NCBI GenBank assembly: GCA_045644085.1
Contig: JAZRGH010000011.1
Location: 2,730-66,729, forward strand
Source: Alistipes sp.
GTDB lineage: Bacteria > Bacteroidota > Bacteroidia > Bacteroidales > Rikenellaceae
Reading direction: 5' to 3'
DNA length: 64,000 bases
The notes beneath the pieces are model-generated. The model was not told the DNA's origin. It did no database searches and saw nothing but the letters and a program-made list of their open reading frames with translations. Both the position numbers and the translations under genes were made by a program. Positions 1 to 64,000 of the stretch are shown in pieces; within the stretch, counting starts at the first letter, position 1; each line of letters opens with the position of its first letter.

Positions 1-1131
1 AAACATATTATCCAGAAAGATGAGTTTCATGCTGAGTGGTGCTATGTAATGGAGGTAGAAGAGGCAGCCAAGGAGGCCGGAGCAATTATGGTTTCGGTAG
101 GTTCGGGTGTTATTAACGACCTCTGCAAACTTGCATCACACCATCTTAACCAGCAGTACCTCACTATCCCTACCGCAGCATCGGTTGACGGTTATTCATC
201 GTTTGGATCTTCAATCAGCTATGAGGGCTTAAAGCAGACTTTTGACTGCCCTGCGCCATTGGCGATTTTGGCAGACGTTGACGTAATTGCCAATGCTCCA
301 AAGGAGATGACTGCTGCCGGTTACGCAGACCTCGCAGCAAAGATTCCTTGCGGTGGTGAGTGGATGATTGCCGACATCATGGACGCCGAGCCTATCATTC
401 CTGAGGCATGGCACGTTTTGCAGGATGTACTTGATGACCAACTCTCTAATCCTGACGGAGTTGCAGCATGTGATAAAGATGCTATTGCAGCACTTTTTGA
501 GGGCTTGACACTCAGCGGTTTCGCAATGCAGGCAGCACGTTCCAGCCGTCCGGCTTCATGTGCAGACCACCTTTTCAGTCACTACCTCGACATGACAGGT
601 CATACATTCAATGGAAAGTTGCAGTCGCATGGATTCCAGGTTGCTATCGGAACTCTGACCATGTGCGCATTCTTTGATGCTCTCCTCGAAATGGACTTGC
701 GAAATATCGATGTAGAGAAGTGCGTAGAGGCTTGGCCTTCACTCGAAGAGGAGCAGCAGCGTGCACTTGATATCTTCAAGGATTTCGTATCGCCAAAGTT
801 GGGATACGACCAAATCACCATCAAGTACAACGACAAGGAGACTGTTCGCGAGCAGTTGAATACCATCAAGAAGCATTGGCCTTTATTGAAGGCTCAATAC
901 CGCAAGCAGGTCTATCCGTTTGAGAAGATGCAGGAGTGTTTCCGCAAGGTTGGAGCGCCGGCAGATCCTGCCGATATTGGCGTAACTCGTCAGCAGTTGA
1001 AGGATATGATGCCTTTCGTGCAGCTGATGCGTTGGCGTATGAACATGTTCGACTTGGCTCTTCGCGGAGGTTTCTACGAGGAGTTGGTAGAGAAGGTGTT
1101 CGGCAAGGGCGGAGTTTGGGAAATCGCCTAA
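1..1131 (+). CDS. sn-glycerol-1-phosphate dehydrogenase (EgsA/AraM family), 5'-truncated by the window edge
   Basis: Frame is open from base 1. Motifs GSGVINDLCK, PTAASVDGY, SSRPAS..DHLFSH and HGFQVAIGT are typical of the G1PDH/AraM family. Confidence 0.85.
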   Translation, partial: KHIIQKDEFHAEWCYVMEVEEAAKEAGAIMVSVGSGVINDLCKLASHHLNQQYLTIPTAASVDGYSSFGSSISYEGLKQTFDCPAPLAILADVDVIANAPKEMTAAGYADLAAKIPCGGEWMIADIMDAEPIIPEAWHVLQDVLDDQLSNPDGVAACDKDAIAALFEGLTLSGFAMQAARSSRPASCADHLFSHYLDMTGHTFNGKLQSHGFQVAIGTLTMCAFFDALLEMDLRNIDVEKCVEAWPSLEEEQQRALDIFKDFVSPKLGYDQITIKYNDKETVREQLNTIKKHWPLLKAQYRKQVYPFEKMQECFRKVGAPADPADIGVTRQQLKDMMPFVQLMRWRMNMFDLALRGGFYEELVEKVFGKGGVWEIA

Positions 1132-1162
1132 CTCCGCAAAAAAACACTTAACCCTAAACATT

Positions 1163-1984
1163 ATGAAGTTCTTAAAATTATTCGCAATCGCAATATTGGC
1201 ATTGGTATCAACCAATGCCTTTGCGCAGACAAATGAGATTATTCTCTTGGCTCATCGTGGCGGCTGTGGCGAGGGCATGGAGAACACTATCGGCACCTTC
1301 GAGAAGACTCTCGCTGCCGGTATCAAGGCTTTCGAAATTGATGTTCGCATCACCAAAGACGGCAAGATCGTTTTACAGCACGACGAAACCCTCAAACGTA
1401 CCGCAGGCATTGACAAGCGCGTAGAGGATCTTACCGAGAAGGAGTTGCGCGAGATTACCCTTAAAGATGGCTCGAAACTATGTTTCTTCGACGAATTTTT
1501 GAAGCTTATGAGTAAGCACCAAGGCATATTCGTGGAGGTTGAGTTAAAGTGCAGTAAGTACACCGACGAGTTCCTCTACGGCACCGGTTACCTTGATAAG
1601 ATTGCAAAGGCTATTATCAAGTCGCAGCCAAAGGGATCTAACTATGCCATGACATCATTTAATGCTCGTGCATTGCGCTATGTAAAGGAGCACTACCCTT
1701 CTATCGAGACCGGTTACATAACATCTAAGGGTGTTAATCGCGAGACCATCGCCATAGCAGAGGCTATCGGAGCAAAGCGTATCGCTGCGCACATAACTCG
1801 CACGACAATTGAAGATATGAAGCGTGCCCACAAAAAGGGAATCCTCGTAAACTTATGGCCGGGCAGAAGCGATGAGTCGATACTTCGTGCTTGGGCTTTG
1901 GGCGCAGATATCCACTGCACAGACATTCCTGCTCATATGCTTGAGCATACCAAGAAAAATCACCCTTGGTTAACTATCAAATAG
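1163..1984 (+). CDS. Glycerophosphodiester phosphodiesterase family protein, signal peptide
   Basis: AHRGG..ENT, EIDVRITKDG..HD and VELK GDPD motifs. Hydrophobic N-terminus ending AFA. Confidence 0.9.
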   Translation: MKFLKLFAIAILALVSTNAFAQTNEIILLAHRGGCGEGMENTIGTFEKTLAAGIKAFEIDVRITKDGKIVLQHDETLKRTAGIDKRVEDLTEKELREITLKDGSKLCFFDEFLKLMSKHQGIFVEVELKCSKYTDEFLYGTGYLDKIAKAIIKSQPKGSNYAMTSFNARALRYVKEHYPSIETGYITSKGVNRETIAIAEAIGAKRIAAHITRTTIEDMKRAHKKGILVNLWPGRSDESILRAWALGADIHCTDIPAHMLEHTKKNHPWLTIK

Positions 1985-2003
1985 TCTGCCCTTGGCAAAA
2001 ATT

Positions 2004-2034
2004 AAGGCTGTCGTTCTCTGCGACAGCCTTTTTT
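2004..2034 (+). terminator. Intrinsic terminator, probably bidirectional
   Basis: AAGGCTGTCG (2004-2013) / CGACAGCCTT (2021-2030) followed by a T run, between convergent genes. Confidence 0.8.
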
Positions 2035-2035
2035 A

Positions 2036-2827
2036 TTACAATCTTTGTAGCAATCGTTTAATTGCCGGAATTTTCAGAACGGGGAGAATTGCATGCGCCG
2101 GAAGTAACCAACATGCCGCAACTGCAACCTTCGTAAATAGTCCCGGAATCGCCTCTCTGCGACCGCGCTCTAATGCGCGGATACCGGCACGAGCCATCTT
2201 TTCAGGCGTCATCATAAAACCTATGGCTCTCAACCACTTGCGATGTTTCTCTTCAAGTGAATAGAGAGGTGTATCGACAGCACCCGGATAGACCGTTGTG
2301 ACGGTGATATTGTGTGGGCGGAACTCATACCACAATGACTGAGCAAAGCTCTTCAAATAAGCCTTTGTTGCAGCATAGTACGATACCGTAATATAAGGCG
2401 TCCAAGCGGTCATCGATGACATAATCAAGATACGACCACCACCTCGCTCGCGCATATCCTCACCAAAGAATCGGCACAACTTCGCAGGGGTTACACAATG
2501 GAGATTTGTGATAAAATCGGCCATCGAAGGCTTTGTATTCAAAAACATTCCGAACTGCAAAATTCCCGCGTTGCTGACGAGAGTATCAACCTCGTAACCG
2601 TGCTCCTTGCACCACTCGTAAATCTGCTCGGCAGCGTTAGCCTGTGAGAGATCCGAATAGAGTGCAACCGCCTCTACGCCAAAGCGTTGCTTCAACTCAT
2701 CAGCAACCTCCTCGTTGCGCTCCTTTTGGTTGCTCACAACGATAATATTTTCGCCTTTGGCAGCGAATTGCTCGGCATAGCAGAGCCCTATTCCCGATGA
2801 AGCACCTGTGATTAAAGTAAATTTCAT
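2036..2827 (-). CDS. SDR family NAD(P)-dependent oxidoreductase
   Basis: TGASSGIG, NAG and YAATK motifs. Start placed at MKFTLITG. Confidence 0.9.
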   Translation of the reverse strand: MKFTLITGASSGIGLCYAEQFAAKGENIIVVSNQKERNEEVADELKQRFGVEAVALYSDLSQANAAEQIYEWCKEHGYEVDTLVSNAGILQFGMFLNTKPSMADFITNLHCVTPAKLCRFFGEDMRERGGGRILIMSSMTAWTPYITVSYYAATKAYLKSFAQSLWYEFRPHNITVTTVYPGAVDTPLYSLEEKHRKWLRAIGFMMTPEKMARAGIRALERGRREAIPGLFTKVAVAACWLLPAHAILPVLKIPAIKRLLQRL

Positions 2828-2909
2828 AGCGCAAAAGTATCTATTTTTCGGCAAAAATTGACGCAATTCGCCAAATTTTTCATACTTTCGCAGTCAAAAT
2901 AGAGAAATT

Positions 2910-3275
2910 ATGGTAAGAGGTTTATCCGCAGTAGGACTTTTGATATGCTCAAACTTGTTTATGACCTTAGCTTGGTATGGTCAAGTGATGTTTAAGAGCA
3001 AATTCGAGCGCATCGGCTTGGTAGCTGTTATTTTCATCAGCTGGCTGGTTGCTTTTTTTGAGTATTGCTTTATGGTGCCTGCCAATCGTCTTGGTAGCTT
3101 GGAATATGGCGGTCCATTCTCTATTTGGGAGCTAAAAGTCATTCAGGAGGTGGTATCACTCACCGTCTTTGCGATTGTCGTTCAGCTTATTATGAAGAAC
3201 GAAGCCCTACGTTGGAATCATTTCGCCGGCTTCGTATGCCTTGTCTTGGCGGTGTTCTTTATATTCAAGAAGTAG
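2910..3275 (+). CDS. Small DMT-superfamily membrane protein (DUF486-like)
   Basis: SNLFMTLAWYG, FFEYCFMVPANR and LKVIQEV motifs. Four hydrophobic segments. Confidence 0.8.
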   Translation: MVRGLSAVGLLICSNLFMTLAWYGQVMFKSKFERIGLVAVIFISWLVAFFEYCFMVPANRLGSLEYGGPFSIWELKVIQEVVSLTVFAIVVQLIMKNEALRWNHFAGFVCLVLAVFFIFKK

Positions 3276-3341
3276 AGGCAACTATTTCTTAATGCTTTTA
3301 GCCATTCACCATTGGCAATTAGCTTATTTAAGGGTATAATA

Positions 3342-3374
3342 GGGATAATAAGGTTACTTATTATCTCTTTTTTT
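3342..3374 (+). terminator. Probable terminator built from degenerate 9-10-nt units
   Basis: GGGATAATAAG (3342-3352) / CTTATTATCTC (3357-3367) followed by a T run. Confidence 0.6.
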
Positions 3375-3390
3375 CGGCAAACCGCAATTA

Positions 3391-3427
3391 TTCTCAATTT
3401 TTAATTCTTAATTTTTGATTTTTAATT
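3391..3427 (+). repeat. Degenerate 7-bp tandem array (TTCTCAA/TTTTTAA type)
   Basis: ttctcaa|tttttaa|ttcttaa|tttttga|tttttaa. Confidence 0.75.
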
Positions 3428-3448
3428 GAAAAGTCGGCAACTTTTCAC

Positions 3449-3456
3449 TATCTTTG
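3449..3456 (+). promoter_or_regulatory. Bacteroidota -7 promoter box for argS-obgE
   Basis: TATCTTTG matches the TAnnTTTG consensus, about 35 nt before the ATG. Confidence 0.7.
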
Positions 3457-3492
3457 CGCCCAATAATAAATAATAGAAAAAAAATCGACAAA

Positions 3493-5274
3493 ATGAATAT
3501 CGAACAACACATTTCAAGCGTAGTAAAGGCGGCTGTGGAGGCTCTCTATGGCGAGGTTGCCGATTCGCAGATCCAGATTCAGAAGACTCGTAAGGAGTTC
3601 GAGGGCGACTACACCCTCGTAACCTTCCCACTCGTAAAGATGGCTCGCAAAGCACCTGAGGCAGTGGCTACCGAGATTGGCGAGAAGGTGGTTGCATCGG
3701 CTGCGGAGTTTAGCTCGTTCAATGTAATCAAGGGTTTCTTGAATCTCTCGCTTGACCCTTCGTTCTGGGTAGAGCGCTTTGGTGAAATCGCAGCCAACGA
3801 CAACTATGGCGTAGCCGAGCCGACAGGTCGCACCATAATGATTGAGTACTCGTCGCCTAACACCAACAAGCCACTCCACCTCGGTCACATCCGCAACAAC
3901 CTCTTGGGTTATTCGGTGGCGCAGATTTTGGCAGCAAATGGTCACAATGTCATCAAGGCAAACCTTGTAAATGACCGCGGTATTCATATCTGCAAGTCGA
4001 TGGTTGCATGGTTGCGCTATGGCAATGGTGCTACACCAGAGTCTACCGGCAAGAAGGGCGACCACCTCGTAGGCGACTACTATGTAGAGTTCGACAAGCA
4101 CTACAAAGCAGAAATCAAGGAACTCGTTGCAGGTGGAATGAGCGAGGAGGATGCAAAGAAGCAGGCTCCAATCCTTCTCGAAGCGCAGGAGATGCTCCGC
4201 AAGTGGGAGGCAAAGGACGAAGAGGTTCGCGCACTATGGGAGAAGATGAATGGTTGGGTTTATGACGGTTTCGACGTAACATACAAGACTCTCGGTGTTG
4301 ATTTCGACAAGGTTTACTACGAGTCGCAGACCTATATCCTCGGCAAGGGACTCGTTGAAGATGGCTTGGCAAGAGGTATCTTCTTCCGCAAGGAGGATGG
4401 CTCGGTTTGGATCGACCTCGAAGCTGACGGACTCGATCAGAAGTTGTTGCTCCGTGGTGACGGAACATCGGTATATATGACTCAGGACCTCGGAACTGCG
4501 TTGCAGCGTTTCGAGCAGAATGCTTTGAATGGTATTATCTATGTTGTAGGTAACGAGCAGAACTACCACTTCCAAGTTTTAAAGTTGATACTCAAAAAGT
4601 TGGGTTATGAGTGGAGTGATGATATTTTCCACCTCTCGTACGGTATGGTGGAGTTGCCTGAGGGTAAGATGAAGTCGCGCGAGGGCACTGTTGTCGATGC
4701 TGACGACTTGTGCGAGGCTATGATTAACACCGCACGCGAGATGTCGCAGGAGTTGGGCAAGCTCGACGGTTGCAGCGAAGAGGAGGCTTTGGCTATCTCG
4801 TCGATGGTAGGTTTGGGTGCTTTGAAGTACTTTATTCTCAAAGTTGACCCAAAGAAGACCATGTTGTTCGATCCACGCGAGTCTATCGACTTCAACGGAA
4901 ATACAGGACCATTTATCCAATACACTCACGCTCGTATCTGCTCGGTACTCCGTAAGGCGGCAGAGCAGAACATTGCATTCGAGGGCGAGAATATCGCTTG
5001 CGAATTGTTGCCGGAGGAGATTGTTTTGATCAAGATGTTGTGCGACTACCCTACCGTTGTTGCAGATGCAGGCGAGGCATTCGCGCCATCGATGATTGCA
5101 GCATACACCTACGAGTTGTGTAAGACCTTCAACGGCTACTATCACGACCACTCAATCCTCCGCGAGGAGAACGAGGCTGTAAAGAAAATGCGTCTTGCAT
5201 TGGCACAGCAAGTGGCGCGAGTTATCAACCGTTCAATGCGTTTGTTAGGCATTGATGTACCAGAAAGAATGTAA
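3493..5274 (+). CDS. argS: Arginine--tRNA ligase
   Basis: EYSSPNTNKPLHLGHIRN (HIGH-like), KMKSREG and GNTGPFIQYTHAR motifs. Confidence 0.97.
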   Translation: MNIEQHISSVVKAAVEALYGEVADSQIQIQKTRKEFEGDYTLVTFPLVKMARKAPEAVATEIGEKVVASAAEFSSFNVIKGFLNLSLDPSFWVERFGEIAANDNYGVAEPTGRTIMIEYSSPNTNKPLHLGHIRNNLLGYSVAQILAANGHNVIKANLVNDRGIHICKSMVAWLRYGNGATPESTGKKGDHLVGDYYVEFDKHYKAEIKELVAGGMSEEDAKKQAPILLEAQEMLRKWEAKDEEVRALWEKMNGWVYDGFDVTYKTLGVDFDKVYYESQTYILGKGLVEDGLARGIFFRKEDGSVWIDLEADGLDQKLLLRGDGTSVYMTQDLGTALQRFEQNALNGIIYVVGNEQNYHFQVLKLILKKLGYEWSDDIFHLSYGMVELPEGKMKSREGTVVDADDLCEAMINTAREMSQELGKLDGCSEEEALAISSMVGLGALKYFILKVDPKKTMLFDPRESIDFNGNTGPFIQYTHARICSVLRKAAEQNIAFEGENIACELLPEEIVLIKMLCDYPTVVADAGEAFAPSMIAAYTYELCKTFNGYYHDHSILREENEAVKKMRLALAQQVARVINRSMRLLGIDVPERM

Positions 5275-5280
5275 GAGATT

Positions 5281-6297
5281 ATGGCAGGATCAAATTTCGT
5301 AGATTATGTAAAGATATTTGCTCGTTCAGGCCACGGAGGAGCAGGTTCAGCACACTTCCGTCGCGAGAAGTTTGTAGCTTTCGGTGGTCCCGATGGCGGT
5401 GATGGCGGCAAAGGTGGCTCAATCATCTTGCAAGGAGATCGTCAATATTGGACACTTATCCACTTGAAATACCAGCGTCACCAGTTTGCCGAGGACGGCG
5501 AATGTGGTTCGGGTGCTCGTTCACATGGTAAAGATGCGAAGGATATTATCATTCCAGTACCTCTCGGCACGGTAGCCAAGCAGATTTTTACAGATGAGGA
5601 AACAGGCGAGACCTACACCGAAGTCGTAGGCGAGGTAACAGAGCACGGCGAGCAGCTTGTACTCCTCAAAGGTGGCCGTGGTGGTTTGGGCAACTGGCAC
5701 TTCCGCACCGCTACAAATCAGGCTCCACGCTACTCACAGCCGGGCGAGGAGGGCTCTGAAGGTGCATTTATCCTCGAATTGAAGGTATTGGCAGATGTCG
5801 GTTTGGTAGGTTTTCCGAATGCGGGTAAGAGTACTCTACTTTCAGTTGTTTCAGCTGCAAAGCCAAAGATTGCTAACTACGCATTTACAACCTTGGAACC
5901 AAACCTCGGTATCGTAGAGGTTCGCGACGGCCACTCATTTGTTATGGCTGATATTCCGGGTATTATCGAGGGTGCGCACGAAGGCAAGGGCTTGGGAACT
6001 CGCTTCTTGCGTCATATCGAGCGAAATTCGATTCTACTCTTTATGGTTCCTGCCGACAGCGATGATATCCAGAAGGATTACGAAATTCTTCTCGGCGAGC
6101 TTACACAATACAACCCCGAGCTTCTCGACAAGAGCCGCATTTTGGCTATCACAAAGTGTGATATGCTTGATGACGAGTTAATTGAGGAGATGAAGGCACA
6201 CTTGCCGGAGGGCATTAAGTCAGTATTTATCTCGTCGGTTGCAGGTTTGAATATTCAGAAATTGAAGGATATGTTGTGGACCGCTCTGCACGAATAA
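5281..6297 (+). CDS. obgE: GTPase ObgE/CgtA
   Basis: [31 protein letters not shown] and TKCD motifs. Confidence 0.97.
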
Positions 6298-8750
6298 TGC
6301 GAGGCTTACGCTACATATTTGTACTACTCTTGTTACTATGTTATAGAGGTCTCTCCGCGCAGGAGTTTGACCTCTATGATTTTAGATATTACAAGCGTTT
6401 CGACACTGTCGAGGAGTTGCTCGTACCCGTAACCGACACAACTGCGGTAGCAAAGTTCATTCTTAATCGCAGTTTTTCCACTCGCGCACTCGACTACAAC
6501 TTTTCGGCAGTACGTTTTGCAAGACGAGGCATTCCATCTTATAAGCGTAAAATATATCTAAACAACCTCGAAGTCCCATTCATACCATTTTCGACTATTC
6601 GCGCATTACAACTTACCGAGGAGCACACTGCTGATGAGACAAGATTAAAAATAGACTCTTTGAAGGAGAGTCGCAGTTCGACAGGTTTTGCATTTTCGTC
6701 GCGCAACATGCCCTTCTCAGTTTCGTTTGCTACGGCTCAAAAGTTCGGCAAAGATTGGTCTTTGGCAGCAAATCTTATGGCTCGTACCGGCAACGATTTA
6801 CATATCGAAGGATTGTTTGGCAACTCGCTGGAATTCAATGTGGCGACATCTAAGTATTGGAGCGACAGGCACACCCTTTCCATGGCAATTTTTGCTAAAC
6901 CTTCGATGCGTAGTACACGTCTTGCATCTACCAATGAGGCATTTCGTCTGACCGGGAACAATCTTTACAACCCTTCTTGGGGCTATCAGAACGGCAAGGT
7001 ACGAAATTCACGCATTCGCAGAGAGTTTCTGCCAACGGCTTTCATCGGCTATGAGGGCAAGATAAGCGAGCGCACAAAGATCAATTTTGCAGCCACACTA
7101 ACAGCAGGCGTAGAGAAATATAGTTCACTCGATTGGTTTGACGCACAAACGCCGGCGCCAGATAATTATCGTTACATGCCGAGCTATTTCAACGACGAAG
7201 AGGACATCTTTCTCGCTGTCGAGAGTGCATGGATAAACAACAACACTCGCTATACACAAATCAATTTCGACCATCTTATAGCAACAAACCGGTTAAACAA
7301 CGGCCAAGCGGTGTATGCCGTTTCGGATCGCGTTTGTCGTTCAGTTCTTACGACCTTTCGTGGTGGAGCAGCCACTGCATTAGAGAAAGGCTCCATCTCA
7401 TACGGCATAGAGGTATCAACTGCTAACTACCGCAATTACAAGCAGATGAGAGATCTGCTCGGAGCAGAATATATTATTGATTTAGACTATTTTTTACTCG
7501 ATGACGACACCTTTGGTAATTCCCTACAAAACAACCTTGCAACCCCAAACCGACACATTAAAGAGGGTGATCGTTTCGGTTATGACTACGCTATTCGCAG
7601 ATATGATGCATCGGCATTTGCGAACTATCACTACTCCACCCATCGCTTCGACCTGGATATAGCAGCAGAAGTTGGATATAGCAATATTTCAAGACGAGGT
7701 TTCTATCGAAAAGAGTTATTTGCCGACAGTTCGTTAGGAACTTCGCAACATCTAAAATTTTCGCCATATCTGCTACGCCTTAAAGCCGGCTATCTAATTG
7801 ATGACAATCATTTTATAAATATCGTCCTCGCCACCGAAGCTACACCTTGTAATGAGGGAGATCTGTTTTTGCAGAGTCAATATAACAATCGTACCATTGC
7901 AAACCCTGCGATGTGTTCAACCTACAATGGAGAGATTCGCTACACCTATCAAAAGCCAAATTTCGCAGTGAGCGCCACCATGTTTCTCTCATCAGAGCTA
8001 AACAATACGCAGGTGCGTCATCTTTACGACGATTTAGAGGGCGAATATGTCGATATCGTAACGAATCGCATAAACACCATTTGTTATGGTTTAGAAATTG
8101 AAACGGAGTATCGTTTTGCGGACCATTTCCGCACAACAGCGGCAATAACTATTGGCAGATACAAATATGCCGGCAATTCGCTTGTAACAATTTACACCGA
8201 CACATCAAATACAGTGCTTGCCGACCATATCGAGAGTTACACCAAAGGACTTTCACTCGGAAATGCTCCACAAGTTGCCATTACCGCAGGAGTGTCGTAT
8301 TACAATAAAGGCTGGCGGGTAGCGATAAATGCCAACTATGCCGGCCTGCGATATATAGAGCCATCAGCCGCAATGCGTACAAATCGAGTTTTAGCCATGG
8401 CTACTTCTCCGGAGCAACACTCTTCACTCTACAATCAAGAGCGCCTGCAAGATGCTTTCACAATAGACTTCTCGTTATCCAAAAGCATATATATTAGTCG
8501 TTTAAACAAGCGTATTTACCGCACCGTAGCCACACCTCGCTTCGAAGACAAGCACCCTAAAAGTCGACTTATATTCCGAGTAGGTGTACGTAACCTGCTC
8601 GGTTCAAGCAATATTATATATAGCGGATACGAATCATCTCGTCTTCAACGACATAAGCTCGCAGGAGAATACATCTACAACCGCCAGCCTTCACGCTATA
8701 TGTTCGCCTATCCGCGCACATTCTACGCCTCGGCAACTTTCGCATTCTAA
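6297..8750 (+). CDS. TonB-dependent-receptor-like outer-membrane beta-barrel protein
   Basis: Signal peptide, YNPSWGYQNGKVRNSR motif, amphipathic beta strands, C-terminal Phe. ATG overlaps the obgE stop codon. Confidence 0.7.
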   Translation: MRGLRYIFVLLLLLCYRGLSAQEFDLYDFRYYKRFDTVEELLVPVTDTTAVAKFILNRSFSTRALDYNFSAVRFARRGIPSYKRKIYLNNLEVPFIPFSTIRALQLTEEHTADETRLKIDSLKESRSSTGFAFSSRNMPFSVSFATAQKFGKDWSLAANLMARTGNDLHIEGLFGNSLEFNVATSKYWSDRHTLSMAIFAKPSMRSTRLASTNEAFRLTGNNLYNPSWGYQNGKVRNSRIRREFLPTAFIGYEGKISERTKINFAATLTAGVEKYSSLDWFDAQTPAPDNYRYMPSYFNDEEDIFLAVESAWINNNTRYTQINFDHLIATNRLNNGQAVYAVSDRVCRSVLTTFRGGAATALEKGSISYGIEVSTANYRNYKQMRDLLGAEYIIDLDYFLLDDDTFGNSLQNNLATPNRHIKEGDRFGYDYAIRRYDASAFANYHYSTHRFDLDIAAEVGYSNISRRGFYRKELFADSSLGTSQHLKFSPYLLRLKAGYLIDDNHFINIVLATEATPCNEGDLFLQSQYNNRTIANPAMCSTYNGEIRYTYQKPNFAVSATMFLSSELNNTQVRHLYDDLEGEYVDIVTNRINTICYGLEIETEYRFADHFRTTAAITIGRYKYAGNSLVTIYTDTSNTVLADHIESYTKGLSLGNAPQVAITAGVSYYNKGWRVAINANYAGLRYIEPSAAMRTNRVLAMATSPEQHSSLYNQERLQDAFTIDFSLSKSIYISRLNKRIYRTVATPRFEDKHPKSRLIFRVGVRNLLGSSNIIYSGYESSRLQRHKLAGEYIYNRQPSRYMFAYPRTFYASATFAF

Positions 8751-8759
8751 TCACAAAGA

Positions 8760-8790
8760 AAAAGACAAGCGGTATTGCTTGTCTTTTCTT
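8760..8790. terminator. Bidirectional terminator
   Basis: AAAAGACAAGC / GCTTGTCTTTT between convergent genes. Confidence 0.8.
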
Positions 8791-9786
8791 CTATTTTAAT
8801 CCTACATATACAGGTTTTTCCACCATAATTTTTTCGACCTTACCCGTAGGCAAGCCATTTTCGAGAGGATAAAGCTCTATAACATTATCATCACGGCATG
8901 CCACCACCAGTGCTTTTCCGTCTGCCGAGACTGCAAAATGGCGAGGATGACCACCTGTTGGCAAATAGCATAATTTCTTCAAACTGCCATCTGCGAAGCA
9001 CTCAAATATTGCAACGCCATCAGATATAGAACAATTTTTTGCTACGCTACTCACTCGCAACGAGGCATATAGATAGCGACCATTAGGGCTCAATGCAATA
9101 TGCGCTCCACCTCCCGGATTCTCCGTATGAAGCGGATATCTCCCTAACAAAGCAAAATCCGAAGTACGATAGGTCAAAACTTCATCGCTCAGTTCTGTTA
9201 CAACATAAAGATAGTTGCCATCTGCGCTAAATGTACTAAAACGAGGTCCGCTACCCGCAGGAGTGGCCACTGTTGAGTATTGCTCTGCAATACGGCCTTT
9301 ATCGACAGGAAAACGATATATTTTATCGCTTCCGAGGTCAATCACCACCAACATCTTGCCATCGGGCGATAGTGCCGAAGAGTGGATATGCGAACTTTTT
9401 TGACGTGTCGGGTGAGGTCCCGAACCGTTAAAATGTATCAAGCGAGTATTACCCTTAACATCACCATTTTTATCGAGCGAGAACAACGACAATGTTCCGC
9501 TTGAATAGTCCGATACCACCGCCTCTCGCTGCAACAAGGTTATATGACAGGACTCGTCACCGTCGGTTTTACTCTCCTTCATCGGTACCTGCAGCGACGC
9601 CAACTCGACAACGCCTTCTCTGCCCTTCAACACTTCCGCATCGAAAACACAAAGCGATGAAGCAGGCGAAAGGCTACGGAGAGCATAGACTTTATCGTTA
9701 TCCTCCGCGAGATAGGTATGCCCCCAATAAGTCGTATTCGAGCCTACCAGAATGGTTAAAGCCAGAAGTTTCAACATCGAAATCAT
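8791..9786 (-). CDS. Lactonase family (6-phosphogluconolactonase-like) beta-propeller protein
   Basis: GSGPHPTRQKSSHIH, DLGSDKI, GSGPR and GGHPRHF motifs. Confidence 0.85.
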   Translation of the reverse strand: MISMLKLLALTILVGSNTTYWGHTYLAEDNDKVYALRSLSPASSLCVFDAEVLKGREGVVELASLQVPMKESKTDGDESCHITLLQREAVVSDYSSGTLSLFSLDKNGDVKGNTRLIHFNGSGPHPTRQKSSHIHSSALSPDGKMLVVIDLGSDKIYRFPVDKGRIAEQYSTVATPAGSGPRFSTFSADGNYLYVVTELSDEVLTYRTSDFALLGRYPLHTENPGGGAHIALSPNGRYLYASLRVSSVAKNCSISDGVAIFECFADGSLKKLCYLPTGGHPRHFAVSADGKALVVACRDDNVIELYPLENGLPTGKVEKIMVEKPVYVGLK

Positions 9787-9808
9787 AGATTATAATATAT
9801 AAGGTTCA

Positions 9809-10468
9809 TCACTCCTCATAACGAAAGCCGACGCCTTTGTAGGTCGAAATATGATTATCACCTATCTTGGTACGAAGATGGCGGATATGTACATCGAGAG
9901 TGCGAGAGCCGACAACAACGCCTGTTCCCCATACGGTATCAAAAATCTCCTCACGAGTAAATACTCTTGGCTCCGAAAAGAGAAGTCGCAGGATCTCGAA
10001 CTCCTTGACTGCAAGACGTACCTTTTCTCCATTGTCAGCAACAAAAGCGTGGTGCTCTTCAACAAGACGAGCAGATTTAGGGAAGACCTCTCGCTCACCA
10101 CTCTTTATTCTCTTACATATAGCTCCTACGCGCGAGCACAACACCTTCATACTTACAGGCTTGGTGATATAGTCGTCTGCTCCTGCTTCATAGCTCTCGA
10201 CAAGACTTTCCTCTTCGCAAACAGCAGACAGAAAGACTATCATCATCTTAGAAGTTTCCGGATTAGCACGCAATTCCCTACACGCCTCACGTCCGTCCAT
10301 CTCAGGCATCATCATATCCATCAGAATAAGATGTGGACGAAACTCGACGGCTCGTTCCAGCGCTTCACGTCCATTTGTGGCACAAACAACCTCATACCCC
10401 TCTTTTACAAGGTTGTACTTCACAAATTCTCGGATATCCAGCTCATCATCAACTACAAGTATTCGCAT
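9809..10468 (-). CDS. OmpR/PhoB-family response regulator
   Basis: ILVVDDE, MDMMMP and GADDYITKP receiver motifs. Winged-helix RTLDVHIRHLRTK...GVGFR. Confidence 0.92.
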   Translation of the reverse strand: MRILVVDDELDIREFVKYNLVKEGYEVVCATNGREALERAVEFRPHLILMDMMMPEMDGREACRELRANPETSKMMIVFLSAVCEEESLVESYEAGADDYITKPVSMKVLCSRVGAICKRIKSGEREVFPKSARLVEEHHAFVADNGEKVRLAVKEFEILRLLFSEPRVFTREEIFDTVWGTGVVVGSRTLDVHIRHLRTKIGDNHISTYKGVGFRYEE

Positions 10469-10500
10469 AGAGTTTGAGTATTTAGGAGAATTTTAAAATT

Positions 10501-10529
10501 AAGGCGCAATGGGAGCCATTGCGCCTTTT
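10501..10529. terminator. Hairpin/terminator
   Basis: AAGGCGCAATGG / CCATTGCGCCTT, 12-bp stem. Confidence 0.7.
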
Positions 10530-10551
10530 AGGTCAAAACTTGTTGTTTTAA

Positions 10552-10833
10552 TTAGTCGTGCAATGCGCTCAACTTCTCGAACAACTTGCCAAAACCCTCT
10601 ACCATCTCGTTACGGAATGCAGCATAATACTTACGTACGAGCGATGCATTCTTTGGCTCAACAGGATTATTAGCCTTATGATAGAGCTCGTTGCGAAGCT
10701 CTACACCCTCCTGCATGATTGCGAAAATCTCCTGTTCCTTGTCCGGACGGAAATAGATAGTCATGTCGCAATCAAACACCAACTCTTCGAGACGATAGTC
10801 GATCTCTTTCTTCAAAAATCGTAAATTTGCCAT
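10552..10833 (-). CDS. Small conserved hypothetical protein (Bacteroidota type)
   Basis: 93-aa helical ORF starting MANLRFLKKEID, with host-like codon usage and a TATCTTTG box at 10868-10875 (- strand). Confidence 0.7.
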   Translation of the reverse strand: MANLRFLKKEIDYRLEELVFDCDMTIYFRPDKEQEIFAIMQEGVELRNELYHKANNPVEPKNASLVRKYYAAFRNEMVEGFGKLFEKLSALHD

Positions 10834-10935
10834 AGTCTTATCTTATTTTATTGTTCTTTCGTAGGTACAAAGATAAGAAAAAAAGAATATGGTGCAAAGA
10901 TTTTCGAACTTTTTTATCGTTTTTACTCTATTTTT

Positions 10936-11808
10936 TTACCAATATACGGCCTCATATCCGCCTTTGGCATTCTTTTTATCGGCCTTTCGAGCCTTGCGCT
11001 GATTGCGTTTATTCTCATCGCTGTCAACATAGCTATGACGTGGTGTTGCTATAATAACGCCCATCTCTTCATCGACAACCACAACCTCGGGTTGAGCCGG
11101 CTGTGATGTCTGAATAGGCTTTGCAGGTTCTGTTTTAGGCGCAATAGTTGTGCGTGTAACAAACTCGTCAACGCCATAATCAAACTCGATGTCGGCATAT
11201 CGCATCTGAGGCAAAATTTGTGTTGCAAGATATCGCCACGACTCCGGCAGTTTGCGTAGAGCACTCTCCTTCTGAGACTCGGTGTGATTGGTCGATTTAA
11301 GAATTGCCAACACCTGCTCCTTTTGCGGAATATCAGATTTTTCTACCGCAGCGACGCAATCGCTCCATTTAAAAGTTTTGTGCTGAGTATCAATTTTCTG
11401 CTCCGGATGGTAGGTATTTACCGCGTAGTGATACAACGACTGTGCGCGCTTAGAGGCCAAAGTGTCATTCAGAGTGGTATTACCATCAGGCGAGGCATAA
11501 CCTACAATGTGAATCGCAGAGATATGCATCGTAGAGTCCTGGCTCTGCGCCATAAAGTCCTTTAACTCGGCAATTTGCTGAGTATTATCAGAATAGGAAG
11601 GTACAATATTAGCCTTATTGATGGCATAATGCACATCAAATTCGGCATTTTTACCTTCATTGTGAGGAATTTTGTAGCGCGTTGTAATAACGTCGCCGCT
11701 ACGGGTTTGCGATACAAGAACGGCATTTGCAGCCGGAGCCTGATTGCTTTGAGCCGAAACCACAGTGCTTACACCCAAAGCCAAAACGGAAAGTAAAATC
11801 TTTTTCAT
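10936..11808 (-). CDS. Secreted OmpA-like (peptidoglycan-binding) domain protein
   Basis: Signal peptide MKKILLSVLALGV. IVGYASPDG..LNDTLASKRA OmpA-like motif. Confidence 0.7.
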   Translation of the reverse strand: MKKILLSVLALGVSTVVSAQSNQAPAANAVLVSQTRSGDVITTRYKIPHNEGKNAEFDVHYAINKANIVPSYSDNTQQIAELKDFMAQSQDSTMHISAIHIVGYASPDGNTTLNDTLASKRAQSLYHYAVNTYHPEQKIDTQHKTFKWSDCVAAVEKSDIPQKEQVLAILKSTNHTESQKESALRKLPESWRYLATQILPQMRYADIEFDYGVDEFVTRTTIAPKTEPAKPIQTSQPAQPEVVVVDEEMGVIIATPRHSYVDSDENKRNQRKARKADKKNAKGGYEAVYW

Positions 11809-11860
11809 TTTCTTGTTGTATTGGTTTGTACGCCTAAACCAAACAACAACCAGACCAAAC

Positions 11861-11888
11861 GAAAAACGTAAAGCGAAAAACGAAGAAC
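11861..11888 (-). repeat. Degenerate 7-bp tandem array (GTTTTTC type)
   Basis: + strand reads gaaaaac|gtaaagc|gaaaaac|gaagaac. Confidence 0.65.
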
Positions 11889-11925
11889 TTTTAGTGAAAT
11901 TTGAGCACCGAAATAGAGCTAACAA

Positions 11926-13380
11926 CTATTGATTTTCTTCGGGCTTGCGAACAATCTTATAACCTACAATTGCCATTAGCAACGACATCAACGGACTTAT
12001 AAGATTAAATAAGCAGCATGGCAAATAGGTCATAGTGGCGACTCCGAGCACTGTGGACTGAGTCATACCGCACGAATTCCAAGGTATAAGCACAGATACA
12101 ACCGTCGCAGCATCCTCTACCGAGCGGCTCAATAATCGACCTTCCAATCCACGCTTTTTATATAGTTCTCGGAAGGTTTCGCCCGTAATGATAATAGATA
12201 TATATTGATCGGCAATTAATATATTTGCAAAGATTCCCGTAGCAAGAGTCGAAGCGACAATACTTGCCGTACGATAAACAAATTTAGCAAACAATCGGGT
12301 TATTGCCGACAACATTCCGCTACCCGACATTACTCCACCAAAACACATCGCACACAATACGAGCCAAATGGTATTGAGCATACCCTGCATTCCGGAAGTT
12401 GCAACCAAGTCATTCACCATGGCATTTCCCGTATCCAGCGATGTAGAGGTGGAGCATATCTGTATTAATGCACGGAAGGTTGAATACTCCCCTCCGCCTC
12501 CAATCTCCTGTACAATTTCGGGCTGAAAGATAACCATAGCCACACACGCCATAGCGACAGACAGAAAGAGTGTAACAAGGGCAGGTAATCGTCTGGCTAT
12601 AAGTACCATGGTCACAAAAGGCACAATCAACAACCAAGCCGAAATATTAAATGAATTATTCAACACATCGGATAGTTCGGCAACATTTACCACATTATTG
12701 GCCGCATACGTAAAGCTTACTATTAAAAAGACAACCAGGGCTATCGCAAACGAAGGGATAGTGGTGATAGTCATATATCGTATGTGCTCAAAAAGAGATA
12801 CTCGCACCGTAGAAGAAGCTAGCACCGTAGTATCTGACAAGGCAGATATTTTATCACCAAAATAGGCACCTGAAATAATAGCGCCGGCAACCCAGCCTTC
12901 CGAAAAACCCTGCGCCTCACCTACTCCCATAAGTGCAACACCGATTGTAGCAATTGTAGTCCACGAGCTACCCGTAACAATAGCCACAATGGCGCATATA
13001 ATACATGCTACGGCAAGAAAGACTTTCGGGTGAATTATATGTAAGCCGTAATACATCAGCGTAGGCACTACTCCACTCAGCATCCACGTTCCGGCCACTG
13101 CACCAATTAGCAACAGAATAATAATTGCAGAGGCCGAGGTCTTTATATTTTCGGCAATGGCTTTTTCGAGAGTTGACCATTTGCAACGACATATCACAAT
13201 AGCAATAAACGCAGCAACAGATGATGCAACCAATAACGCAATTTGGCTACTACCTTCGACTGCATCAACACCAAATACTTTAATAACAAGCGCAAGTATT
13301 GTAACGAGCACGGCAATCGGAATTAATGCCATCAATACCGTTGTTTCTCTCTCCTCAAATAAAATTTTATGCATTTTCAT
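11926..13380 (-). CDS. nhaC: NhaC-family Na+/H+ antiporter
   Basis: GSSWTTIATIG, GAIISGAYFGDKIS and LIPWNSCG motifs. Polytopic membrane protein. Confidence 0.88.
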   Translation of the reverse strand: MKMHKILFEERETTVLMALIPIAVLVTILALVIKVFGVDAVEGSSQIALLVASSVAAFIAIVICRCKWSTLEKAIAENIKTSASAIIILLLIGAVAGTWMLSGVVPTLMYYGLHIIHPKVFLAVACIICAIVAIVTGSSWTTIATIGVALMGVGEAQGFSEGWVAGAIISGAYFGDKISALSDTTVLASSTVRVSLFEHIRYMTITTIPSFAIALVVFLIVSFTYAANNVVNVAELSDVLNNSFNISAWLLIVPFVTMVLIARRLPALVTLFLSVAMACVAMVIFQPEIVQEIGGGGEYSTFRALIQICSTSTSLDTGNAMVNDLVATSGMQGMLNTIWLVLCAMCFGGVMSGSGMLSAITRLFAKFVYRTASIVASTLATGIFANILIADQYISIIITGETFRELYKKRGLEGRLLSRSVEDAATVVSVLIPWNSCGMTQSTVLGVATMTYLPCCLFNLISPLMSLLMAIVGYKIVRKPEENQ

Positions 13381-13419
13381 GAGGCAAAGATATATATTTT
13401 AGGGAGAACTTTTTATAAA

Positions 13420-13454
13420 GTTTTCCGTTTTCTGCTTTTAGTTTTGCGTTTTTC
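13420..13454 (+). repeat. Degenerate 7-bp tandem array (GTTTTCC type)
   Basis: gttttcc|gttttct|gctttta|gttttgc|gtttttc. Confidence 0.7.
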
Positions 13455-13458
13455 TTCG

Positions 13459-13466
13459 TATCTTTG
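13459..13466 (+). promoter_or_regulatory. -7 promoter box for the DUF349-yidC operon (divergent nhaC box at 13385-13392, - strand)
   Basis: TATCTTTG. Confidence 0.7.
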
Positions 13467-13517
13467 TCGGGTTATACCATATAAGGTATAAAGTGTAAAA
13501 CTAAACAGAAGCATATT

Positions 13518-15344
13518 ATGGCTACCAAGACTACTATCGAAGTTCCCGTAGAGGAACAGACTATTCAAAGCGAAATTGCTACACAAGAGCATGTAGATGA
13601 GAACGTTACCACACCGGAAATTCACTCTGACGAAGCTGAATCCGCTGTTGAAGAGATTACCAAGCTCGACAAAGATGGAATACTTGCCCGTCTTGCCGAG
13701 AAGGTATCGGAGGAGTCCTCTGCTGAGTTGCGTAGCGAAGTAGAAGCATTGAAGGTAGCATTCTACAAACTGCATCGTGCCGACATGGAGGCTCGTCGCA
13801 AATCATTCTTCGAGGAGTATGGAGCAGATGCAGAGTATAAACCTCAAACCGACGAAGCAGAAAATCGTTTCAAAGAGTTGTATAACATCTATCGCTCGAA
13901 GCGAGATGAAGCCGCAGCCCTTTCCGACAAGGAGAAGGAGGATAACTACAAAGCAAAGTTGGCTATTATCGAAGAGTTGAAACAGTTGGTAGATTCGGAG
14001 GAGGCTCTCAACACCACCTTCGCAAAGTTCCACGATTTGCAGACTCGTTGGCGCGCTATCGGTCAAGTTCCACAAGCAAAGGTTGCAGACATATACGAGA
14101 CATACAATCTCCATATCGAGAATTTCTATGACTATGTAAAAATCAATAAGGAGTTGCGTGATCTCGATTGGAAGAGAAATCTCGAAGCGAAGAGCGCACT
14201 TTGCGAGCAGGCGGAGGCTTTGGCCGAAGCAACGGCTATTGTCGAGGCATTCCACAAATTGCAAAAGTTACACGAGGAGTGGCGTGAGATTGGCCCTGTA
14301 TCAATGGAGCACAAGGAGGTTATGTGGGAACGCTTCAAAGCAGCATCAACAATCATCAATCGTCGTCACCAAGAGCACTTCGAGAATATCAAAGCTGAGC
14401 AAGTACGCAACTTCGAGCGCAAATCGGCTCTCTGCGAGGAGATCGAGAAGATGATTTCGGAAGCACCGACATCGCACAAAATTTGGATAAAGGCAAGCGA
14501 GAGATTGCAAGCTATTCAGGCGGAATGGCGCACTATCGGTTTTGCTCCAAAGAAGGACAACAATAAAGTATATGACCGTTTCCGTACCGCTTGCGACAAG
14601 TTCTTCGAGACAAAGCACGCTTTCTATTCCGAGGCAAAAGATGACATGGCAAAGAGCTTGGAGATTAAGAACTCTCTTTGCGAGCGTGCCGAGGCTATCG
14701 CCGAGCGCGAGGATTGGGCAAAGGCAACCGAGGAGTTGCTGGCATTACAGGCAGAATGGAAGAAGTCGGGCACAGTTGCAAGAAAGTACGCTGATGCTAT
14801 TTGGAAGCGATTCCGTGCTGCTTGCGACAAATTCTTCGAGCGCAAATCGCAACACTTCTCATCGGTGGACAACGAATATTCGGCAAATCTTGCTGCCAAA
14901 CAGGCTCTATTGGAAGAGATGGCTCAGGCAGAGGTAAAGACATTCGATGACATCAAAGAATTCCAGCGACGTTGGAGCGAGATTGGCTTCGTGCCTATTC
15001 GCCACAAGGAGGAGTTACATAAGCAGTACAAGGCTGCTCTCGATAAACTTTTTGCTACAATCCGCAATGCAGATCGCGAGCAACAAATCAACAAATTCAA
15101 GAATAAGGTTTCTTCTATGCGCGAAGCGGGCGACAAGCGACTCCGTTCCGAGCGAGAGAAACTGTATAATCGCGTAAAGCAACTCGAACAGGAGATTCAA
15201 ACCCTGGAAAACAACATCGGTTTCTTCGCTAAGTCGAAGGGCGCCGAGGCGATGATCATCTCCGTTCAAGAGAAGATCTCTCGTGCAAAACAAGATATGG
15301 CAGATGCTATTGAGCGAGTAAAGTTGATCGATTCACAAGAGTAA
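13518..15344 (+). CDS. DUF349 domain-containing protein
   Basis: Repeated helical units of the form W..IG.VP...W.RF..A.DKFF. Confidence 0.85.
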   Translation: MATKTTIEVPVEEQTIQSEIATQEHVDENVTTPEIHSDEAESAVEEITKLDKDGILARLAEKVSEESSAELRSEVEALKVAFYKLHRADMEARRKSFFEEYGADAEYKPQTDEAENRFKELYNIYRSKRDEAAALSDKEKEDNYKAKLAIIEELKQLVDSEEALNTTFAKFHDLQTRWRAIGQVPQAKVADIYETYNLHIENFYDYVKINKELRDLDWKRNLEAKSALCEQAEALAEATAIVEAFHKLQKLHEEWREIGPVSMEHKEVMWERFKAASTIINRRHQEHFENIKAEQVRNFERKSALCEEIEKMISEAPTSHKIWIKASERLQAIQAEWRTIGFAPKKDNNKVYDRFRTACDKFFETKHAFYSEAKDDMAKSLEIKNSLCERAEAIAEREDWAKATEELLALQAEWKKSGTVARKYADAIWKRFRAACDKFFERKSQHFSSVDNEYSANLAAKQALLEEMAQAEVKTFDDIKEFQRRWSEIGFVPIRHKEELHKQYKAALDKLFATIRNADREQQINKFKNKVSSMREAGDKRLRSEREKLYNRVKQLEQEIQTLENNIGFFAKSKGAEAMIISVQEKISRAKQDMADAIERVKLIDSQE

Positions 15345-15382
15345 AAACATATTATTTTTCTATACGATTTATTTTTTAGACA

Positions 15383-17281
15383 ATGAAAGAGAACAAAAGT
15401 ACGATTATAGGCTTTGTCCTTATGACCTTGGTATTCGTGGGTTATATGTTTTATGCGAACTACCAGGCAAAGAAACAACAAGAGGCTCAAACAACCGCAC
15501 AAATAGAGCAGCTTGCCGAGCAAGCATCACAAGCGCTTGACACTCCGGCCAAAGATGCCGTATCGGGAGCCACAAAGACAGAGAAGAAGGTTCCTGCAAA
15601 GTCAGCATTGGTAAGCGACGCTGCAAAGGTCGAGGAGATTGTTGTCGAAAATGACGTTATGCAGATTCGCTTTTCGACACTCGGCGCAAAGATTATGGAT
15701 GTAACCTTGAAGGATTACACCAAATATGCGCCAAAAGAGGAGCGTAACGAGTTGGTGCACCTCTTCGATCCGGAGTCGGCATATTTCAACATGTCGTACT
15801 ATTTGAAGGATAACCTTCATACTACCGAAATGGCAACGGCATATCGCAACTTCGAGTTATTGCCTATCGAGGAGTTGGGCAATAAGACCGTTATTACAAT
15901 GCGTCTGCCTGTTGGCGAGGGTTCAATTGAACACATCTACACCCTCTACAACGAGCAAAAGCCAGAGCGCGACTATCTCGTAGATTTCGAGGTGCGACTC
16001 AACGATATTGCCCCTTTGATGGCTAATCAGAGGAGCATTGCCATAGAATGGAGTAATCGTTCATATCAGAACGAGCGCAGTTTCAAGAATGAGAATATGT
16101 ACACCACTCTTGCATATCACTTCCCTGGCGAGGGAGATGTAGAGGATTTGGGCATTTCCGAGTCGGCGAAGGACAAGGATATTTCGGCTTCGGTTGATTG
16201 GGTATCGTTCAAGCAGCAGTTCTTCTCTTCGGCATTGATTGGTCGCTCAACTGTTTTTCGTCAGCCACAGGTTTCGTATAATACGGCAGAAGCTAAATCG
16301 GGATATATCAAAGATTTCGCGATGTCTTCGTCGGTGGACTACTCTCCGCAGACCTCTCAATACGACTTTTCGTTCTACCTCGGCCCTAACAAGTTCTCAT
16401 TGTTGAAGAAATTGACCGACGCGAATGGAGCATCGCTCGAAATGGAGCGTATTATTCCGCTCGGCTGGGTATTCTCTACATATATTAGCCGCTGGGTAGT
16501 AATTCCTGTTTTCGATTTCTTGCAGAAGTATATCGCATCATTTGGTTTGATTATTTTCATTCTCACGCTGTTGGTGAAGTTGGTTATCTTCCCTCTCACC
16601 TATAAGAGTTATCTTTCGACTGCAAAGATGCGAGTTATCAAGCCGGAGATTTATGCTTTGAACGCGAAATATCCTCGTCAGGAAGATGCAATGAAGAAGC
16701 AACAGGAGATGATGGCTCTCTACAACAAGGCGGGTATCAGTCCTATGGGTGGTTGTTTGCCGATGTTGATTCAGATGCCTATTCTGATCGCAATGTTCCG
16801 CTTCTTCCCTGCAAGTATCGAGTTGCGCGGTAAATCGTTCTTGTGGAGCGATGACCTCTCATCTTACGATAGCATTCTCGACTTGCCGTTCAACATTCCG
16901 TTCTACGGAGACCACGTTTCATTATTCTGTTTGTTGATGACGATTGTAATGTTCATCTACTCGTACATCAACTACCAGCAGCAGGGCTCGACACAGCCAC
17001 AGATGGCAGGCATGAAGTTTATGACCGTCTATATGATGCCGGCCATGATGTTGTTCTGGTTCAACGACTATGCGAGTGGACTTTGCTACTACTATCTCCT
17101 CTCGAACCTCTTTACCATTTTGCAGACTACGATTATACGTTTCACTTTGAACGACGAGAAGATTCTTGCCAAGATGACAGCTCGCGCAAAGAATACAAAG
17201 GGTAAGAAATCGCGTTTTCAACAACGCTACGAAGAGTTGATGAAACAGGCCGAGGCTCAGCAGAAACAGACTAAGCGATAA
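15383..17281 (+). CDS. yidC: Membrane protein insertase YidC
   Basis: N-terminal TM, periplasmic domain, GGCLPMLIQMP and FLWSDDLS motifs. Confidence 0.95.
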   Translation: MKENKSTIIGFVLMTLVFVGYMFYANYQAKKQQEAQTTAQIEQLAEQASQALDTPAKDAVSGATKTEKKVPAKSALVSDAAKVEEIVVENDVMQIRFSTLGAKIMDVTLKDYTKYAPKEERNELVHLFDPESAYFNMSYYLKDNLHTTEMATAYRNFELLPIEELGNKTVITMRLPVGEGSIEHIYTLYNEQKPERDYLVDFEVRLNDIAPLMANQRSIAIEWSNRSYQNERSFKNENMYTTLAYHFPGEGDVEDLGISESAKDKDISASVDWVSFKQQFFSSALIGRSTVFRQPQVSYNTAEAKSGYIKDFAMSSSVDYSPQTSQYDFSFYLGPNKFSLLKKLTDANGASLEMERIIPLGWVFSTYISRWVVIPVFDFLQKYIASFGLIIFILTLLVKLVIFPLTYKSYLSTAKMRVIKPEIYALNAKYPRQEDAMKKQQEMMALYNKAGISPMGGCLPMLIQMPILIAMFRFFPASIELRGKSFLWSDDLSSYDSILDLPFNIPFYGDHVSLFCLLMTIVMFIYSYINYQQQGSTQPQMAGMKFMTVYMMPAMMLFWFNDYASGLCYYYLLSNLFTILQTTIIRFTLNDEKILAKMTARAKNTKGKKSRFQQRYEELMKQAEAQQKQTKR

Positions 17282-17291
17282 TAACGTTGCA

Positions 17292-17864
17292 ATGGCATTT
17301 GTAGCAAACATATCGAATGACGATGTTGCTGCATTGGAAGCAGTACACTTCGATGGGCGTATCGAGGTCGTTGAGACCCCCGATGCGCTCACCGAAGCGT
17401 GTAAAATATTATCAAAAGAGAAATTGATCGGCTTCGACACCGAAACAAGACCTTCGTTTCAAGCAGGCGTAAGTCATAAAGTTTCGTTGTTGCAGCTATC
17501 TACTGCAAACGTCTGTTTCCTCATACGCCTAAATAAGCTTCCTCTCTCGCGTGAGATCATAGCGATATTATCGAGCAATGAGATAAAGAAAATCGGAGCA
17601 GATGTTCGCAACGATATCTCAGCGCTCAATAAGTTACGTCATTTTACGGCCAACGGTTTTATAGATTTGCAAAACGAGGTTGGCAAATACGGTATCGAGG
17701 ACAAGAGCCTGCGCAAGATCTCAGGCATCGTTCTCGGTAAAAAAGTTTCTAAGGCTCAACGATTGAGCAATTGGGCTGCCAATAAGCTCACTCCGCAACA
17801 GCAGATGTACGCAGCCACCGATGCGTGGGTATGCATCGAAATCTACAAGCAGCTAATGCGATAA
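17292..17864 (+). CDS. DEDDy 3'-5' exonuclease
   Basis: IGFDTET, LLQLS and YAATDAW motifs. Confidence 0.9.
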   Translation: MAFVANISNDDVAALEAVHFDGRIEVVETPDALTEACKILSKEKLIGFDTETRPSFQAGVSHKVSLLQLSTANVCFLIRLNKLPLSREIIAILSSNEIKKIGADVRNDISALNKLRHFTANGFIDLQNEVGKYGIEDKSLRKISGIVLGKKVSKAQRLSNWAANKLTPQQQMYAATDAWVCIEIYKQLMR

Positions 17865-17875
17865 ATCCTCTCTAT

Positions 17876-19681
17876 ATGAAAAGGTTTACGTTAGCCATTG
17901 CCCTACTCTTCTCAATATCGGCAACGGCCCAGATCGTACCAGATTACGAGAAGTTATCAGCTCACCCTCGCCTCATCTTAAAGAGTGGCGATATCGAGGC
18001 AGTACGTCGAAAGATCAATGACGACTCAGCCCTAAAAGCCATTCATAACATCATTGAAGAGCGAGCCAACAACTATATGCTTGCCGAGCCGTGCAAACGC
18101 ACTCAGACAGGCAGACGACTACTGACCATATCTCGCAAGGTGTTAGAGCGAGTATGTTATTGTTCATACATGTATCTTATCGACGGAGATGAGATGTACG
18201 CCCGTCGAGCCGAGAAGGAGATGTTGGCCGCAGCAGATTTTAGCGATTGGAATCCGTCGCACTTCCTAGATGTCGGAGAGATGACCGCAGCCATGGCACT
18301 GGGCTACGACTGGCTTTATGATTGGCTCTCGCCAAAAAGTCGCGCAATAATCGAAGATGCCATTATCGAAAAGGGACTACGAACAGCAAAGCCGAACATG
18401 TGGTGGTATCGCGCAGACAACAACTGGAACCAAGTCTGCAATGGAGGTATGATCATGGGAGCATTAGCCGTTTATGAGCGTATCCCCGAGGAGGCTCAGA
18501 TAATGATTGAGCGTTCCCTAAAAGGCAATCCAAAGGCACAAACTTGTTATGCTCCCGACGGTGTATATCCCGAAGGTTTTGGCTATTGGGAGTATGGAAC
18601 ATGGTACGAGGTATTGCTGATAGAATCATTGCGTACTGCCCTCGGCACAAGTTTCGGCCTGGAAAAGTATCCCGGATTTTTAGAGTCTGCCAAGTTCATG
18701 AACTTCATGCAGGCACCTTCGGGAGAGGTTTTCAATTTTGCTGATAGCGGCAATCCTCTTAACACAATAAACCCTCTACTCTATTGGTTTGCCCTCGAAA
18801 CGAGTGATATGTCGCTCGTGTGGCAAGACAGAAAGCGTCTTCTCGACGAGGAACAAGTACGTGGCATAAATCGACACACACCGATAGCAATGCTCTTTGC
18901 CGCTCGATGCAATACGGAACATATATACCCGATAAAGGATAATTTTTGGGCAGGAGTAGGCAAGCAACCGCTCTTTATATATCGTAGCGGCTTCGAAAGC
19001 GAGCAGGATTGTTATCTCGCAGCCAAAGGAGGCTCTCCATCTAGCAATCATGCACACATGGACAGTGGCTCATTCATTTTCGAGTGGGGAGGCGTACGCT
19101 GGGCAAGCGATCTTGGCTCACAGAACTATAACTCTTTGGAGTCAAAAGGTGTCAAGCTATGGAGCCGAGGTCAAAATTCTCAACGTTGGCGGGTTTTCCG
19201 ATTAAACAACTATCCACACAACACACTTACAATAAACGACGAGTTGCACCTTGTAAATGGCATGGCAACGATTACAAAGATCTATGATTCGAAAGGTAAG
19301 CATGGTGCACAATTCGAGATGACATCTCTCCTGCCACAATTATCGAAAGCAACCCGAACTCTATATATAGACAAAGAAGATAAAGTAACCTGCATTGATC
19401 TTATTACAGCTAAACAGACCGATTGCAATGTGCGCTGGAATATGACCACGACAACGACTGCGCGCATCATAAATAACCAGACAATCTCTCTCACAAAAGA
19501 TGGCAAGGAGGTTATTATGCGAATTGTTGCGCCAAAGAGTGCAAAGGCTTACATCAAAGATAATAATCCACCGGAATCATACGACGCCCCAAACAAAGGC
19601 TCATGGCGTGTAGGTTTTGAATGTTTGGTTGCAGCAGGTAAAACCCAAGCGATAAAAGTGGAATTGATACCACAAAGATAA
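17876..19681 (+). CDS. Heparinase II/III family polysaccharide lyase, secreted
   Basis: Signal peptide, HPRL, WNPSHFLDVGE, NNWNQVCNGG, YPEGFGYW, NHAHMDSGSF and HNTL motifs. Confidence 0.85.
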   Translation: MKRFTLAIALLFSISATAQIVPDYEKLSAHPRLILKSGDIEAVRRKINDDSALKAIHNIIEERANNYMLAEPCKRTQTGRRLLTISRKVLERVCYCSYMYLIDGDEMYARRAEKEMLAAADFSDWNPSHFLDVGEMTAAMALGYDWLYDWLSPKSRAIIEDAIIEKGLRTAKPNMWWYRADNNWNQVCNGGMIMGALAVYERIPEEAQIMIERSLKGNPKAQTCYAPDGVYPEGFGYWEYGTWYEVLLIESLRTALGTSFGLEKYPGFLESAKFMNFMQAPSGEVFNFADSGNPLNTINPLLYWFALETSDMSLVWQDRKRLLDEEQVRGINRHTPIAMLFAARCNTEHIYPIKDNFWAGVGKQPLFIYRSGFESEQDCYLAAKGGSPSSNHAHMDSGSFIFEWGGVRWASDLGSQNYNSLESKGVKLWSRGQNSQRWRVFRLNNYPHNTLTINDELHLVNGMATITKIYDSKGKHGAQFEMTSLLPQLSKATRTLYIDKEDKVTCIDLITAKQTDCNVRWNMTTTTTARIINNQTISLTKDGKEVIMRIVAPKSAKAYIKDNNPPESYDAPNKGSWRVGFECLVAAGKTQAIKVELIPQR

Positions 19682-19691
19682 GGAGATAAAC

Positions 19692-21017
19692 ATGAAGATG
19701 AATAGAGAGATTTTCCGCATAGCGATACCCAATATCATATCAAACATAACCGTTCCACTTATGGGATTGGTTTCAACAGGTATTGTAGGTACATGGAGTG
19801 GCTCGGCTGAGATTATTGGAGCATTGGCACTCGGTGTTTCGATATTCAATTTCATCTATTGGAACTGCTCTTTTATCCGCATGGGAACAAGCGGTTTAAC
19901 AGCACAAGCTTATGGTGCCGGCGACTTCCACGAGACTACGGCCATGTTGGCTCGCGCAGTAGTTATATCGCTGGCATTAAGTGCATTAGTACTAATCTTC
20001 CAACGCCCGCTCGGAGAACTATCATTATGGCTGATGGGCGGTGATGAGGTTGTTGCCGATTACTTCTTTGCACGTATTTGGGCTGTTCCTGCGGGCATTC
20101 TGTTGTTTGGGCTCTATGGTTGGTTCGTAGGCATGCAGAACGGAGTAATTCCAATGGCAGTATCTATTACCGTCAATTCGCTACATATTATCTTTGGTTG
20201 GTGGTTTGTCTACTCCTTCGACATGGGCATAGTGGGTATCGCCTACGCATCGGTAGTATCACAATGGATTGGACTTGTATTGGCAACCATTTTGGTAATT
20301 ATATGCTTCCGCAAAACAATACGTAAGATTGTTCTGCGCGAGGTGTTAGACTTCGCTTCGATGAAGCGATTCTACAAAGTCAATGGCGATATTATCGTAC
20401 GCACATTCTGCAATGTAGGTGTCTACACCTTCTTTACTGCTGCTTCGGCACGAATGGGTGATGCCGCTATTCTGGCAGTAAACACTACACTGATGCAGTT
20501 GCTGATGTTATTCTCGTATATGAATGATGGATTTGCCTATGCAGCAGAAGCAATGACCGGTAGATTTATCGGAGCAAAGGATCTTCCTTCGCTAAAAAAA
20601 TGTTTGCGCTACTGTGTCGTTTGGACTTTTGCCACTGCGGCAATAGCCATTACTGCATATCTCGCAGGTTGGGAGTGGCTCTTTTCGTTCTTCCTCGGCA
20701 ATAGTTCCGAGCAAGAATTGGCAACGGTATTGGCAACTGCGAAAGAGTATATTGGCTGGATTGTAGTTATCCCACTCTTTGCCGCCATGCCGTTTATGCT
20801 CGATGGTGTCTATGCGGGAGCAACCCTCACACGAGCAATGCGAAACTCGATGGTATGGGCAACAATCGTATTTTTTGGCATCTACTATGCCCTACTGCCC
20901 GTTATCGGCAACGATGCATTATGGTTGGCATTTCTGATGTACATCATCTTCCGTCTTGTACTGCAATACTTTATGGCAGACAGATTGAGAGATATTTATC
21001 GTCAAATAGAGCAATAA
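19692..21017 (+). CDS. MATE (DinF-like) efflux transporter
   Basis: IAIPNIISNITVPL, RMGTSGLTAQAYG and DGFAYAAE motifs. About 12 TM segments. Confidence 0.9.
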   Translation: MKMNREIFRIAIPNIISNITVPLMGLVSTGIVGTWSGSAEIIGALALGVSIFNFIYWNCSFIRMGTSGLTAQAYGAGDFHETTAMLARAVVISLALSALVLIFQRPLGELSLWLMGGDEVVADYFFARIWAVPAGILLFGLYGWFVGMQNGVIPMAVSITVNSLHIIFGWWFVYSFDMGIVGIAYASVVSQWIGLVLATILVIICFRKTIRKIVLREVLDFASMKRFYKVNGDIIVRTFCNVGVYTFFTAASARMGDAAILAVNTTLMQLLMLFSYMNDGFAYAAEAMTGRFIGAKDLPSLKKCLRYCVVWTFATAAIAITAYLAGWEWLFSFFLGNSSEQELATVLATAKEYIGWIVVIPLFAAMPFMLDGVYAGATLTRAMRNSMVWATIVFFGIYYALLPVIGNDALWLAFLMYIIFRLVLQYFMADRLRDIYRQIEQ

Positions 21018-21053
21018 ACAAAATGCAGGATAATCTCCTGCATTTTGTTTATT
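21013..21053. terminator. Bidirectional terminator, 18-bp perfect stem
   Basis: AATAAACAAAATGCAGGA-taatc-TCCTGCATTTTGTTTATT. Confidence 0.85.
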
Positions 21054-21066
21054 ATGTTTATCCCGT

Positions 21067-23214
21067 TTATTTCGTCACTTTAATCTTGCAACCATATTTC
21101 TTCGTCTTGTCAAAAGAGAGCGAATAACTTTTACCCGCATATTCGAAAGCGAGTGATACAACCTCTTTGCCCTCTTTACACTCTGTTTTTGGCAATGATT
21201 GCAGCGATTCATCTCCAACCTGAATAATATGGAGGAAGTTGTCATGTGTAGCCGCTTTCTTAGGCGACACCTCCACGCGCCACTGTCCTACCAACGGGTG
21301 ATTATTGCGAGGGATATTGCGATTACGCTTATACATAGAATCCTCCTTCTTATATTCAGGTATTGCCCAGTTTTGTCCATCTGACCAGAACTGTTTACCT
21401 TCGCCTCCTATACGCTCCACCACAGCAGCCTTTGGCAAGAGTGTACGACATATAGATTTTCCGCCTTGCGACACCTCTGCAAATTCGGTCTTGCCATTCA
21501 TCACAGGCTCCGATACTGTATGATAGAGCCATCTCTTTGGATACTCAGCCTTATCCGACACTACTCTATCATAGACAACGAAGATATCGGGCTTAATCCA
21601 TACGAACTCTCTCACAACCTGATCTACCTTACTAAGATGATAGCACTCTGTCGCATCGGAAGCAATATACACATAGTCAGCACTCTCCTTATGAGCCAGC
21701 AATCTACCTTTTCGATTATTGCGTTGTCCTCCATCGTTAGGTATCGGAGTATCAGGATCTTCATTTTGAGCAGCTTTACCAGCATAACGAGGCATCTTCT
21801 CGTCAGGCATTTGTATCGTTACACAGTTGTGTGCAACAGTACGGCAATAATAGTGCGACTGATGTAATCCCGGCTGTGGGCGAGTACCCGAATCGAGTGC
21901 ACGATATCCGTTCTTATAAATCACAAAGTTATTTATATCGAAATGTTGACGACTCTTATCCTTGCGAGCAGTCGAAAATACGGCGTATGTATCTTTGTCG
22001 CCAACACCTGAGCGCATGATGATTTGGCCTAACGACTCAAAATAGAGAGATTGCTTATCTGCCGCATCGGCAACATACTCTACCTCATCTGTTTCGAAGT
22101 GGAAACGATGCAGAAGAGGCAAGAACGGCATTGCAATAGTGCGACCATTCGAGTCATTATATCGCGATAGCAGAGTTGCGCACCAGTTAAATATCTCCGG
22201 TTTGCTCTTAACCAAGAGATTTGCAATCTCCTTAATGTGCGACACAAGATGGCGAGGCAGTTTATTGTTCGAATGAAGCGAGTTTCCGAGGCCAAATTCG
22301 CGATTACCTGGCAGACGAGCCCAATCCAGATACTTCAAATAGCCCAACATATAGCTCATCTGTGGAGCAATATCAATTCCCGTAGCAGAGCAGAATGTGT
22401 AGATAAAATCATACTCAGCATAAGGATATGTGCCAAAGTTGCTGATAGAGCCTGTGTCGATACCGCCATTCTTACCTAACCATTTGGCACGATATGCGCT
22501 CATCTTCTGATGCAAGTCGTAGCCATTGCGAAGCATGGTATTGCACTCATTATCGTCAATACCCTCACCATAGAATGTCAAGCCTACATACCAAGGCAAT
22601 ACAGCCGTACCATTAAAGGCTGACGTCGGGGCGCTTGTATTCTCACGTGGTCGCTTAGGTCTAATATCCTGTCCATGCCATGCGATATCGTAAGTCGCTT
22701 TATAGAGTCGCTTGCCCAAGTCGGCACGCTCCTCTGCCGTAAGGTCATTGTATATCCAGTCGTAGGCACAGAGTGTTGCTATTATAGTGAAAGCCTGTCC
22801 GCTAATATTTAAATTATTGGATAGTCGCAAATCGTAGTAGCCAATCACTCTATCCAATAGCACCTTCGTAAAATCGAGATACTTAGCATCTTTGGTGACA
22901 ATCCAAAGCATTGCAGCTTCGGCTGCGCGATAGCCAAATTGGGCGTTTGCTCCGGCCTCTTTCGCATGTTCGTTCTTGAACTCAAAGCCTTTTGTTATCA
23001 CTCTATCGATACGTTTTTGCATTCCGTTGAATGTTCGCGCATCGAACAACATCGAATTATTCACAATCTGCGGAATCTCCTCAGCCGTAAAGAAAAGACG
23101 AGGGTGGTCGGCACGAAGTGAGTTAAGCCATGCGTAATCACCGGCTTTTAGCTGCGCCGATACGGTTGTCGAGATAAACAACAACGACATCAAGAGGGTT
23201 GTTAGTCGTTTCAT
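21067..23214 (-). CDS. Heparinase II-like polysaccharide lyase, secreted
   Basis: Signal peptide, HPRLFF, QHFDINNFVIYK.G..ALDSG, RTVAHN, VVYDRV and GQWRVEVSP motifs. Confidence 0.8.
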   Translation of the reverse strand: MKRLTTLLMSLLFISTTVSAQLKAGDYAWLNSLRADHPRLFFTAEEIPQIVNNSMLFDARTFNGMQKRIDRVITKGFEFKNEHAKEAGANAQFGYRAAEAAMLWIVTKDAKYLDFTKVLLDRVIGYYDLRLSNNLNISGQAFTIIATLCAYDWIYNDLTAEERADLGKRLYKATYDIAWHGQDIRPKRPRENTSAPTSAFNGTAVLPWYVGLTFYGEGIDDNECNTMLRNGYDLHQKMSAYRAKWLGKNGGIDTGSISNFGTYPYAEYDFIYTFCSATGIDIAPQMSYMLGYLKYLDWARLPGNREFGLGNSLHSNNKLPRHLVSHIKEIANLLVKSKPEIFNWCATLLSRYNDSNGRTIAMPFLPLLHRFHFETDEVEYVADAADKQSLYFESLGQIIMRSGVGDKDTYAVFSTARKDKSRQHFDINNFVIYKNGYRALDSGTRPQPGLHQSHYYCRTVAHNCVTIQMPDEKMPRYAGKAAQNEDPDTPIPNDGGQRNNRKGRLLAHKESADYVYIASDATECYHLSKVDQVVREFVWIKPDIFVVYDRVVSDKAEYPKRWLYHTVSEPVMNGKTEFAEVSQGGKSICRTLLPKAAVVERIGGEGKQFWSDGQNWAIPEYKKEDSMYKRNRNIPRNNHPLVGQWRVEVSPKKAATHDNFLHIIQVGDESLQSLPKTECKEGKEVVSLAFEYAGKSYSLSFDKTKKYGCKIKVTK

Positions 23215-23242
23215 ATTGGTAGTTTTTAGGTTTTATCTATTA

Positions 23243-23290
23243 CAAAGATACATTTTTTAATTAAAAGTTAAAAGTGAAAATTTAAAAATT
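23243..23290 (-). promoter_or_regulatory. -7 box (23243-23250) with upstream 7-bp array (23259-23290)
   Basis: CAAAGATA (TATCTTTG on - strand), then aattaaa|agttaaa|agtgaaa|atttaaa. Confidence 0.65.
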
Positions 23291-23390
23291 TGGGGCACGA
23301 ATCGTTATATCTCATGGAGATTACGAGTTTTTCCACACTCCCCTTTGCAATACTGCAACAACGTGCAACATTTAAGCAAGTTTGAAAAAT

Positions 23391-23434
23391 AATTCTCAAT
23401 TCTCAATTTTTTCGAGGAATTATCGTTATCTTTG
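23391..23434 (+). promoter_or_regulatory. Short 7-bp array and -7 box for the hpt operon
   Basis: aattctc|aattctc|aatttt, then TATCTTTG at 23427-23434. Confidence 0.65.
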
Positions 23435-23460
23435 CGGTTACAAAAAAATATCATTTCGCA

Positions 23461-24009
23461 ATGAAACAAAAAGTAACGCTTAACGACAAGACCTTCGAGG
23501 TAATGATACCTGCTGAGGAGATTGACAAGGCAGTGGCAAAGGTTGCCGAGCAGCTTAATGCCGACTATGCATCGACAGCAAAAGCACCTATTTTCGTAGG
23601 TGTTTTGAATGGTTCGTATATGTTCCTTGCCGACCTTGTACGCAAGACCAATTTCAACAACGAGATTACCTTCGTTCAGATCTCTTCTTATGAGGGAACA
23701 CAGTCAACAGGCACCATCAAGCAAAAACTCGGCATCGACTTCGACATCGAGGGACGCGATATTATCGTAGTGGAGGATATTGTTGAAACAGGCCACAGCA
23801 TCAACCACATGCTCAACTATATCAAGTCGTTCAACCCTAACTCGGTGGAGGTTTGCACACTTTTCTTCAAGCCGGAGAAGTATCTCTATGATATGCCTAT
23901 CAAGTATTGCGCAATGGAGATCGGCAACGAGTTTATTGTAGGTTACGGACTCGATTACGACCAATTAGGTCGCAACCTCAAAGATATTTACGTATTGGCT
24001 AATGACTAA
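23461..24009 (+). CDS. hpt: Hypoxanthine phosphoribosyltransferase
   Basis: VLNGSYMF, IVVEDIVETG and FIVGYGLDY motifs. Confidence 0.95.
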   Translation: MKQKVTLNDKTFEVMIPAEEIDKAVAKVAEQLNADYASTAKAPIFVGVLNGSYMFLADLVRKTNFNNEITFVQISSYEGTQSTGTIKQKLGIDFDIEGRDIIVVEDIVETGHSINHMLNYIKSFNPNSVEVCTLFFKPEKYLYDMPIKYCAMEIGNEFIVGYGLDYDQLGRNLKDIYVLAND

Positions 24010-24628
24010 CAACGAAGTATTGGAGGGTGGTCGCAAGTTGCCACTCGTAGAGGATTTCTACACCATTCAGGGCGAGGGCTTCCACACAGGAAAGCCCGCC
24101 TATTTTATTCGCCTTGGAGGTTGTGATGTAGGTTGTGCATGGTGTGATGCCAAGTACACCTGGAACCCGCGCATGTACCCGCCAACGGCTATCGAAAAGA
24201 TTGTTGAGCGCGCGGTATCTTGCGCAGCACAATCTATTGTAATTACAGGAGGAGAGCCTCTGCTCTACCCTCTCGATTTCTTGACACAGTCGCTCAAAGA
24301 GCGAGGTCTTGCCATTTTTCTCGAAACATCGGGCTCTCACCCATTCTCGGGCGTATTTGATTGGGTATGTCTTTCGCCAAAACGCAAATCTGCACCTCTC
24401 GCGGAGGCGTATGGTCGCGCCCACGAGTTGAAGGTTATCATTCAAAGCGAAGATGACTTAAAATGGGCAGAAGAGTGCGCAGCAAAGGTCAGCAAGGAGT
24501 GCCGACTCTTCCTACAACCCGAATGGAGTGTTGCAGAGGAGATTATGCCTATATTGGTTGAGTACGCCAAGCGCAATCCTCAATGGAGTATCTCTATTCA
24601 GAGTCACAAATACATGAGAATACCTTAA
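24002..24628 (+). CDS. queE: 7-carboxy-7-deazaguanine synthase (radical SAM)
   Basis: FYTIQGEG, CDVGCAWCD, ITGGEP and IQSHKY motifs. Confidence 0.92.
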   Translation: MTNNEVLEGGRKLPLVEDFYTIQGEGFHTGKPAYFIRLGGCDVGCAWCDAKYTWNPRMYPPTAIEKIVERAVSCAAQSIVITGGEPLLYPLDFLTQSLKERGLAIFLETSGSHPFSGVFDWVCLSPKRKSAPLAEAYGRAHELKVIIQSEDDLKWAEECAAKVSKECRLFLQPEWSVAEEIMPILVEYAKRNPQWSISIQSHKYMRIP

Positions 24629-24640
24629 TCCGAAATAGGT

Positions 24641-24952
24641 ATGAAATTGGGTAAAAAGGTTGGCAAGCAGGTCGAAAGAACTATCAGCAAAGGCAAGGAG
24701 TATGCGTGGCGCATCACACTTGTCGGAGTCACAGTACTCGGCATTATCCTGATTGGCCGCCCGCTATTCTCATTCGTAAAGACATCTATCGAAATATCCC
24801 AGCTCAACAAAGAGAAAGCTCTCTACGAAGCAAGTATTCGCAAGGATAGCCTACTTATCGAGAACCTTAAAAACGATGAGTTCTTGGAGCGTTATGCTCG
24901 CGAAAAATACTTTATGCAGGGTAAAAACGAGCAGGTATTTATTGTGGAGTAG
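24641..24952 (+). CDS. Septum formation initiator (FtsB/DivIC family)
   Basis: Single TM, coiled coil, LERYAREKYFM motif. Confidence 0.8.
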   Translation: MKLGKKVGKQVERTISKGKEYAWRITLVGVTVLGIILIGRPLFSFVKTSIEISQLNKEKALYEASIRKDSLLIENLKNDEFLERYAREKYFMQGKNEQVFIVE

Positions 24953-24955
24953 CCA

Positions 24956-25918
24956 CTAAAAGTGATGATAACCTCCCCAACCGGTGGATTGAGTTATAAC
25001 ATCTCCATTTTTAACCTTTACTCCTATACAGTATCCACTGCCACCTCCGTTACTCTTAATTTTACCTATTATATATAGAGGTGTGCCAAATTTTTGCTTA
25101 AAGCGTCTTGCCAAGTCGTCAGCTTGATTCTTATCAACCGTAATAAGGAGCTTATAATCTTCGCCTCCATCAAATGCATCTTTCCATGTTGCACCCTTGG
25201 CGCTCGGTAGGTCTTCTACTATAACTCCTTTTTTCGACGCATCTATGATATGTTGCAAGTCCGATGCTATACCATCAGATATATCACACATTGCATGAAC
25301 GCACGCTTGTTTTCCAAGCCATTCTCCTTCAAGCACTTGCGCCTCAGGCATAAGATGTATCTTGGCATTTCGGGTTCGCAACTTTCCCGCCAACACATCG
25401 CGCAGACCGGCTGCCGATGCTCCAAGCTCTCCGGTAACCATAACCACATCTCCGGTTTTGGCTGCCGAGCGACGCTTGATATTCGCTTTTGGAGCGCGAC
25501 CAATAGCCGTAACACTCACACATACACCCGATTCGGACTTTGTAGTATCGCCACCAACGATCTTTACGCCATACTTTTTAGAAGCGGCATAGTATCCATC
25601 CATAAATGCCTGCGACCACTCTCCAAATCGCTCCTCTGGTAATGCCAACGACAACAATGTTGCTACGGGTTTTGCGCCCATAGCTGCCACATCGCTTATA
25701 TTGACCATCAACGACTTATATCCAATCTGATAGGCAGTACTTCTATCCGTAAGGAAATGGACACCCTCATTGAGCATATCGGTAGTAAAGACCAACACTT
25801 CATCACCGATAGGCAACACTGCGCAGTCATCACCAATACCCTCGAAGCCTCTCTTCGGGATATCGGCAAACATCTCGCGTATTGATGCTATAAAGTCGAA
25901 TTCGCCATACTCTCTCAT
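24956..25918 (-). CDS. thiL: Thiamine-monophosphate kinase
   Basis: GIGDDCAV, NISDVAAMG, GGDT, DISDG and GGEDY motifs. Confidence 0.95.
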   Translation of the reverse strand: MREYGEFDFIASIREMFADIPKRGFEGIGDDCAVLPIGDEVLVFTTDMLNEGVHFLTDRSTAYQIGYKSLMVNISDVAAMGAKPVATLLSLALPEERFGEWSQAFMDGYYAASKKYGVKIVGGDTTKSESGVCVSVTAIGRAPKANIKRRSAAKTGDVVMVTGELGASAAGLRDVLAGKLRTRNAKIHLMPEAQVLEGEWLGKQACVHAMCDISDGIASDLQHIIDASKKGVIVEDLPSAKGATWKDAFDGGEDYKLLITVDKNQADDLARRFKQKFGTPLYIIGKIKSNGGGSGYCIGVKVKNGDVITQSTGWGGYHHF

Positions 25919-27363
25919 CGTTTCAAAACGCCTTTGATTGTTTTGACAAACTCCTTAAATGCCTCTACACGGAAAGCCCATGCAGATAAAGCGTATGACA
26001 AGATACCGACTCCTATTTGCGAAAGCAACAGCCAAGCAGGAGCGAGAGAAGCTGCGTAATACCCTACCGTCTTAACCGCCATATACATCACTGTCGTAAG
26101 CACTAACGAAGGTAGCAAGGTCTTTATCGTTTGCCACCACGAGAGCGTAGTATAACGCCTTGTTGCAGCGAAATTTACACCAAACTCAATTATTGACATT
26201 GCCACCAAACCATAAGCAACAGCCATTGTCGAATGTGTAATTGTTATTGCCAGGACAATTGTCATTATCGCTTTTTTTAGCAACTCCAAACGGAAGATTA
26301 TCGCTCCGTTGCTATGTACTTTCAATACATTATATGTCACCATTGCAAGTGGATAGAACAAACCGGCCAAAGCAATAACCTCAAAATATGGTACTGTCGG
26401 CAACCATCTCTCGCCAAGCAGAACTTCAAAAAGAGGTTGTGCCACAGCCGACATGCCAACTACCAACGGAGCCATAACGAAGATGTTTATCATGAGTACC
26501 TTACGGAAACTCTCGGCGAACTTTTCAGTATTATCCTTAATCTTCGCCAAGGCAGGATATGTAACACTCTGCACCGACAATACGGCTGATTGAACAGGTA
26601 AATCCTTGATTTTCTGCGCTTGATTGAAATAGCCAAGTGTATCTGCCGAGTAGATCTTTCCGATAAAGAGTTGTGCCACATTGTTATACATCGCCGAAAC
26701 TATATCGGTACTCATCAGTCGGAACGAGAATGGTGCCATCGTACGCCATGCCACACCATTAAATTGTCCCTCGCCTCGCCAATCACCTCGCCACCACAGC
26801 AGCAACGATTTCACCGCCACCAACGAGAGTCGTTGCGCCACCAAAGCCCATACACCACCACCGCATACAGCAATCGTAATAGCTACCGCGCCAGCTACAA
26901 GCGATGCCACAAAATTAATTCGCGACAACACCCCGAAGCGAAACTCACGCGAAAGTTTTGTATTTTGGATTATACCCAGCGCATTCAACGGCAACAACAG
27001 GAACAATACGGGTGCTATTTTAGAGATTATCGCCAATTCATAGAATCTTGCCAAGAGAGGTGATAATCCCACAAAAAGCAGATACAACAATAGCGATACC
27101 GCCAAATTGAAGACAAAGACCGACTTGTAGTCGTCATTCGTCGGAGATTCCTTACGAAGCAATGTCTGCGAGAAACCGCTATCGACAACAACAAGTGCAA
27201 TAGCAGTAAAGAATGTCAGAATCGCCATCACACCGAAGTCCTCCGGCACCAACAGACGCGCTACGATGATACTTACCACCATTTGCAAAAGCATGGAGCA
27301 AACCTTCTCGGCAGTACTCCACGCAACACCTTTTGCTACTTGGTCGATAAGACGATTCTTCAT
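25915..27363 (-). CDS. Polysaccharide flippase (Wzx/PST family)
   Basis: ARLLVPEDFG, GVWALVAQ and LGYFNQA motifs. Polytopic membrane protein. Confidence 0.85.
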   Translation of the reverse strand: MKNRLIDQVAKGVAWSTAEKVCSMLLQMVVSIIVARLLVPEDFGVMAILTFFTAIALVVVDSGFSQTLLRKESPTNDDYKSVFVFNLAVSLLLYLLFVGLSPLLARFYELAIISKIAPVLFLLLPLNALGIIQNTKLSREFRFGVLSRINFVASLVAGAVAITIAVCGGGVWALVAQRLSLVAVKSLLLWWRGDWRGEGQFNGVAWRTMAPFSFRLMSTDIVSAMYNNVAQLFIGKIYSADTLGYFNQAQKIKDLPVQSAVLSVQSVTYPALAKIKDNTEKFAESFRKVLMINIFVMAPLVVGMSAVAQPLFEVLLGERWLPTVPYFEVIALAGLFYPLAMVTYNVLKVHSNGAIIFRLELLKKAIMTIVLAITITHSTMAVAYGLVAMSIIEFGVNFAATRRYTTLSWWQTIKTLLPSLVLTTVMYMAVKTVGYYAASLAPAWLLLSQIGVGILSYALSAWAFRVEAFKEFVKTIKGVLKR

Positions 27364-27378
27364 ACTTGAAGTCTATTT

Positions 27379-27798
27379 TTATCGGTTAAGAAGAGCCTCG
27401 ACACCCAGACGATAGGAGTCCAAGCCAAAACCTGCAATAGTTCCAATGCAAGTTGCACCGATAAGAGATGTATGACGGAACTCCTCGCGTGCCGCAACAT
27501 TCGAGATATGAATCTCAATGACAGGCACCGAAACTGCATCTATGGCATCGCGCAACGCCACCGAGGTATGAGTATAACCTCCTGCATTGAACAATACGCC
27601 ATCGTACTCTCCTTCCGCCTGATGGAGAGCATCTATCAACTCACCCTCGATATTCGATTGAGCATAATCGAGGATATGTGACGGATACAAGGCACGGAGT
27701 CGAGGAATAAACTCCTCGAAACTCTCCGCACCATATACCGATTTATCTCGCCTACACTGCAAATTGAGGTTAGGACCATTTAAGATTAAAAGTTTCAC
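27379..27798 (-). CDS. aroQ: Type II 3-dehydroquinate dehydratase
   Basis: LNGPNLN, QSNIEGE, THTSVALRDA and EIHISN motifs. Confidence 0.95.
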   Translation of the reverse strand: MKLLILNGPNLNLQCRRDKSVYGAESFEEFIPRLRALYPSHILDYAQSNIEGELIDALHQAEGEYDGVLFNAGGYTHTSVALRDAIDAVSVPVIEIHISNVAAREEFRHTSLIGATCIGTIAGFGLDSYRLGVEALLNR

Positions 27799-27810
27799 TT
27801 TTTATCTATT

Positions 27811-28713
27811 CTATTTTGCAGCCAAACAAGCCAACGCAATCGAATACTTCTTCGACAGAGCCGAATCGCCACGCGAAGTCAAAACACAAGGCTTGTTAGT
27901 ACCAACAACCATTGCAGCCAACTCGCCATGACCAATGTGCGATACGCTCTTGAAGAATACGTTACCCGACTCCAAGTTAGGGAACAACAAAGCATCTGCA
28001 TCGCCTGCAACTGCCGATCCCTTAACCTTCTTGTGCTCAGCGACCTCCGGATAGAGAGCTACGTCGAGCGACAACGGACCATCAACAATCACATTGCCCA
28101 ACTGACCACGGTCTGCCATCTTCGAGATGATTGCACCCTCAGCCATAGCCGGCATATTTGCGTTAACCAACTCCATAGCCGCTACGCAAGCAATCTTAGG
28201 GCAATCTACGCCGAGCAACTTAGCGGTCTGAGCCAAATACTTAATAAGAGTAAGCTTCTGCTTGAAATCGGGCTGTGGCAACACTGCGATATCCGATGCA
28301 AGCAACAACTTTGGATAGCCAGCCCACTCGAACACCGAAACATGGCTCAACGTACCCTTTGGAGGGAACAAACCAGCCTCCTTGTTCAAGATGCCACGCA
28401 TATACTTGTCAGTCGAAACCATACCCTTCATCAAAACCTGGCACTCGCCTGCAACAACAGCCTTAACTGCCAACTCAACGCACTTTACATCGCTCTTCTC
28501 ATCAACGATTGTAAAGATCGATGGGTCGATACCCAACTCTGCACAAGTTGCGAGGATAACCTCCTTGTCACCAAAGAGTGTTGCGTCAACCAAACCATCC
28601 TTATATGCGTCGTATACAGCCTCGATAGTGTGCGAGTCCTGACCGTATGCTACCGCCAAGCGCTTTCTACCCTTCGCCAACGCAGCATCAACAATTTCTG
28701 ATAAATGTTTCAT
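27811..28713 (-). CDS. Phosphate acyltransferase (PTA/PTB family, Ptb-like)
   Basis: LMKG, LSHV, DGPLSLDVA, GNVFFK and VLTSRGDS motifs. Confidence 0.85.
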   Translation of the reverse strand: MKHLSEIVDAALAKGRKRLAVAYGQDSHTIEAVYDAYKDGLVDATLFGDKEVILATCAELGIDPSIFTIVDEKSDVKCVELAVKAVVAGECQVLMKGMVSTDKYMRGILNKEAGLFPPKGTLSHVSVFEWAGYPKLLLASDIAVLPQPDFKQKLTLIKYLAQTAKLLGVDCPKIACVAAMELVNANMPAMAEGAIISKMADRGQLGNVIVDGPLSLDVALYPEVAEHKKVKGSAVAGDADALLFPNLESGNVFFKSVSHIGHGELAAMVVGTNKPCVLTSRGDSALSKKYSIALACLAAK

Positions 28714-28732
28714 ATTTTTAGCAATTCGCTTT

Positions 28733-29938
28733 TTATTTGTTAATCAATCTGTAAGTATCCTGTGCGATAACCAACTCCTCGTTTGTAGCGATTACAGCAA
28801 CCTTTACCTTCGAATTCTCTGTCGAGAGGAGAGTATCTACGCCACGAGTTTTATCGTTGATAGCATCGTTGATCTCGATACCCAAGAACTCCATATTGTG
28901 ACAAACCCAACGACGCAAATCATTCGAGTTCTCACCTACTCCACCGGTAAAGATGAGCATATCGATACCACCCATCAAAGCTGCATACTTACCAACGTAC
29001 TGCTTTACGCGGTCATAGTACATATCGCGAGCGAGAATTGCGCGCTCGTTGCCAGCCTCGTAAGCATCGTCAATATCACGCATATCGCTCGATACGCCCG
29101 ACACAGCCTCTACACCCGACTTCTTATTAATCATTGTGTTAATCTCGCCAAACGACATTCCCTCTTTCTCTGCAATATAGAGAACTGCGCTTGGGTCAAC
29201 ATCACCGCAACGAGTACCCATCATCAAACCATCAACAGGCGAGAAGCCCATCGAAGTACAGTATGACTTACCGTTCAAAACAGCAGTTACCGAACCACCA
29301 TTACCAACATGGCAAGTTACAATCTTCGAATTTTCGAGGTCGAGACCGCAGAATTCCGCACCACGCTTTGCTACGAACTTATGACTTGTTCCGTGGAAAC
29401 CGTATCGACGCACACGATACTTGTCGTAATACTCCATTGGGAGTGCATACAAGTAGTTGCGTGCAGGGATTGACTGATGGAACGAGGTGTCAAATACTGC
29501 TACCTGTGGTACCGAAGGCAACACCTTCTCAATAGAGAGGATACCCTCCAAGTTCGCAGGGTTGTGCAATGGAGCGATAGCGAACAACGAGCGAATCTTC
29601 TCCTTAACCTCCTCTGTAACAACTTCGCTATCAGCGAAGAACTCGCCACCGTGAGCCACACGATGACCTACGGCCTTAACCTCGTCGAGCGAAGCAATCA
29701 CGCCGTGTTCAGCATGTGTCAAAGCCTCCAACACAAGGCTGATACCTGTGGTGTGGTCAGCGATTGGCTGATGAAGGTGGAAATTCTCCTTACCTACCGG
29801 TTTGTGTACGAGGTCGCCTTCCGGCAAACCAATACGATCAACGATACCTTTTGCAAGCAATTTGTGCGAAGTAGCCTCTACATCAAGCACCTGATACTTG
29901 ATAGACGAGCTACCGCAATTCAATACTAAAATTACCAT
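28733..29938 (-). CDS. ackA: Acetate kinase
   Basis: LNCGSSSIKY, GHRVAHGG, APLHNPAN, YGFHGTSH and FTGGVGEN motifs. Confidence 0.96.
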   Translation of the reverse strand: MVILVLNCGSSSIKYQVLDVEATSHKLLAKGIVDRIGLPEGDLVHKPVGKENFHLHQPIADHTTGISLVLEALTHAEHGVIASLDEVKAVGHRVAHGGEFFADSEVVTEEVKEKIRSLFAIAPLHNPANLEGILSIEKVLPSVPQVAVFDTSFHQSIPARNYLYALPMEYYDKYRVRRYGFHGTSHKFVAKRGAEFCGLDLENSKIVTCHVGNGGSVTAVLNGKSYCTSMGFSPVDGLMMGTRCGDVDPSAVLYIAEKEGMSFGEINTMINKKSGVEAVSGVSSDMRDIDDAYEAGNERAILARDMYYDRVKQYVGKYAALMGGIDMLIFTGGVGENSNDLRRWVCHNMEFLGIEINDAINDKTRGVDTLLSTENSKVKVAVIATNEELVIAQDTYRLINK

Positions 29939-29976
29939 GGTTATACTGTTTTTGAGTTAAATATACATTATTGCAA

Positions 29977-30024
29977 CAAAGATACAAAAAAAATAAGAAT
30001 TGAGAATTAAAAATTAGAAATTTT
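29977..30024 (-). promoter_or_regulatory. -7 box (29977-29984) with upstream 7-bp array
   Basis: CAAAGATA, then aataag|aattgag|aattaaa|aattaga|aatt. Confidence 0.65.
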
Positions 30025-30060
30025 TAGCGCTATTATTGGCATTCGGGAGTTTAGATAAAT

Positions 30061-30086
30061 AAAAAGAGCGAGAAAAATCTCGCTCT
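30061..30086 (-). terminator. Terminator of the pseudouridine synthase gene
   Basis: AGAGCGAGA / TCTCGCTCT with an A run on the + strand. Confidence 0.7.
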
Positions 30087-30106
30087 AACAATCAAAAAAA
30101 ACCTTT

Positions 30107-31249
30107 TTACTCATATCGTCCTGCTTTGAGGCGTGCCACCTCGTCAGAGGTGAGGAATCGCCAAGCGCCACGCTTCAAGTTCTTCTTGGTCAAACCTGCG
30201 TAATATACACGATCAAGTTTAGTAACCTTATATCCGAGATGTTCGAACATACGACGCACGATACGGTTACGACCAGAGTGAATCTCTACGCCCACCGACT
30301 TCTTATCATCTTTGATGTACGAAATCTCATCAAAGAAAATATCGCCGTCTTCGAGAGTGATACCCTCTGCAAGCTGCTCAAAATCAGCACGAGTGAGTGA
30401 CTTATCCAAAGTAACTTCGTAAATCTTCTTCTTACGCAACGAAGGGTGTGTCAACTGACGGGTAATATCGCCATCGTTGGTAAAGAGCAACAATCCCAAC
30501 GAGTTCTTATCGAGGCGACCAACAGGGTAGATGCGCTCCTTGCAAGCGTTCTGGACCAACTCCATAACGGTCTTCTCGGCATGGTCATCTTCGAGAGTTG
30601 TAACGTAGCCCTTTGGCTTATTCAGCACGAGATAGACATTCTTCTCGCCCTGCAAGCGTTCATCGTTGAACTTAACGACATCGGTAGGCCAAACCTTTGT
30701 TCCGAGCTCGGTTACTATTACACCATTTACGCTAACCAAACCTGCTGCAATAAAGTCGTCTGCCTCACGACGCGAGCAGAGTCCTGACTGCGCAACAAAG
30801 CGATTAAGACGAATTTCGCCGGTAACCTTATTAGGGTTGTATTTCGGATAGCTACGCTCGGCAGTAGATTTGCCCTTACCTTTGTAGCCTTCGCTTTTGC
30901 CCATAGGCTTACGACCACCTTTGAATCCATCGCCCTTCGACTTAAATCCTTCGCTTCTACCCTTAAAAGTACGCTCGGTACGCTCATTACGCTCCGGACG
31001 ACCTGCGCCAAAAGGCTTGCGAGCAGCCAGCTTTGCACCAAACTGCTTTCGCTCACCGCGCTCACCACCCTCTACGCCACGCTTAGGGCGATTATCCTCG
31101 GTGAAATTAGGATTGAATGATGCGCGCTTAGCACGCTCCGGACGCGACGAAACACTTCTCTCTGTGCGAGGAGTACGCTCGGTTCGCAAACGCTTATCCT
31201 TAGCAAAGCGCGATAATGCTGATGATGAGTCGCTATTAAAATTCTTCAT
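30107..31249 (-). CDS. rRNA pseudouridine synthase (RluB/RsuA family) with a basic low-complexity N-terminal extension
   Basis: S4 domain (RLNRFVAQSGLCSRREAD), PVGRLD and GRNRIVRRM motifs. TACCTTTG box at 31289-31296. Confidence 0.92.
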   Translation of the reverse strand: MKNFNSDSSSALSRFAKDKRLRTERTPRTERSVSSRPERAKRASFNPNFTEDNRPKRGVEGGERGERKQFGAKLAARKPFGAGRPERNERTERTFKGRSEGFKSKGDGFKGGRKPMGKSEGYKGKGKSTAERSYPKYNPNKVTGEIRLNRFVAQSGLCSRREADDFIAAGLVSVNGVIVTELGTKVWPTDVVKFNDERLQGEKNVYLVLNKPKGYVTTLEDDHAEKTVMELVQNACKERIYPVGRLDKNSLGLLLFTNDGDITRQLTHPSLRKKKIYEVTLDKSLTRADFEQLAEGITLEDGDIFFDEISYIKDDKKSVGVEIHSGRNRIVRRMFEHLGYKVTKLDRVYYAGLTKKNLKRGAWRFLTSDEVARLKAGRYE

Positions 31250-31356
31250 ACTTATATAATTATTATTTCTTTCTCTGTTTTTCGGGTGCAAAGGTAAACT
31301 ATTTTTCGCAATAATTGCCACCCTTGCGCCAAAACCGCAACAAAAAAGCCGAAACT

Positions 31357-32178
31357 CTACTCTCTACCCTTCTTAAAGCCATCGATTACCGATGCCGAGA
31401 TACCCATAGACGAATAACCTCCATCATGATAGAGATTTTGCATCGTAACCTTGCGTGTCAAGTCCGAAAAGAGCGTTACGACATAATCAGCACACTCCTC
31501 GGCTGAGGCATTACCAAGTGGCGAAAGCGCATCAGCATAGCCATACATATCACTCATACCTGCAATACCCTGTCCTGCGGTAGTCATTGTTGGCGACTGC
31601 GAGACAGTATTAACACGCACCTTGCACTTACGGCCATAAATTGCTCCGAATGAGCGCGCTATACTCTCCAACATAGCCTTTGCTTCGGCCATATCGGAAT
31701 ATCCCTCTACGGTACGTTGTGCCGCAATATAAGACAACGCCACCACCGAGCCATACTCCGCCATTGCATCTTTTTCGTAAAGCGCCTGCAACAACTTATG
31801 GAACGACAAAGCCGAGATATCTATCGTCTTCATGTAATTATTGTAATCAAGAGCCTCATAAGGGATATTTTTACGAACATTTGGCGACATTCCTACCGAA
31901 TGAAGCACAAAATCTATCTTTCCTCCGAAATGTTCGAGCGCCTTATCTATCAAATTCTGCAAATCCTCCACCGAAGTTGCATCGGCAGGCACAACGATAG
32001 TTCCACTCTTCTCTGCCAACTTTTGTGTTGCACCGATACGCAGTGCCACAGGCGTATTTGTAAGGATAATTTCCGCTCCCTCTTCTACGGCACGCTCAGC
32101 AACCTTCCAAGCAATCGACTGATCATTCAATGCGCCAAAAATAATACCACGCTTACCTTTCAATAAATTATACGACAT
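31357..32178 (-). CDS. fabI: Enoyl-ACP reductase
   Basis: GIIFGALNDQSIAW, YSDMAEAKAMLES and NLYHDGG motifs. Confidence 0.9.
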   Translation of the reverse strand: MSYNLLKGKRGIIFGALNDQSIAWKVAERAVEEGAEIILTNTPVALRIGATQKLAEKSGTIVVPADATSVEDLQNLIDKALEHFGGKIDFVLHSVGMSPNVRKNIPYEALDYNNYMKTIDISALSFHKLLQALYEKDAMAEYGSVVALSYIAAQRTVEGYSDMAEAKAMLESIARSFGAIYGRKCKVRVNTVSQSPTMTTAGQGIAGMSDMYGYADALSPLGNASAEECADYVVTLFSDLTRKVTMQNLYHDGGYSSMGISASVIDGFKKGRE

Positions 32179-32189
32179 AGTATCTGATT

Positions 32190-33257
32190 TTAATTGTTTA
32201 ACTCTTTTTGATATGCTTCTCGACTCGCTCCCGAAGCAAGTGTTATGCGACCACAATGAGTATAACCCATCTTTCTCAACAACGCACGCATTGCCTTATT
32301 GTCGCAATGAGTATCGATGCGTATATCTGCAACTCCACGTTCAGCACACAGTTCCTCCGCAAAGTACAGAAACTCTTTGGCGATACCCATTCTGCGGCAT
32401 GTGTCCGACACGGCAATTCGATGCACTACTGCATACGAATTATCATTCTTCCACCCCTTACCTTTTATTTCAGAGTATGTCGGTTCACCCGCAAAAGATA
32501 TTACGGCAGTAGCAATCACAACACCATTTAATTCAACAATATAATTTTCGCCACCTAAAATATCACTTAATATCAATTCGCGAGTAGGATAGCCATCTTG
32601 CCATTGATCCACGTTTTGTTTTCGCAGCCAATTTTGAGCATCGGCAACCAGCTCCATCACACGCTCTAAATCACGCTCCTTACCTCTGCGGAAACGAAGG
32701 TTTTTACGAACACCTTTTAGCTGGCGATTTAACTCTTTTTCGCGACCACCCGTAACTTTATTCAACAGAGCATGAAATTCTTTCGAATGGTTATGATGCA
32801 CCGTATGACACAATTCGTGCAGCACCACAAACTCCTGCAAATGAGTCGGCAAAGTCATCAAAAACAACGACAACGACAGATTGTTATGCGAGGTGCAACA
32901 CCCCCATTTTGAACGAGTTGCGCGAATAGTTACACGACCATACGAAAGAGCGTTTTCGCGAGCCAGGCGCTCGACCATAACAGGCAAAACGCGTTTCGCC
33001 TCCTGGCGTAAAGACTCAATCTGCTCAGGCGTATAATCCGCCCCCTGCATAGCTCTTTCGGCAACCCTCTCGCGCATCTGCATCACCCAATCCGCCTTCT
33101 CTTCCAAAAAGCGCAAAGCCTTCGCGGTCGATATAAGACGCGGATACGACAATCGCACCTCGCCCGACGGTTTTACCGAGAGCGAAATGCGACTTGTAGT
33201 CCATCGTTGACGCAATAAAACATCTCCAAGACGAGGATGCTTATATACCTTATCCAT
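32190..33257 (-). CDS. YgjP/DUF45 (M48-like HExxH) domain fused to a GNAT acetyltransferase
   Basis: SKWGCC and HELCHTVHHNHS in the N-terminal half. DQWQDGYP, VHRIAV..RRMGIA and IDTH.DN.AM in the C-terminal half. Confidence 0.82.
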   Translation of the reverse strand: MDKVYKHPRLGDVLLRQRWTTSRISLSVKPSGEVRLSYPRLISTAKALRFLEEKADWVMQMRERVAERAMQGADYTPEQIESLRQEAKRVLPVMVERLARENALSYGRVTIRATRSKWGCCTSHNNLSLSLFLMTLPTHLQEFVVLHELCHTVHHNHSKEFHALLNKVTGGREKELNRQLKGVRKNLRFRRGKERDLERVMELVADAQNWLRKQNVDQWQDGYPTRELILSDILGGENYIVELNGVVIATAVISFAGEPTYSEIKGKGWKNDNSYAVVHRIAVSDTCRRMGIAKEFLYFAEELCAERGVADIRIDTHCDNKAMRALLRKMGYTHCGRITLASGASREAYQKELNN

Positions 33258-33283
33258 TAGCTAAGATAAGAGCTTGTAAATTC

Positions 33284-34015
33284 TTAATTACCAATGCGCT
33301 GACGCACAACCTCATAAATCATAATTGCAGCCGCAGCCGAAACATTCAACGACTCTATTGCTCCAATCATCGGGATTGCAAGTTGCTCATCACACAACTT
33401 CAAAACCTCCTTCGAAATACCGTTCTCCTCCGAGCCCATAACGATAACCGTAGGCTTTGTCAAGTCTGCATCATACATCAACTTGCGGCTATGCTCCGTA
33501 GCGGCAACAATCTGAAAGCCATCGGCTTGCAACGACTTCAAAGTATTGCGAATTGAGCCTACGCGAGCCACCGGAATACGGGTTAAAGCACCCGCTGACG
33601 AGCGGATAGACTCTGCATTTACCGGAGCCGAGTTTTTCAACGACGAGATAATGCCGTGAGCACCTGCGCACTCCGCAGAACGTGCGATACCACCGAAGTT
33701 ACGCACATCGGTAACATTGTCAAATACGATAATAAGCGGGGTTTCGTCCTCGGGCACACGATCCAAGATATCCTGCACCTCTACATACTCGATAGCGGCA
33801 ATAACTGCCACTACACCCTGGTGATTACCGCGAGTCATACGATTCAACTTTTCGACAGGCACCTCCTGATAGTGGCGACGATGGCGATAGCAAAGGTCCT
33901 TCAAGTCGGTCATTAGCTGACCTTCGGCACCCTTGCGGATATAAATCTTCTCAATGTGCTTGCCCGACTCGATAGCCTCGGCTACGGGGCGAATACCAAA
34001 AACGATATTTTCCAT
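33284..34015 (-). CDS. rlmB: 23S rRNA (guanosine-2'-O)-methyltransferase
   Basis: NHQGVVA, DVRNFGGIARSA, GSEENG and SLNVS SPOUT motifs. Confidence 0.92.
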   Translation of the reverse strand: MENIVFGIRPVAEAIESGKHIEKIYIRKGAEGQLMTDLKDLCYRHRRHYQEVPVEKLNRMTRGNHQGVVAVIAAIEYVEVQDILDRVPEDETPLIIVFDNVTDVRNFGGIARSAECAGAHGIISSLKNSAPVNAESIRSSAGALTRIPVARVGSIRNTLKSLQADGFQIVAATEHSRKLMYDADLTKPTVIVMGSEENGISKEVLKLCDEQLAIPMIGAIESLNVSAAAAIMIYEVVRQRIGN

Positions 34016-34016
34016 A

Positions 34017-35948
34017 TTATTGCTGTTCTGTTATTTCCACTTCATACGACGCCTTCTCCCACTCGTGCATCAAGTGGTCATAGCGTCCCTTCAATTCATC
34101 ATACGCCTTGTAATCGTCGGCGTTATAGTCGGTTGCCGTAGCAAAACGAGCATCATACTCAGCAATTTTCTGCTCCACATCAGCCAACTCCGACTCAATC
34201 ATCTCCACATTTTTACGGAGTTTACGCAACAACTTTTCCTGCTCCTTCTTCTGCTCATAGGAGAGTTTGCCCGACGACGCAGGCTCACCCTTTGTCGCAG
34301 CGACCACAGGCGCTTTGCGTTCTATTTCGTGCAAATTTTCAAGTTTACGCTTTTCGAGGAAGTAGTAGATACCACCCAAGTACTCACGCACTCCCCCATC
34401 ACGGAATTCGTAAACCTTATCGACAATACCATCGAGAAACTCTCTATCGTGCGACACAACCACAACCGTTCCGTCGAACTTCTGCAATGCAGTTTTAAGG
34501 ATATCCTTCGAGCGCATATCCATATGGTTAGTAGGCTCGTCGAGAATCAGCAAGTTGTGAGGTTCGAGCATCATTCTCGCCATTGCCAGGCGCGAGCGCT
34601 CGCCACCCGAAAGCACCTTAACCTTCTTATCGATATCCTCGCCACGGAACAAGAATGCACCAAGAATATCGCGCAGACGAGTACGAATATCGCCCACAGC
34701 CACTCTGTCGAGCGTATCATAGACGGTAAACTCGCCATTCATCAAGTCGTCCTGATTCTGCGCATAGTAGCCGATGCTTACATTTGCACCAATCTTTATC
34801 TCACCCTCCGACTGTTCCAACTCACCAATCAACATACGGGCAAAGGTAGTCTTACCCTCACCATTTCGGCCTACGAGAGCTATTTTATCGCCCTTATGAA
34901 TGGTAAACTCCGCACCCGAGAATACACGATGATCGCCAAAAGCCTTACCTACGCCCTTGATGTCGGCAACAATCTGTCCGGAACGTGGTGCCGGTGGGAA
35001 TTTTATGTTTAGAGTCGCCAAATCCTCCTCCTCGACCTCGATGCGTTCCAACTTATCGAGCTGCTTGATACGTGACTGCACCTGGTTCGACTTGGTAGGT
35101 TTATAGCGGAACTTCTCGATAAACTCCTCACTCTTTTCGATCAGGCGTTGCTGATTTTGATATGCGGCCAACTGCTGCGCTCTACGCTCGGCACGGAGGG
35201 TTACGAAGTGCGAATATGGCACCTTGTAGTCATAAATCTTACCCAGCGAAAGCTCGATTGTGCGAGTGGTTACATTATCGAGGAAAGCACGGTCATGCGA
35301 AATGAGAAGCACTGCACCATTGTAGCTTTTCAAATACTCCTCCAACCACTGAATAGACTCGATGTCGAGGTGGTTAGTAGGCTCATCGAGCAAGAATATC
35401 GAAGGTCGACGCAAGAGCAACTTCGCCAACTCAATACGCATACGCCAACCGCCCGAGAACTCGCGTGTAGGTTTTTCGAACTCCTCACGACGGAAGCCCA
35501 AACCGAGCAGAGTCTTCTCGATATCGGCATCACGGGTATCTCCACCGAGGATATGGTAGCGGTCATTCGCATCGTTCAAGCGATGCAACAACTTCTCGTA
35601 TTCTTCGCTCTCGTAATCGGTGCGTACCGCAATCTCGGCAGTCAATCGCTCGATTTCAGCCTCGATTGCCAACACCTCCTCGAATGCCTTTGCCGTTTCG
35701 GCAAGGAGTGTCGTAGTATCGGCCACCTGCATCTGTTGTGGCAAGTAGCCTATCGTGCAGTCGGCATTTTTGGTTACAGCACCAGAGGTGGGCTGTTGCA
35801 AGCCTGCAATAAGTTTCAGAATTGTGGTTTTACCCGCTCCGTTCTTGCCGACAAGACCGATGCGTTCCTTCGGATTTACGAGGAATGAAATTCCATCAAA
35901 CAAGGTCCAACCGCCAAAACTTACGGTGAGGTTATCAATAGATATCAT
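34017..35948 (-). CDS. ABC-F family ATPase
   Basis: Two ABC cassettes (GKNGAGKT, FSGGW, LDEPTNHLD; GRNGEGKT, LSGGE). No TM segments. Confidence 0.95.
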   Translation of the reverse strand: MISIDNLTVSFGGWTLFDGISFLVNPKERIGLVGKNGAGKTTILKLIAGLQQPTSGAVTKNADCTIGYLPQQMQVADTTTLLAETAKAFEEVLAIEAEIERLTAEIAVRTDYESEEYEKLLHRLNDANDRYHILGGDTRDADIEKTLLGLGFRREEFEKPTREFSGGWRMRIELAKLLLRRPSIFLLDEPTNHLDIESIQWLEEYLKSYNGAVLLISHDRAFLDNVTTRTIELSLGKIYDYKVPYSHFVTLRAERRAQQLAAYQNQQRLIEKSEEFIEKFRYKPTKSNQVQSRIKQLDKLERIEVEEEDLATLNIKFPPAPRSGQIVADIKGVGKAFGDHRVFSGAEFTIHKGDKIALVGRNGEGKTTFARMLIGELEQSEGEIKIGANVSIGYYAQNQDDLMNGEFTVYDTLDRVAVGDIRTRLRDILGAFLFRGEDIDKKVKVLSGGERSRLAMARMMLEPHNLLILDEPTNHMDMRSKDILKTALQKFDGTVVVVSHDREFLDGIVDKVYEFRDGGVREYLGGIYYFLEKRKLENLHEIERKAPVVAATKGEPASSGKLSYEQKKEQEKLLRKLRKNVEMIESELADVEQKIAEYDARFATATDYNADDYKAYDELKGRYDHLMHEWEKASYEVEITEQQ

Positions 35949-36595
35949 TATGCGTTCAAAATATCAATTATAGCCTGTTCCTGATTTTCGGCACCGAACA
36001 CCGACGAACCTGCCACTACGGCATCAACACCTGCATCGAATACCTCCTTTGCATTCTTTGCCGAGATGCCGCCGTCAATCTCAATCAGGCAGCTGTAACC
36101 CTTCTCGTCAATCTCCTTGCGCAGTGCTCGCACCTTATCGAGCGACGCAGGCATAAACGACTGACCGCCAAAGCCCGGCTCTACACTCATCACAAGCACC
36201 AAGTCCAACTCCGAAAGGTAGTCGGAAATAGCCTCGGCAGGGGTTGCAGGCTTAATGCTCACACCCGCCTTTGCTCCCGCAGTCTTAATCTCGGCAATCG
36301 TAGCGCGAGGATCGGCACACGCCTCGTGATGAAATGTTACATAGTCAGCACCAGCCTCCACAAAACGCTTCACATATCTCTCTGGCTCTACAATCATCAG
36401 GTGGACATCAAGCACTTTGTTTGTCGCCTTGCGCACAGGCTTCATCACAGGAAAACCAAACGAAATATTGGGCACAAATACGCCGTCCATAACGTCGATA
36501 TGCACCCACTCGGCTTGCGAGCGATCAATCATTTTGATATCTCTTTCGAGGTTGCCGAAATCGGCAGAAAGTATCGATGGAGCAACTATTCTCAT
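35948..36595 (-). CDS. rpe: Ribulose-phosphate 3-epimerase
   Basis: APSILSADF, HIDVMDG, MSVEPGFGGQ and IDGG motifs. Confidence 0.97.
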   Translation of the reverse strand: MRIVAPSILSADFGNLERDIKMIDRSQAEWVHIDVMDGVFVPNISFGFPVMKPVRKATNKVLDVHLMIVEPERYVKRFVEAGADYVTFHHEACADPRATIAEIKTAGAKAGVSIKPATPAEAISDYLSELDLVLVMSVEPGFGGQSFMPASLDKVRALRKEIDEKGYSCLIEIDGGISAKNAKEVFDAGVDAVVAGSSVFGAENQEQAIIDILNA

Positions 36596-36615
36596 ACTCT
36601 TTTTCTATTTTTTTG

Positions 36616-36662
36616 CAAAAATAGGAAAATAAACTGAAAACGAAAAGCGGAAAACGGAAAAC
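36616..36662 (-). promoter_or_regulatory. -7 box (TATTTTTG, 36616-36623) with upstream 7-bp array (36634-36661)
   Basis: + strand reads ctgaaaa|cgaaaag|cggaaaa|cggaaaa. Confidence 0.6.
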
Positions 36663-36706
36663 TTTTATTGTAATGGCATTAGCCGCCATTCAATACCATT
36701 TTTCGC

Positions 36707-37183
36707 CTACAACTCCTTGCGATATAGCATAGCATCAACAACCTCAAAACCCACTTTTTTGAAGAGCGAAATGCTTGGTAAATTTTCGGGGAATATATTG
36801 GCATAAAGGGTGTGCACACCAAGCGATTCGGCGTAAGAAATAGCAAGTCGCAACGCATTTTCAGCAAAGCCTTTACGTCGATTATCTAAATCAAAGATTA
36901 AGATTGAGACAAACGCCTTTTCGCCATCGTATTCGGTGAGGTCGAGAGCACCCAAACATTCGCCTTCATGAGAGCAAATCATCAGTCGCAACTGCTCGTT
37001 TTCGGCAAGCGAATAGCGTTGTTGATTTTCGACAAATTGCACCACATCTTCACGGGTGTACTCCTCATCATAGACACCATAAAGAGGCTCCGCCGAGGAG
37101 TTCTCCCATAAAAGGATAGTGTCGATATCCGAAGAATCGACACTACGCAAAATTATCTTTTCGCCCTCAATGCGAACATTCAT
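36707..37183 (-). CDS. GNAT (RimJ/SpeG-like) N-acetyltransferase
   Basis: ILRSV, RRKGFA and N.PSISLFKKVGF motifs. Confidence 0.85.
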   Translation of the reverse strand: MNVRIEGEKIILRSVDSSDIDTILLWENSSAEPLYGVYDEEYTREDVVQFVENQQRYSLAENEQLRLMICSHEGECLGALDLTEYDGEKAFVSILIFDLDNRRKGFAENALRLAISYAESLGVHTLYANIFPENLPSISLFKKVGFEVVDAMLYRKEL

Positions 37184-37194
37184 AGCGAATAAGT

Positions 37195-38415
37195 TTACAA
37201 ACCGATAACCAGGTTACGCATCAACATTGCAACACCCCACGCATTGGCATTTGCACCCAACTTCGACACGCGGAACTTGGTATCCTTATAGACCAAACTC
37301 AATGAGTATTTGTTAGTTGCAGACTTCAACGGAAGCATTATATAATCTCCCGCAGCTGCGAGGTTACCTCCCACAATAACACTCTCTGGATTGAAGATGT
37401 TAATCAAGAACGCCACAGCCTTGCCGACCTTCTCGCCGGCCTCTTCGATAAGTTCGATAGAGAGGTTATCGTCATTGCAAGCGGCATTTACGATGTCGTT
37501 GATATGAATCTGCTCCTTTGCCTCGTAGCGCTTACGGAGAATAGTATTTGCGCCGTTACGCACCAACTCGTTCATCTTCTCCTCGATGGCAATACCCGAC
37601 ACCTCGGTTTCAAGACAGCCCTTCTTACCACAGAAGCAGATCTTCTCGTTATCGAAGAACGGAATATGACCGAACTCGCCCGCAAAGCCATTCTTACCAT
37701 AATACAATTTACCATCGCTCACGATACCAATCGCAACACCCAAACCGAGGTGAAGATAGATAACATTACTCTCTGTCTTTGAGCGCGAGAAGTTGTATTC
37801 GGCATAGCAACGAGCACGAGTATCGTTCTCAACCAACACACGCAAGCCTACCCTGCTCTCGATAATTTCGCGCAACGACTCGTCAAGCGATGTAAAGTAG
37901 TGGAATGAACGGCCCTCCGAGGTATTTACACGACCTACGATACAGACTCCCAGGCCGAGAATCTTTGAGCGATCACAGTCACACTCGTCAAGGAACTTAT
38001 TTATATTAGAACAAATCGTGCCAAGACACTGTTCTCTGTCCACCAATTCAAAATCATCAAACACTGACTCGCAGACGAGATTATTCTGCATATCGGTAAT
38101 CACGCAAGTCATGCTGTCACGACCAACATGAACACCCGCAAAATAGAGCGTCGAACATGTCAAGCCATAGACATTAGGACGGCGACCACCAGACGTTTCA
38201 ACCTTGCCCAAATCCGAAACAATATCCTCGTCAACCAACTCTTGAACGAGTTTGGTCATCGTAGGGATACTTATCTTTAACTCCTTGGTAAGTTCGGCGA
38301 GCGTCACTTCACCATTCGTAACCATATAAGCGATAATATTTCGCTTGATAAGATTATTCTTATGCGACAAACCTTTGTCGGTTTGATTATTGAAAAAATC
38401 AATCAAAGAGCTCAT
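37195..38415 (-). CDS. ROK-family transcriptional regulator
   Basis: N-terminal HTH, SGGRRP, ENDTRA, AGEFGH and CFCGKKGCLE motifs. Confidence 0.92.
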   Translation of the reverse strand: MSSLIDFFNNQTDKGLSHKNNLIKRNIIAYMVTNGEVTLAELTKELKISIPTMTKLVQELVDEDIVSDLGKVETSGGRRPNVYGLTCSTLYFAGVHVGRDSMTCVITDMQNNLVCESVFDDFELVDREQCLGTICSNINKFLDECDCDRSKILGLGVCIVGRVNTSEGRSFHYFTSLDESLREIIESRVGLRVLVENDTRARCYAEYNFSRSKTESNVIYLHLGLGVAIGIVSDGKLYYGKNGFAGEFGHIPFFDNEKICFCGKKGCLETEVSGIAIEEKMNELVRNGANTILRKRYEAKEQIHINDIVNAACNDDNLSIELIEEAGEKVGKAVAFLINIFNPESVIVGGNLAAAGDYIMLPLKSATNKYSLSLVYKDTKFRVSKLGANANAWGVAMLMRNLVIGL

Positions 38416-38514
38416 TATCTTCCATTATTTTTAACTAACCTAATGCAAAGATAATAAAAAAAGGCGAAGATTATCCGCCTTTGTTAAATTTTTTTCAAAA
38501 AATATTTATAATTT

Positions 38515-39396
38515 TCAAAAAATAGCCTTGCTTTCAACCCCTGCTTCGGGTGAAATTTTACGAATTAAGCCCTGCAACACCGTTCCGGGACCAAGTTCCA
38601 CAAAGTCGGTTACGCCATCAGCGGTCATTCGCTCAACAATCTGAGTCCAACGTACCGGAGCCGTAAGTTGCGCTATCAGATTCGCCTTAATCTCTTCTGG
38701 CGAGGTGTGAGGCAACGCATCTACATTTTGATATATAGGACAACAAGGCGCTTTAAAATCGGCAGCCTCGATAGCCGCTGCCAACTCCTTGCGCGCAGGT
38801 TCCATAAGTGGCGAGTGGAATGCTCCACCCACAGGCAAGACCAAAGCTCGACGCGCACCGGCCTCTTTCAACTTTACGCACGCCTCATTTACAGCATCTA
38901 CGGCCCCCGAAATAACGAGCTGTCCCGGACAGTTATAATTAGCCGCAACAACCACACCTTCAACGCTTTCGCAGATTTGCTCAATGGTAGAATCCGGCAA
39001 TGCCAACACCGCTGCCATAGTACCATTCTCGATCTCGCATGCCTCCTGCATAGCCATTGCTCGTTTAGCAACAAGTTGCAAGCCGTCTTCAAACGACAAC
39101 GCTCCTGCTACAACCAATGCCGAGAACTCGCCGAGCGAGTGTCCCGCAACTGCCGACGGCTCAACCCCAAGCGTCTTTGCCAACACCACAGAGTGAAGAA
39201 AAACGGCAGGCTGGGTAACCTTCGTCTGCTTCAAATCTTCGGAAGAACCTTCAAACATTACATCGGTAATACGAAAGCCGAGAATCGCATTTGCCTTCTC
39301 GAACATTTCGCGAGCAGCCTCACTATTTTCGTAGAGTTCCTTGCCCATTCCGCAATACTGCGCCCCTTGACCAGGAAAAACACACGCTTTTTTCAT
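38515..39396 (-). CDS. fabD: Malonyl-CoA:ACP transacylase
   Basis: FPGQGAQ, GHSLGE and GAFHS motifs. Confidence 0.96.
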   Translation of the reverse strand: MKKACVFPGQGAQYCGMGKELYENSEAAREMFEKANAILGFRITDVMFEGSSEDLKQTKVTQPAVFLHSVVLAKTLGVEPSAVAGHSLGEFSALVVAGALSFEDGLQLVAKRAMAMQEACEIENGTMAAVLALPDSTIEQICESVEGVVVAANYNCPGQLVISGAVDAVNEACVKLKEAGARRALVLPVGGAFHSPLMEPARKELAAAIEAADFKAPCCPIYQNVDALPHTSPEEIKANLIAQLTAPVRWTQIVERMTADGVTDFVELGPGTVLQGLIRKISPEAGVESKAIF

Positions 39397-39430
39397 AGCA
39401 TCAGAATTAAAATTATCGTCAAAAACTTTG

Positions 39431-39458
39431 CAAATATAGTAAAAAAGAGATAATTTTG
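39431..39458. promoter_or_regulatory. Divergent -7 boxes (fabD / phosphoesterase pair)
   Basis: TATATTTG on - strand (39431-39438) and TAATTTTG on + strand (39451-39458). Confidence 0.6.
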
Positions 39459-39497
39459 CGCAGTTATAATAAAATTATAAAAAAATCACATCTAATC

Positions 39498-42098
39498 ATG
39501 AAGCTTAAATTCAATCTTTGGGTTACACTCTTCGCTATGGCGATTATTGCAACAACATCGTGCACCGTCGATAGTTCCCAAACTCAGGAAGAGGACAAAT
39601 TACACGTTAAAATCACACAACTTGCATCTTCGACAACAGGTGTTACAATCTCTTGGGTTGACGACAAAGGCGACAACAAGAACTACACGCTCAAAGTCTT
39701 TTCTGATGCAGATTGCAAAGTATTACACCAAGAATACACATTGACATTCAACGATGGCGAGGAGAAGAAATTTTCCGTTCCTTACTTGGATTGCGCACAA
39801 AAATACTACATCTGCGTAGAGAATATTTTGGGTTACAAATCTAAACCATTCGAGATTTCTCTCTCTGCATCGCCTATCCGCCGAGAGGTTTTATCACAAA
39901 ACTTCGACAACTTATTCTGGGGTTACGATTATATCAACTTGGCTCACGGAGTTATTTTGTCGGAAGATAAAAAGCCGAACACCTATATCGTTGATAATCT
40001 ATTGGACGCCAGAGCAGATTCGTATCCTACCACAAAAGTAGATGACAATGGTGGTTTGCTCTTCAAATACCGTCCATCAATGCGCGAATTAATGGGCTTT
40101 GAGGGTTGGCCTACCGACAAGAACAAAGATGTACGCATACTTCCTGGATATGTAAAGCTCGGAACCGCATACGAAATTGGAAGATTATTCTCGCCTGCAT
40201 TCGCTACTCTCGAAGACAAGGCAGAAAACCTCGACATCAGTTTCAGCGCATGTATATTCAGCAAGACTTTGCAGGCTGAGGGTGGCCAGGTTGTAGCATC
40301 TATCGTAAAAGCCGACGGAACAGTATTCAAGACAAAGACATTTAACCTTAAAAGTGTAAACGGCAAGCCTTCATGGAGCAACTTCTCGTTTTCAGCGGAG
40401 GGCGTTACATCGGACTGCTGTTTAGAGATTAAATCTACCGAAGCAAGTAAGCAGATTTGCATCGACAACATCAAAGTTGTACGACACCTAAATATTCAAG
40501 AAGGTTACATCTACGGCTACACCTATGACAGATCAACCGGCAAGCCGGTAAAAGACGTTGTTATCAGCGACGGCTTTACATGTACAACCACCGACCAAGA
40601 TGGTTTATACACATTTAAACCACACGTAGATGCTTGGTATGTGTTCTACTCGGTTCCATCGAACTGCAACGTCGTAAAGAGTGCTCATGGTCCATCATTC
40701 TACACTCGTTTATCACCAAGCAATAACGAGTACAACTTCGAATTGAGAGTTCGCCCTGAGGGCCCGGAGGAGAGTTTCGCGCTCTTCGCTTTTGCCGATC
40801 CTCAGGTTGCATCGGATACCAATCTCAAACGATTCAAGAAGGAGGCTGTTCCAGCGATTAGGTACCATGCACAATCATTGAATATTCCATGCTACGGAAT
40901 AACTTTGGGTGATATTGTATCATCGTCTGACACCTCTAACACCATCGGATATATGGAGCCGATGCGAGAGGCTATGCTTAACTCTGAAATTGGAATGCCT
41001 GTATTCCAAGTTATGGGCAACCACGATTGTATTCCATTCTCAAAGGATAACCCAATGCCGACTGAGCCGGATAGTCAAGGTAGCAACTTCGAAATTAAGG
41101 CTCAACGAGCATTCGAGGGAGTATTTGGTCCTATCAACTACTCATTCAATCGCGGAAATGTTCATATCGTAGGTATGCGAGATATAATCTACTCTAAAAA
41201 CACAACTACCAGCGATTATGTTACCGGATTCCTCAAAGAGCAGTATGAGTGGTTAAAACAGGACTTGGATCTCGTACCAAAAGATAAGATGGTCGTATTG
41301 TGTGTCCATAGCCCATTGTATTCCAAAGTTAAAAATAGCGGAGAGAAGGGCCACTACATAAAGGAAGTTCACGAGTTGCTTGACGAGTTTGCCGAGGCGC
41401 ACATTCTTTCGGGACACATTCACACACAAACCAATCACGAGCACGAAGATTACAACATCTACGAGCATAATATGGCTGCTGTATGTGGTGCTTGGTGGGC
41501 ATCTAACCTCAGCGGAGATGGCTGTCCAAACGGATATGGCGTATTTGTTGGCAAGGGCAACACCTTCTCGGATTGGTACTACATGGGCTATTCGAAGGGA
41601 ATGGATTCCCGAGAGCACCAGATGCGACTATATCGCGGAAATGCTATCACAGGTGGTCCAAAAAACAAAAATAAAAATTCGGGATATTATCAGTTTAATT
41701 TCGGAGATGATGTATTGTTAGCAAATGTATACAATGCAGATAATTCTTGGAAGATAGAGGTCTACGAAGACGATATATACTCCGGCGACATGGAAAAGGT
41801 CGATGCTACTGAGGTAGCATTCAGTACATTGATTGGCGATGGTTCAATCGATGATCCATATCGTATCGAGGATGACATCGAAGCAAGATATGAGATGTGG
41901 GTTGCTGGAATTCACTTAGGCTTAGGCACTTCTGTCAAATCAGCTACAGGTTGGACATCTTGCAAACACCTCTATAAGTACACCCTAAACGACCCTTCGG
42001 CAAAGATAAAGGTTGTAGCAATTGACCGTTTTGGAACCGAATACACCGAAACAAAACTTACCGATTATCAAGACAACGATATTGCGTATAAACCATAA
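39498..42098 (+). CDS. Lipoprotein with N-terminal beta-rich domains and a C-terminal calcineurin-like phosphoesterase
   Basis: Lipobox-like TTSC. VVISDG (MetallophosN), FADPQ, LGD, GNHD, GHIH, CGAWW and DGCPNGY motifs. Confidence 0.82.
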   Translation: MKLKFNLWVTLFAMAIIATTSCTVDSSQTQEEDKLHVKITQLASSTTGVTISWVDDKGDNKNYTLKVFSDADCKVLHQEYTLTFNDGEEKKFSVPYLDCAQKYYICVENILGYKSKPFEISLSASPIRREVLSQNFDNLFWGYDYINLAHGVILSEDKKPNTYIVDNLLDARADSYPTTKVDDNGGLLFKYRPSMRELMGFEGWPTDKNKDVRILPGYVKLGTAYEIGRLFSPAFATLEDKAENLDISFSACIFSKTLQAEGGQVVASIVKADGTVFKTKTFNLKSVNGKPSWSNFSFSAEGVTSDCCLEIKSTEASKQICIDNIKVVRHLNIQEGYIYGYTYDRSTGKPVKDVVISDGFTCTTTDQDGLYTFKPHVDAWYVFYSVPSNCNVVKSAHGPSFYTRLSPSNNEYNFELRVRPEGPEESFALFAFADPQVASDTNLKRFKKEAVPAIRYHAQSLNIPCYGITLGDIVSSSDTSNTIGYMEPMREAMLNSEIGMPVFQVMGNHDCIPFSKDNPMPTEPDSQGSNFEIKAQRAFEGVFGPINYSFNRGNVHIVGMRDIIYSKNTTTSDYVTGFLKEQYEWLKQDLDLVPKDKMVVLCVHSPLYSKVKNSGEKGHYIKEVHELLDEFAEAHILSGHIHTQTNHEHEDYNIYEHNMAAVCGAWWASNLSGDGCPNGYGVFVGKGNTFSDWYYMGYSKGMDSREHQMRLYRGNAITGGPKNKNKNSGYYQFNFGDDVLLANVYNADNSWKIEVYEDDIYSGDMEKVDATEVAFSTLIGDGSIDDPYRIEDDIEARYEMWVAGIHLGLGTSVKSATGWTSCKHLYKYTLNDPSAKIKVVAIDRFGTEYTETKLTDYQDNDIAYKP

Positions 42099-42149
42099 AT
42101 ATTAAGTTGAGGTATTTCCCTCGCGCTATTATAACCTATTATAACAAAG

Positions 42150-44651
42150 ATGATGAGAAAGCAACACATTTTCTTCCTTGTTGCAACCATTGTGCTAAGT
42201 ACATCATGCAACGTAGAGGTTCCAAGCGTGGATACTCCTATGGAGCATTCTGGCTCCAACACATTAAGCATAACATTGCCTGCTGCAACCCGTACAAGTA
42301 TGGGACCAAAATCAGACGATGAATACCCGATGTATTGGTCAGAGGGCGACTGTATTGCTGTTAATGGCATAGCGTCAAGCAGTATAAGCATCAATGAGAA
42401 GGATCCGAGAAAAGCCACATTCTCATTTAATGACAACGTCTTGACGTATCCTTATCAAATCATCTTTCCTTACAACGAGGCAAATAGCATTGAGGAGCCC
42501 AAAGTAATATTTCCGGAGAAACAAAATCACGTTGAGGGTAGCTTTTCGCTGAATAGTGTCCCTATGTTCGGATACATAGAGAATCGCAAAGATGGTCTTT
42601 TCCTTCAACACCTCGCCTGCATACTCCGTTTCGAGATGCTTGCCGATGTTGAGGGCATCGAATTATCCACAATAACCATTACGTCAGAGAGTGGAAAACG
42701 ATTATCAGGAGAATTTTCAGTCGATATGGAGACCGGAGAGATAAGACCTACGGCAAATACATCGAGCAAAATCACCTATTATCTTCCTGAGGGCTATACG
42801 CTATCCACAGCGGAGAGCAATGTTTTCTATATCTCCATACCGGCCGTTACGCTTGGATCCTGCACAATTGTATTCACCACAACAAATGGTTGTAGCATGC
42901 AGACAAAGTGGAATTCGAGCAAGATAGAACCGGGTGTTGTGCGAGAATTCAAGGCTTTCACATTTAAGCAGGATAGCGAAGGTTATATCCAAGAAATGAA
43001 GGGCGTTGATGACAGCTTTTTACATCGATATCCGACCATTTTTGGTTATGTTCGCGACACAGAGGGCAATCCGATAGAGGGTGTTGTTGTAAGTGATGGT
43101 TTCTCGGTTACTACAACCAACCACAAAGGATTCTACTACATCAACGTCTTGCAGGATGCTTGGTATATCTTCATATCGGTACCATCAGAGTACAAGATTC
43201 CGATAAATCGTGATGGACAACCATGTTTCTTCAAGCCATATCCAGGATATTCGCAATTATACAACTTCACGTTGGAAAAATTGCCGGGAGGGAAAGAGAA
43301 CGAATTTATGCTCTTTGCCTTTGCGGATCCACAAACAGGCAGCGTGTCTGCCGTAAACAGATTTTCGAAGCAGGCTGCTCCGGAAATCAAGTCATACTCT
43401 TCATCGCTCGGCAAGCCTTGTTACGGCATCACTCTTGGTGATGTTATCTCGATGGGCTCAACAGATATATCCAAGGATGTACTGCCTGCCATGAGAGCTG
43501 CTATGCATATCGACTACATGGGTATGCCTGTATTCCAAGTTATGGGTAACCACGACAACTGCTTCATGTCATCGAAGAAGCCTGTCAAAGGCAAAGATAT
43601 TCGTGAGATAAATCTCAACATACAACGCATGTTCGAAGATGCATTCGGTCCAATAAACTACTCTTTCAATCGTGGTGATGCCCATATTGTAGGAATGCGT
43701 AATGTGCAATGGAAATCGGGAGATAATTGCGCTACTGCCAACACCCGAACTGCCTTTACCGAAGATCAATACAATTGGCTTGTAGCGGACCTCGCACAAG
43801 TACCAAAAGATAAAATCGTTATACTTTGTGTGCATGTTCCGCTCTACAACAACGGCAGTATCGGTGATGGATCATATCGCCAAGAGATTTTAACACTCCT
43901 CGATGATTTTGCCGAAGCTCATGTTCTATCAGGACATCTGCACTACCAAAGAAATTACGACCATACCGCTGTAAGCAGTTCGCCTCACAAAATATACGAG
44001 CATGCACAAGCAGCCGTAAATGGTGCAAGTTGGAGTAGCAACATCAATGGCGATGGTGTGCCGAATGGCTATGGAGTTTATCATTTCGACGGCAACACCA
44101 TAAAGGATTGGTATTACAAGGGTTATGCAAAAGGCATGGACTCGCGCGATTATCAGATACGATTATATCGCGGTAACGCCATCACCGGAGCACAACTTAC
44201 CGGTAGTGACAGCAATGGCACAAAGGGTTATTATCAATTTGGATATAGCGATGACACCCTTTTGGCAAACGTATTTAACTCCGACTCTCAATGGAAAGTA
44301 GAGGTATACGAAAACGGAGTCTATTCGGGAAATATGACAAGTTTGGCTGCCTATCATTGGGATATAACATACAACGAACTTATCGGTAGTGGTGTATATG
44401 ACGACCCTAAACGACCTCCTGTCGGCGCAGAATGTGGCCGTGATTTTTGGGCAGTGGGAGTGCTTTGCGGATACCTCGGCAGAAATAATGGTGGCTTATT
44501 CTACAAGCACTGTTACCAGCTATGGAAATACAAACTGAAAAACAAGAAATCGAAGGTTGAAGTAAGAGCTACTGATAGAAAAGGCAATGTTTACACCTGT
44601 TCGAAAATAACAGAAGGAACAGATATGACCTACGCTCTTTATACCGAGTAA
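42150..44651 (+). CDS. Lipoprotein with a fimbrillin-like N-terminus and a calcineurin-like phosphoesterase
   Basis: Lipobox-like STSC. ATRT..WSEGD.IAV fimbrillin-like start. VVVSDG, FADPQ, GNHD, GHLH and DGVPNGY motifs. Confidence 0.8.
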   Translation: MMRKQHIFFLVATIVLSTSCNVEVPSVDTPMEHSGSNTLSITLPAATRTSMGPKSDDEYPMYWSEGDCIAVNGIASSSISINEKDPRKATFSFNDNVLTYPYQIIFPYNEANSIEEPKVIFPEKQNHVEGSFSLNSVPMFGYIENRKDGLFLQHLACILRFEMLADVEGIELSTITITSESGKRLSGEFSVDMETGEIRPTANTSSKITYYLPEGYTLSTAESNVFYISIPAVTLGSCTIVFTTTNGCSMQTKWNSSKIEPGVVREFKAFTFKQDSEGYIQEMKGVDDSFLHRYPTIFGYVRDTEGNPIEGVVVSDGFSVTTTNHKGFYYINVLQDAWYIFISVPSEYKIPINRDGQPCFFKPYPGYSQLYNFTLEKLPGGKENEFMLFAFADPQTGSVSAVNRFSKQAAPEIKSYSSSLGKPCYGITLGDVISMGSTDISKDVLPAMRAAMHIDYMGMPVFQVMGNHDNCFMSSKKPVKGKDIREINLNIQRMFEDAFGPINYSFNRGDAHIVGMRNVQWKSGDNCATANTRTAFTEDQYNWLVADLAQVPKDKIVILCVHVPLYNNGSIGDGSYRQEILTLLDDFAEAHVLSGHLHYQRNYDHTAVSSSPHKIYEHAQAAVNGASWSSNINGDGVPNGYGVYHFDGNTIKDWYYKGYAKGMDSRDYQIRLYRGNAITGAQLTGSDSNGTKGYYQFGYSDDTLLANVFNSDSQWKVEVYENGVYSGNMTSLAAYHWDITYNELIGSGVYDDPKRPPVGAECGRDFWAVGVLCGYLGRNNGGLFYKHCYQLWKYKLKNKKSKVEVRATDRKGNVYTCSKITEGTDMTYALYTE

Positions 44652-44688
44652 CGAATAAATTTAATAATAACACAAATTATACGACATT

Positions 44689-45366
44689 ATGGGAAACAAA
44701 ATCAATGACCCTATTGCCAGATTGATGGGTTTGCGTTACAAGTCGCATCCTTGGCACGGTATCGAAGTGGGCGAGAAAGCACCGGAAGTGATTACCGCCT
44801 TTATCGAAATGGTTCCTACCGACACGGTAAAGTACGAGTTGGATAAGGTTAGCGGCTATCTCAAAATAGACCGTCCGCAGAAATATTCGAATGTTATCCC
44901 TGCACTCTATGGTTTCGTGCCACAGAGTTTCTGCGGAGAGAGTGTAGCAGAGTATTGTATGCAGCAGACCAGCCGTACCGACATCGTTGGTGACGGCGAT
45001 CCTCTCGATATCTGCGTATTAACCGAGCGCGATATTGCTCATGGCGATATTATTGTAAATGTTCGCCCAATCGGAGGTTTCCGAATGTTGGACGGCAACG
45101 AAGCTGACGATAAGATCATCGCCGTATTGCGCCACGATGTAACTTACAGCGGCTACAACGACATTTCAGAGTTACCAAAGGGTGTTATCAACCGATTGAA
45201 GCACTACTTCCTTACCTACAAGGATATGCCGGATTCGGAGTCGCAGAAGAAGGTTGAGATTACCGATGTATTTGGTCGCGAAGAGGCATACGAAGTTATC
45301 TCTCGCTCGTTGGAGGACTACAAAAACCACTTCAACGGCCTCGATGAGATTTTGCGTCATGTATAA
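44689..45366 (+). CDS. ppa: Inorganic pyrophosphatase
   Basis: HPWH, KYELDK, YGFVP, GDGDPLD and DDKII motifs. Confidence 0.95.
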   Translation: MGNKINDPIARLMGLRYKSHPWHGIEVGEKAPEVITAFIEMVPTDTVKYELDKVSGYLKIDRPQKYSNVIPALYGFVPQSFCGESVAEYCMQQTSRTDIVGDGDPLDICVLTERDIAHGDIIVNVRPIGGFRMLDGNEADDKIIAVLRHDVTYSGYNDISELPKGVINRLKHYFLTYKDMPDSESQKKVEITDVFGREEAYEVISRSLEDYKNHFNGLDEILRHV

Positions 45367-45387
45367 CACCTTAATCAGCGCAATAAA

Positions 45388-46203
45388 ATGTCGGTAGAAA
45401 GCAAAGTAAGAGCCGTAACAACCTTGCGACTCAAAGAGATGAAGGATAGAGGTGAGAAAATTTCGATGCTCACCTCGTACGACTATTCGATGGCAAAGAT
45501 TGTCGATAAGGCCGGTGTAGATGTTATTCTGGTTGGCGATTCGGCTGCAAATGTAATGGCGGGCTGGGAGACTACCCTGCCTATCACACTCGACCAAATG
45601 ATTTATCACGCATCGTCGGTTGTTCGTGCCGTAGAGCGCGCATTGGTTGTTTGCGACATGCCATTCGGAACATACCAGAGTGACTCGCAGGCTGCACTCG
45701 ACTCGGCTATCCGTATTATGAAGGAGACAGGTGCCGACTCGGTAAAGATGGAGGGTGGCGAGGAGATTCTCGACTCGGTAAAACGTATTTTGGCCGCAGG
45801 TATCCCTGTTATGGGCCACCTTGGACTCACTCCACAGTCTATCCACAAGTTTGGAACATATAGCGTACGTGCTAAGGAGGAGGCTGAGGCAGAGAAGCTG
45901 ATTCGCGATGCTAAGTTATTGGAGGAAGCCGGCTGTTTCGCTATCGTTTTGGAGAAGATTCCTGCGTCATTAGCTGCGCGAGTATCAAAGGAGTTGTCTA
46001 TCCCGACAATCGGTATCGGTGCGGGAGGTGCAACCGATGGTCAGGTTTTGGTAGTACACGATATGCTCGGCATTAACAAGGGTTTTTCGCCACGCTTCTT
46101 GCGTCGCTATGCCGACCTATATACCATTATGACCCAGACTATCTCGCACTATGTCGTGGCTGTAAAGTCGTGCGACTTCCCAAACGAAAAAGAGCAATAC
46201 TAA
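45388..46203 (+). CDS. panB: 3-methyl-2-oxobutanoate hydroxymethyltransferase
   Basis: [24 protein letters not shown] and DGQVLV motifs. Confidence 0.97.
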
Positions 46204-46223
46204 ACAGCTATAAATAAGCAATA

Positions 46224-47528
46224 ATGAAAAGACTTCTATACATATTATTGATAATAGTTTTAAATCTATCATTAGTTGTCGGCTGTATACCTCCTGACAA
46301 GCCTCTGGGCCCGGAGGTACCAATTGTCGGTGCGTTGAAACTATCGCAAGAGCAGATGATGGTAGATGCTGAGGGTGGCGAATTTTCGGTAGATGTTTTC
46401 ACTGAATATAGCTACGAAACAATTACAAATGCCGATTGGATTACCACTTCGGGAGGTAGTTGCGGTCCGGATTATTGTACGCTCTATTTCACCGTAGCAA
46501 AGAACAATAGCGGCGCTGAGCGTGAGGGCGTTATCACCTTTTTCTGCGATGACTATAACCTCTCGGCAACACTCACCATCGTGCAGGAGGCAGGCTCGGA
46601 GCAAGGTTCAGACACCTCTATCCCGAACAATCAGATTTGGTACACTTCGTCTAATGGCGAAATTGTAACGCCATACGCAACCGATGTTTTCGGCGCAAAT
46701 ATCGTATCAAACACCTACGAGAATGGCAAGGGCGTTATAACTTTTGACGACGATGCTTCTTCGATTGGAGATGCAGCATTCGCTTATTGCAGTAGCCTGA
46801 CAAGTGTTACAATTCCCGATAGCATTTCTTCGATTGGAGAGTATGCATTCTATGGTTGCACCTCGCTGACAAGTATTACAATTCCTGATAGAGTTACTTC
46901 GATTGGAAGTTCTGCATTCCGTGATTGCAGTAGCCTGACAAGTGTTACAATTCCTAATAGCGTTACCTCGATTGGAGATTATGCATTCTATGGTTGCTCA
47001 GGTAGGTTAATAATTGACAGTAAAGTTGTTGAGAAAGATCGTCCGAATTGGAGCTCTCCAACATGGTTAGCAGGCTCAAATTTTACTGAAATTGTAATTG
47101 GAGATAGTATCACAAAGATTGGATCTACGGCATTCTATGACTATCAAAATATAAGAAGCTTAACTATTGGCAATAATGTTACCGAGATTGGAAAAGATGC
47201 CTTCTCCGAATGTCATAACATCGAGACTATCAACCTCGGAACTAATCTAACAAACATAGGCAACTACGCCTTTAATAAGAATTTCAGTCTAACGAGCGTA
47301 ACAATTCCTGAAAGTATTACTTCGATTGGATATGAGGCCTTTAATGAGTGTACAAGCCTTGCACATGTATATTGCAAGCCGACAACTCCGCCAACGGGAA
47401 ATTCTTATATGTTTGACGACAATGCTTCCGGCAGAAAGATTTATGTACCTCGCAATTCGGTAGATGCGTATAAATCCGCACAGTATTGGAAAGACTACAA
47501 ATCGTATATTGTCGGCTACGACTTTTAA
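46224..47528 (+). CDS. Surface lipoprotein with a BACON domain and BspA-type leucine-rich repeats
   Basis: Lipobox VVGC. BACON-like W..(TVAKN)..REG..IVQE segment. Repeats of the form IG..AF..CSSLTSVTIPDS. Confidence 0.85.
   Translation: MKRLLYILLIIVLNLSLVVGCIPPDKPLGPEVPIVGALKLSQEQMMVDAEGGEFSVDVFTEYSYETITNADWITTSGGSCGPDYCTLYFTVAKNNSGAEREGVITFFCDDYNLSATLTIVQEAGSEQGSDTSIPNNQIWYTSSNGEIVTPYATDVFGANIVSNTYENGKGVITFDDDASSIGDAAFAYCSSLTSVTIPDSISSIGEYAFYGCTSLTSITIPDRVTSIGSSAFRDCSSLTSVTIPNSVTSIGDYAFYGCSGRLIIDSKVVEKDRPNWSSPTWLAGSNFTEIVIGDSITKIGSTAFYDYQNIRSLTIGNNVTEIGKDAFSECHNIETINLGTNLTNIGNYAFNKNFSLTSVTIPESITSIGYEAFNECTSLAHVYCKPTTPPTGNSYMFDDNASGRKIYVPRNSVDAYKSAQYWKDYKSYIVGYDF
46761..46998 (+). repeat. 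69-bp tandem repeats encoding LRR units
   Basis: TCGATTGGA recurs at 46761, 46830, 46899 and 46968 (exact 69-nt spacing) with conserved CTGACAAGT.TTACAATTCC. Confidence 0.9.
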
Positions 47529-47538
47529 ATCGAGATAG

Positions 47539-47587
47539 CTGAAACAAATAAGTGCCACGCGAATATCGTGGCACTTATTTGTTTCAG
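47539..47587. terminator. Bidirectional terminator, 21-bp perfect inverted repeat
   Basis: CTGAAACAAATAAGTGCCACG-cgaatat-CGTGGCACTTATTTGTTTCAG. Confidence 0.85.
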
Positions 47588-47599
47588 TAGTATCTAAGT

Positions 47600-47926
47600 T
47601 TAAATATCGAAATCCGCATTATCAGCTGGCTCGTCCTCCTCTGAGTCGTCGTTTGCCAACTCATCTGCGCCCTTCAAATCGTCATCGTAATAGTCGCGAT
47701 CCTCCTCCTCGTGTGAAGCGTCATCAATCTTTACATCAATCTTCACAAGGTAGCTAATCTCCTCCGTCTCGAAAGGTACTGCAAAAAAGAACTCTCCGTT
47801 TGGTTTAGGGATACGCATCATAAAATCAGCAAAGCCTGCCGGGTATGCAGCTTTGACATCCTCCTGCAACTCAGGAGCAAGGTTATTAAAACTTACTACT
47901 AATCGTTTTTTTGCGCTTGGTGCCAT
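47600..47926 (-). CDS. Conserved hypothetical protein with an acidic C-terminal tail
   Basis: MAPSAKKRLVVSF...YP.G...AVPFET...YLVK followed by a D/E-rich tail. TATATTTG box at 47963-47970. Confidence 0.75.
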   Translation of the reverse strand: MAPSAKKRLVVSFNNLAPELQEDVKAAYPAGFADFMMRIPKPNGEFFFAVPFETEEISYLVKIDVKIDDASHEEEDRDYYDDDLKGADELANDDSEEDEPADNADFDI

Positions 47927-48055
47927 ATATGAATTCTGTTTTATTTGTTCTGAAATATGGCGCAAATATATTGCAAGGAAATGATTGCAACAAATTTTAT
48001 TCACCTTTTTTTTCAACAATTCAGAAATTCTCCGTACCTTTACGCAGTAATATAA

Positions 48056-50152
<2,097 letters not shown>

Positions 50153-50163
50153 GCAGTAGAGAT

Positions 50164-51051
50164 ATGGATAGAACTATATTCAAAGGATTAGGCGTTGCGT
50201 TGGTTACTCCGTTTATGCAGAACGGAGCGATTGACTTTGCAGCCGTAGCAAAGATTGTGGATAATCTCATAGCAGGTGGCGTAGATTACATCCTCGTACT
50301 CGGTACTACGGGCGAGACACCTACCCTTTCGGGCGACGAGCGTAAAGCGCTTATTCGTTTTGTTCGCGATAGAGTTGGAGGAAGAGTAGGCTTGATGGTA
50401 GGCATCGGTGGCAACTGCACTCACGATGTCGTAAAATCTCTAAGAAGTTGGGATTTGAGAGGTTACGATGCTGTTTTGAGCGTTAATCCATACTACAACA
50501 AGCCCAACCAGGAGGGATTATATCAGCACTTCAAGGCTATTGCTGAAGCTTCTCCACTTCCTATTATGCTCTACAATATTCCGGGTAGAACTGGTGTAAA
50601 TATGACACCTGAAACAATTGCTCGTTTGGCCAAAGATTGCGACAACATTCTTGGTGTAAAGGAGGCTTCGGGCAATTTAGAGCAGATGGAGCATATTAAA
50701 GCTCTCACGCCAAGCGACTTTCTACTGATATCGGGTGATGATGGTTTGACCATAGAGGTTATTAAGCGTGGTGGTGTAGGTGTTATCTCTGTATTGGCAA
50801 ATGCCTATCCTGCCGAGACTGCCGAAGTTGTCCACCTTGCATTAAATGGCAACATTGAAGATGCTGAGTACAAGTTACACGCTTTCGACGATATTATTTC
50901 ATCGTTATTCGAGGAGGGTAATCCTGTGGGTATAAAAACTGCCCTCTACTTGAAGGGTGTATGCACAAACACAATGCGCCTACCTCTTGTTTCGGGCAGC
51001 GAAGCCTTGCAGACAAAATTAAAAAAACAGATTGCAGAGTACGAAAAATAA
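50164..51051 (+). CDS. dapA: 4-hydroxy-tetrahydrodipicolinate synthase
   Basis: ALVTPF, GTTGE, PYYNKP, YNIPGRTG and KEASG motifs. Confidence 0.95.
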   Translation: MDRTIFKGLGVALVTPFMQNGAIDFAAVAKIVDNLIAGGVDYILVLGTTGETPTLSGDERKALIRFVRDRVGGRVGLMVGIGGNCTHDVVKSLRSWDLRGYDAVLSVNPYYNKPNQEGLYQHFKAIAEASPLPIMLYNIPGRTGVNMTPETIARLAKDCDNILGVKEASGNLEQMEHIKALTPSDFLLISGDDGLTIEVIKRGGVGVISVLANAYPAETAEVVHLALNGNIEDAEYKLHAFDDIISSLFEEGNPVGIKTALYLKGVCTNTMRLPLVSGSEALQTKLKKQIAEYEK

Positions 51052-51075
51052 TATCCAAGGCGTTAATAGGTCAAG

Positions 51076-51804
51076 ATGAAGCATATTATAGCAATACTTA
51101 CAGCTCTGTTCGTAGTCTTTTCGATATCGGCAAAGACTCCGAATAACGACCTTATTTTCGCTAATATCAACGATGTCAATTCGCCATTCTACTATCCGAA
51201 TTTGATGTTGCGATACAAGGAGGGTAAGCCAATGTCGGCAGAAGAGTATCATCATCTCTACTACGGATATGCTTTCCAGCCATCGTACAAGCCTCTCGAA
51301 GTAAATCCGTCGATGACTCGTGTGCAAGAGATTATGGCTCGCATATCTATCGAGAAACCATCTGTACACGATATTGACGAATTGATTGCGGCGGGCATAG
51401 CAGCGATGGAGTACGACCCATTCTCGCCTACACTACTCAATATTTTGGTGTATGCCTATGGCGCATCAGGCGACAGAGTTCGAGAGTTGGCATACTCCGA
51501 CCATCTGAATGGCATTTTGCGTTGTATAGAGCAATCGGGCGATGGATTAAAGGAGAAGAGTCCGATGCATATAATAATGTTCTCACACGGAACAGATCTT
51601 ATAGCATCAAAGAATATAGGCTACCGCAAAGGCCAAATCATGAGTCGCACGGTAGAATTTGTACCATTTGATACTCCTCGCGAGAAGGTCAAAGGATACT
51701 ATTTCGATTATAGTCGCATATATTGGAATAAACCTGAGAACTACACATTCAAGCGCGAGCGCACATGGCAGTTTAACAATCTCAAACCAAGAGAGTATAA
51801 ATAA
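51076..51804 (+). CDS. Secreted DUF4919-like protein
   Basis: Signal peptide, SPFYYPNL..RY, LYYGYAF and SGDG..E.SP motifs. Confidence 0.65.
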   Translation: MKHIIAILTALFVVFSISAKTPNNDLIFANINDVNSPFYYPNLMLRYKEGKPMSAEEYHHLYYGYAFQPSYKPLEVNPSMTRVQEIMARISIEKPSVHDIDELIAAGIAAMEYDPFSPTLLNILVYAYGASGDRVRELAYSDHLNGILRCIEQSGDGLKEKSPMHIIMFSHGTDLIASKNIGYRKGQIMSRTVEFVPFDTPREKVKGYYFDYSRIYWNKPENYTFKRERTWQFNNLKPREYK

Positions 51805-51820
51805 GAACGAGAGAAATAAG

Positions 51821-53860
51821 ATGAAGATATTTGCAAAATTGGTAGCAATAACTTTACCAGTCCTGTTGTTGGTAGGTTGTTTTAACAGCAAGGAAGGTAG
51901 TGCGAAAGTAGATGACCTTACTATTATGAGTGGCATCTCTGATCGCAAATTAATGCTGGACGGTAGCGAAGGCATAAGCTCGACATTCTCATTCAAGGCA
52001 AATTACGATTGGAAGATCATAGATTATAGCGGATTTACATGCAATCCGTCGATGGGAGCGAAGAGTAAAGATGGCGAAGTCATAAGCGTAGTGGCAACGC
52101 CTCTCAAATCGAACAATACCGCCGATACAATTCGTTTGAGCGACCTGAATTTCAAGTTGCTATCCACTCGTTTTGTAGGTCTTTCGGCATACCAGCTACC
52201 TCAAATTCGTTTACCAAAAGGGAACAACATTATTATTGATGCACTCAAAGGCTCGACTGCCACTTTAAGCTTCATATCCGGCAGTGACAACATTAAGCTT
52301 ATTGCCAATGGAGATATAACAGCATCATTGAGCACGAAAAACGACAAGAACGAATATACTATAACAGTAACAACAACAATATCCAATGACTCTGCAACAA
52401 ACCAGAAGATTGGAACTATTGCTTTCGATATTGATGGAGTAATACAGGAGAGCAAAATAGAGGTTATACAAATTTCGGCGATAGTATTGGATCGCAGCGA
52501 GATAGTTCTGTCGGGAAAGGCCGGTGGTCAAAATATTTTAGTAGTGAATAGCGATTTCGAGGTAGAGGCTTCAAGTCATTCCGAAAATTTCCACATATCT
52601 CGCGATAACAACACCTTCACAATTACAGCCATGCACGACAACAATGGTTCGGAGATGTTGACACTGGGCGCGATTGAGATTTCGTTGAAAGATGCTCCCG
52701 ACTGTAAGACGACCATCAACGTTAAACAGCGTAAGGCACAAGCGCCACAAACCATCATTATTCATTTTATCGGTACAGCTCTGCAACACTACTTCAATCA
52801 GAATATCAAAAAGATTCTCGAAGCGTTAGATGACGATATTCAGGGTGATGCACAAATTGTAGCAATAACAACCGACTCTACTAACGATGCAACACTTTAC
52901 GAGTTGCGATACGATGCCATTCTCGGCAAAGCGGTGCAAGAGAAGGTTAAGGAGTTGCCGTTACCGACACCTTATGATTCGGCACTCTTTGAGAACAATC
53001 TGAGAGAGGCGCTCAACTTTGCTCCTGCCGAGAAATACGCATTAGTTATTGGCTCGCACGGTCTCGCCTGGATACCTAAAAACAACTCTTCAAGCCATAC
53101 TCTTGCACTACAACGACTCGGACTATCGACAACGCAGCTGTGGAAACGTCGAGAGAATGCAGAGATGACTCGTCATGTGGGCGACAAGTCTCCTGTTCGC
53201 TATGATATCGAAGAAATTGCAGCAGCAATTGAGGTTAACAACATCAAATTCGAGTATATTCTCTTCGATGCATGCTTTATGAGTAACGTTGAGAGCGCAT
53301 ACGAGCTTCGCAATACAACCAACCATATAGTGGCTTCGCCATGCGAAGTTATGGGCTACGGTTTCCCTTATGCTCACATAATGCAATACATGCTCTTGGA
53401 TAGTGGTACTACATACAATCTCGATAAGATATGTAACAAGTATGTCGATTACTACGAAACCGAGGCGTCAACTCCTTCTGCATGCGTAGCAATAACTCAT
53501 ACTGCCGAATTGGAGGCATTAGCTACTGCAATGAAAGCAGTAAATGCAGCGGATAAGAAGGTAAATTTCTCGCTCGATAACGTACAATATTACGAGGGAC
53601 AAAATCCTCATTCATTCTACGATTTAGGAGACATGGTAGAGCAGTCGTGCGCTGATAGTTCGGTAGCGGCTACATTTAAAGCGCAGTTGGATAAAACGGT
53701 AACTTCACGCTATCACACTGATCGTTTTTACTCGGTATATGGCAACGACAATAAGTATTACCACAATATCAACTATTACAGTGGCATTACAACCTCTGCA
53801 ATGGTAGAGCACTACTCTACCGACTGGCAACAGACCGCATGGTATAAGGCAACACACTAA
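51821..53860 (+). CDS. Lipoprotein, clostripain (C11) family cysteine peptidase with N-terminal Ig/BACON-like domains
   Basis: Lipobox LVGC. SHG..W catalytic His, FDACFM catalytic Cys, EVMGYGFPY and AWYKA motifs. Confidence 0.85.
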   Translation: MKIFAKLVAITLPVLLLVGCFNSKEGSAKVDDLTIMSGISDRKLMLDGSEGISSTFSFKANYDWKIIDYSGFTCNPSMGAKSKDGEVISVVATPLKSNNTADTIRLSDLNFKLLSTRFVGLSAYQLPQIRLPKGNNIIIDALKGSTATLSFISGSDNIKLIANGDITASLSTKNDKNEYTITVTTTISNDSATNQKIGTIAFDIDGVIQESKIEVIQISAIVLDRSEIVLSGKAGGQNILVVNSDFEVEASSHSENFHISRDNNTFTITAMHDNNGSEMLTLGAIEISLKDAPDCKTTINVKQRKAQAPQTIIIHFIGTALQHYFNQNIKKILEALDDDIQGDAQIVAITTDSTNDATLYELRYDAILGKAVQEKVKELPLPTPYDSALFENNLREALNFAPAEKYALVIGSHGLAWIPKNNSSSHTLALQRLGLSTTQLWKRRENAEMTRHVGDKSPVRYDIEEIAAAIEVNNIKFEYILFDACFMSNVESAYELRNTTNHIVASPCEVMGYGFPYAHIMQYMLLDSGTTYNLDKICNKYVDYYETEASTPSACVAITHTAELEALATAMKAVNAADKKVNFSLDNVQYYEGQNPHSFYDLGDMVEQSCADSSVAATFKAQLDKTVTSRYHTDRFYSVYGNDNKYYHNINYYSGITTSAMVEHYSTDWQQTAWYKATH

Positions 53861-53898
53861 TATTAAAGGCGACCCCAGAATTGAGGTCGCCTTTAATA
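53861..53898. terminator. Bidirectional terminator
   Basis: TATTAAAGGCGACC / GGTCGCCTTTAATA, 14-bp stem. Confidence 0.85.
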
Positions 53899-53900
53899 GT

Positions 53901-55280
53901 TTAATCCATCTTCTCGGAGAACAGATGTCGTGCTAATTCGCTGACTGTGTTGATACGGGCTATTTCGATACCCTTAATCTTTTTGGTCGGCATCGACGCA
54001 TAGCCAGAAACAACAATCTTCTTGAAGCCCAATCGTGCCGCCTCGCTAATGCGTTGTTCGGTACGTGGTGCCGGACGCACCTCTCCCGAAAGACCTATCT
54101 CACCGGCCAAAGCCAATCCATCGTTTATTGGGCGGTCAAAGTATGACGACAGCACCGCCGCCACTACCGCCAAGTCCAAACCGGGGTCCGACACCTTGAA
54201 GCCACCTGCAAAGTTGAGGAATACATCCTTCTGGAACATCTTCAAGCCTACACGCTTCTCCAAAATCGCAAGCAACATATTCATTCGGCGCGAGTCGTAG
54301 CCCGTAGCGTTGCGCTGTGGCGTTCCGTATGCCGCCTGACTCACCAGCGCCTGCACCTCCAACAAATATGGGCGAATGCCATCTACCGTAGCCGCTACGG
54401 CAATACCCGACAGGGGCTCGTCGTAGTGCGACAAAAGCACCTCCGAAGGGTTTTCGACCGAGCGCAACCCCTTTTCGAGCATCTCGAATACTCCAATCTC
54501 GAAGGTCGCTCCGAAGCGGTTTTTGATACCTCGCAAGATGCGGTAGGTGTTGTTTCCATCGCCCTCAAACTGCAACACCACATCAACAATATGCTCCAAC
54601 ACCTTCGGGCCTGCAATCGTACCCTCCTTGGTGATATGACCTATTATAAATACGGGCGTACCGCTGCCTTTGGCGTATTTAAGCAGGGTAGAGGCGCACT
54701 CACGAATCTGCGACACACTACCCGCAGAGGCATCGACCAAGTCGGTGTAGATGGTCTGAATGGAATCGACAACCACCATATCGGGCTTTATCGCCTCGCA
54801 CTGCGCAACGATATTTTCGAGCAAAGTTTCGGTGTATACCACACACTCCTCGTTGTGAATGCCGAGTCGCTCGGCACGCATCTTAATCTGCTCGGCAGAC
54901 TCCTCGCCCGACACATAGAGCGTGCGTAGGTTGTTGTCCGCCAAGGCGAGTTGCAGGGCAAGCGTAGATTTTCCGATACCCGGCTCACCACCCACAAGGA
55001 TAACCGAGCCTGGCACCAAACCGCCACCTAAGACACGATTGACCTCGCTCTGACCGACATCTATGCGCTTTGTTTCGCCCGTCTTGATATCCTGCACTCG
55101 TTGTGGCTTCGCCTTTGGTACTGCTGACGATGTTACCGCCGCAGCCACCGAAGAGCCCTTCTTCGCCACTACCAACTCATCAAAAGTGTTCCACGCACCG
55201 CACGAAGGGCACTTTCCGAGCCACTTCGGAGCATCGTAACCGCACTCACGACAAACATATGCCTTTTTTGCCTCTGCCAT
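53901..55280 (-). CDS. radA: DNA repair protein RadA/Sms
   Basis: C4 zinc finger, GEPGIGKST, KNRFG and Lon-like C-terminus. Confidence 0.97.
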   Translation of the reverse strand: MAEAKKAYVCRECGYDAPKWLGKCPSCGAWNTFDELVVAKKGSSVAAAVTSSAVPKAKPQRVQDIKTGETKRIDVGQSEVNRVLGGGLVPGSVILVGGEPGIGKSTLALQLALADNNLRTLYVSGEESAEQIKMRAERLGIHNEECVVYTETLLENIVAQCEAIKPDMVVVDSIQTIYTDLVDASAGSVSQIRECASTLLKYAKGSGTPVFIIGHITKEGTIAGPKVLEHIVDVVLQFEGDGNNTYRILRGIKNRFGATFEIGVFEMLEKGLRSVENPSEVLLSHYDEPLSGIAVAATVDGIRPYLLEVQALVSQAAYGTPQRNATGYDSRRMNMLLAILEKRVGLKMFQKDVFLNFAGGFKVSDPGLDLAVVAAVLSSYFDRPINDGLALAGEIGLSGEVRPAPRTEQRISEAARLGFKKIVVSGYASMPTKKIKGIEIARINTVSELARHLFSEKMD

Positions 55281-55301
55281 AGTACTTAATTTTGCTTGAC
55301 A

Positions 55302-55350
55302 CAAAATTAAGAATTAAAAATTAAAAATTGAGAATTAAGAATTAAAAGTT
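55302..55350 (-). promoter_or_regulatory. radA -7 box (TAATTTTG, 55302-55309) overlapping a 7-bp tandem array
   Basis: + strand reads aattaag|aattaaa|aattaaa|aattgag|aattaag|aattaaa|agtt. Confidence 0.7.
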
Positions 55351-55366
55351 TTTGAAGAGAGGATTT

Positions 55367-55444
55367 TAGCGGCAGTTAGGGGTAATTAGAGTTGCGCCAC
55401 TCTAACTATCGCTAACTACCCCTAACCACCACTAATAACCACTA
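55367..55444. repeat. Inverted array of degenerate 10-mers
   Basis: tagcggcagt|taggggtaat|tagagt ... act|ctaactatcg|ctaactaccc|ctaaccacca|ctaataacca|cta. Confidence 0.75.
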
Positions 55445-55458
55445 TTTATTAGCGCAAC

Positions 55459-55490
55459 TTTGCAACTCTCGAAAATAATTTCTAAATTTG
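55459..55490 (+). promoter_or_regulatory. Full Bacteroidota consensus promoter (-33 TTTG, -7 TAAATTTG)
   Basis: TTTG at 55459-55462, 20-nt spacer, TAAATTTG at 55483-55490. Confidence 0.8.
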
Positions 55491-55493
55491 TGG

Positions 55494-55734
55494 TGCAGTC
55501 CTCGGATTGCAGACATATAGAAAGTGTTTTTCGTATTGTTCTTGGTAGAGAATCTGACAGTTTTCAATGAGAAGGAACGGCGAATAGCACTCATTCCTTG
55601 TATAGTTATGACGCTATGCCAGAATTGGCATACCCATACTATTCAAGTGTGGGGCTTTATATCGTTTATCTTCTCAAAGGTTTTGTCAGAACCTTCTATC
55701 AAATAGACGAAAATCAACCTCACACTTTCTTTTT
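55494..55734 (+). ncRNA. Putative structured RNA or 5' leader: small hairpin plus a ~210-nt imperfect rod
   Basis: A nested series of complementary blocks seen by eye (detailed in findings), starting just after a consensus promoter and ending in a T run. Confidence 0.65.
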
Positions 55735-55779
55735 ATAATAACCGCACATTCGGGGGTTGGTGGGCAAAATGAGGAAACT

Positions 55780-56871
55780 ATGGATTTCAAGGAGTCTATT
55801 AAAGATTTATCAGAACGCATAATTGCTTATAAAGACCTATTGCATAATGAAGAGCAGACAAAAGACTCTTTGATTAAGCCGTTTGTTCGCTTAATGGGAT
55901 ATGATAGTTCTAATCCATTGGAGGTTAAGGCTGAAATGCATTGTGATGTAGGGATAAAGAAAGGTGAGAAAGTCGATTACTGCATATTAAATAATGGTGA
56001 GCCTATTATTTTGATAGAATGCAAGCGTTATGGCGAAAATCTATCTACTCACTACAATCAGCTATTTCGATATTTTAGTGTATCCGAAGCAAAGTTTGCG
56101 ATTTTAACCAATGGTATTACATATCAATTTTTTACAGACCTTGTAAAACCAAATATAATGGATGAAAAGCCATTTATAGAGATTGATCTCACAAATATCG
56201 AAGATTGGCAAATAGATGAAATTCAGAAATTTCACAAGTCTGTCTTTGATGCTGAGCGTATTCGGAATGCTGCAAGAAAACGCAAAGATACGGAAGACTT
56301 GGCTACTAAATTAAAGAACACAATCAAAAACGAGCTCCACTCTCCTTCTGAAGATTTAGTGAATTTCTTTATAGAAAAAGTTTGTGGAAAAGAACTTTCG
56401 CAAGAACTCTTTGTATATTTTTCAGAAGTAGTGAAACGACACTTTGTTGATTTAATTGCGGACAAATCAAATGTTGCTACAACTCACCCTCACCACGATA
56501 TTGGCACCAACAGACATAGGACTACAACTTCTTCGGGAAAAGACAAGTCACAATATGCTATTAATGGTAAAGGTTGTTATGGCAAATGTCCTCTTCCAAA
56601 GGAAGTTGTTAAAGAGTATCTAAAACAGTATAATATCTTATCCATAGAGCAATTGCAGGATATTTTCTTAGATGATTTGCAGGGTAGCAGGTTGGGAGTT
56701 ATACGAGCAAAAATAGAAGACAAGAATGTCAAAAGATATTATAAAATAGAAGACCATAAATTGGGAATTATTTATGTATGCAAAGATTGGTATCCTTGGA
56801 CTATTACCAATTTTTTATCCCACGTCAATACAAATATCGAAGGTATAACCATCACTAAAATAGAGAAATAA
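55780..56871 (+). CDS. Stand-alone HsdR_N-type (type I restriction R N-terminal-like) PD-(D/E)xK nuclease with an additional C-terminal domain
   Basis: NEEQTK..LI.PF...MGYD..NP.EV, KKGEKVDY, ILIECK, QLFRYF, AILTNG and MDEKPF motifs. No helicase motifs. Confidence 0.8.
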   Translation: MDFKESIKDLSERIIAYKDLLHNEEQTKDSLIKPFVRLMGYDSSNPLEVKAEMHCDVGIKKGEKVDYCILNNGEPIILIECKRYGENLSTHYNQLFRYFSVSEAKFAILTNGITYQFFTDLVKPNIMDEKPFIEIDLTNIEDWQIDEIQKFHKSVFDAERIRNAARKRKDTEDLATKLKNTIKNELHSPSEDLVNFFIEKVCGKELSQELFVYFSEVVKRHFVDLIADKSNVATTHPHHDIGTNRHRTTTSSGKDKSQYAINGKGCYGKCPLPKEVVKEYLKQYNILSIEQLQDIFLDDLQGSRLGVIRAKIEDKNVKRYYKIEDHKLGIIYVCKDWYPWTITNFLSHVNTNIEGITITKIEK

Positions 56872-57609
56872 ATGAGAACAAATCTTACGGGCGGTATAAC
56901 CTCTTTTGTAGTATTTTTTGTTATGCTTGCTCTAATTGTAGAAAATATTGCTGTTATATTGGGATTTATAGGAATTGTTGCAGCGATAGCTATAGTGGTT
57001 ATTGTTGCGAAAAATAGTGCAGAAAAAGAGCAATCAAGACAACAAGAAGCCTACGAGGAGTATGCACAAAAGAGGGAACAGCAAAAGATTAAATCAACCC
57101 AGTCGAAAATAGATAATGCTCTAGAACTCTTAACCGAGAAGCACGGAGCACCTGACAGAGTTATACGCCCCAATGACCTAACGGATTATGGTTACTTTGC
57201 ACTATTTGTTAATCATAAAGTTATCTATATCAATGATATCGCATTTCCATTTGCCGACATTGCATCATATAAATTAGTAGATAATTGCCAAATTACCAAA
57301 GGAAACATAAGTGGAAGTGTTACGACATCAGCCGACACAAAAGATGTTGTAATCAGCAGTTTGGCAGGCGATTTTTGGGGAGGTAAGACGGGTGCTATTA
57401 TAGGTGGTGCTACTGCACAAAAACATTCATCGGTAAACCTTGTGCAAAATAATGATACTCTCATTCACGACTACACTTTGTTAATCAATCTGAAAGGTAT
57501 TAATCGTGAAGGTATTGAGATGCATATCGGTGATGATTGGCGATTAGCCGCAGAATTGGAACACCTATTCGACCAAATAATCAAAGAGAGCAATTCCTCG
57601 ATGCCATAG
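56872..57609 (+). CDS. Hypothetical membrane-anchored protein (N-terminal TM segments, coiled coil, beta-rich domain with a GAIIGG motif)
   Basis: ATG immediately follows the previous TAA. Residues ~8-46 are hydrophobic, and AGDFWGGKTGAIIGGATA is glycine-zipper-like. Confidence 0.75.
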   Translation: MRTNLTGGITSFVVFFVMLALIVENIAVILGFIGIVAAIAIVVIVAKNSAEKEQSRQQEAYEEYAQKREQQKIKSTQSKIDNALELLTEKHGAPDRVIRPNDLTDYGYFALFVNHKVIYINDIAFPFADIASYKLVDNCQITKGNISGSVTTSADTKDVVISSLAGDFWGGKTGAIIGGATAQKHSSVNLVQNNDTLIHDYTLLINLKGINREGIEMHIGDDWRLAAELEHLFDQIIKESNSSMP

Positions 57610-57630
57610 GTATCGAAAACGATACCCGGC

Positions 57631-57717
57631 ATAGGGAATATAGGGAATATAGGGAATTTAATGAAAATAGGGAGAATAGCTTTTCGCTAAACTCCCTAAA
57701 TTCTTTAATCTCACTAT
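57631..57717. repeat. Inverted array of 9-mers
   Basis: ATAGGGAAT x3, ttaatgaaa, atagggaga, tagc-ttttc-gcta, then aactcccta|aattcttta|atctcacta. Confidence 0.8.
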
Positions 57718-57730
57718 AAAGCCAATGGCT

Positions 57731-57769
57731 AAAAGAAAAGAGCCGAGCAGAAAATATAATCTGCTCGGC
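57731..57769 (-). terminator. Terminator of the rseP operon
   Basis: GCCGAGCAGA / TCTGCTCGGC with an A-rich run on the + strand. Confidence 0.75.
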
Positions 57770-57799
57770 ACCTTTAATTCTCAATTCCCAATTTGCAAA

Positions 57800-59122
57800 C
57801 TATTTGAATAGTTTGTAAATATCATTTCCGTTGGCGAAGATGACGAGTGCCAAAATCAACGCCATACCGATATACTGTGCGACCTCCAAGACCTTATCGC
57901 TCACTTTACGGCCCGTAATCATCTCCCAGAAGGTGAATATCATGTGTCCGCCATCGAGTCCGGGGATAGGAATGATATTCATAACCGCCAAGATAATCGA
58001 CAAAAACGCTGTCATCGACCAGAACTGGTGCCAATCCCACTCCGAAGGGAAGATGTTGCCGATAGCGATAAAGCCACCAACATGCTTATACAAGCCGGTG
58101 TCAGGCTTCACGATAAGCACCAACTGATCCCAATAATTTTTGATTGTCTTGGCTGTCAAACGAGCACCCGCAGGGATAGCCTGGAAGAAGTTATACTCCT
58201 CGGTACGCACCTTAAAGAAATTTTGGTTTATAACACCCAACTTACCCTCAGCATCTACGGGAACCGACAAAGACAAAGTATCAGCACCTCGTAACACCTG
58301 CAACTCGGCATTCGAGCCGGCCAACTTCGAGAGGCGCTCGGCATAGTGGCTGAAATATGGAAGACTCTCACCTCCGATACCGATAATACGATCACCCTTC
58401 TCCAAACCTGCAGCCAAAGCGGTAGGCGAAGCTATGCTATCCACCACAAATGGTACCAAAGGTGCGTACAGACGCTCCTTCTCGAAAGTGTTATCCTTAC
58501 GCATCAGATTGAGTATCTCGTTGTTGAGCAAGAACTTATGCTCCACACCGCCACGAACAACCTCCACCTCGCAATTCTCCTTTGCAAGAAGAATCTTGCC
58601 GAGTATAGAGTTGATATTGTCAATCTTCTCGCCACCGATAGTTACGATGCGGTCGCCATCTTGGAAGCCCAACTGCTCAGCACTCTGCGAGAACTCGTAG
58701 CCATAAATCATATCCTCATTCGAGATATACTGCGAGCCATACGAGAACGAGATACCGCAATAGATGAAGAATGCCAAGATTACATTCATCGTAACGCCTG
58801 CTGCAAGCACGAGGAAGCGTTGCCAAGCGGGTTTTGCACGATACTCCCAAGGTTGCGGAGCCGAAGCCAACTGCTCCTTATCCATACTCTCATCGACCAT
58901 ACCCGCAATTTTGCAGTAGCCACCGAGAGGCAACCAACCCAAACCATACTCCGTGTCGCCCCACTTCTTCTTCCAGAGCGAGAAGCCTGCATCGAAGAAG
59001 ATGTAGAACTTCTCGACACGAATTTTGAAGATGCGTGCCACAATGAAGTGTCCGAACTCATGAATAGCCACCAACAGCGTGAGGCTCATAAAAAACTGTA
59101 AAACTTTTACTAAAATATCCAT
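57800..59122 (-). CDS. rseP: RIP metalloprotease RseP
   Basis: HEFGH, PLGGYCKIAGM, PDZ domains and NIIPIPGLDGG motifs. Confidence 0.95.
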   Translation of the reverse strand: MDILVKVLQFFMSLTLLVAIHEFGHFIVARIFKIRVEKFYIFFDAGFSLWKKKWGDTEYGLGWLPLGGYCKIAGMVDESMDKEQLASAPQPWEYRAKPAWQRFLVLAAGVTMNVILAFFIYCGISFSYGSQYISNEDMIYGYEFSQSAEQLGFQDGDRIVTIGGEKIDNINSILGKILLAKENCEVEVVRGGVEHKFLLNNEILNLMRKDNTFEKERLYAPLVPFVVDSIASPTALAAGLEKGDRIIGIGGESLPYFSHYAERLSKLAGSNAELQVLRGADTLSLSVPVDAEGKLGVINQNFFKVRTEEYNFFQAIPAGARLTAKTIKNYWDQLVLIVKPDTGLYKHVGGFIAIGNIFPSEWDWHQFWSMTAFLSIILAVMNIIPIPGLDGGHMIFTFWEMITGRKVSDKVLEVAQYIGMALILALVIFANGNDIYKLFK

Positions 59123-59140
59123 ATTGTTTTTCTGTTATAA

Positions 59141-59992
59141 TTATCTAACGGTTATGTGGTAGCAATATTGCTTGCGTTCAATCTTAACATAGCAACGCCC
59201 CTCGTTACGAAGTTCGTGCAGTGTCTGTGCCAATGCCAATCGCAGTTGGTAATTATCTCGTGGCCTTACCCTATCCACACCAAAACGCACATACGAAATA
59301 TCTATCGTAGTGGCGTTGCAGTGGCACGAATTGGTCGACGCGTTGACATTCGTCTTGCGTAGCTTGGCAACATCCTCCTCTGTACGCAAAACACTTGTTA
59401 CCATAAAGCGAACCTTCGACTGCGTTTTTTCTTGAAAACGTGCAGCTATATCATCAAGCAAATCACGCACCTTAGGCACAACATAAGGCGATGAACTTGT
59501 CAATTCGCGCACAATATATTTCGAGTTGCTCTCGATATATACCAACTTGCGGCCAAGACGCAATTTATTGTAATTTTTCTCTATCTCGGCTCTCGATTTG
59601 AATGGCGCAAGGCCATTCGCCATGGCAGCAGCCTTCTGTTTGTTCTGCATATCGTTGAACGAGCGCTCATAAATCTTGGCTTTTCCTTCAATCGGTGTGT
59701 AAATTGTGCTTTCAGATATCAACCAGAAGGTAAATATCGAGGCGCATATCGGCACAAGTTGCAACATAAGACTATGAGATATAAACCGTTGAAAGCCATA
59801 TCTCTTGCTTACAAAGACAATTGCTACCACCAAATATGTCGCAATAGCAGCATAGAGAAGTATCCAAAGAACCAGCGAGATATTAAAATAGAGATAGGCA
59901 TAATACATCGCCCAGGCAACAAGCGCCAAACAGACGAATGTCAGGAGGTAATATACAGACTTAAATATAACCTTTTGCCTATCAGTATTCAT
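59141..59992 (-). CDS. Membrane-anchored DUF5715-like protein
   Basis: Three N-terminal TM segments. VTSVLRT..LR..N.NA...SCH....IDI and KIER.Q.CYHITVR motifs. Confidence 0.65.
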   Translation of the reverse strand: MNTDRQKVIFKSVYYLLTFVCLALVAWAMYYAYLYFNISLVLWILLYAAIATYLVVAIVFVSKRYGFQRFISHSLMLQLVPICASIFTFWLISESTIYTPIEGKAKIYERSFNDMQNKQKAAAMANGLAPFKSRAEIEKNYNKLRLGRKLVYIESNSKYIVRELTSSSPYVVPKVRDLLDDIAARFQEKTQSKVRFMVTSVLRTEEDVAKLRKTNVNASTNSCHCNATTIDISYVRFGVDRVRPRDNYQLRLALAQTLHELRNEGRCYVKIERKQYCYHITVR

Positions 59993-59996
59993 CGCG

Positions 59997-61151
59997 TTAT
60001 AGTTTCAGGTATTCACGAGCCAATCGTCGCGATTCTGCATCAATATCGGCATAATCCGAGAGCGATGGCATTGCGACAAATTGAGCCTTCGCAATAGCAT
60101 GTTCTATTGTGCCTACAATATCGGTATAGCGACACTTTCCGGCAAGAAATGCTGCCACAGCAACCTCATTCGCACCATTCATTGTTGCCGCTACCGAACC
60201 TCCTCGGCGCAGGCAGTCGTAGGCAATACCGAGTGCAGGGAAGCGTTCATTATCGACTTCTCGGAATGTAAGCGACGAATTCTTAACAAAGTCGAAAGGA
60301 GGCGTATCTCGCACCACTCTTTCCGGATACATCAACGCAACACTTATAGGTGTACGCATATCGGGCTCGCCCATCTGGGCCTTAATCGAGCCATCTTCAA
60401 ACTCCACCATCGAATGAATGATAGATTCCGGATGAATCACAACATCAATCTTTTCGGCAGGCGTTCCGAACAGCCAATGTGCCTCAATAACCTCAAAGCC
60501 CTTATTCACAAGCGTTGCCGAATCAATAGTAATTTTTGCACCCATATCCCAACGAGGGTGACGCAAAGCCTGCTCAGCCGTAATATCCGCCAACTTCTCC
60601 TTTGGGACGTCGCGCAATGCACCTCCGCTACAAGTTATTATCAGACGACGAAGCGGAGAATATTCGCCCATCAGACACTGAAATATAGCCGAATGTTCCG
60701 AGTCTATCGGCAGGATTGGAGCCTGATGCTTAATCGCCATCGGCATAATCGTAGCACCACCAACCACCAATGTCTCTTTGTTTGCAAGAGCGATACGCTT
60801 GTGAACCTCGATTGCACGAGCCGTAGGTATCAGTCCCGCATATCCGACCAAGGCATTTACTACTGTATCGACATTCCCTGCCGATGCAACCGATGCAATA
60901 GAATCATCACCTGCAAAAACTTTTATCGGATAGTCGGCCAATGCGTCGCAAAGAGGCTTATAGTATTGCTCATCACCAATAACCACCATATCGACATCAA
61001 AAGCAATCGCTTGTTCTGCCAACTTCTGCCAATTACGGTTTGCCGTAAGCGACACAACCTCAAAACGCTCTGGATTTTCACGTACTATATCGAGTGTCTG
61101 CACTCCTATCGAGCCGGTCGAGCCCAAAATCGAAAGTCGTTGCTTTTCCAT
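59997..61151 (-). CDS. dxr: 1-deoxy-D-xylulose-5-phosphate reductoisomerase
   Basis: ILGSTGSIG, LANKE, PIDSEH and WDMGAKITIDSATLVNKG motifs. Confidence 0.97.
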   Translation of the reverse strand: MEKQRLSILGSTGSIGVQTLDIVRENPERFEVVSLTANRNWQKLAEQAIAFDVDMVVIGDEQYYKPLCDALADYPIKVFAGDDSIASVASAGNVDTVVNALVGYAGLIPTARAIEVHKRIALANKETLVVGGATIMPMAIKHQAPILPIDSEHSAIFQCLMGEYSPLRRLIITCSGGALRDVPKEKLADITAEQALRHPRWDMGAKITIDSATLVNKGFEVIEAHWLFGTPAEKIDVVIHPESIIHSMVEFEDGSIKAQMGEPDMRTPISVALMYPERVVRDTPPFDFVKNSSLTFREVDNERFPALGIAYDCLRRGGSVAATMNGANEVAVAAFLAGKCRYTDIVGTIEHAIAKAQFVAMPSLSDYADIDAESRRLAREYLKL

Positions 61152-61163
61152 CAGAAACTCCGT

Positions 61164-62015
61164 TTAGAAGATAATATATAGTTCAGGGTTTACCGCTTTG
61201 CCTTCACGCCAAAGTTCAAATTCAAGCATTGAGAGTTCTGCCTCCTTGTCGCCACCGGCATAGCCGATTGCCTGTGCACCCTGTACACGTTCTCCTTTCG
61301 AAAGCAACACTCCCGACAAATTACGATATACCGACAAATAGTTATCCTTGTGCTGAATAACGACACCATGTCCCGACTCAGGAGTCCACTCGCTCAATAC
61401 AACCACTCCATCAGCGATTGCCGACACCTGCGCATCTTTAGTTCCGTTAATACGTACTCCAAGCAGACCTTGCGAGTTAAATCGTTCTGAAATAAGTCCA
61501 TACATCGGAGATACAGCATTCAGTGTATTTTGAATTGCGACATTAGGTTTAGTGTCATTCAAACGATATCGTTCATCATTCTCAATCTTTTGGCGCAACA
61601 AAGAATCCGCCTTCGACGGAGCCACAAAGGTCTTACTACGATGCAGAGAGTCGTTCTTGACAGACTGCATGGCAGGAGTTTTACCACTCACAACGAGGAT
61701 ACGGTTTTCGTTATATGTAAGCATATCGTTCATCTTACGCTCCAACGAGTCGATACGCACAATACTGCGTATAAGCATCTCGCGAGAGCGACCTGCATTT
61801 GTACGATATCCCGGCATCAGATCAAGCAACGGAGTATATGCCACCAGCACAAGCAAAACGCCGAAAACAAGAGCTACTACGGCTATACTGATTGCTGTCA
61901 ACATTGTCGGCGAGAGATCGGTGTGCCAACGCTCCTCCTCATTATCGAAAACAACGATATGACGTTTACGCACAATACTGCCGAACAACAAATTTATCTT
62001 ACTAAAAAGTGCCAT
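61164..62015 (-). CDS. M23/LytM-domain protein, apparently lacking the metal ligands
   Basis: TM plus coiled coil plus an M23-fold pattern (V.AIADGVV, G..VVIQH, G.RV....IG, FELW..G..VNP). Lies upstream of dxr. Confidence 0.8.
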   Translation of the reverse strand: MALFSKINLLFGSIVRKRHIVVFDNEEERWHTDLSPTMLTAISIAVVALVFGVLLVLVAYTPLLDLMPGYRTNAGRSREMLIRSIVRIDSLERKMNDMLTYNENRILVVSGKTPAMQSVKNDSLHRSKTFVAPSKADSLLRQKIENDERYRLNDTKPNVAIQNTLNAVSPMYGLISERFNSQGLLGVRINGTKDAQVSAIADGVVVLSEWTPESGHGVVIQHKDNYLSVYRNLSGVLLSKGERVQGAQAIGYAGGDKEAELSMLEFELWREGKAVNPELYIIF

Positions 62016-62093
62016 TTCTCAAAAAATCCAATTAACTCGGTAAAGGTACAAATAATTTTCGAATTTATTATTGTTTATTAAGGATAAAGTGAT

Positions 62094-62101
62094 TAATTTT
62101 G
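62094..62101 (+). promoter_or_regulatory. -7 box for the phosphoesterase pair
   Basis: TAATTTTG followed by CAGTG. Confidence 0.6.
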
Positions 62102-62189
62102 CAGTGCATAACACTTTATACGTAGATTTTGACACTACAAAACATACTACTGTTAATACACATACATAAACCTTTAAATATTAAACAAA

Positions 62190-63821
62190 ATGAAAATCAA
62201 AAACATCATCATTGCTACATTGATGGTCTGTACAAGTGTACTGACTGTATCGGCAGCAAAAAAGACGATTACCGGTACTGTAACATGTAACGGAAAAGGT
62301 GTTGCAGGCGTAGTTGTTACCGATGGTATCAACATGACCAAGACCAATGCCAATGGTGAGTATGCTTTGCCTACAAAGGTTAAGGATCCTCACTGCCAAT
62401 TTGTTCACATTTCCATTCCTTCCGGATACGAAGTTGAGCGCATAGGTAATGCTCCGCAGTTCTACAAGCGAGTAAATCCAAAGGCAAAGAAGCAGTCATT
62501 CGATTTCAAGCTCACAAAGGTTGACCAGAGTGTATATTCGGTACTCGCTTTGGGTGATCCACATTTGACAGACGTTTACGGAAAACGAGCAGATCATCGC
62601 GGCACATCCATTTACAAAGAGCACGTTGTACCTGCTATCAATGAGTATGCTGCGCAGTGTAAGCACCCTGTTTACATGGTAACATTGGGCGATATGACAC
62701 AAACCGGCACTCGTCCGGGTTGGAAAGGTCGTGAGGCTGGATACTCTTTCAAGAACTATTTGGATGATACCAAAGTTGATATTCCCCTCTTCAATGCAAT
62801 CGGAAATCACGACCACAACCACGCTCCAAAAGGAGAGATGTTCAACGACGAGACCGTATATCTCTCGCGCGAAGATTATCACCGCGAAGTAGGTCCTGAG
62901 TACTACTCATTCAATATTGGTCGTGAGCACTATGTAGTTTTCGACAACACTTTTGTAATCACAAAGGATTCTGGTCCTACAACAGACCCTAATGCAACAA
63001 AGGGCTATTGGTACAAACTCGACAAGTATCAGCACGATTGGCTCGCGAAGGATATGGCTGCTGTCAACAAAGAAGACGTTGATCGTGTAGTTATTGTAGC
63101 GCATTGCGGACTCTTCGGTTATTCAGGCAAGAAGATGCAGATGGACTTGGAGAAGGTTCTCGACAATTTCAAGGGTTACGAAGTACTCGCTCTTATCGGA
63201 CACCACCACTCTGATCACTCTATAAAGAAGACTTGGAACGATAAGCCTCTCTATCAGTTCTATCACACATCGGCAGCAGGTACTGCATGGTACACTTTCG
63301 ACAACTGTGAGGGTACTCCGGCTTCGTTTGTAGATTACACATTCAAGAATGGTAAGTTCACCAGAACATGTGTGCCTTACGGTCCAAATAAGGGCCAGCA
63401 GTATCGCATTTACGATAACCGTCATCACAAGTGGGCATACCCTATCACTGAGCGCACCGGTACAAAGCAAAAGCGTTCAACCGAGGAGGCAACAATCACC
63501 CCTGAGGACAAGCCTGCAATCCTGGTAAACGTATGGAATGCATACACTTGCAAGTTTACAGAAAGCACAGGTGGCAAGGGCAAGACAGTGAAGCGTTGCT
63601 ACGATTTGACCTTCCGCGATTGGTATTGGGACGCATACAAGAAGAGCGAGGCCGGTGAACTTCCGGTAGGTCAGCGCCTTTACAAGGCAGGTTGGCAGAC
63701 TCCAAAGCGCGGTTATCACATTTGGCGTTACATTCCTGCTGATCCTGATGCAACAATCAAGGTTGTAGCAAAAGATGCTCTCGGTAATGTTGTTGCAGAA
63801 TTTGAGGCTCACGCAAAATAG
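62190..63821 (+). CDS. Secreted calcineurin-like phosphoesterase (MetallophosN plus catalytic domain)
   Basis: Signal peptide, GVVVTDG, GDPH, LGD, GNHDH and GHHH motifs. Confidence 0.85.
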   Translation: MKIKNIIIATLMVCTSVLTVSAAKKTITGTVTCNGKGVAGVVVTDGINMTKTNANGEYALPTKVKDPHCQFVHISIPSGYEVERIGNAPQFYKRVNPKAKKQSFDFKLTKVDQSVYSVLALGDPHLTDVYGKRADHRGTSIYKEHVVPAINEYAAQCKHPVYMVTLGDMTQTGTRPGWKGREAGYSFKNYLDDTKVDIPLFNAIGNHDHNHAPKGEMFNDETVYLSREDYHREVGPEYYSFNIGREHYVVFDNTFVITKDSGPTTDPNATKGYWYKLDKYQHDWLAKDMAAVNKEDVDRVVIVAHCGLFGYSGKKMQMDLEKVLDNFKGYEVLALIGHHHSDHSIKKTWNDKPLYQFYHTSAAGTAWYTFDNCEGTPASFVDYTFKNGKFTRTCVPYGPNKGQQYRIYDNRHHKWAYPITERTGTKQKRSTEEATITPEDKPAILVNVWNAYTCKFTESTGGKGKTVKRCYDLTFRDWYWDAYKKSEAGELPVGQRLYKAGWQTPKRGYHIWRYIPADPDATIKVVAKDALGNVVAEFEAHAK

Positions 63822-63830
63822 GCATAAAAT

Positions 63831-64000
63831 ATGAGAATTATAAAATCCATACTAATAATGGTAATGGCGGTATGTTTGAGCATACCGCCTGCCTTTGCTG
63901 CCAAAAAGAGTGTTACGGGAACCGTTACATGTGAGGGCAAGGGCATTGCAGGAGTGGTCGTTACTGACGGTGTTAACATGACCAAGACCAATGATAAAGG
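63831..64000 (+). CDS. Tandem paralog of the preceding phosphoesterase, 3'-truncated by the window edge
   Basis: Reads MRIIKSILIMVMAVCLSIPPAFAAKKSVTGTVTCEGKGIAGVVVTDGVNMTKTN, nearly identical to the start of the mature 62190 protein. Not in the provided ORF track. Confidence 0.8.
   Translation, partial: MRIIKSILIMVMAVCLSIPPAFAAKKSVTGTVTCEGKGIAGVVVTDGVNMTKTNDK

Follow-up and report, generated by a model that had tools for sequence, protein, structure and literature searches.

Directly upstream of a nuclease gene in an Alistipes genome lies a segment of about 210 nt that, once transcribed, can fold into a long, bulged rod, and the locus raises the question of whether this RNA serves the nuclease behind it or belongs to something more general. 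The DNA that we analyzed (hereafter, the window) is a stretch of 64,000 nt from contig JAZRGH010000011.1 of Alistipes sp. (assembly GCA_045644085.1), in which an earlier note had described a promoter, a small hairpin and a series of nested complementary blocks ahead of the nuclease gene.

The window locus and a widespread leader RNA

Every block listed in the earlier note was present at the coordinates claimed for it. The two promoter boxes, separated by a 20-nt spacer, fit the consensus of a Bacteroidota-type promoter. They are followed by a 5′-terminal hairpin of variable length (P1), a conserved GACATA linker directly 3′ of P1, and nested blocks that run from 55519-27/55722-30 inward to the apical pair at 55615-32, after which come a T run (55730-34) and the ATG at 55780 (Table 1). 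The layout of promoter, leader and ATG was constant among the copies described below, with a median of 49 nt from the U-tract region to the ATG, and a TAnnTTTG (-7) box stood 5′ of 135 of the 140 leader copies.

Table 1. Features of the window locus, in window coordinates
Feature	Position	Strand	Basis
Promoter: -33 box TTTG (55459-62), -7 box TAAATTTG (55483-90)	55459..55490	+	sequence
P1, 5′-terminal small hairpin, length variable	55494..55511	+	-7.7 kcal/mol; covarying pairs
Rod conformation (predicted read-through state)	55519..55730	+	-72.7 kcal/mol; covariation
H5, 5′ arm self-folded (alternative state)	55523..55591	+	-20.3 kcal/mol
M, central hairpin common to both states	55597..55647	+	-16.6 kcal/mol; alignments
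H3, 3′ arm self-folded, terminator-like (predicted stop state)	55645..55727	+	-26.9 kcal/mol
Tail pairing, 55714-21 with 55753-60	55714..55760	+	complementarity and permuted-duplex test
U-tract immediately 3′ of H3 base	55726..55734	+	T counts across copies
HSDR_N-type (PD-(D/E)XK-like) endonuclease, 363 aa, first payload gene	55780..56871	+	Pfam, PHROG
Second payload gene, 245 aa, hydrophobic N-terminus	56872..57609	+	ORF
18-bp palindrome, payload 3′ end	57609..57626	.	all 8 complete alleles of locus

The region 55480-55790 folded at -96 kcal/mol, compared with -69.9 ± 5 kcal/mol for 100 shuffled sequences, none of which folded as well (z = -5.21). In an alignment of 61 homologues, collected by BLAST with no motif filter, RNAalifold found two-sided changes in 26 of 48 consensus pairs. 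The rod helices drawn in the earlier note were 91.1% paired in these homologues, with two-sided changes in 20 of the 34 pairs tested, and they carried 283 two-sided cells as opposed to 93 ± 7 after shuffling, a strong covariation signal, with the proviso that the copies are related, which can inflate this and other shuffle tests, and that a shuffle count should not be read as a probability. Ranked by mutual information among 141 copies, the top eight pairs were all rod pairs. We also observed 349 G-U cells in the rod versus 37 mirror A-C cells, and found the sense strand to be the better folder in 62 of 66 copies; together, these point to selection on this RNA strand, in agreement with the earlier view that the structure reflects selection on RNA and not a recent inverted duplication of DNA. 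The hypervariable helices were nearly pure Watson-Crick (576 Watson-Crick versus 6 G-U), the largest inner loops of the rod measured about 5 nt per side, and its A/U-rich base, which lies 3′ of an 8-nt bulge, pairs into the U-tract. The rod is a real structured RNA under selection.

It is also one copy of a widespread, multi-copy 5′ leader RNA of the Bacteroidota. The window genome held four more near-full copies at 71-76% identity by BLAST, and 11 leader copies in all by profile, and 27 of 29 loci from other genomes carried the leader. A three-motif pattern returned at least 120 rows among GTDB contigs, most of which had Alistipes, Tidjanibacter or Rikenellaceae in the title, while a sequence-only model matched 49 of 149 genomes across the order and 8 of 149 across the phylum, five of them outside the order; per-genome scoring covered 13 candidates, so these genome counts are lower bounds. 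The distant copies kept the same boxes and layout. A raw count of 31 of 36 genus genomes was set aside, since some of its matches fall on an AT-rich repeat that lies beyond the element. Two leaders stood in direct tandem about 30 nt apart at one locus (L260, G108:C706:8988-9383), and two in the same orientation about 1.1 kb apart at another (L266, G118:C66).

Among viral sequences, the Alistipes-type pattern found 2 loci in IMG/VR, and 33 profile matches were present among 120 loci from a looser pattern (L351, L390, L411 and 30 more). One viral-contig leader in IMG/VR stood before an HSDR_N-type gene. In annotated phages, the short type had no match and the long type a single weak partial match, and plasmids contained no match to the leader.

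Rfam, scanned with its 6S models for the window and 30 homologue loci, contained no family for the leader, and the earlier note had recognized none; the two weak miRNA matches in the window, which look like chance, both fell on a different hairpin (55358-55442). Sub-threshold matches to the Rfam DUF805b hairpin lay near two leader loci (L202:1442-1476 and L263:2709-2743), one of them directly past the leader tail. A full-text literature search returned no description of the leader family, unnamed supplement entries being possible. A term search of the accessible text of two 2026 language-model preprints and of PMC7366714 found nothing on the family, and six leader motifs were absent from the supplementary files of PMC8040213 that the search covered.

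As for RNA, eight of nine runs were compared, all of them as Logan contigs and in small shares. A 226-nt gut metatranscriptome contig spanned 55518-55741, which speaks to neither the ends, the strand nor the level of a transcript, and a 225-nt contig, from a run only guessed to be RNA, spanned 55504-55730; in metatranscriptome contigs of this kind, DNA in the libraries is possible and breaks at conserved ends are expected, and we did not count either contig as evidence of transcription.

Two folds, a tail pairing and a predicted switch

Each arm of the rod also folds on itself, the 5′ arm as H5 and the 3′ arm as H3, with M in the center. H3 and the rod exclude one another, and the RNA has two mutually exclusive conserved folds: the long rod, or H5, M and H3 with the U-tract. 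In 61 copies the alternative fold was 91.6% paired, versus 37-50% for slid controls, and 14 of its 41 pairs showed two-sided changes, a result matched by 0 of 500 shuffles; covariation within H5 and H3 was modest (35 cells). The strands used in both folds were near-invariant, and the hypervariable strands of the rod formed the loops of H5 and H3. The apical loop of H5 (CUGACA) and its inner loops hold these variable, covarying strands, and the variable loops of H5 and H3 are complementary to one another.

In the fold computation, H5 was the fold of the growing chain up to 55590-55686, and its helices 1-4 were 79-98% paired in the 61 copies. Just 95 of 135 copies (the 140 minus five without an anchor motif) had a 5′ half with z < -2, making H5 the weaker element, while H3 reached that level in 134 of 135. 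The base helix of H3 is G/C-rich, was 99% paired in the 61 copies, and closes before the U-tract in 33 of 34 distant copies. M varies in length among copies and is predicted to be the nucleus of a zipper. The rod was more stable than the three hairpins in all 135 copies, by a mean of -14 kcal/mol, and in all 25 distant copies compared. The structure given in the earlier note was borne out as far as the rod goes and incomplete beyond it, as it missed both the alternative fold and the tail pairing described below.

The U-tract contained 6-7 T per 8 nt in 136 of 140 copies. Counts of T after the base of H3, compared with those left after the base of the rod, were 6.24 versus 4.76 in 25 distant copies and 6.54 versus 5.96 in 136 close copies, 11 of which had more T after the rod base than after H3. 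These counts favor H3 as the terminator and the rod as the read-through state, weakly so in the close set, and with about six T left after the rod base in Alistipes-type copies, the rod may also terminate there. A simple terminator scan passed over H3, because its rule does not allow so long a loop.

Eight bases on the 3′ side of the leader (55714-21), which are unpaired in the rod and lie partly in the H3 base, are complementary to a tail segment beyond the U-tract, at 8 of 8 predicted pairs in the window. Across 140 copies, a set that includes pattern-selected loci, the duplex of each bulge with its own tail scored -9.45, compared with -7.35 ± 0.15 for permuted partners (0 of 2000). The distant copies gave -7.03 versus -4.90 ± 0.30 (0 of 5000; 37 of 41 hits were scorable), about ten of these 37 pairing poorly. 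Because the tail covaries with the rod bulge, the RNA extends past the U-tract, and the element is a leader, not a free RNA that ends at the U-run; as far as sequence comparison goes, the tail pairing shows selection on the read-through RNA. Together with the rod base, the tail would form an H-type pseudoknot about 20 nt 5′ of the ATG.

From this, we consider it probable that the leader is a cis-acting, zipper-type transcription attenuator for any accessory gene placed behind it, in which the rod is the read-through state and the three hairpins are the stop state. H5 and M would fold first in the growing chain. The emerging 3′ arm would then zip up from M, so that H5 opens and H3 loses its 5′ strand; this is read-through, the thermodynamic default. 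If H5 were held shut, H3 would form and RNA polymerase would stop at the U-tract; a protein, an antisense RNA or the pace of the polymerase may serve as the deciding signal. Once the polymerase had read through, the base of the rod would absorb part of the U-tract and the tail would pair with the bulge thus set free, which would lock the ON fold just ahead of the start codon. A leader-peptide attenuator was rejected because the family has no conserved upstream ORF: the ORF that begins at an invariant GTG ranged from 1 to 102 aa, with frames distributed 39/44/53, in 136 copies, and encoded no conserved leader peptide. Nor did we find a conserved antisense promoter (-7 box) inside the leader.

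The leader could instead act after transcription, the rod always being made and the second fold being an intermediate, with the effect exerted through processing or stability (RNase III might cut the long stem, for example, or the 5′ end might be protected) or through control of translation by the tail pseudoknot. We regard this as unlikely. It would account for the minimum-energy fold being the rod in all 135 copies, for variable helices that are nearly pure Watson-Crick, as a double-strand-specific enzyme might prefer, and for a tail pairing so near the ATG, but it leaves unexplained why H3 and the U-tract are kept phylum-wide and why strands shared by the two folds are nearly invariant.

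The polarity of the switch could also be the reverse of the one we favor, the rod and the remaining U-run acting as a long-stem terminator, so that foreign genes stay low by default and an RNA of about 240 nt is released. We judge this improbable, and expression by leak-through or antitermination, which it would entail, improbable as well. Long stems are reported to act as terminators (PMC10325885), and both the roughly six T that close copies retain after the rod base and the AT-rich, foreign-looking payloads (35% versus 46.5% GC) would suit such a design; it fits poorly with the mere 4.8 T left in distant copies, with a rod base that is A/U-rich and follows an 8-nt bulge, and with a tail whose partner segment is unpaired in no fold but the rod.

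Downstream genes and exchange at the radA-rseP locus

The nuclease of the window matched Pfam HSDR_N (1e-14) and HSDR_N_2 (4e-12) as well as phrog_4225, an endonuclease (3.5e-81), and had no solved relative. It had been described as a stand-alone gene, which does not hold, as the second ORF abuts it with no gap; the 245-aa product of this ORF had no Pfam or PHROG match and fell into no family. Behind 126 leader copies, the first ORFs formed 59 unrelated clusters, and that of the nuclease accounted for 3 of the 126, the window included, with other genes in the remaining 123. The 126 were mostly predicted surface proteins, a crude rule classing 87 of them as lipoproteins or secreted. Pfam assigned a family to 17 of the 58 cluster representatives, including outer-membrane barrels, BACON, MORN, DUF805, TerB, a PD-(D/E)XK nuclease and a C5 methylase. 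The downstream genes revealed no common pathway, and neither a trigger nor a dedicated regulator turned up.

The largest cargo cluster (47 of 126) consisted of long lipoproteins, many with a coiled-coil-like N-terminus (L002-L005, L160, G000 C21 and others), and its one scanned representative had no Pfam match. Three short-type leaders of the window genome (L006, L007 and L008; G000 C58, C52 and C46) preceded paralogous proteins of 110-124 aa with no Pfam family, which are candidates for a dedicated partner or regulator.

The unit in the window is flanked by genes that, from our own reading of their proteins, we take to be radA and rseP; Pfam placed RadA-type domains in the former. In 29 relatives examined at radA, rseP was directly adjacent in 15, other genes without the element were present in 6, and 8 carried an insertion. 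Two of these (G001 and G327) had the rod and nuclease of the window, G020 had a 95%-identical rod before unrelated genes, and G323 had a different rod before the genes of G020. In G272 and G317 the fold and the motifs indicated a short, far-diverged rod, which the profile had missed in both, and G340 and G277 had no leader at the locus. Relatives with and without the rod shared the same promoter, and in G340 an intact nuclease of 361 aa (81% identical) began about 25 nt after the same -7 box. In G327 only (L240), an ATG inside the central hairpin was in frame into the nuclease.

The palindrome at the payload end occurred in four copies in the window genome, three of them closing leader-headed payloads; it is REP-like and restricted to this lineage. 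As a general part of the payload end it was rejected, being found downstream at only 2 of 93 loci and upstream at 3. At the payload ends of L245, L244 and L243, relatives carried arrays of 2-6 palindromes, set about 45-50 nt from one another by spacers that are themselves related. The insertion is flanked by filler repeats of low complexity and imperfect palindromy (55300-55445 and 57630-57800), which differ among close relatives.

Similar mixing was seen across 169 copies, the pairs among which are not independent: 66 of the 75 pairs of rods more than 88% alike preceded unrelated gene starts, and 8 of the 14 pairs with the same gene start had rods less than 80% alike. Rods and genes are thereby shown, as judged from their sequences, to be freely exchanged among loci. 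Such pairings, along with the four leader states at a single site that is empty in 15 of 29 relatives, would also be expected of a module that works mainly as DNA, either a portable promoter and homology platform or a small non-autonomous mobile element, which takes up and trades accessory genes and to which RNA structure is secondary. We find this improbable: the G-U excess (349 versus 37 A-C), the sense-strand preference (62 of 66) and the tail pairing all speak for RNA, neither an integrase nor a transposase was noticed next to the copies viewed, and shuffling fits an attenuator as a side effect.

That the RNA serves the HSDR_N nuclease as its partner, antitoxin or dedicated off-switch, as the earlier note had offered, is highly implausible, for although the leader and this nuclease family occur together in four close genomes (the window, G001, G327 and cluster member L103) and the leader recurs with 2-3 of 20 more distant homologues (2 by profile, 1 by eye), the other 17 of the 20 lack it (four of the 20 had less than 1 kb of upstream DNA), G340 keeps an intact nuclease without it, and 123 of 126 leaders precede other genes. 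The leaderless nuclease of G340 and the leaders before other genes mean that nuclease and RNA need not have each other, and the nuclease is an interchangeable passenger of the leader. Of the functions first suggested, a cis-regulatory attenuator or leader is thus the most likely, whereas its existing to keep this particular nuclease off did not survive.

More tentatively, the attenuators may together form a phylum-wide module for expression and exchange, in which one switch family with recombination-hub ends answers a single trans signal and gates a shifting set of surface, defense and foreign genes; this is possible, and we would not call it likely. The signal might come from a protein, from stress or a phage, or from loop-matched RNAs of sister copies. 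If this were true, genes and switch variants would change places behind promoters already in position. Gut communities are dominated by Bacteroidota, whose control of newly acquired surface and defense genes is, to our knowledge, poorly known; an uncatalogued switch with about ten copies per Alistipes-type genome, present in many families of the phylum, would give them a common control point.

Comparison with known systems

Dispersed structured mRNA repeats such as ERIC/IRU, Correia and bcr1 are, like the leader, multi-copy, folded into long hairpins and able to affect neighboring genes. The leader differs from them in being fixed both in position and in orientation behind a promoter (135 of 140 copies), in a divergence of 60-75% with compensation, and in its two-state design. 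The antisense-controlled leaders of phages P1/P7 (C4) and P4 (CI), of plasmid CopA/CopT and of the pT181 type also have hairpins with complementary loops, and strand exchange decides termination or translation; here, by contrast, both pairing partners lie in cis within one leader that has no conserved antisense promoter. An antisense system of the C4/CI kind was rejected, there being no Rfam C4 match and no icd/ant or rep cargo in 58 representatives. 6S RNA, including its Bacteroidales form, is a single-copy RNA with a large central bubble, and resembles the leader as a bulged rod of about 200 nt with its own promoter and a U-run. It too was rejected, with no match to the 6S or Bacteroidales-1 covariance models in the window and 30 homologue loci; the leader is present in 11 copies, has no large central bubble, and continues into a tail and a gene.

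FopS of Bacteroides shares the multicopy habit, with 12-15 paralogous non-coding RNAs per Bacteroidales genome according to the portions of PMC11697453 consulted. As described there, each of these RNAs consists of a single-stranded seed and one terminator, and they act in trans. Rfam contains them and gave no match to the leader, and FopS was rejected as an identity for it.

By analogy, the closest system is cATT from plasmid pLS20 of Bacillus subtilis, for which three-segment zipper attenuation was shown experimentally, with the rod as the default antiterminator (PMC13401043, in the portions consulted). Both leaders combine an upstream hairpin with a long stem in the center and, downstream of it, a terminator (predicted here) with a U-tract, and the upstream hairpin is complementary to the terminator, such that zipping produces one long rod (PMC13401043). 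A term search of the accessible text of that paper returned no instance of Bacteroid-, Gram-negative, pseudoknot or kissing. The likeness is one of architecture, and the leader lies outside the cATT family: cATT, as far as the consulted portions describe it, precedes conAn1 and conjugation operons on Gram-positive plasmids and has a weak upstream hairpin (-6.4 kcal/mol), whereas here about ten chromosomal copies per genome precede unrelated cargo in 59 clusters, and H5 and H3 (-20 and -27 kcal/mol) are multi-stem hairpins of 70-85 nt, with a predicted 3′ tail pseudoknot in addition. We conclude that the leader family is real, widespread and uncatalogued, and that it is predicted to work like a zipper-type attenuator without the context of that family. 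If it is an attenuator, it would extend zipper-type attenuation from Gram-positive conjugation operons to chromosomal accessory genes, with a 3′ pseudoknot added.
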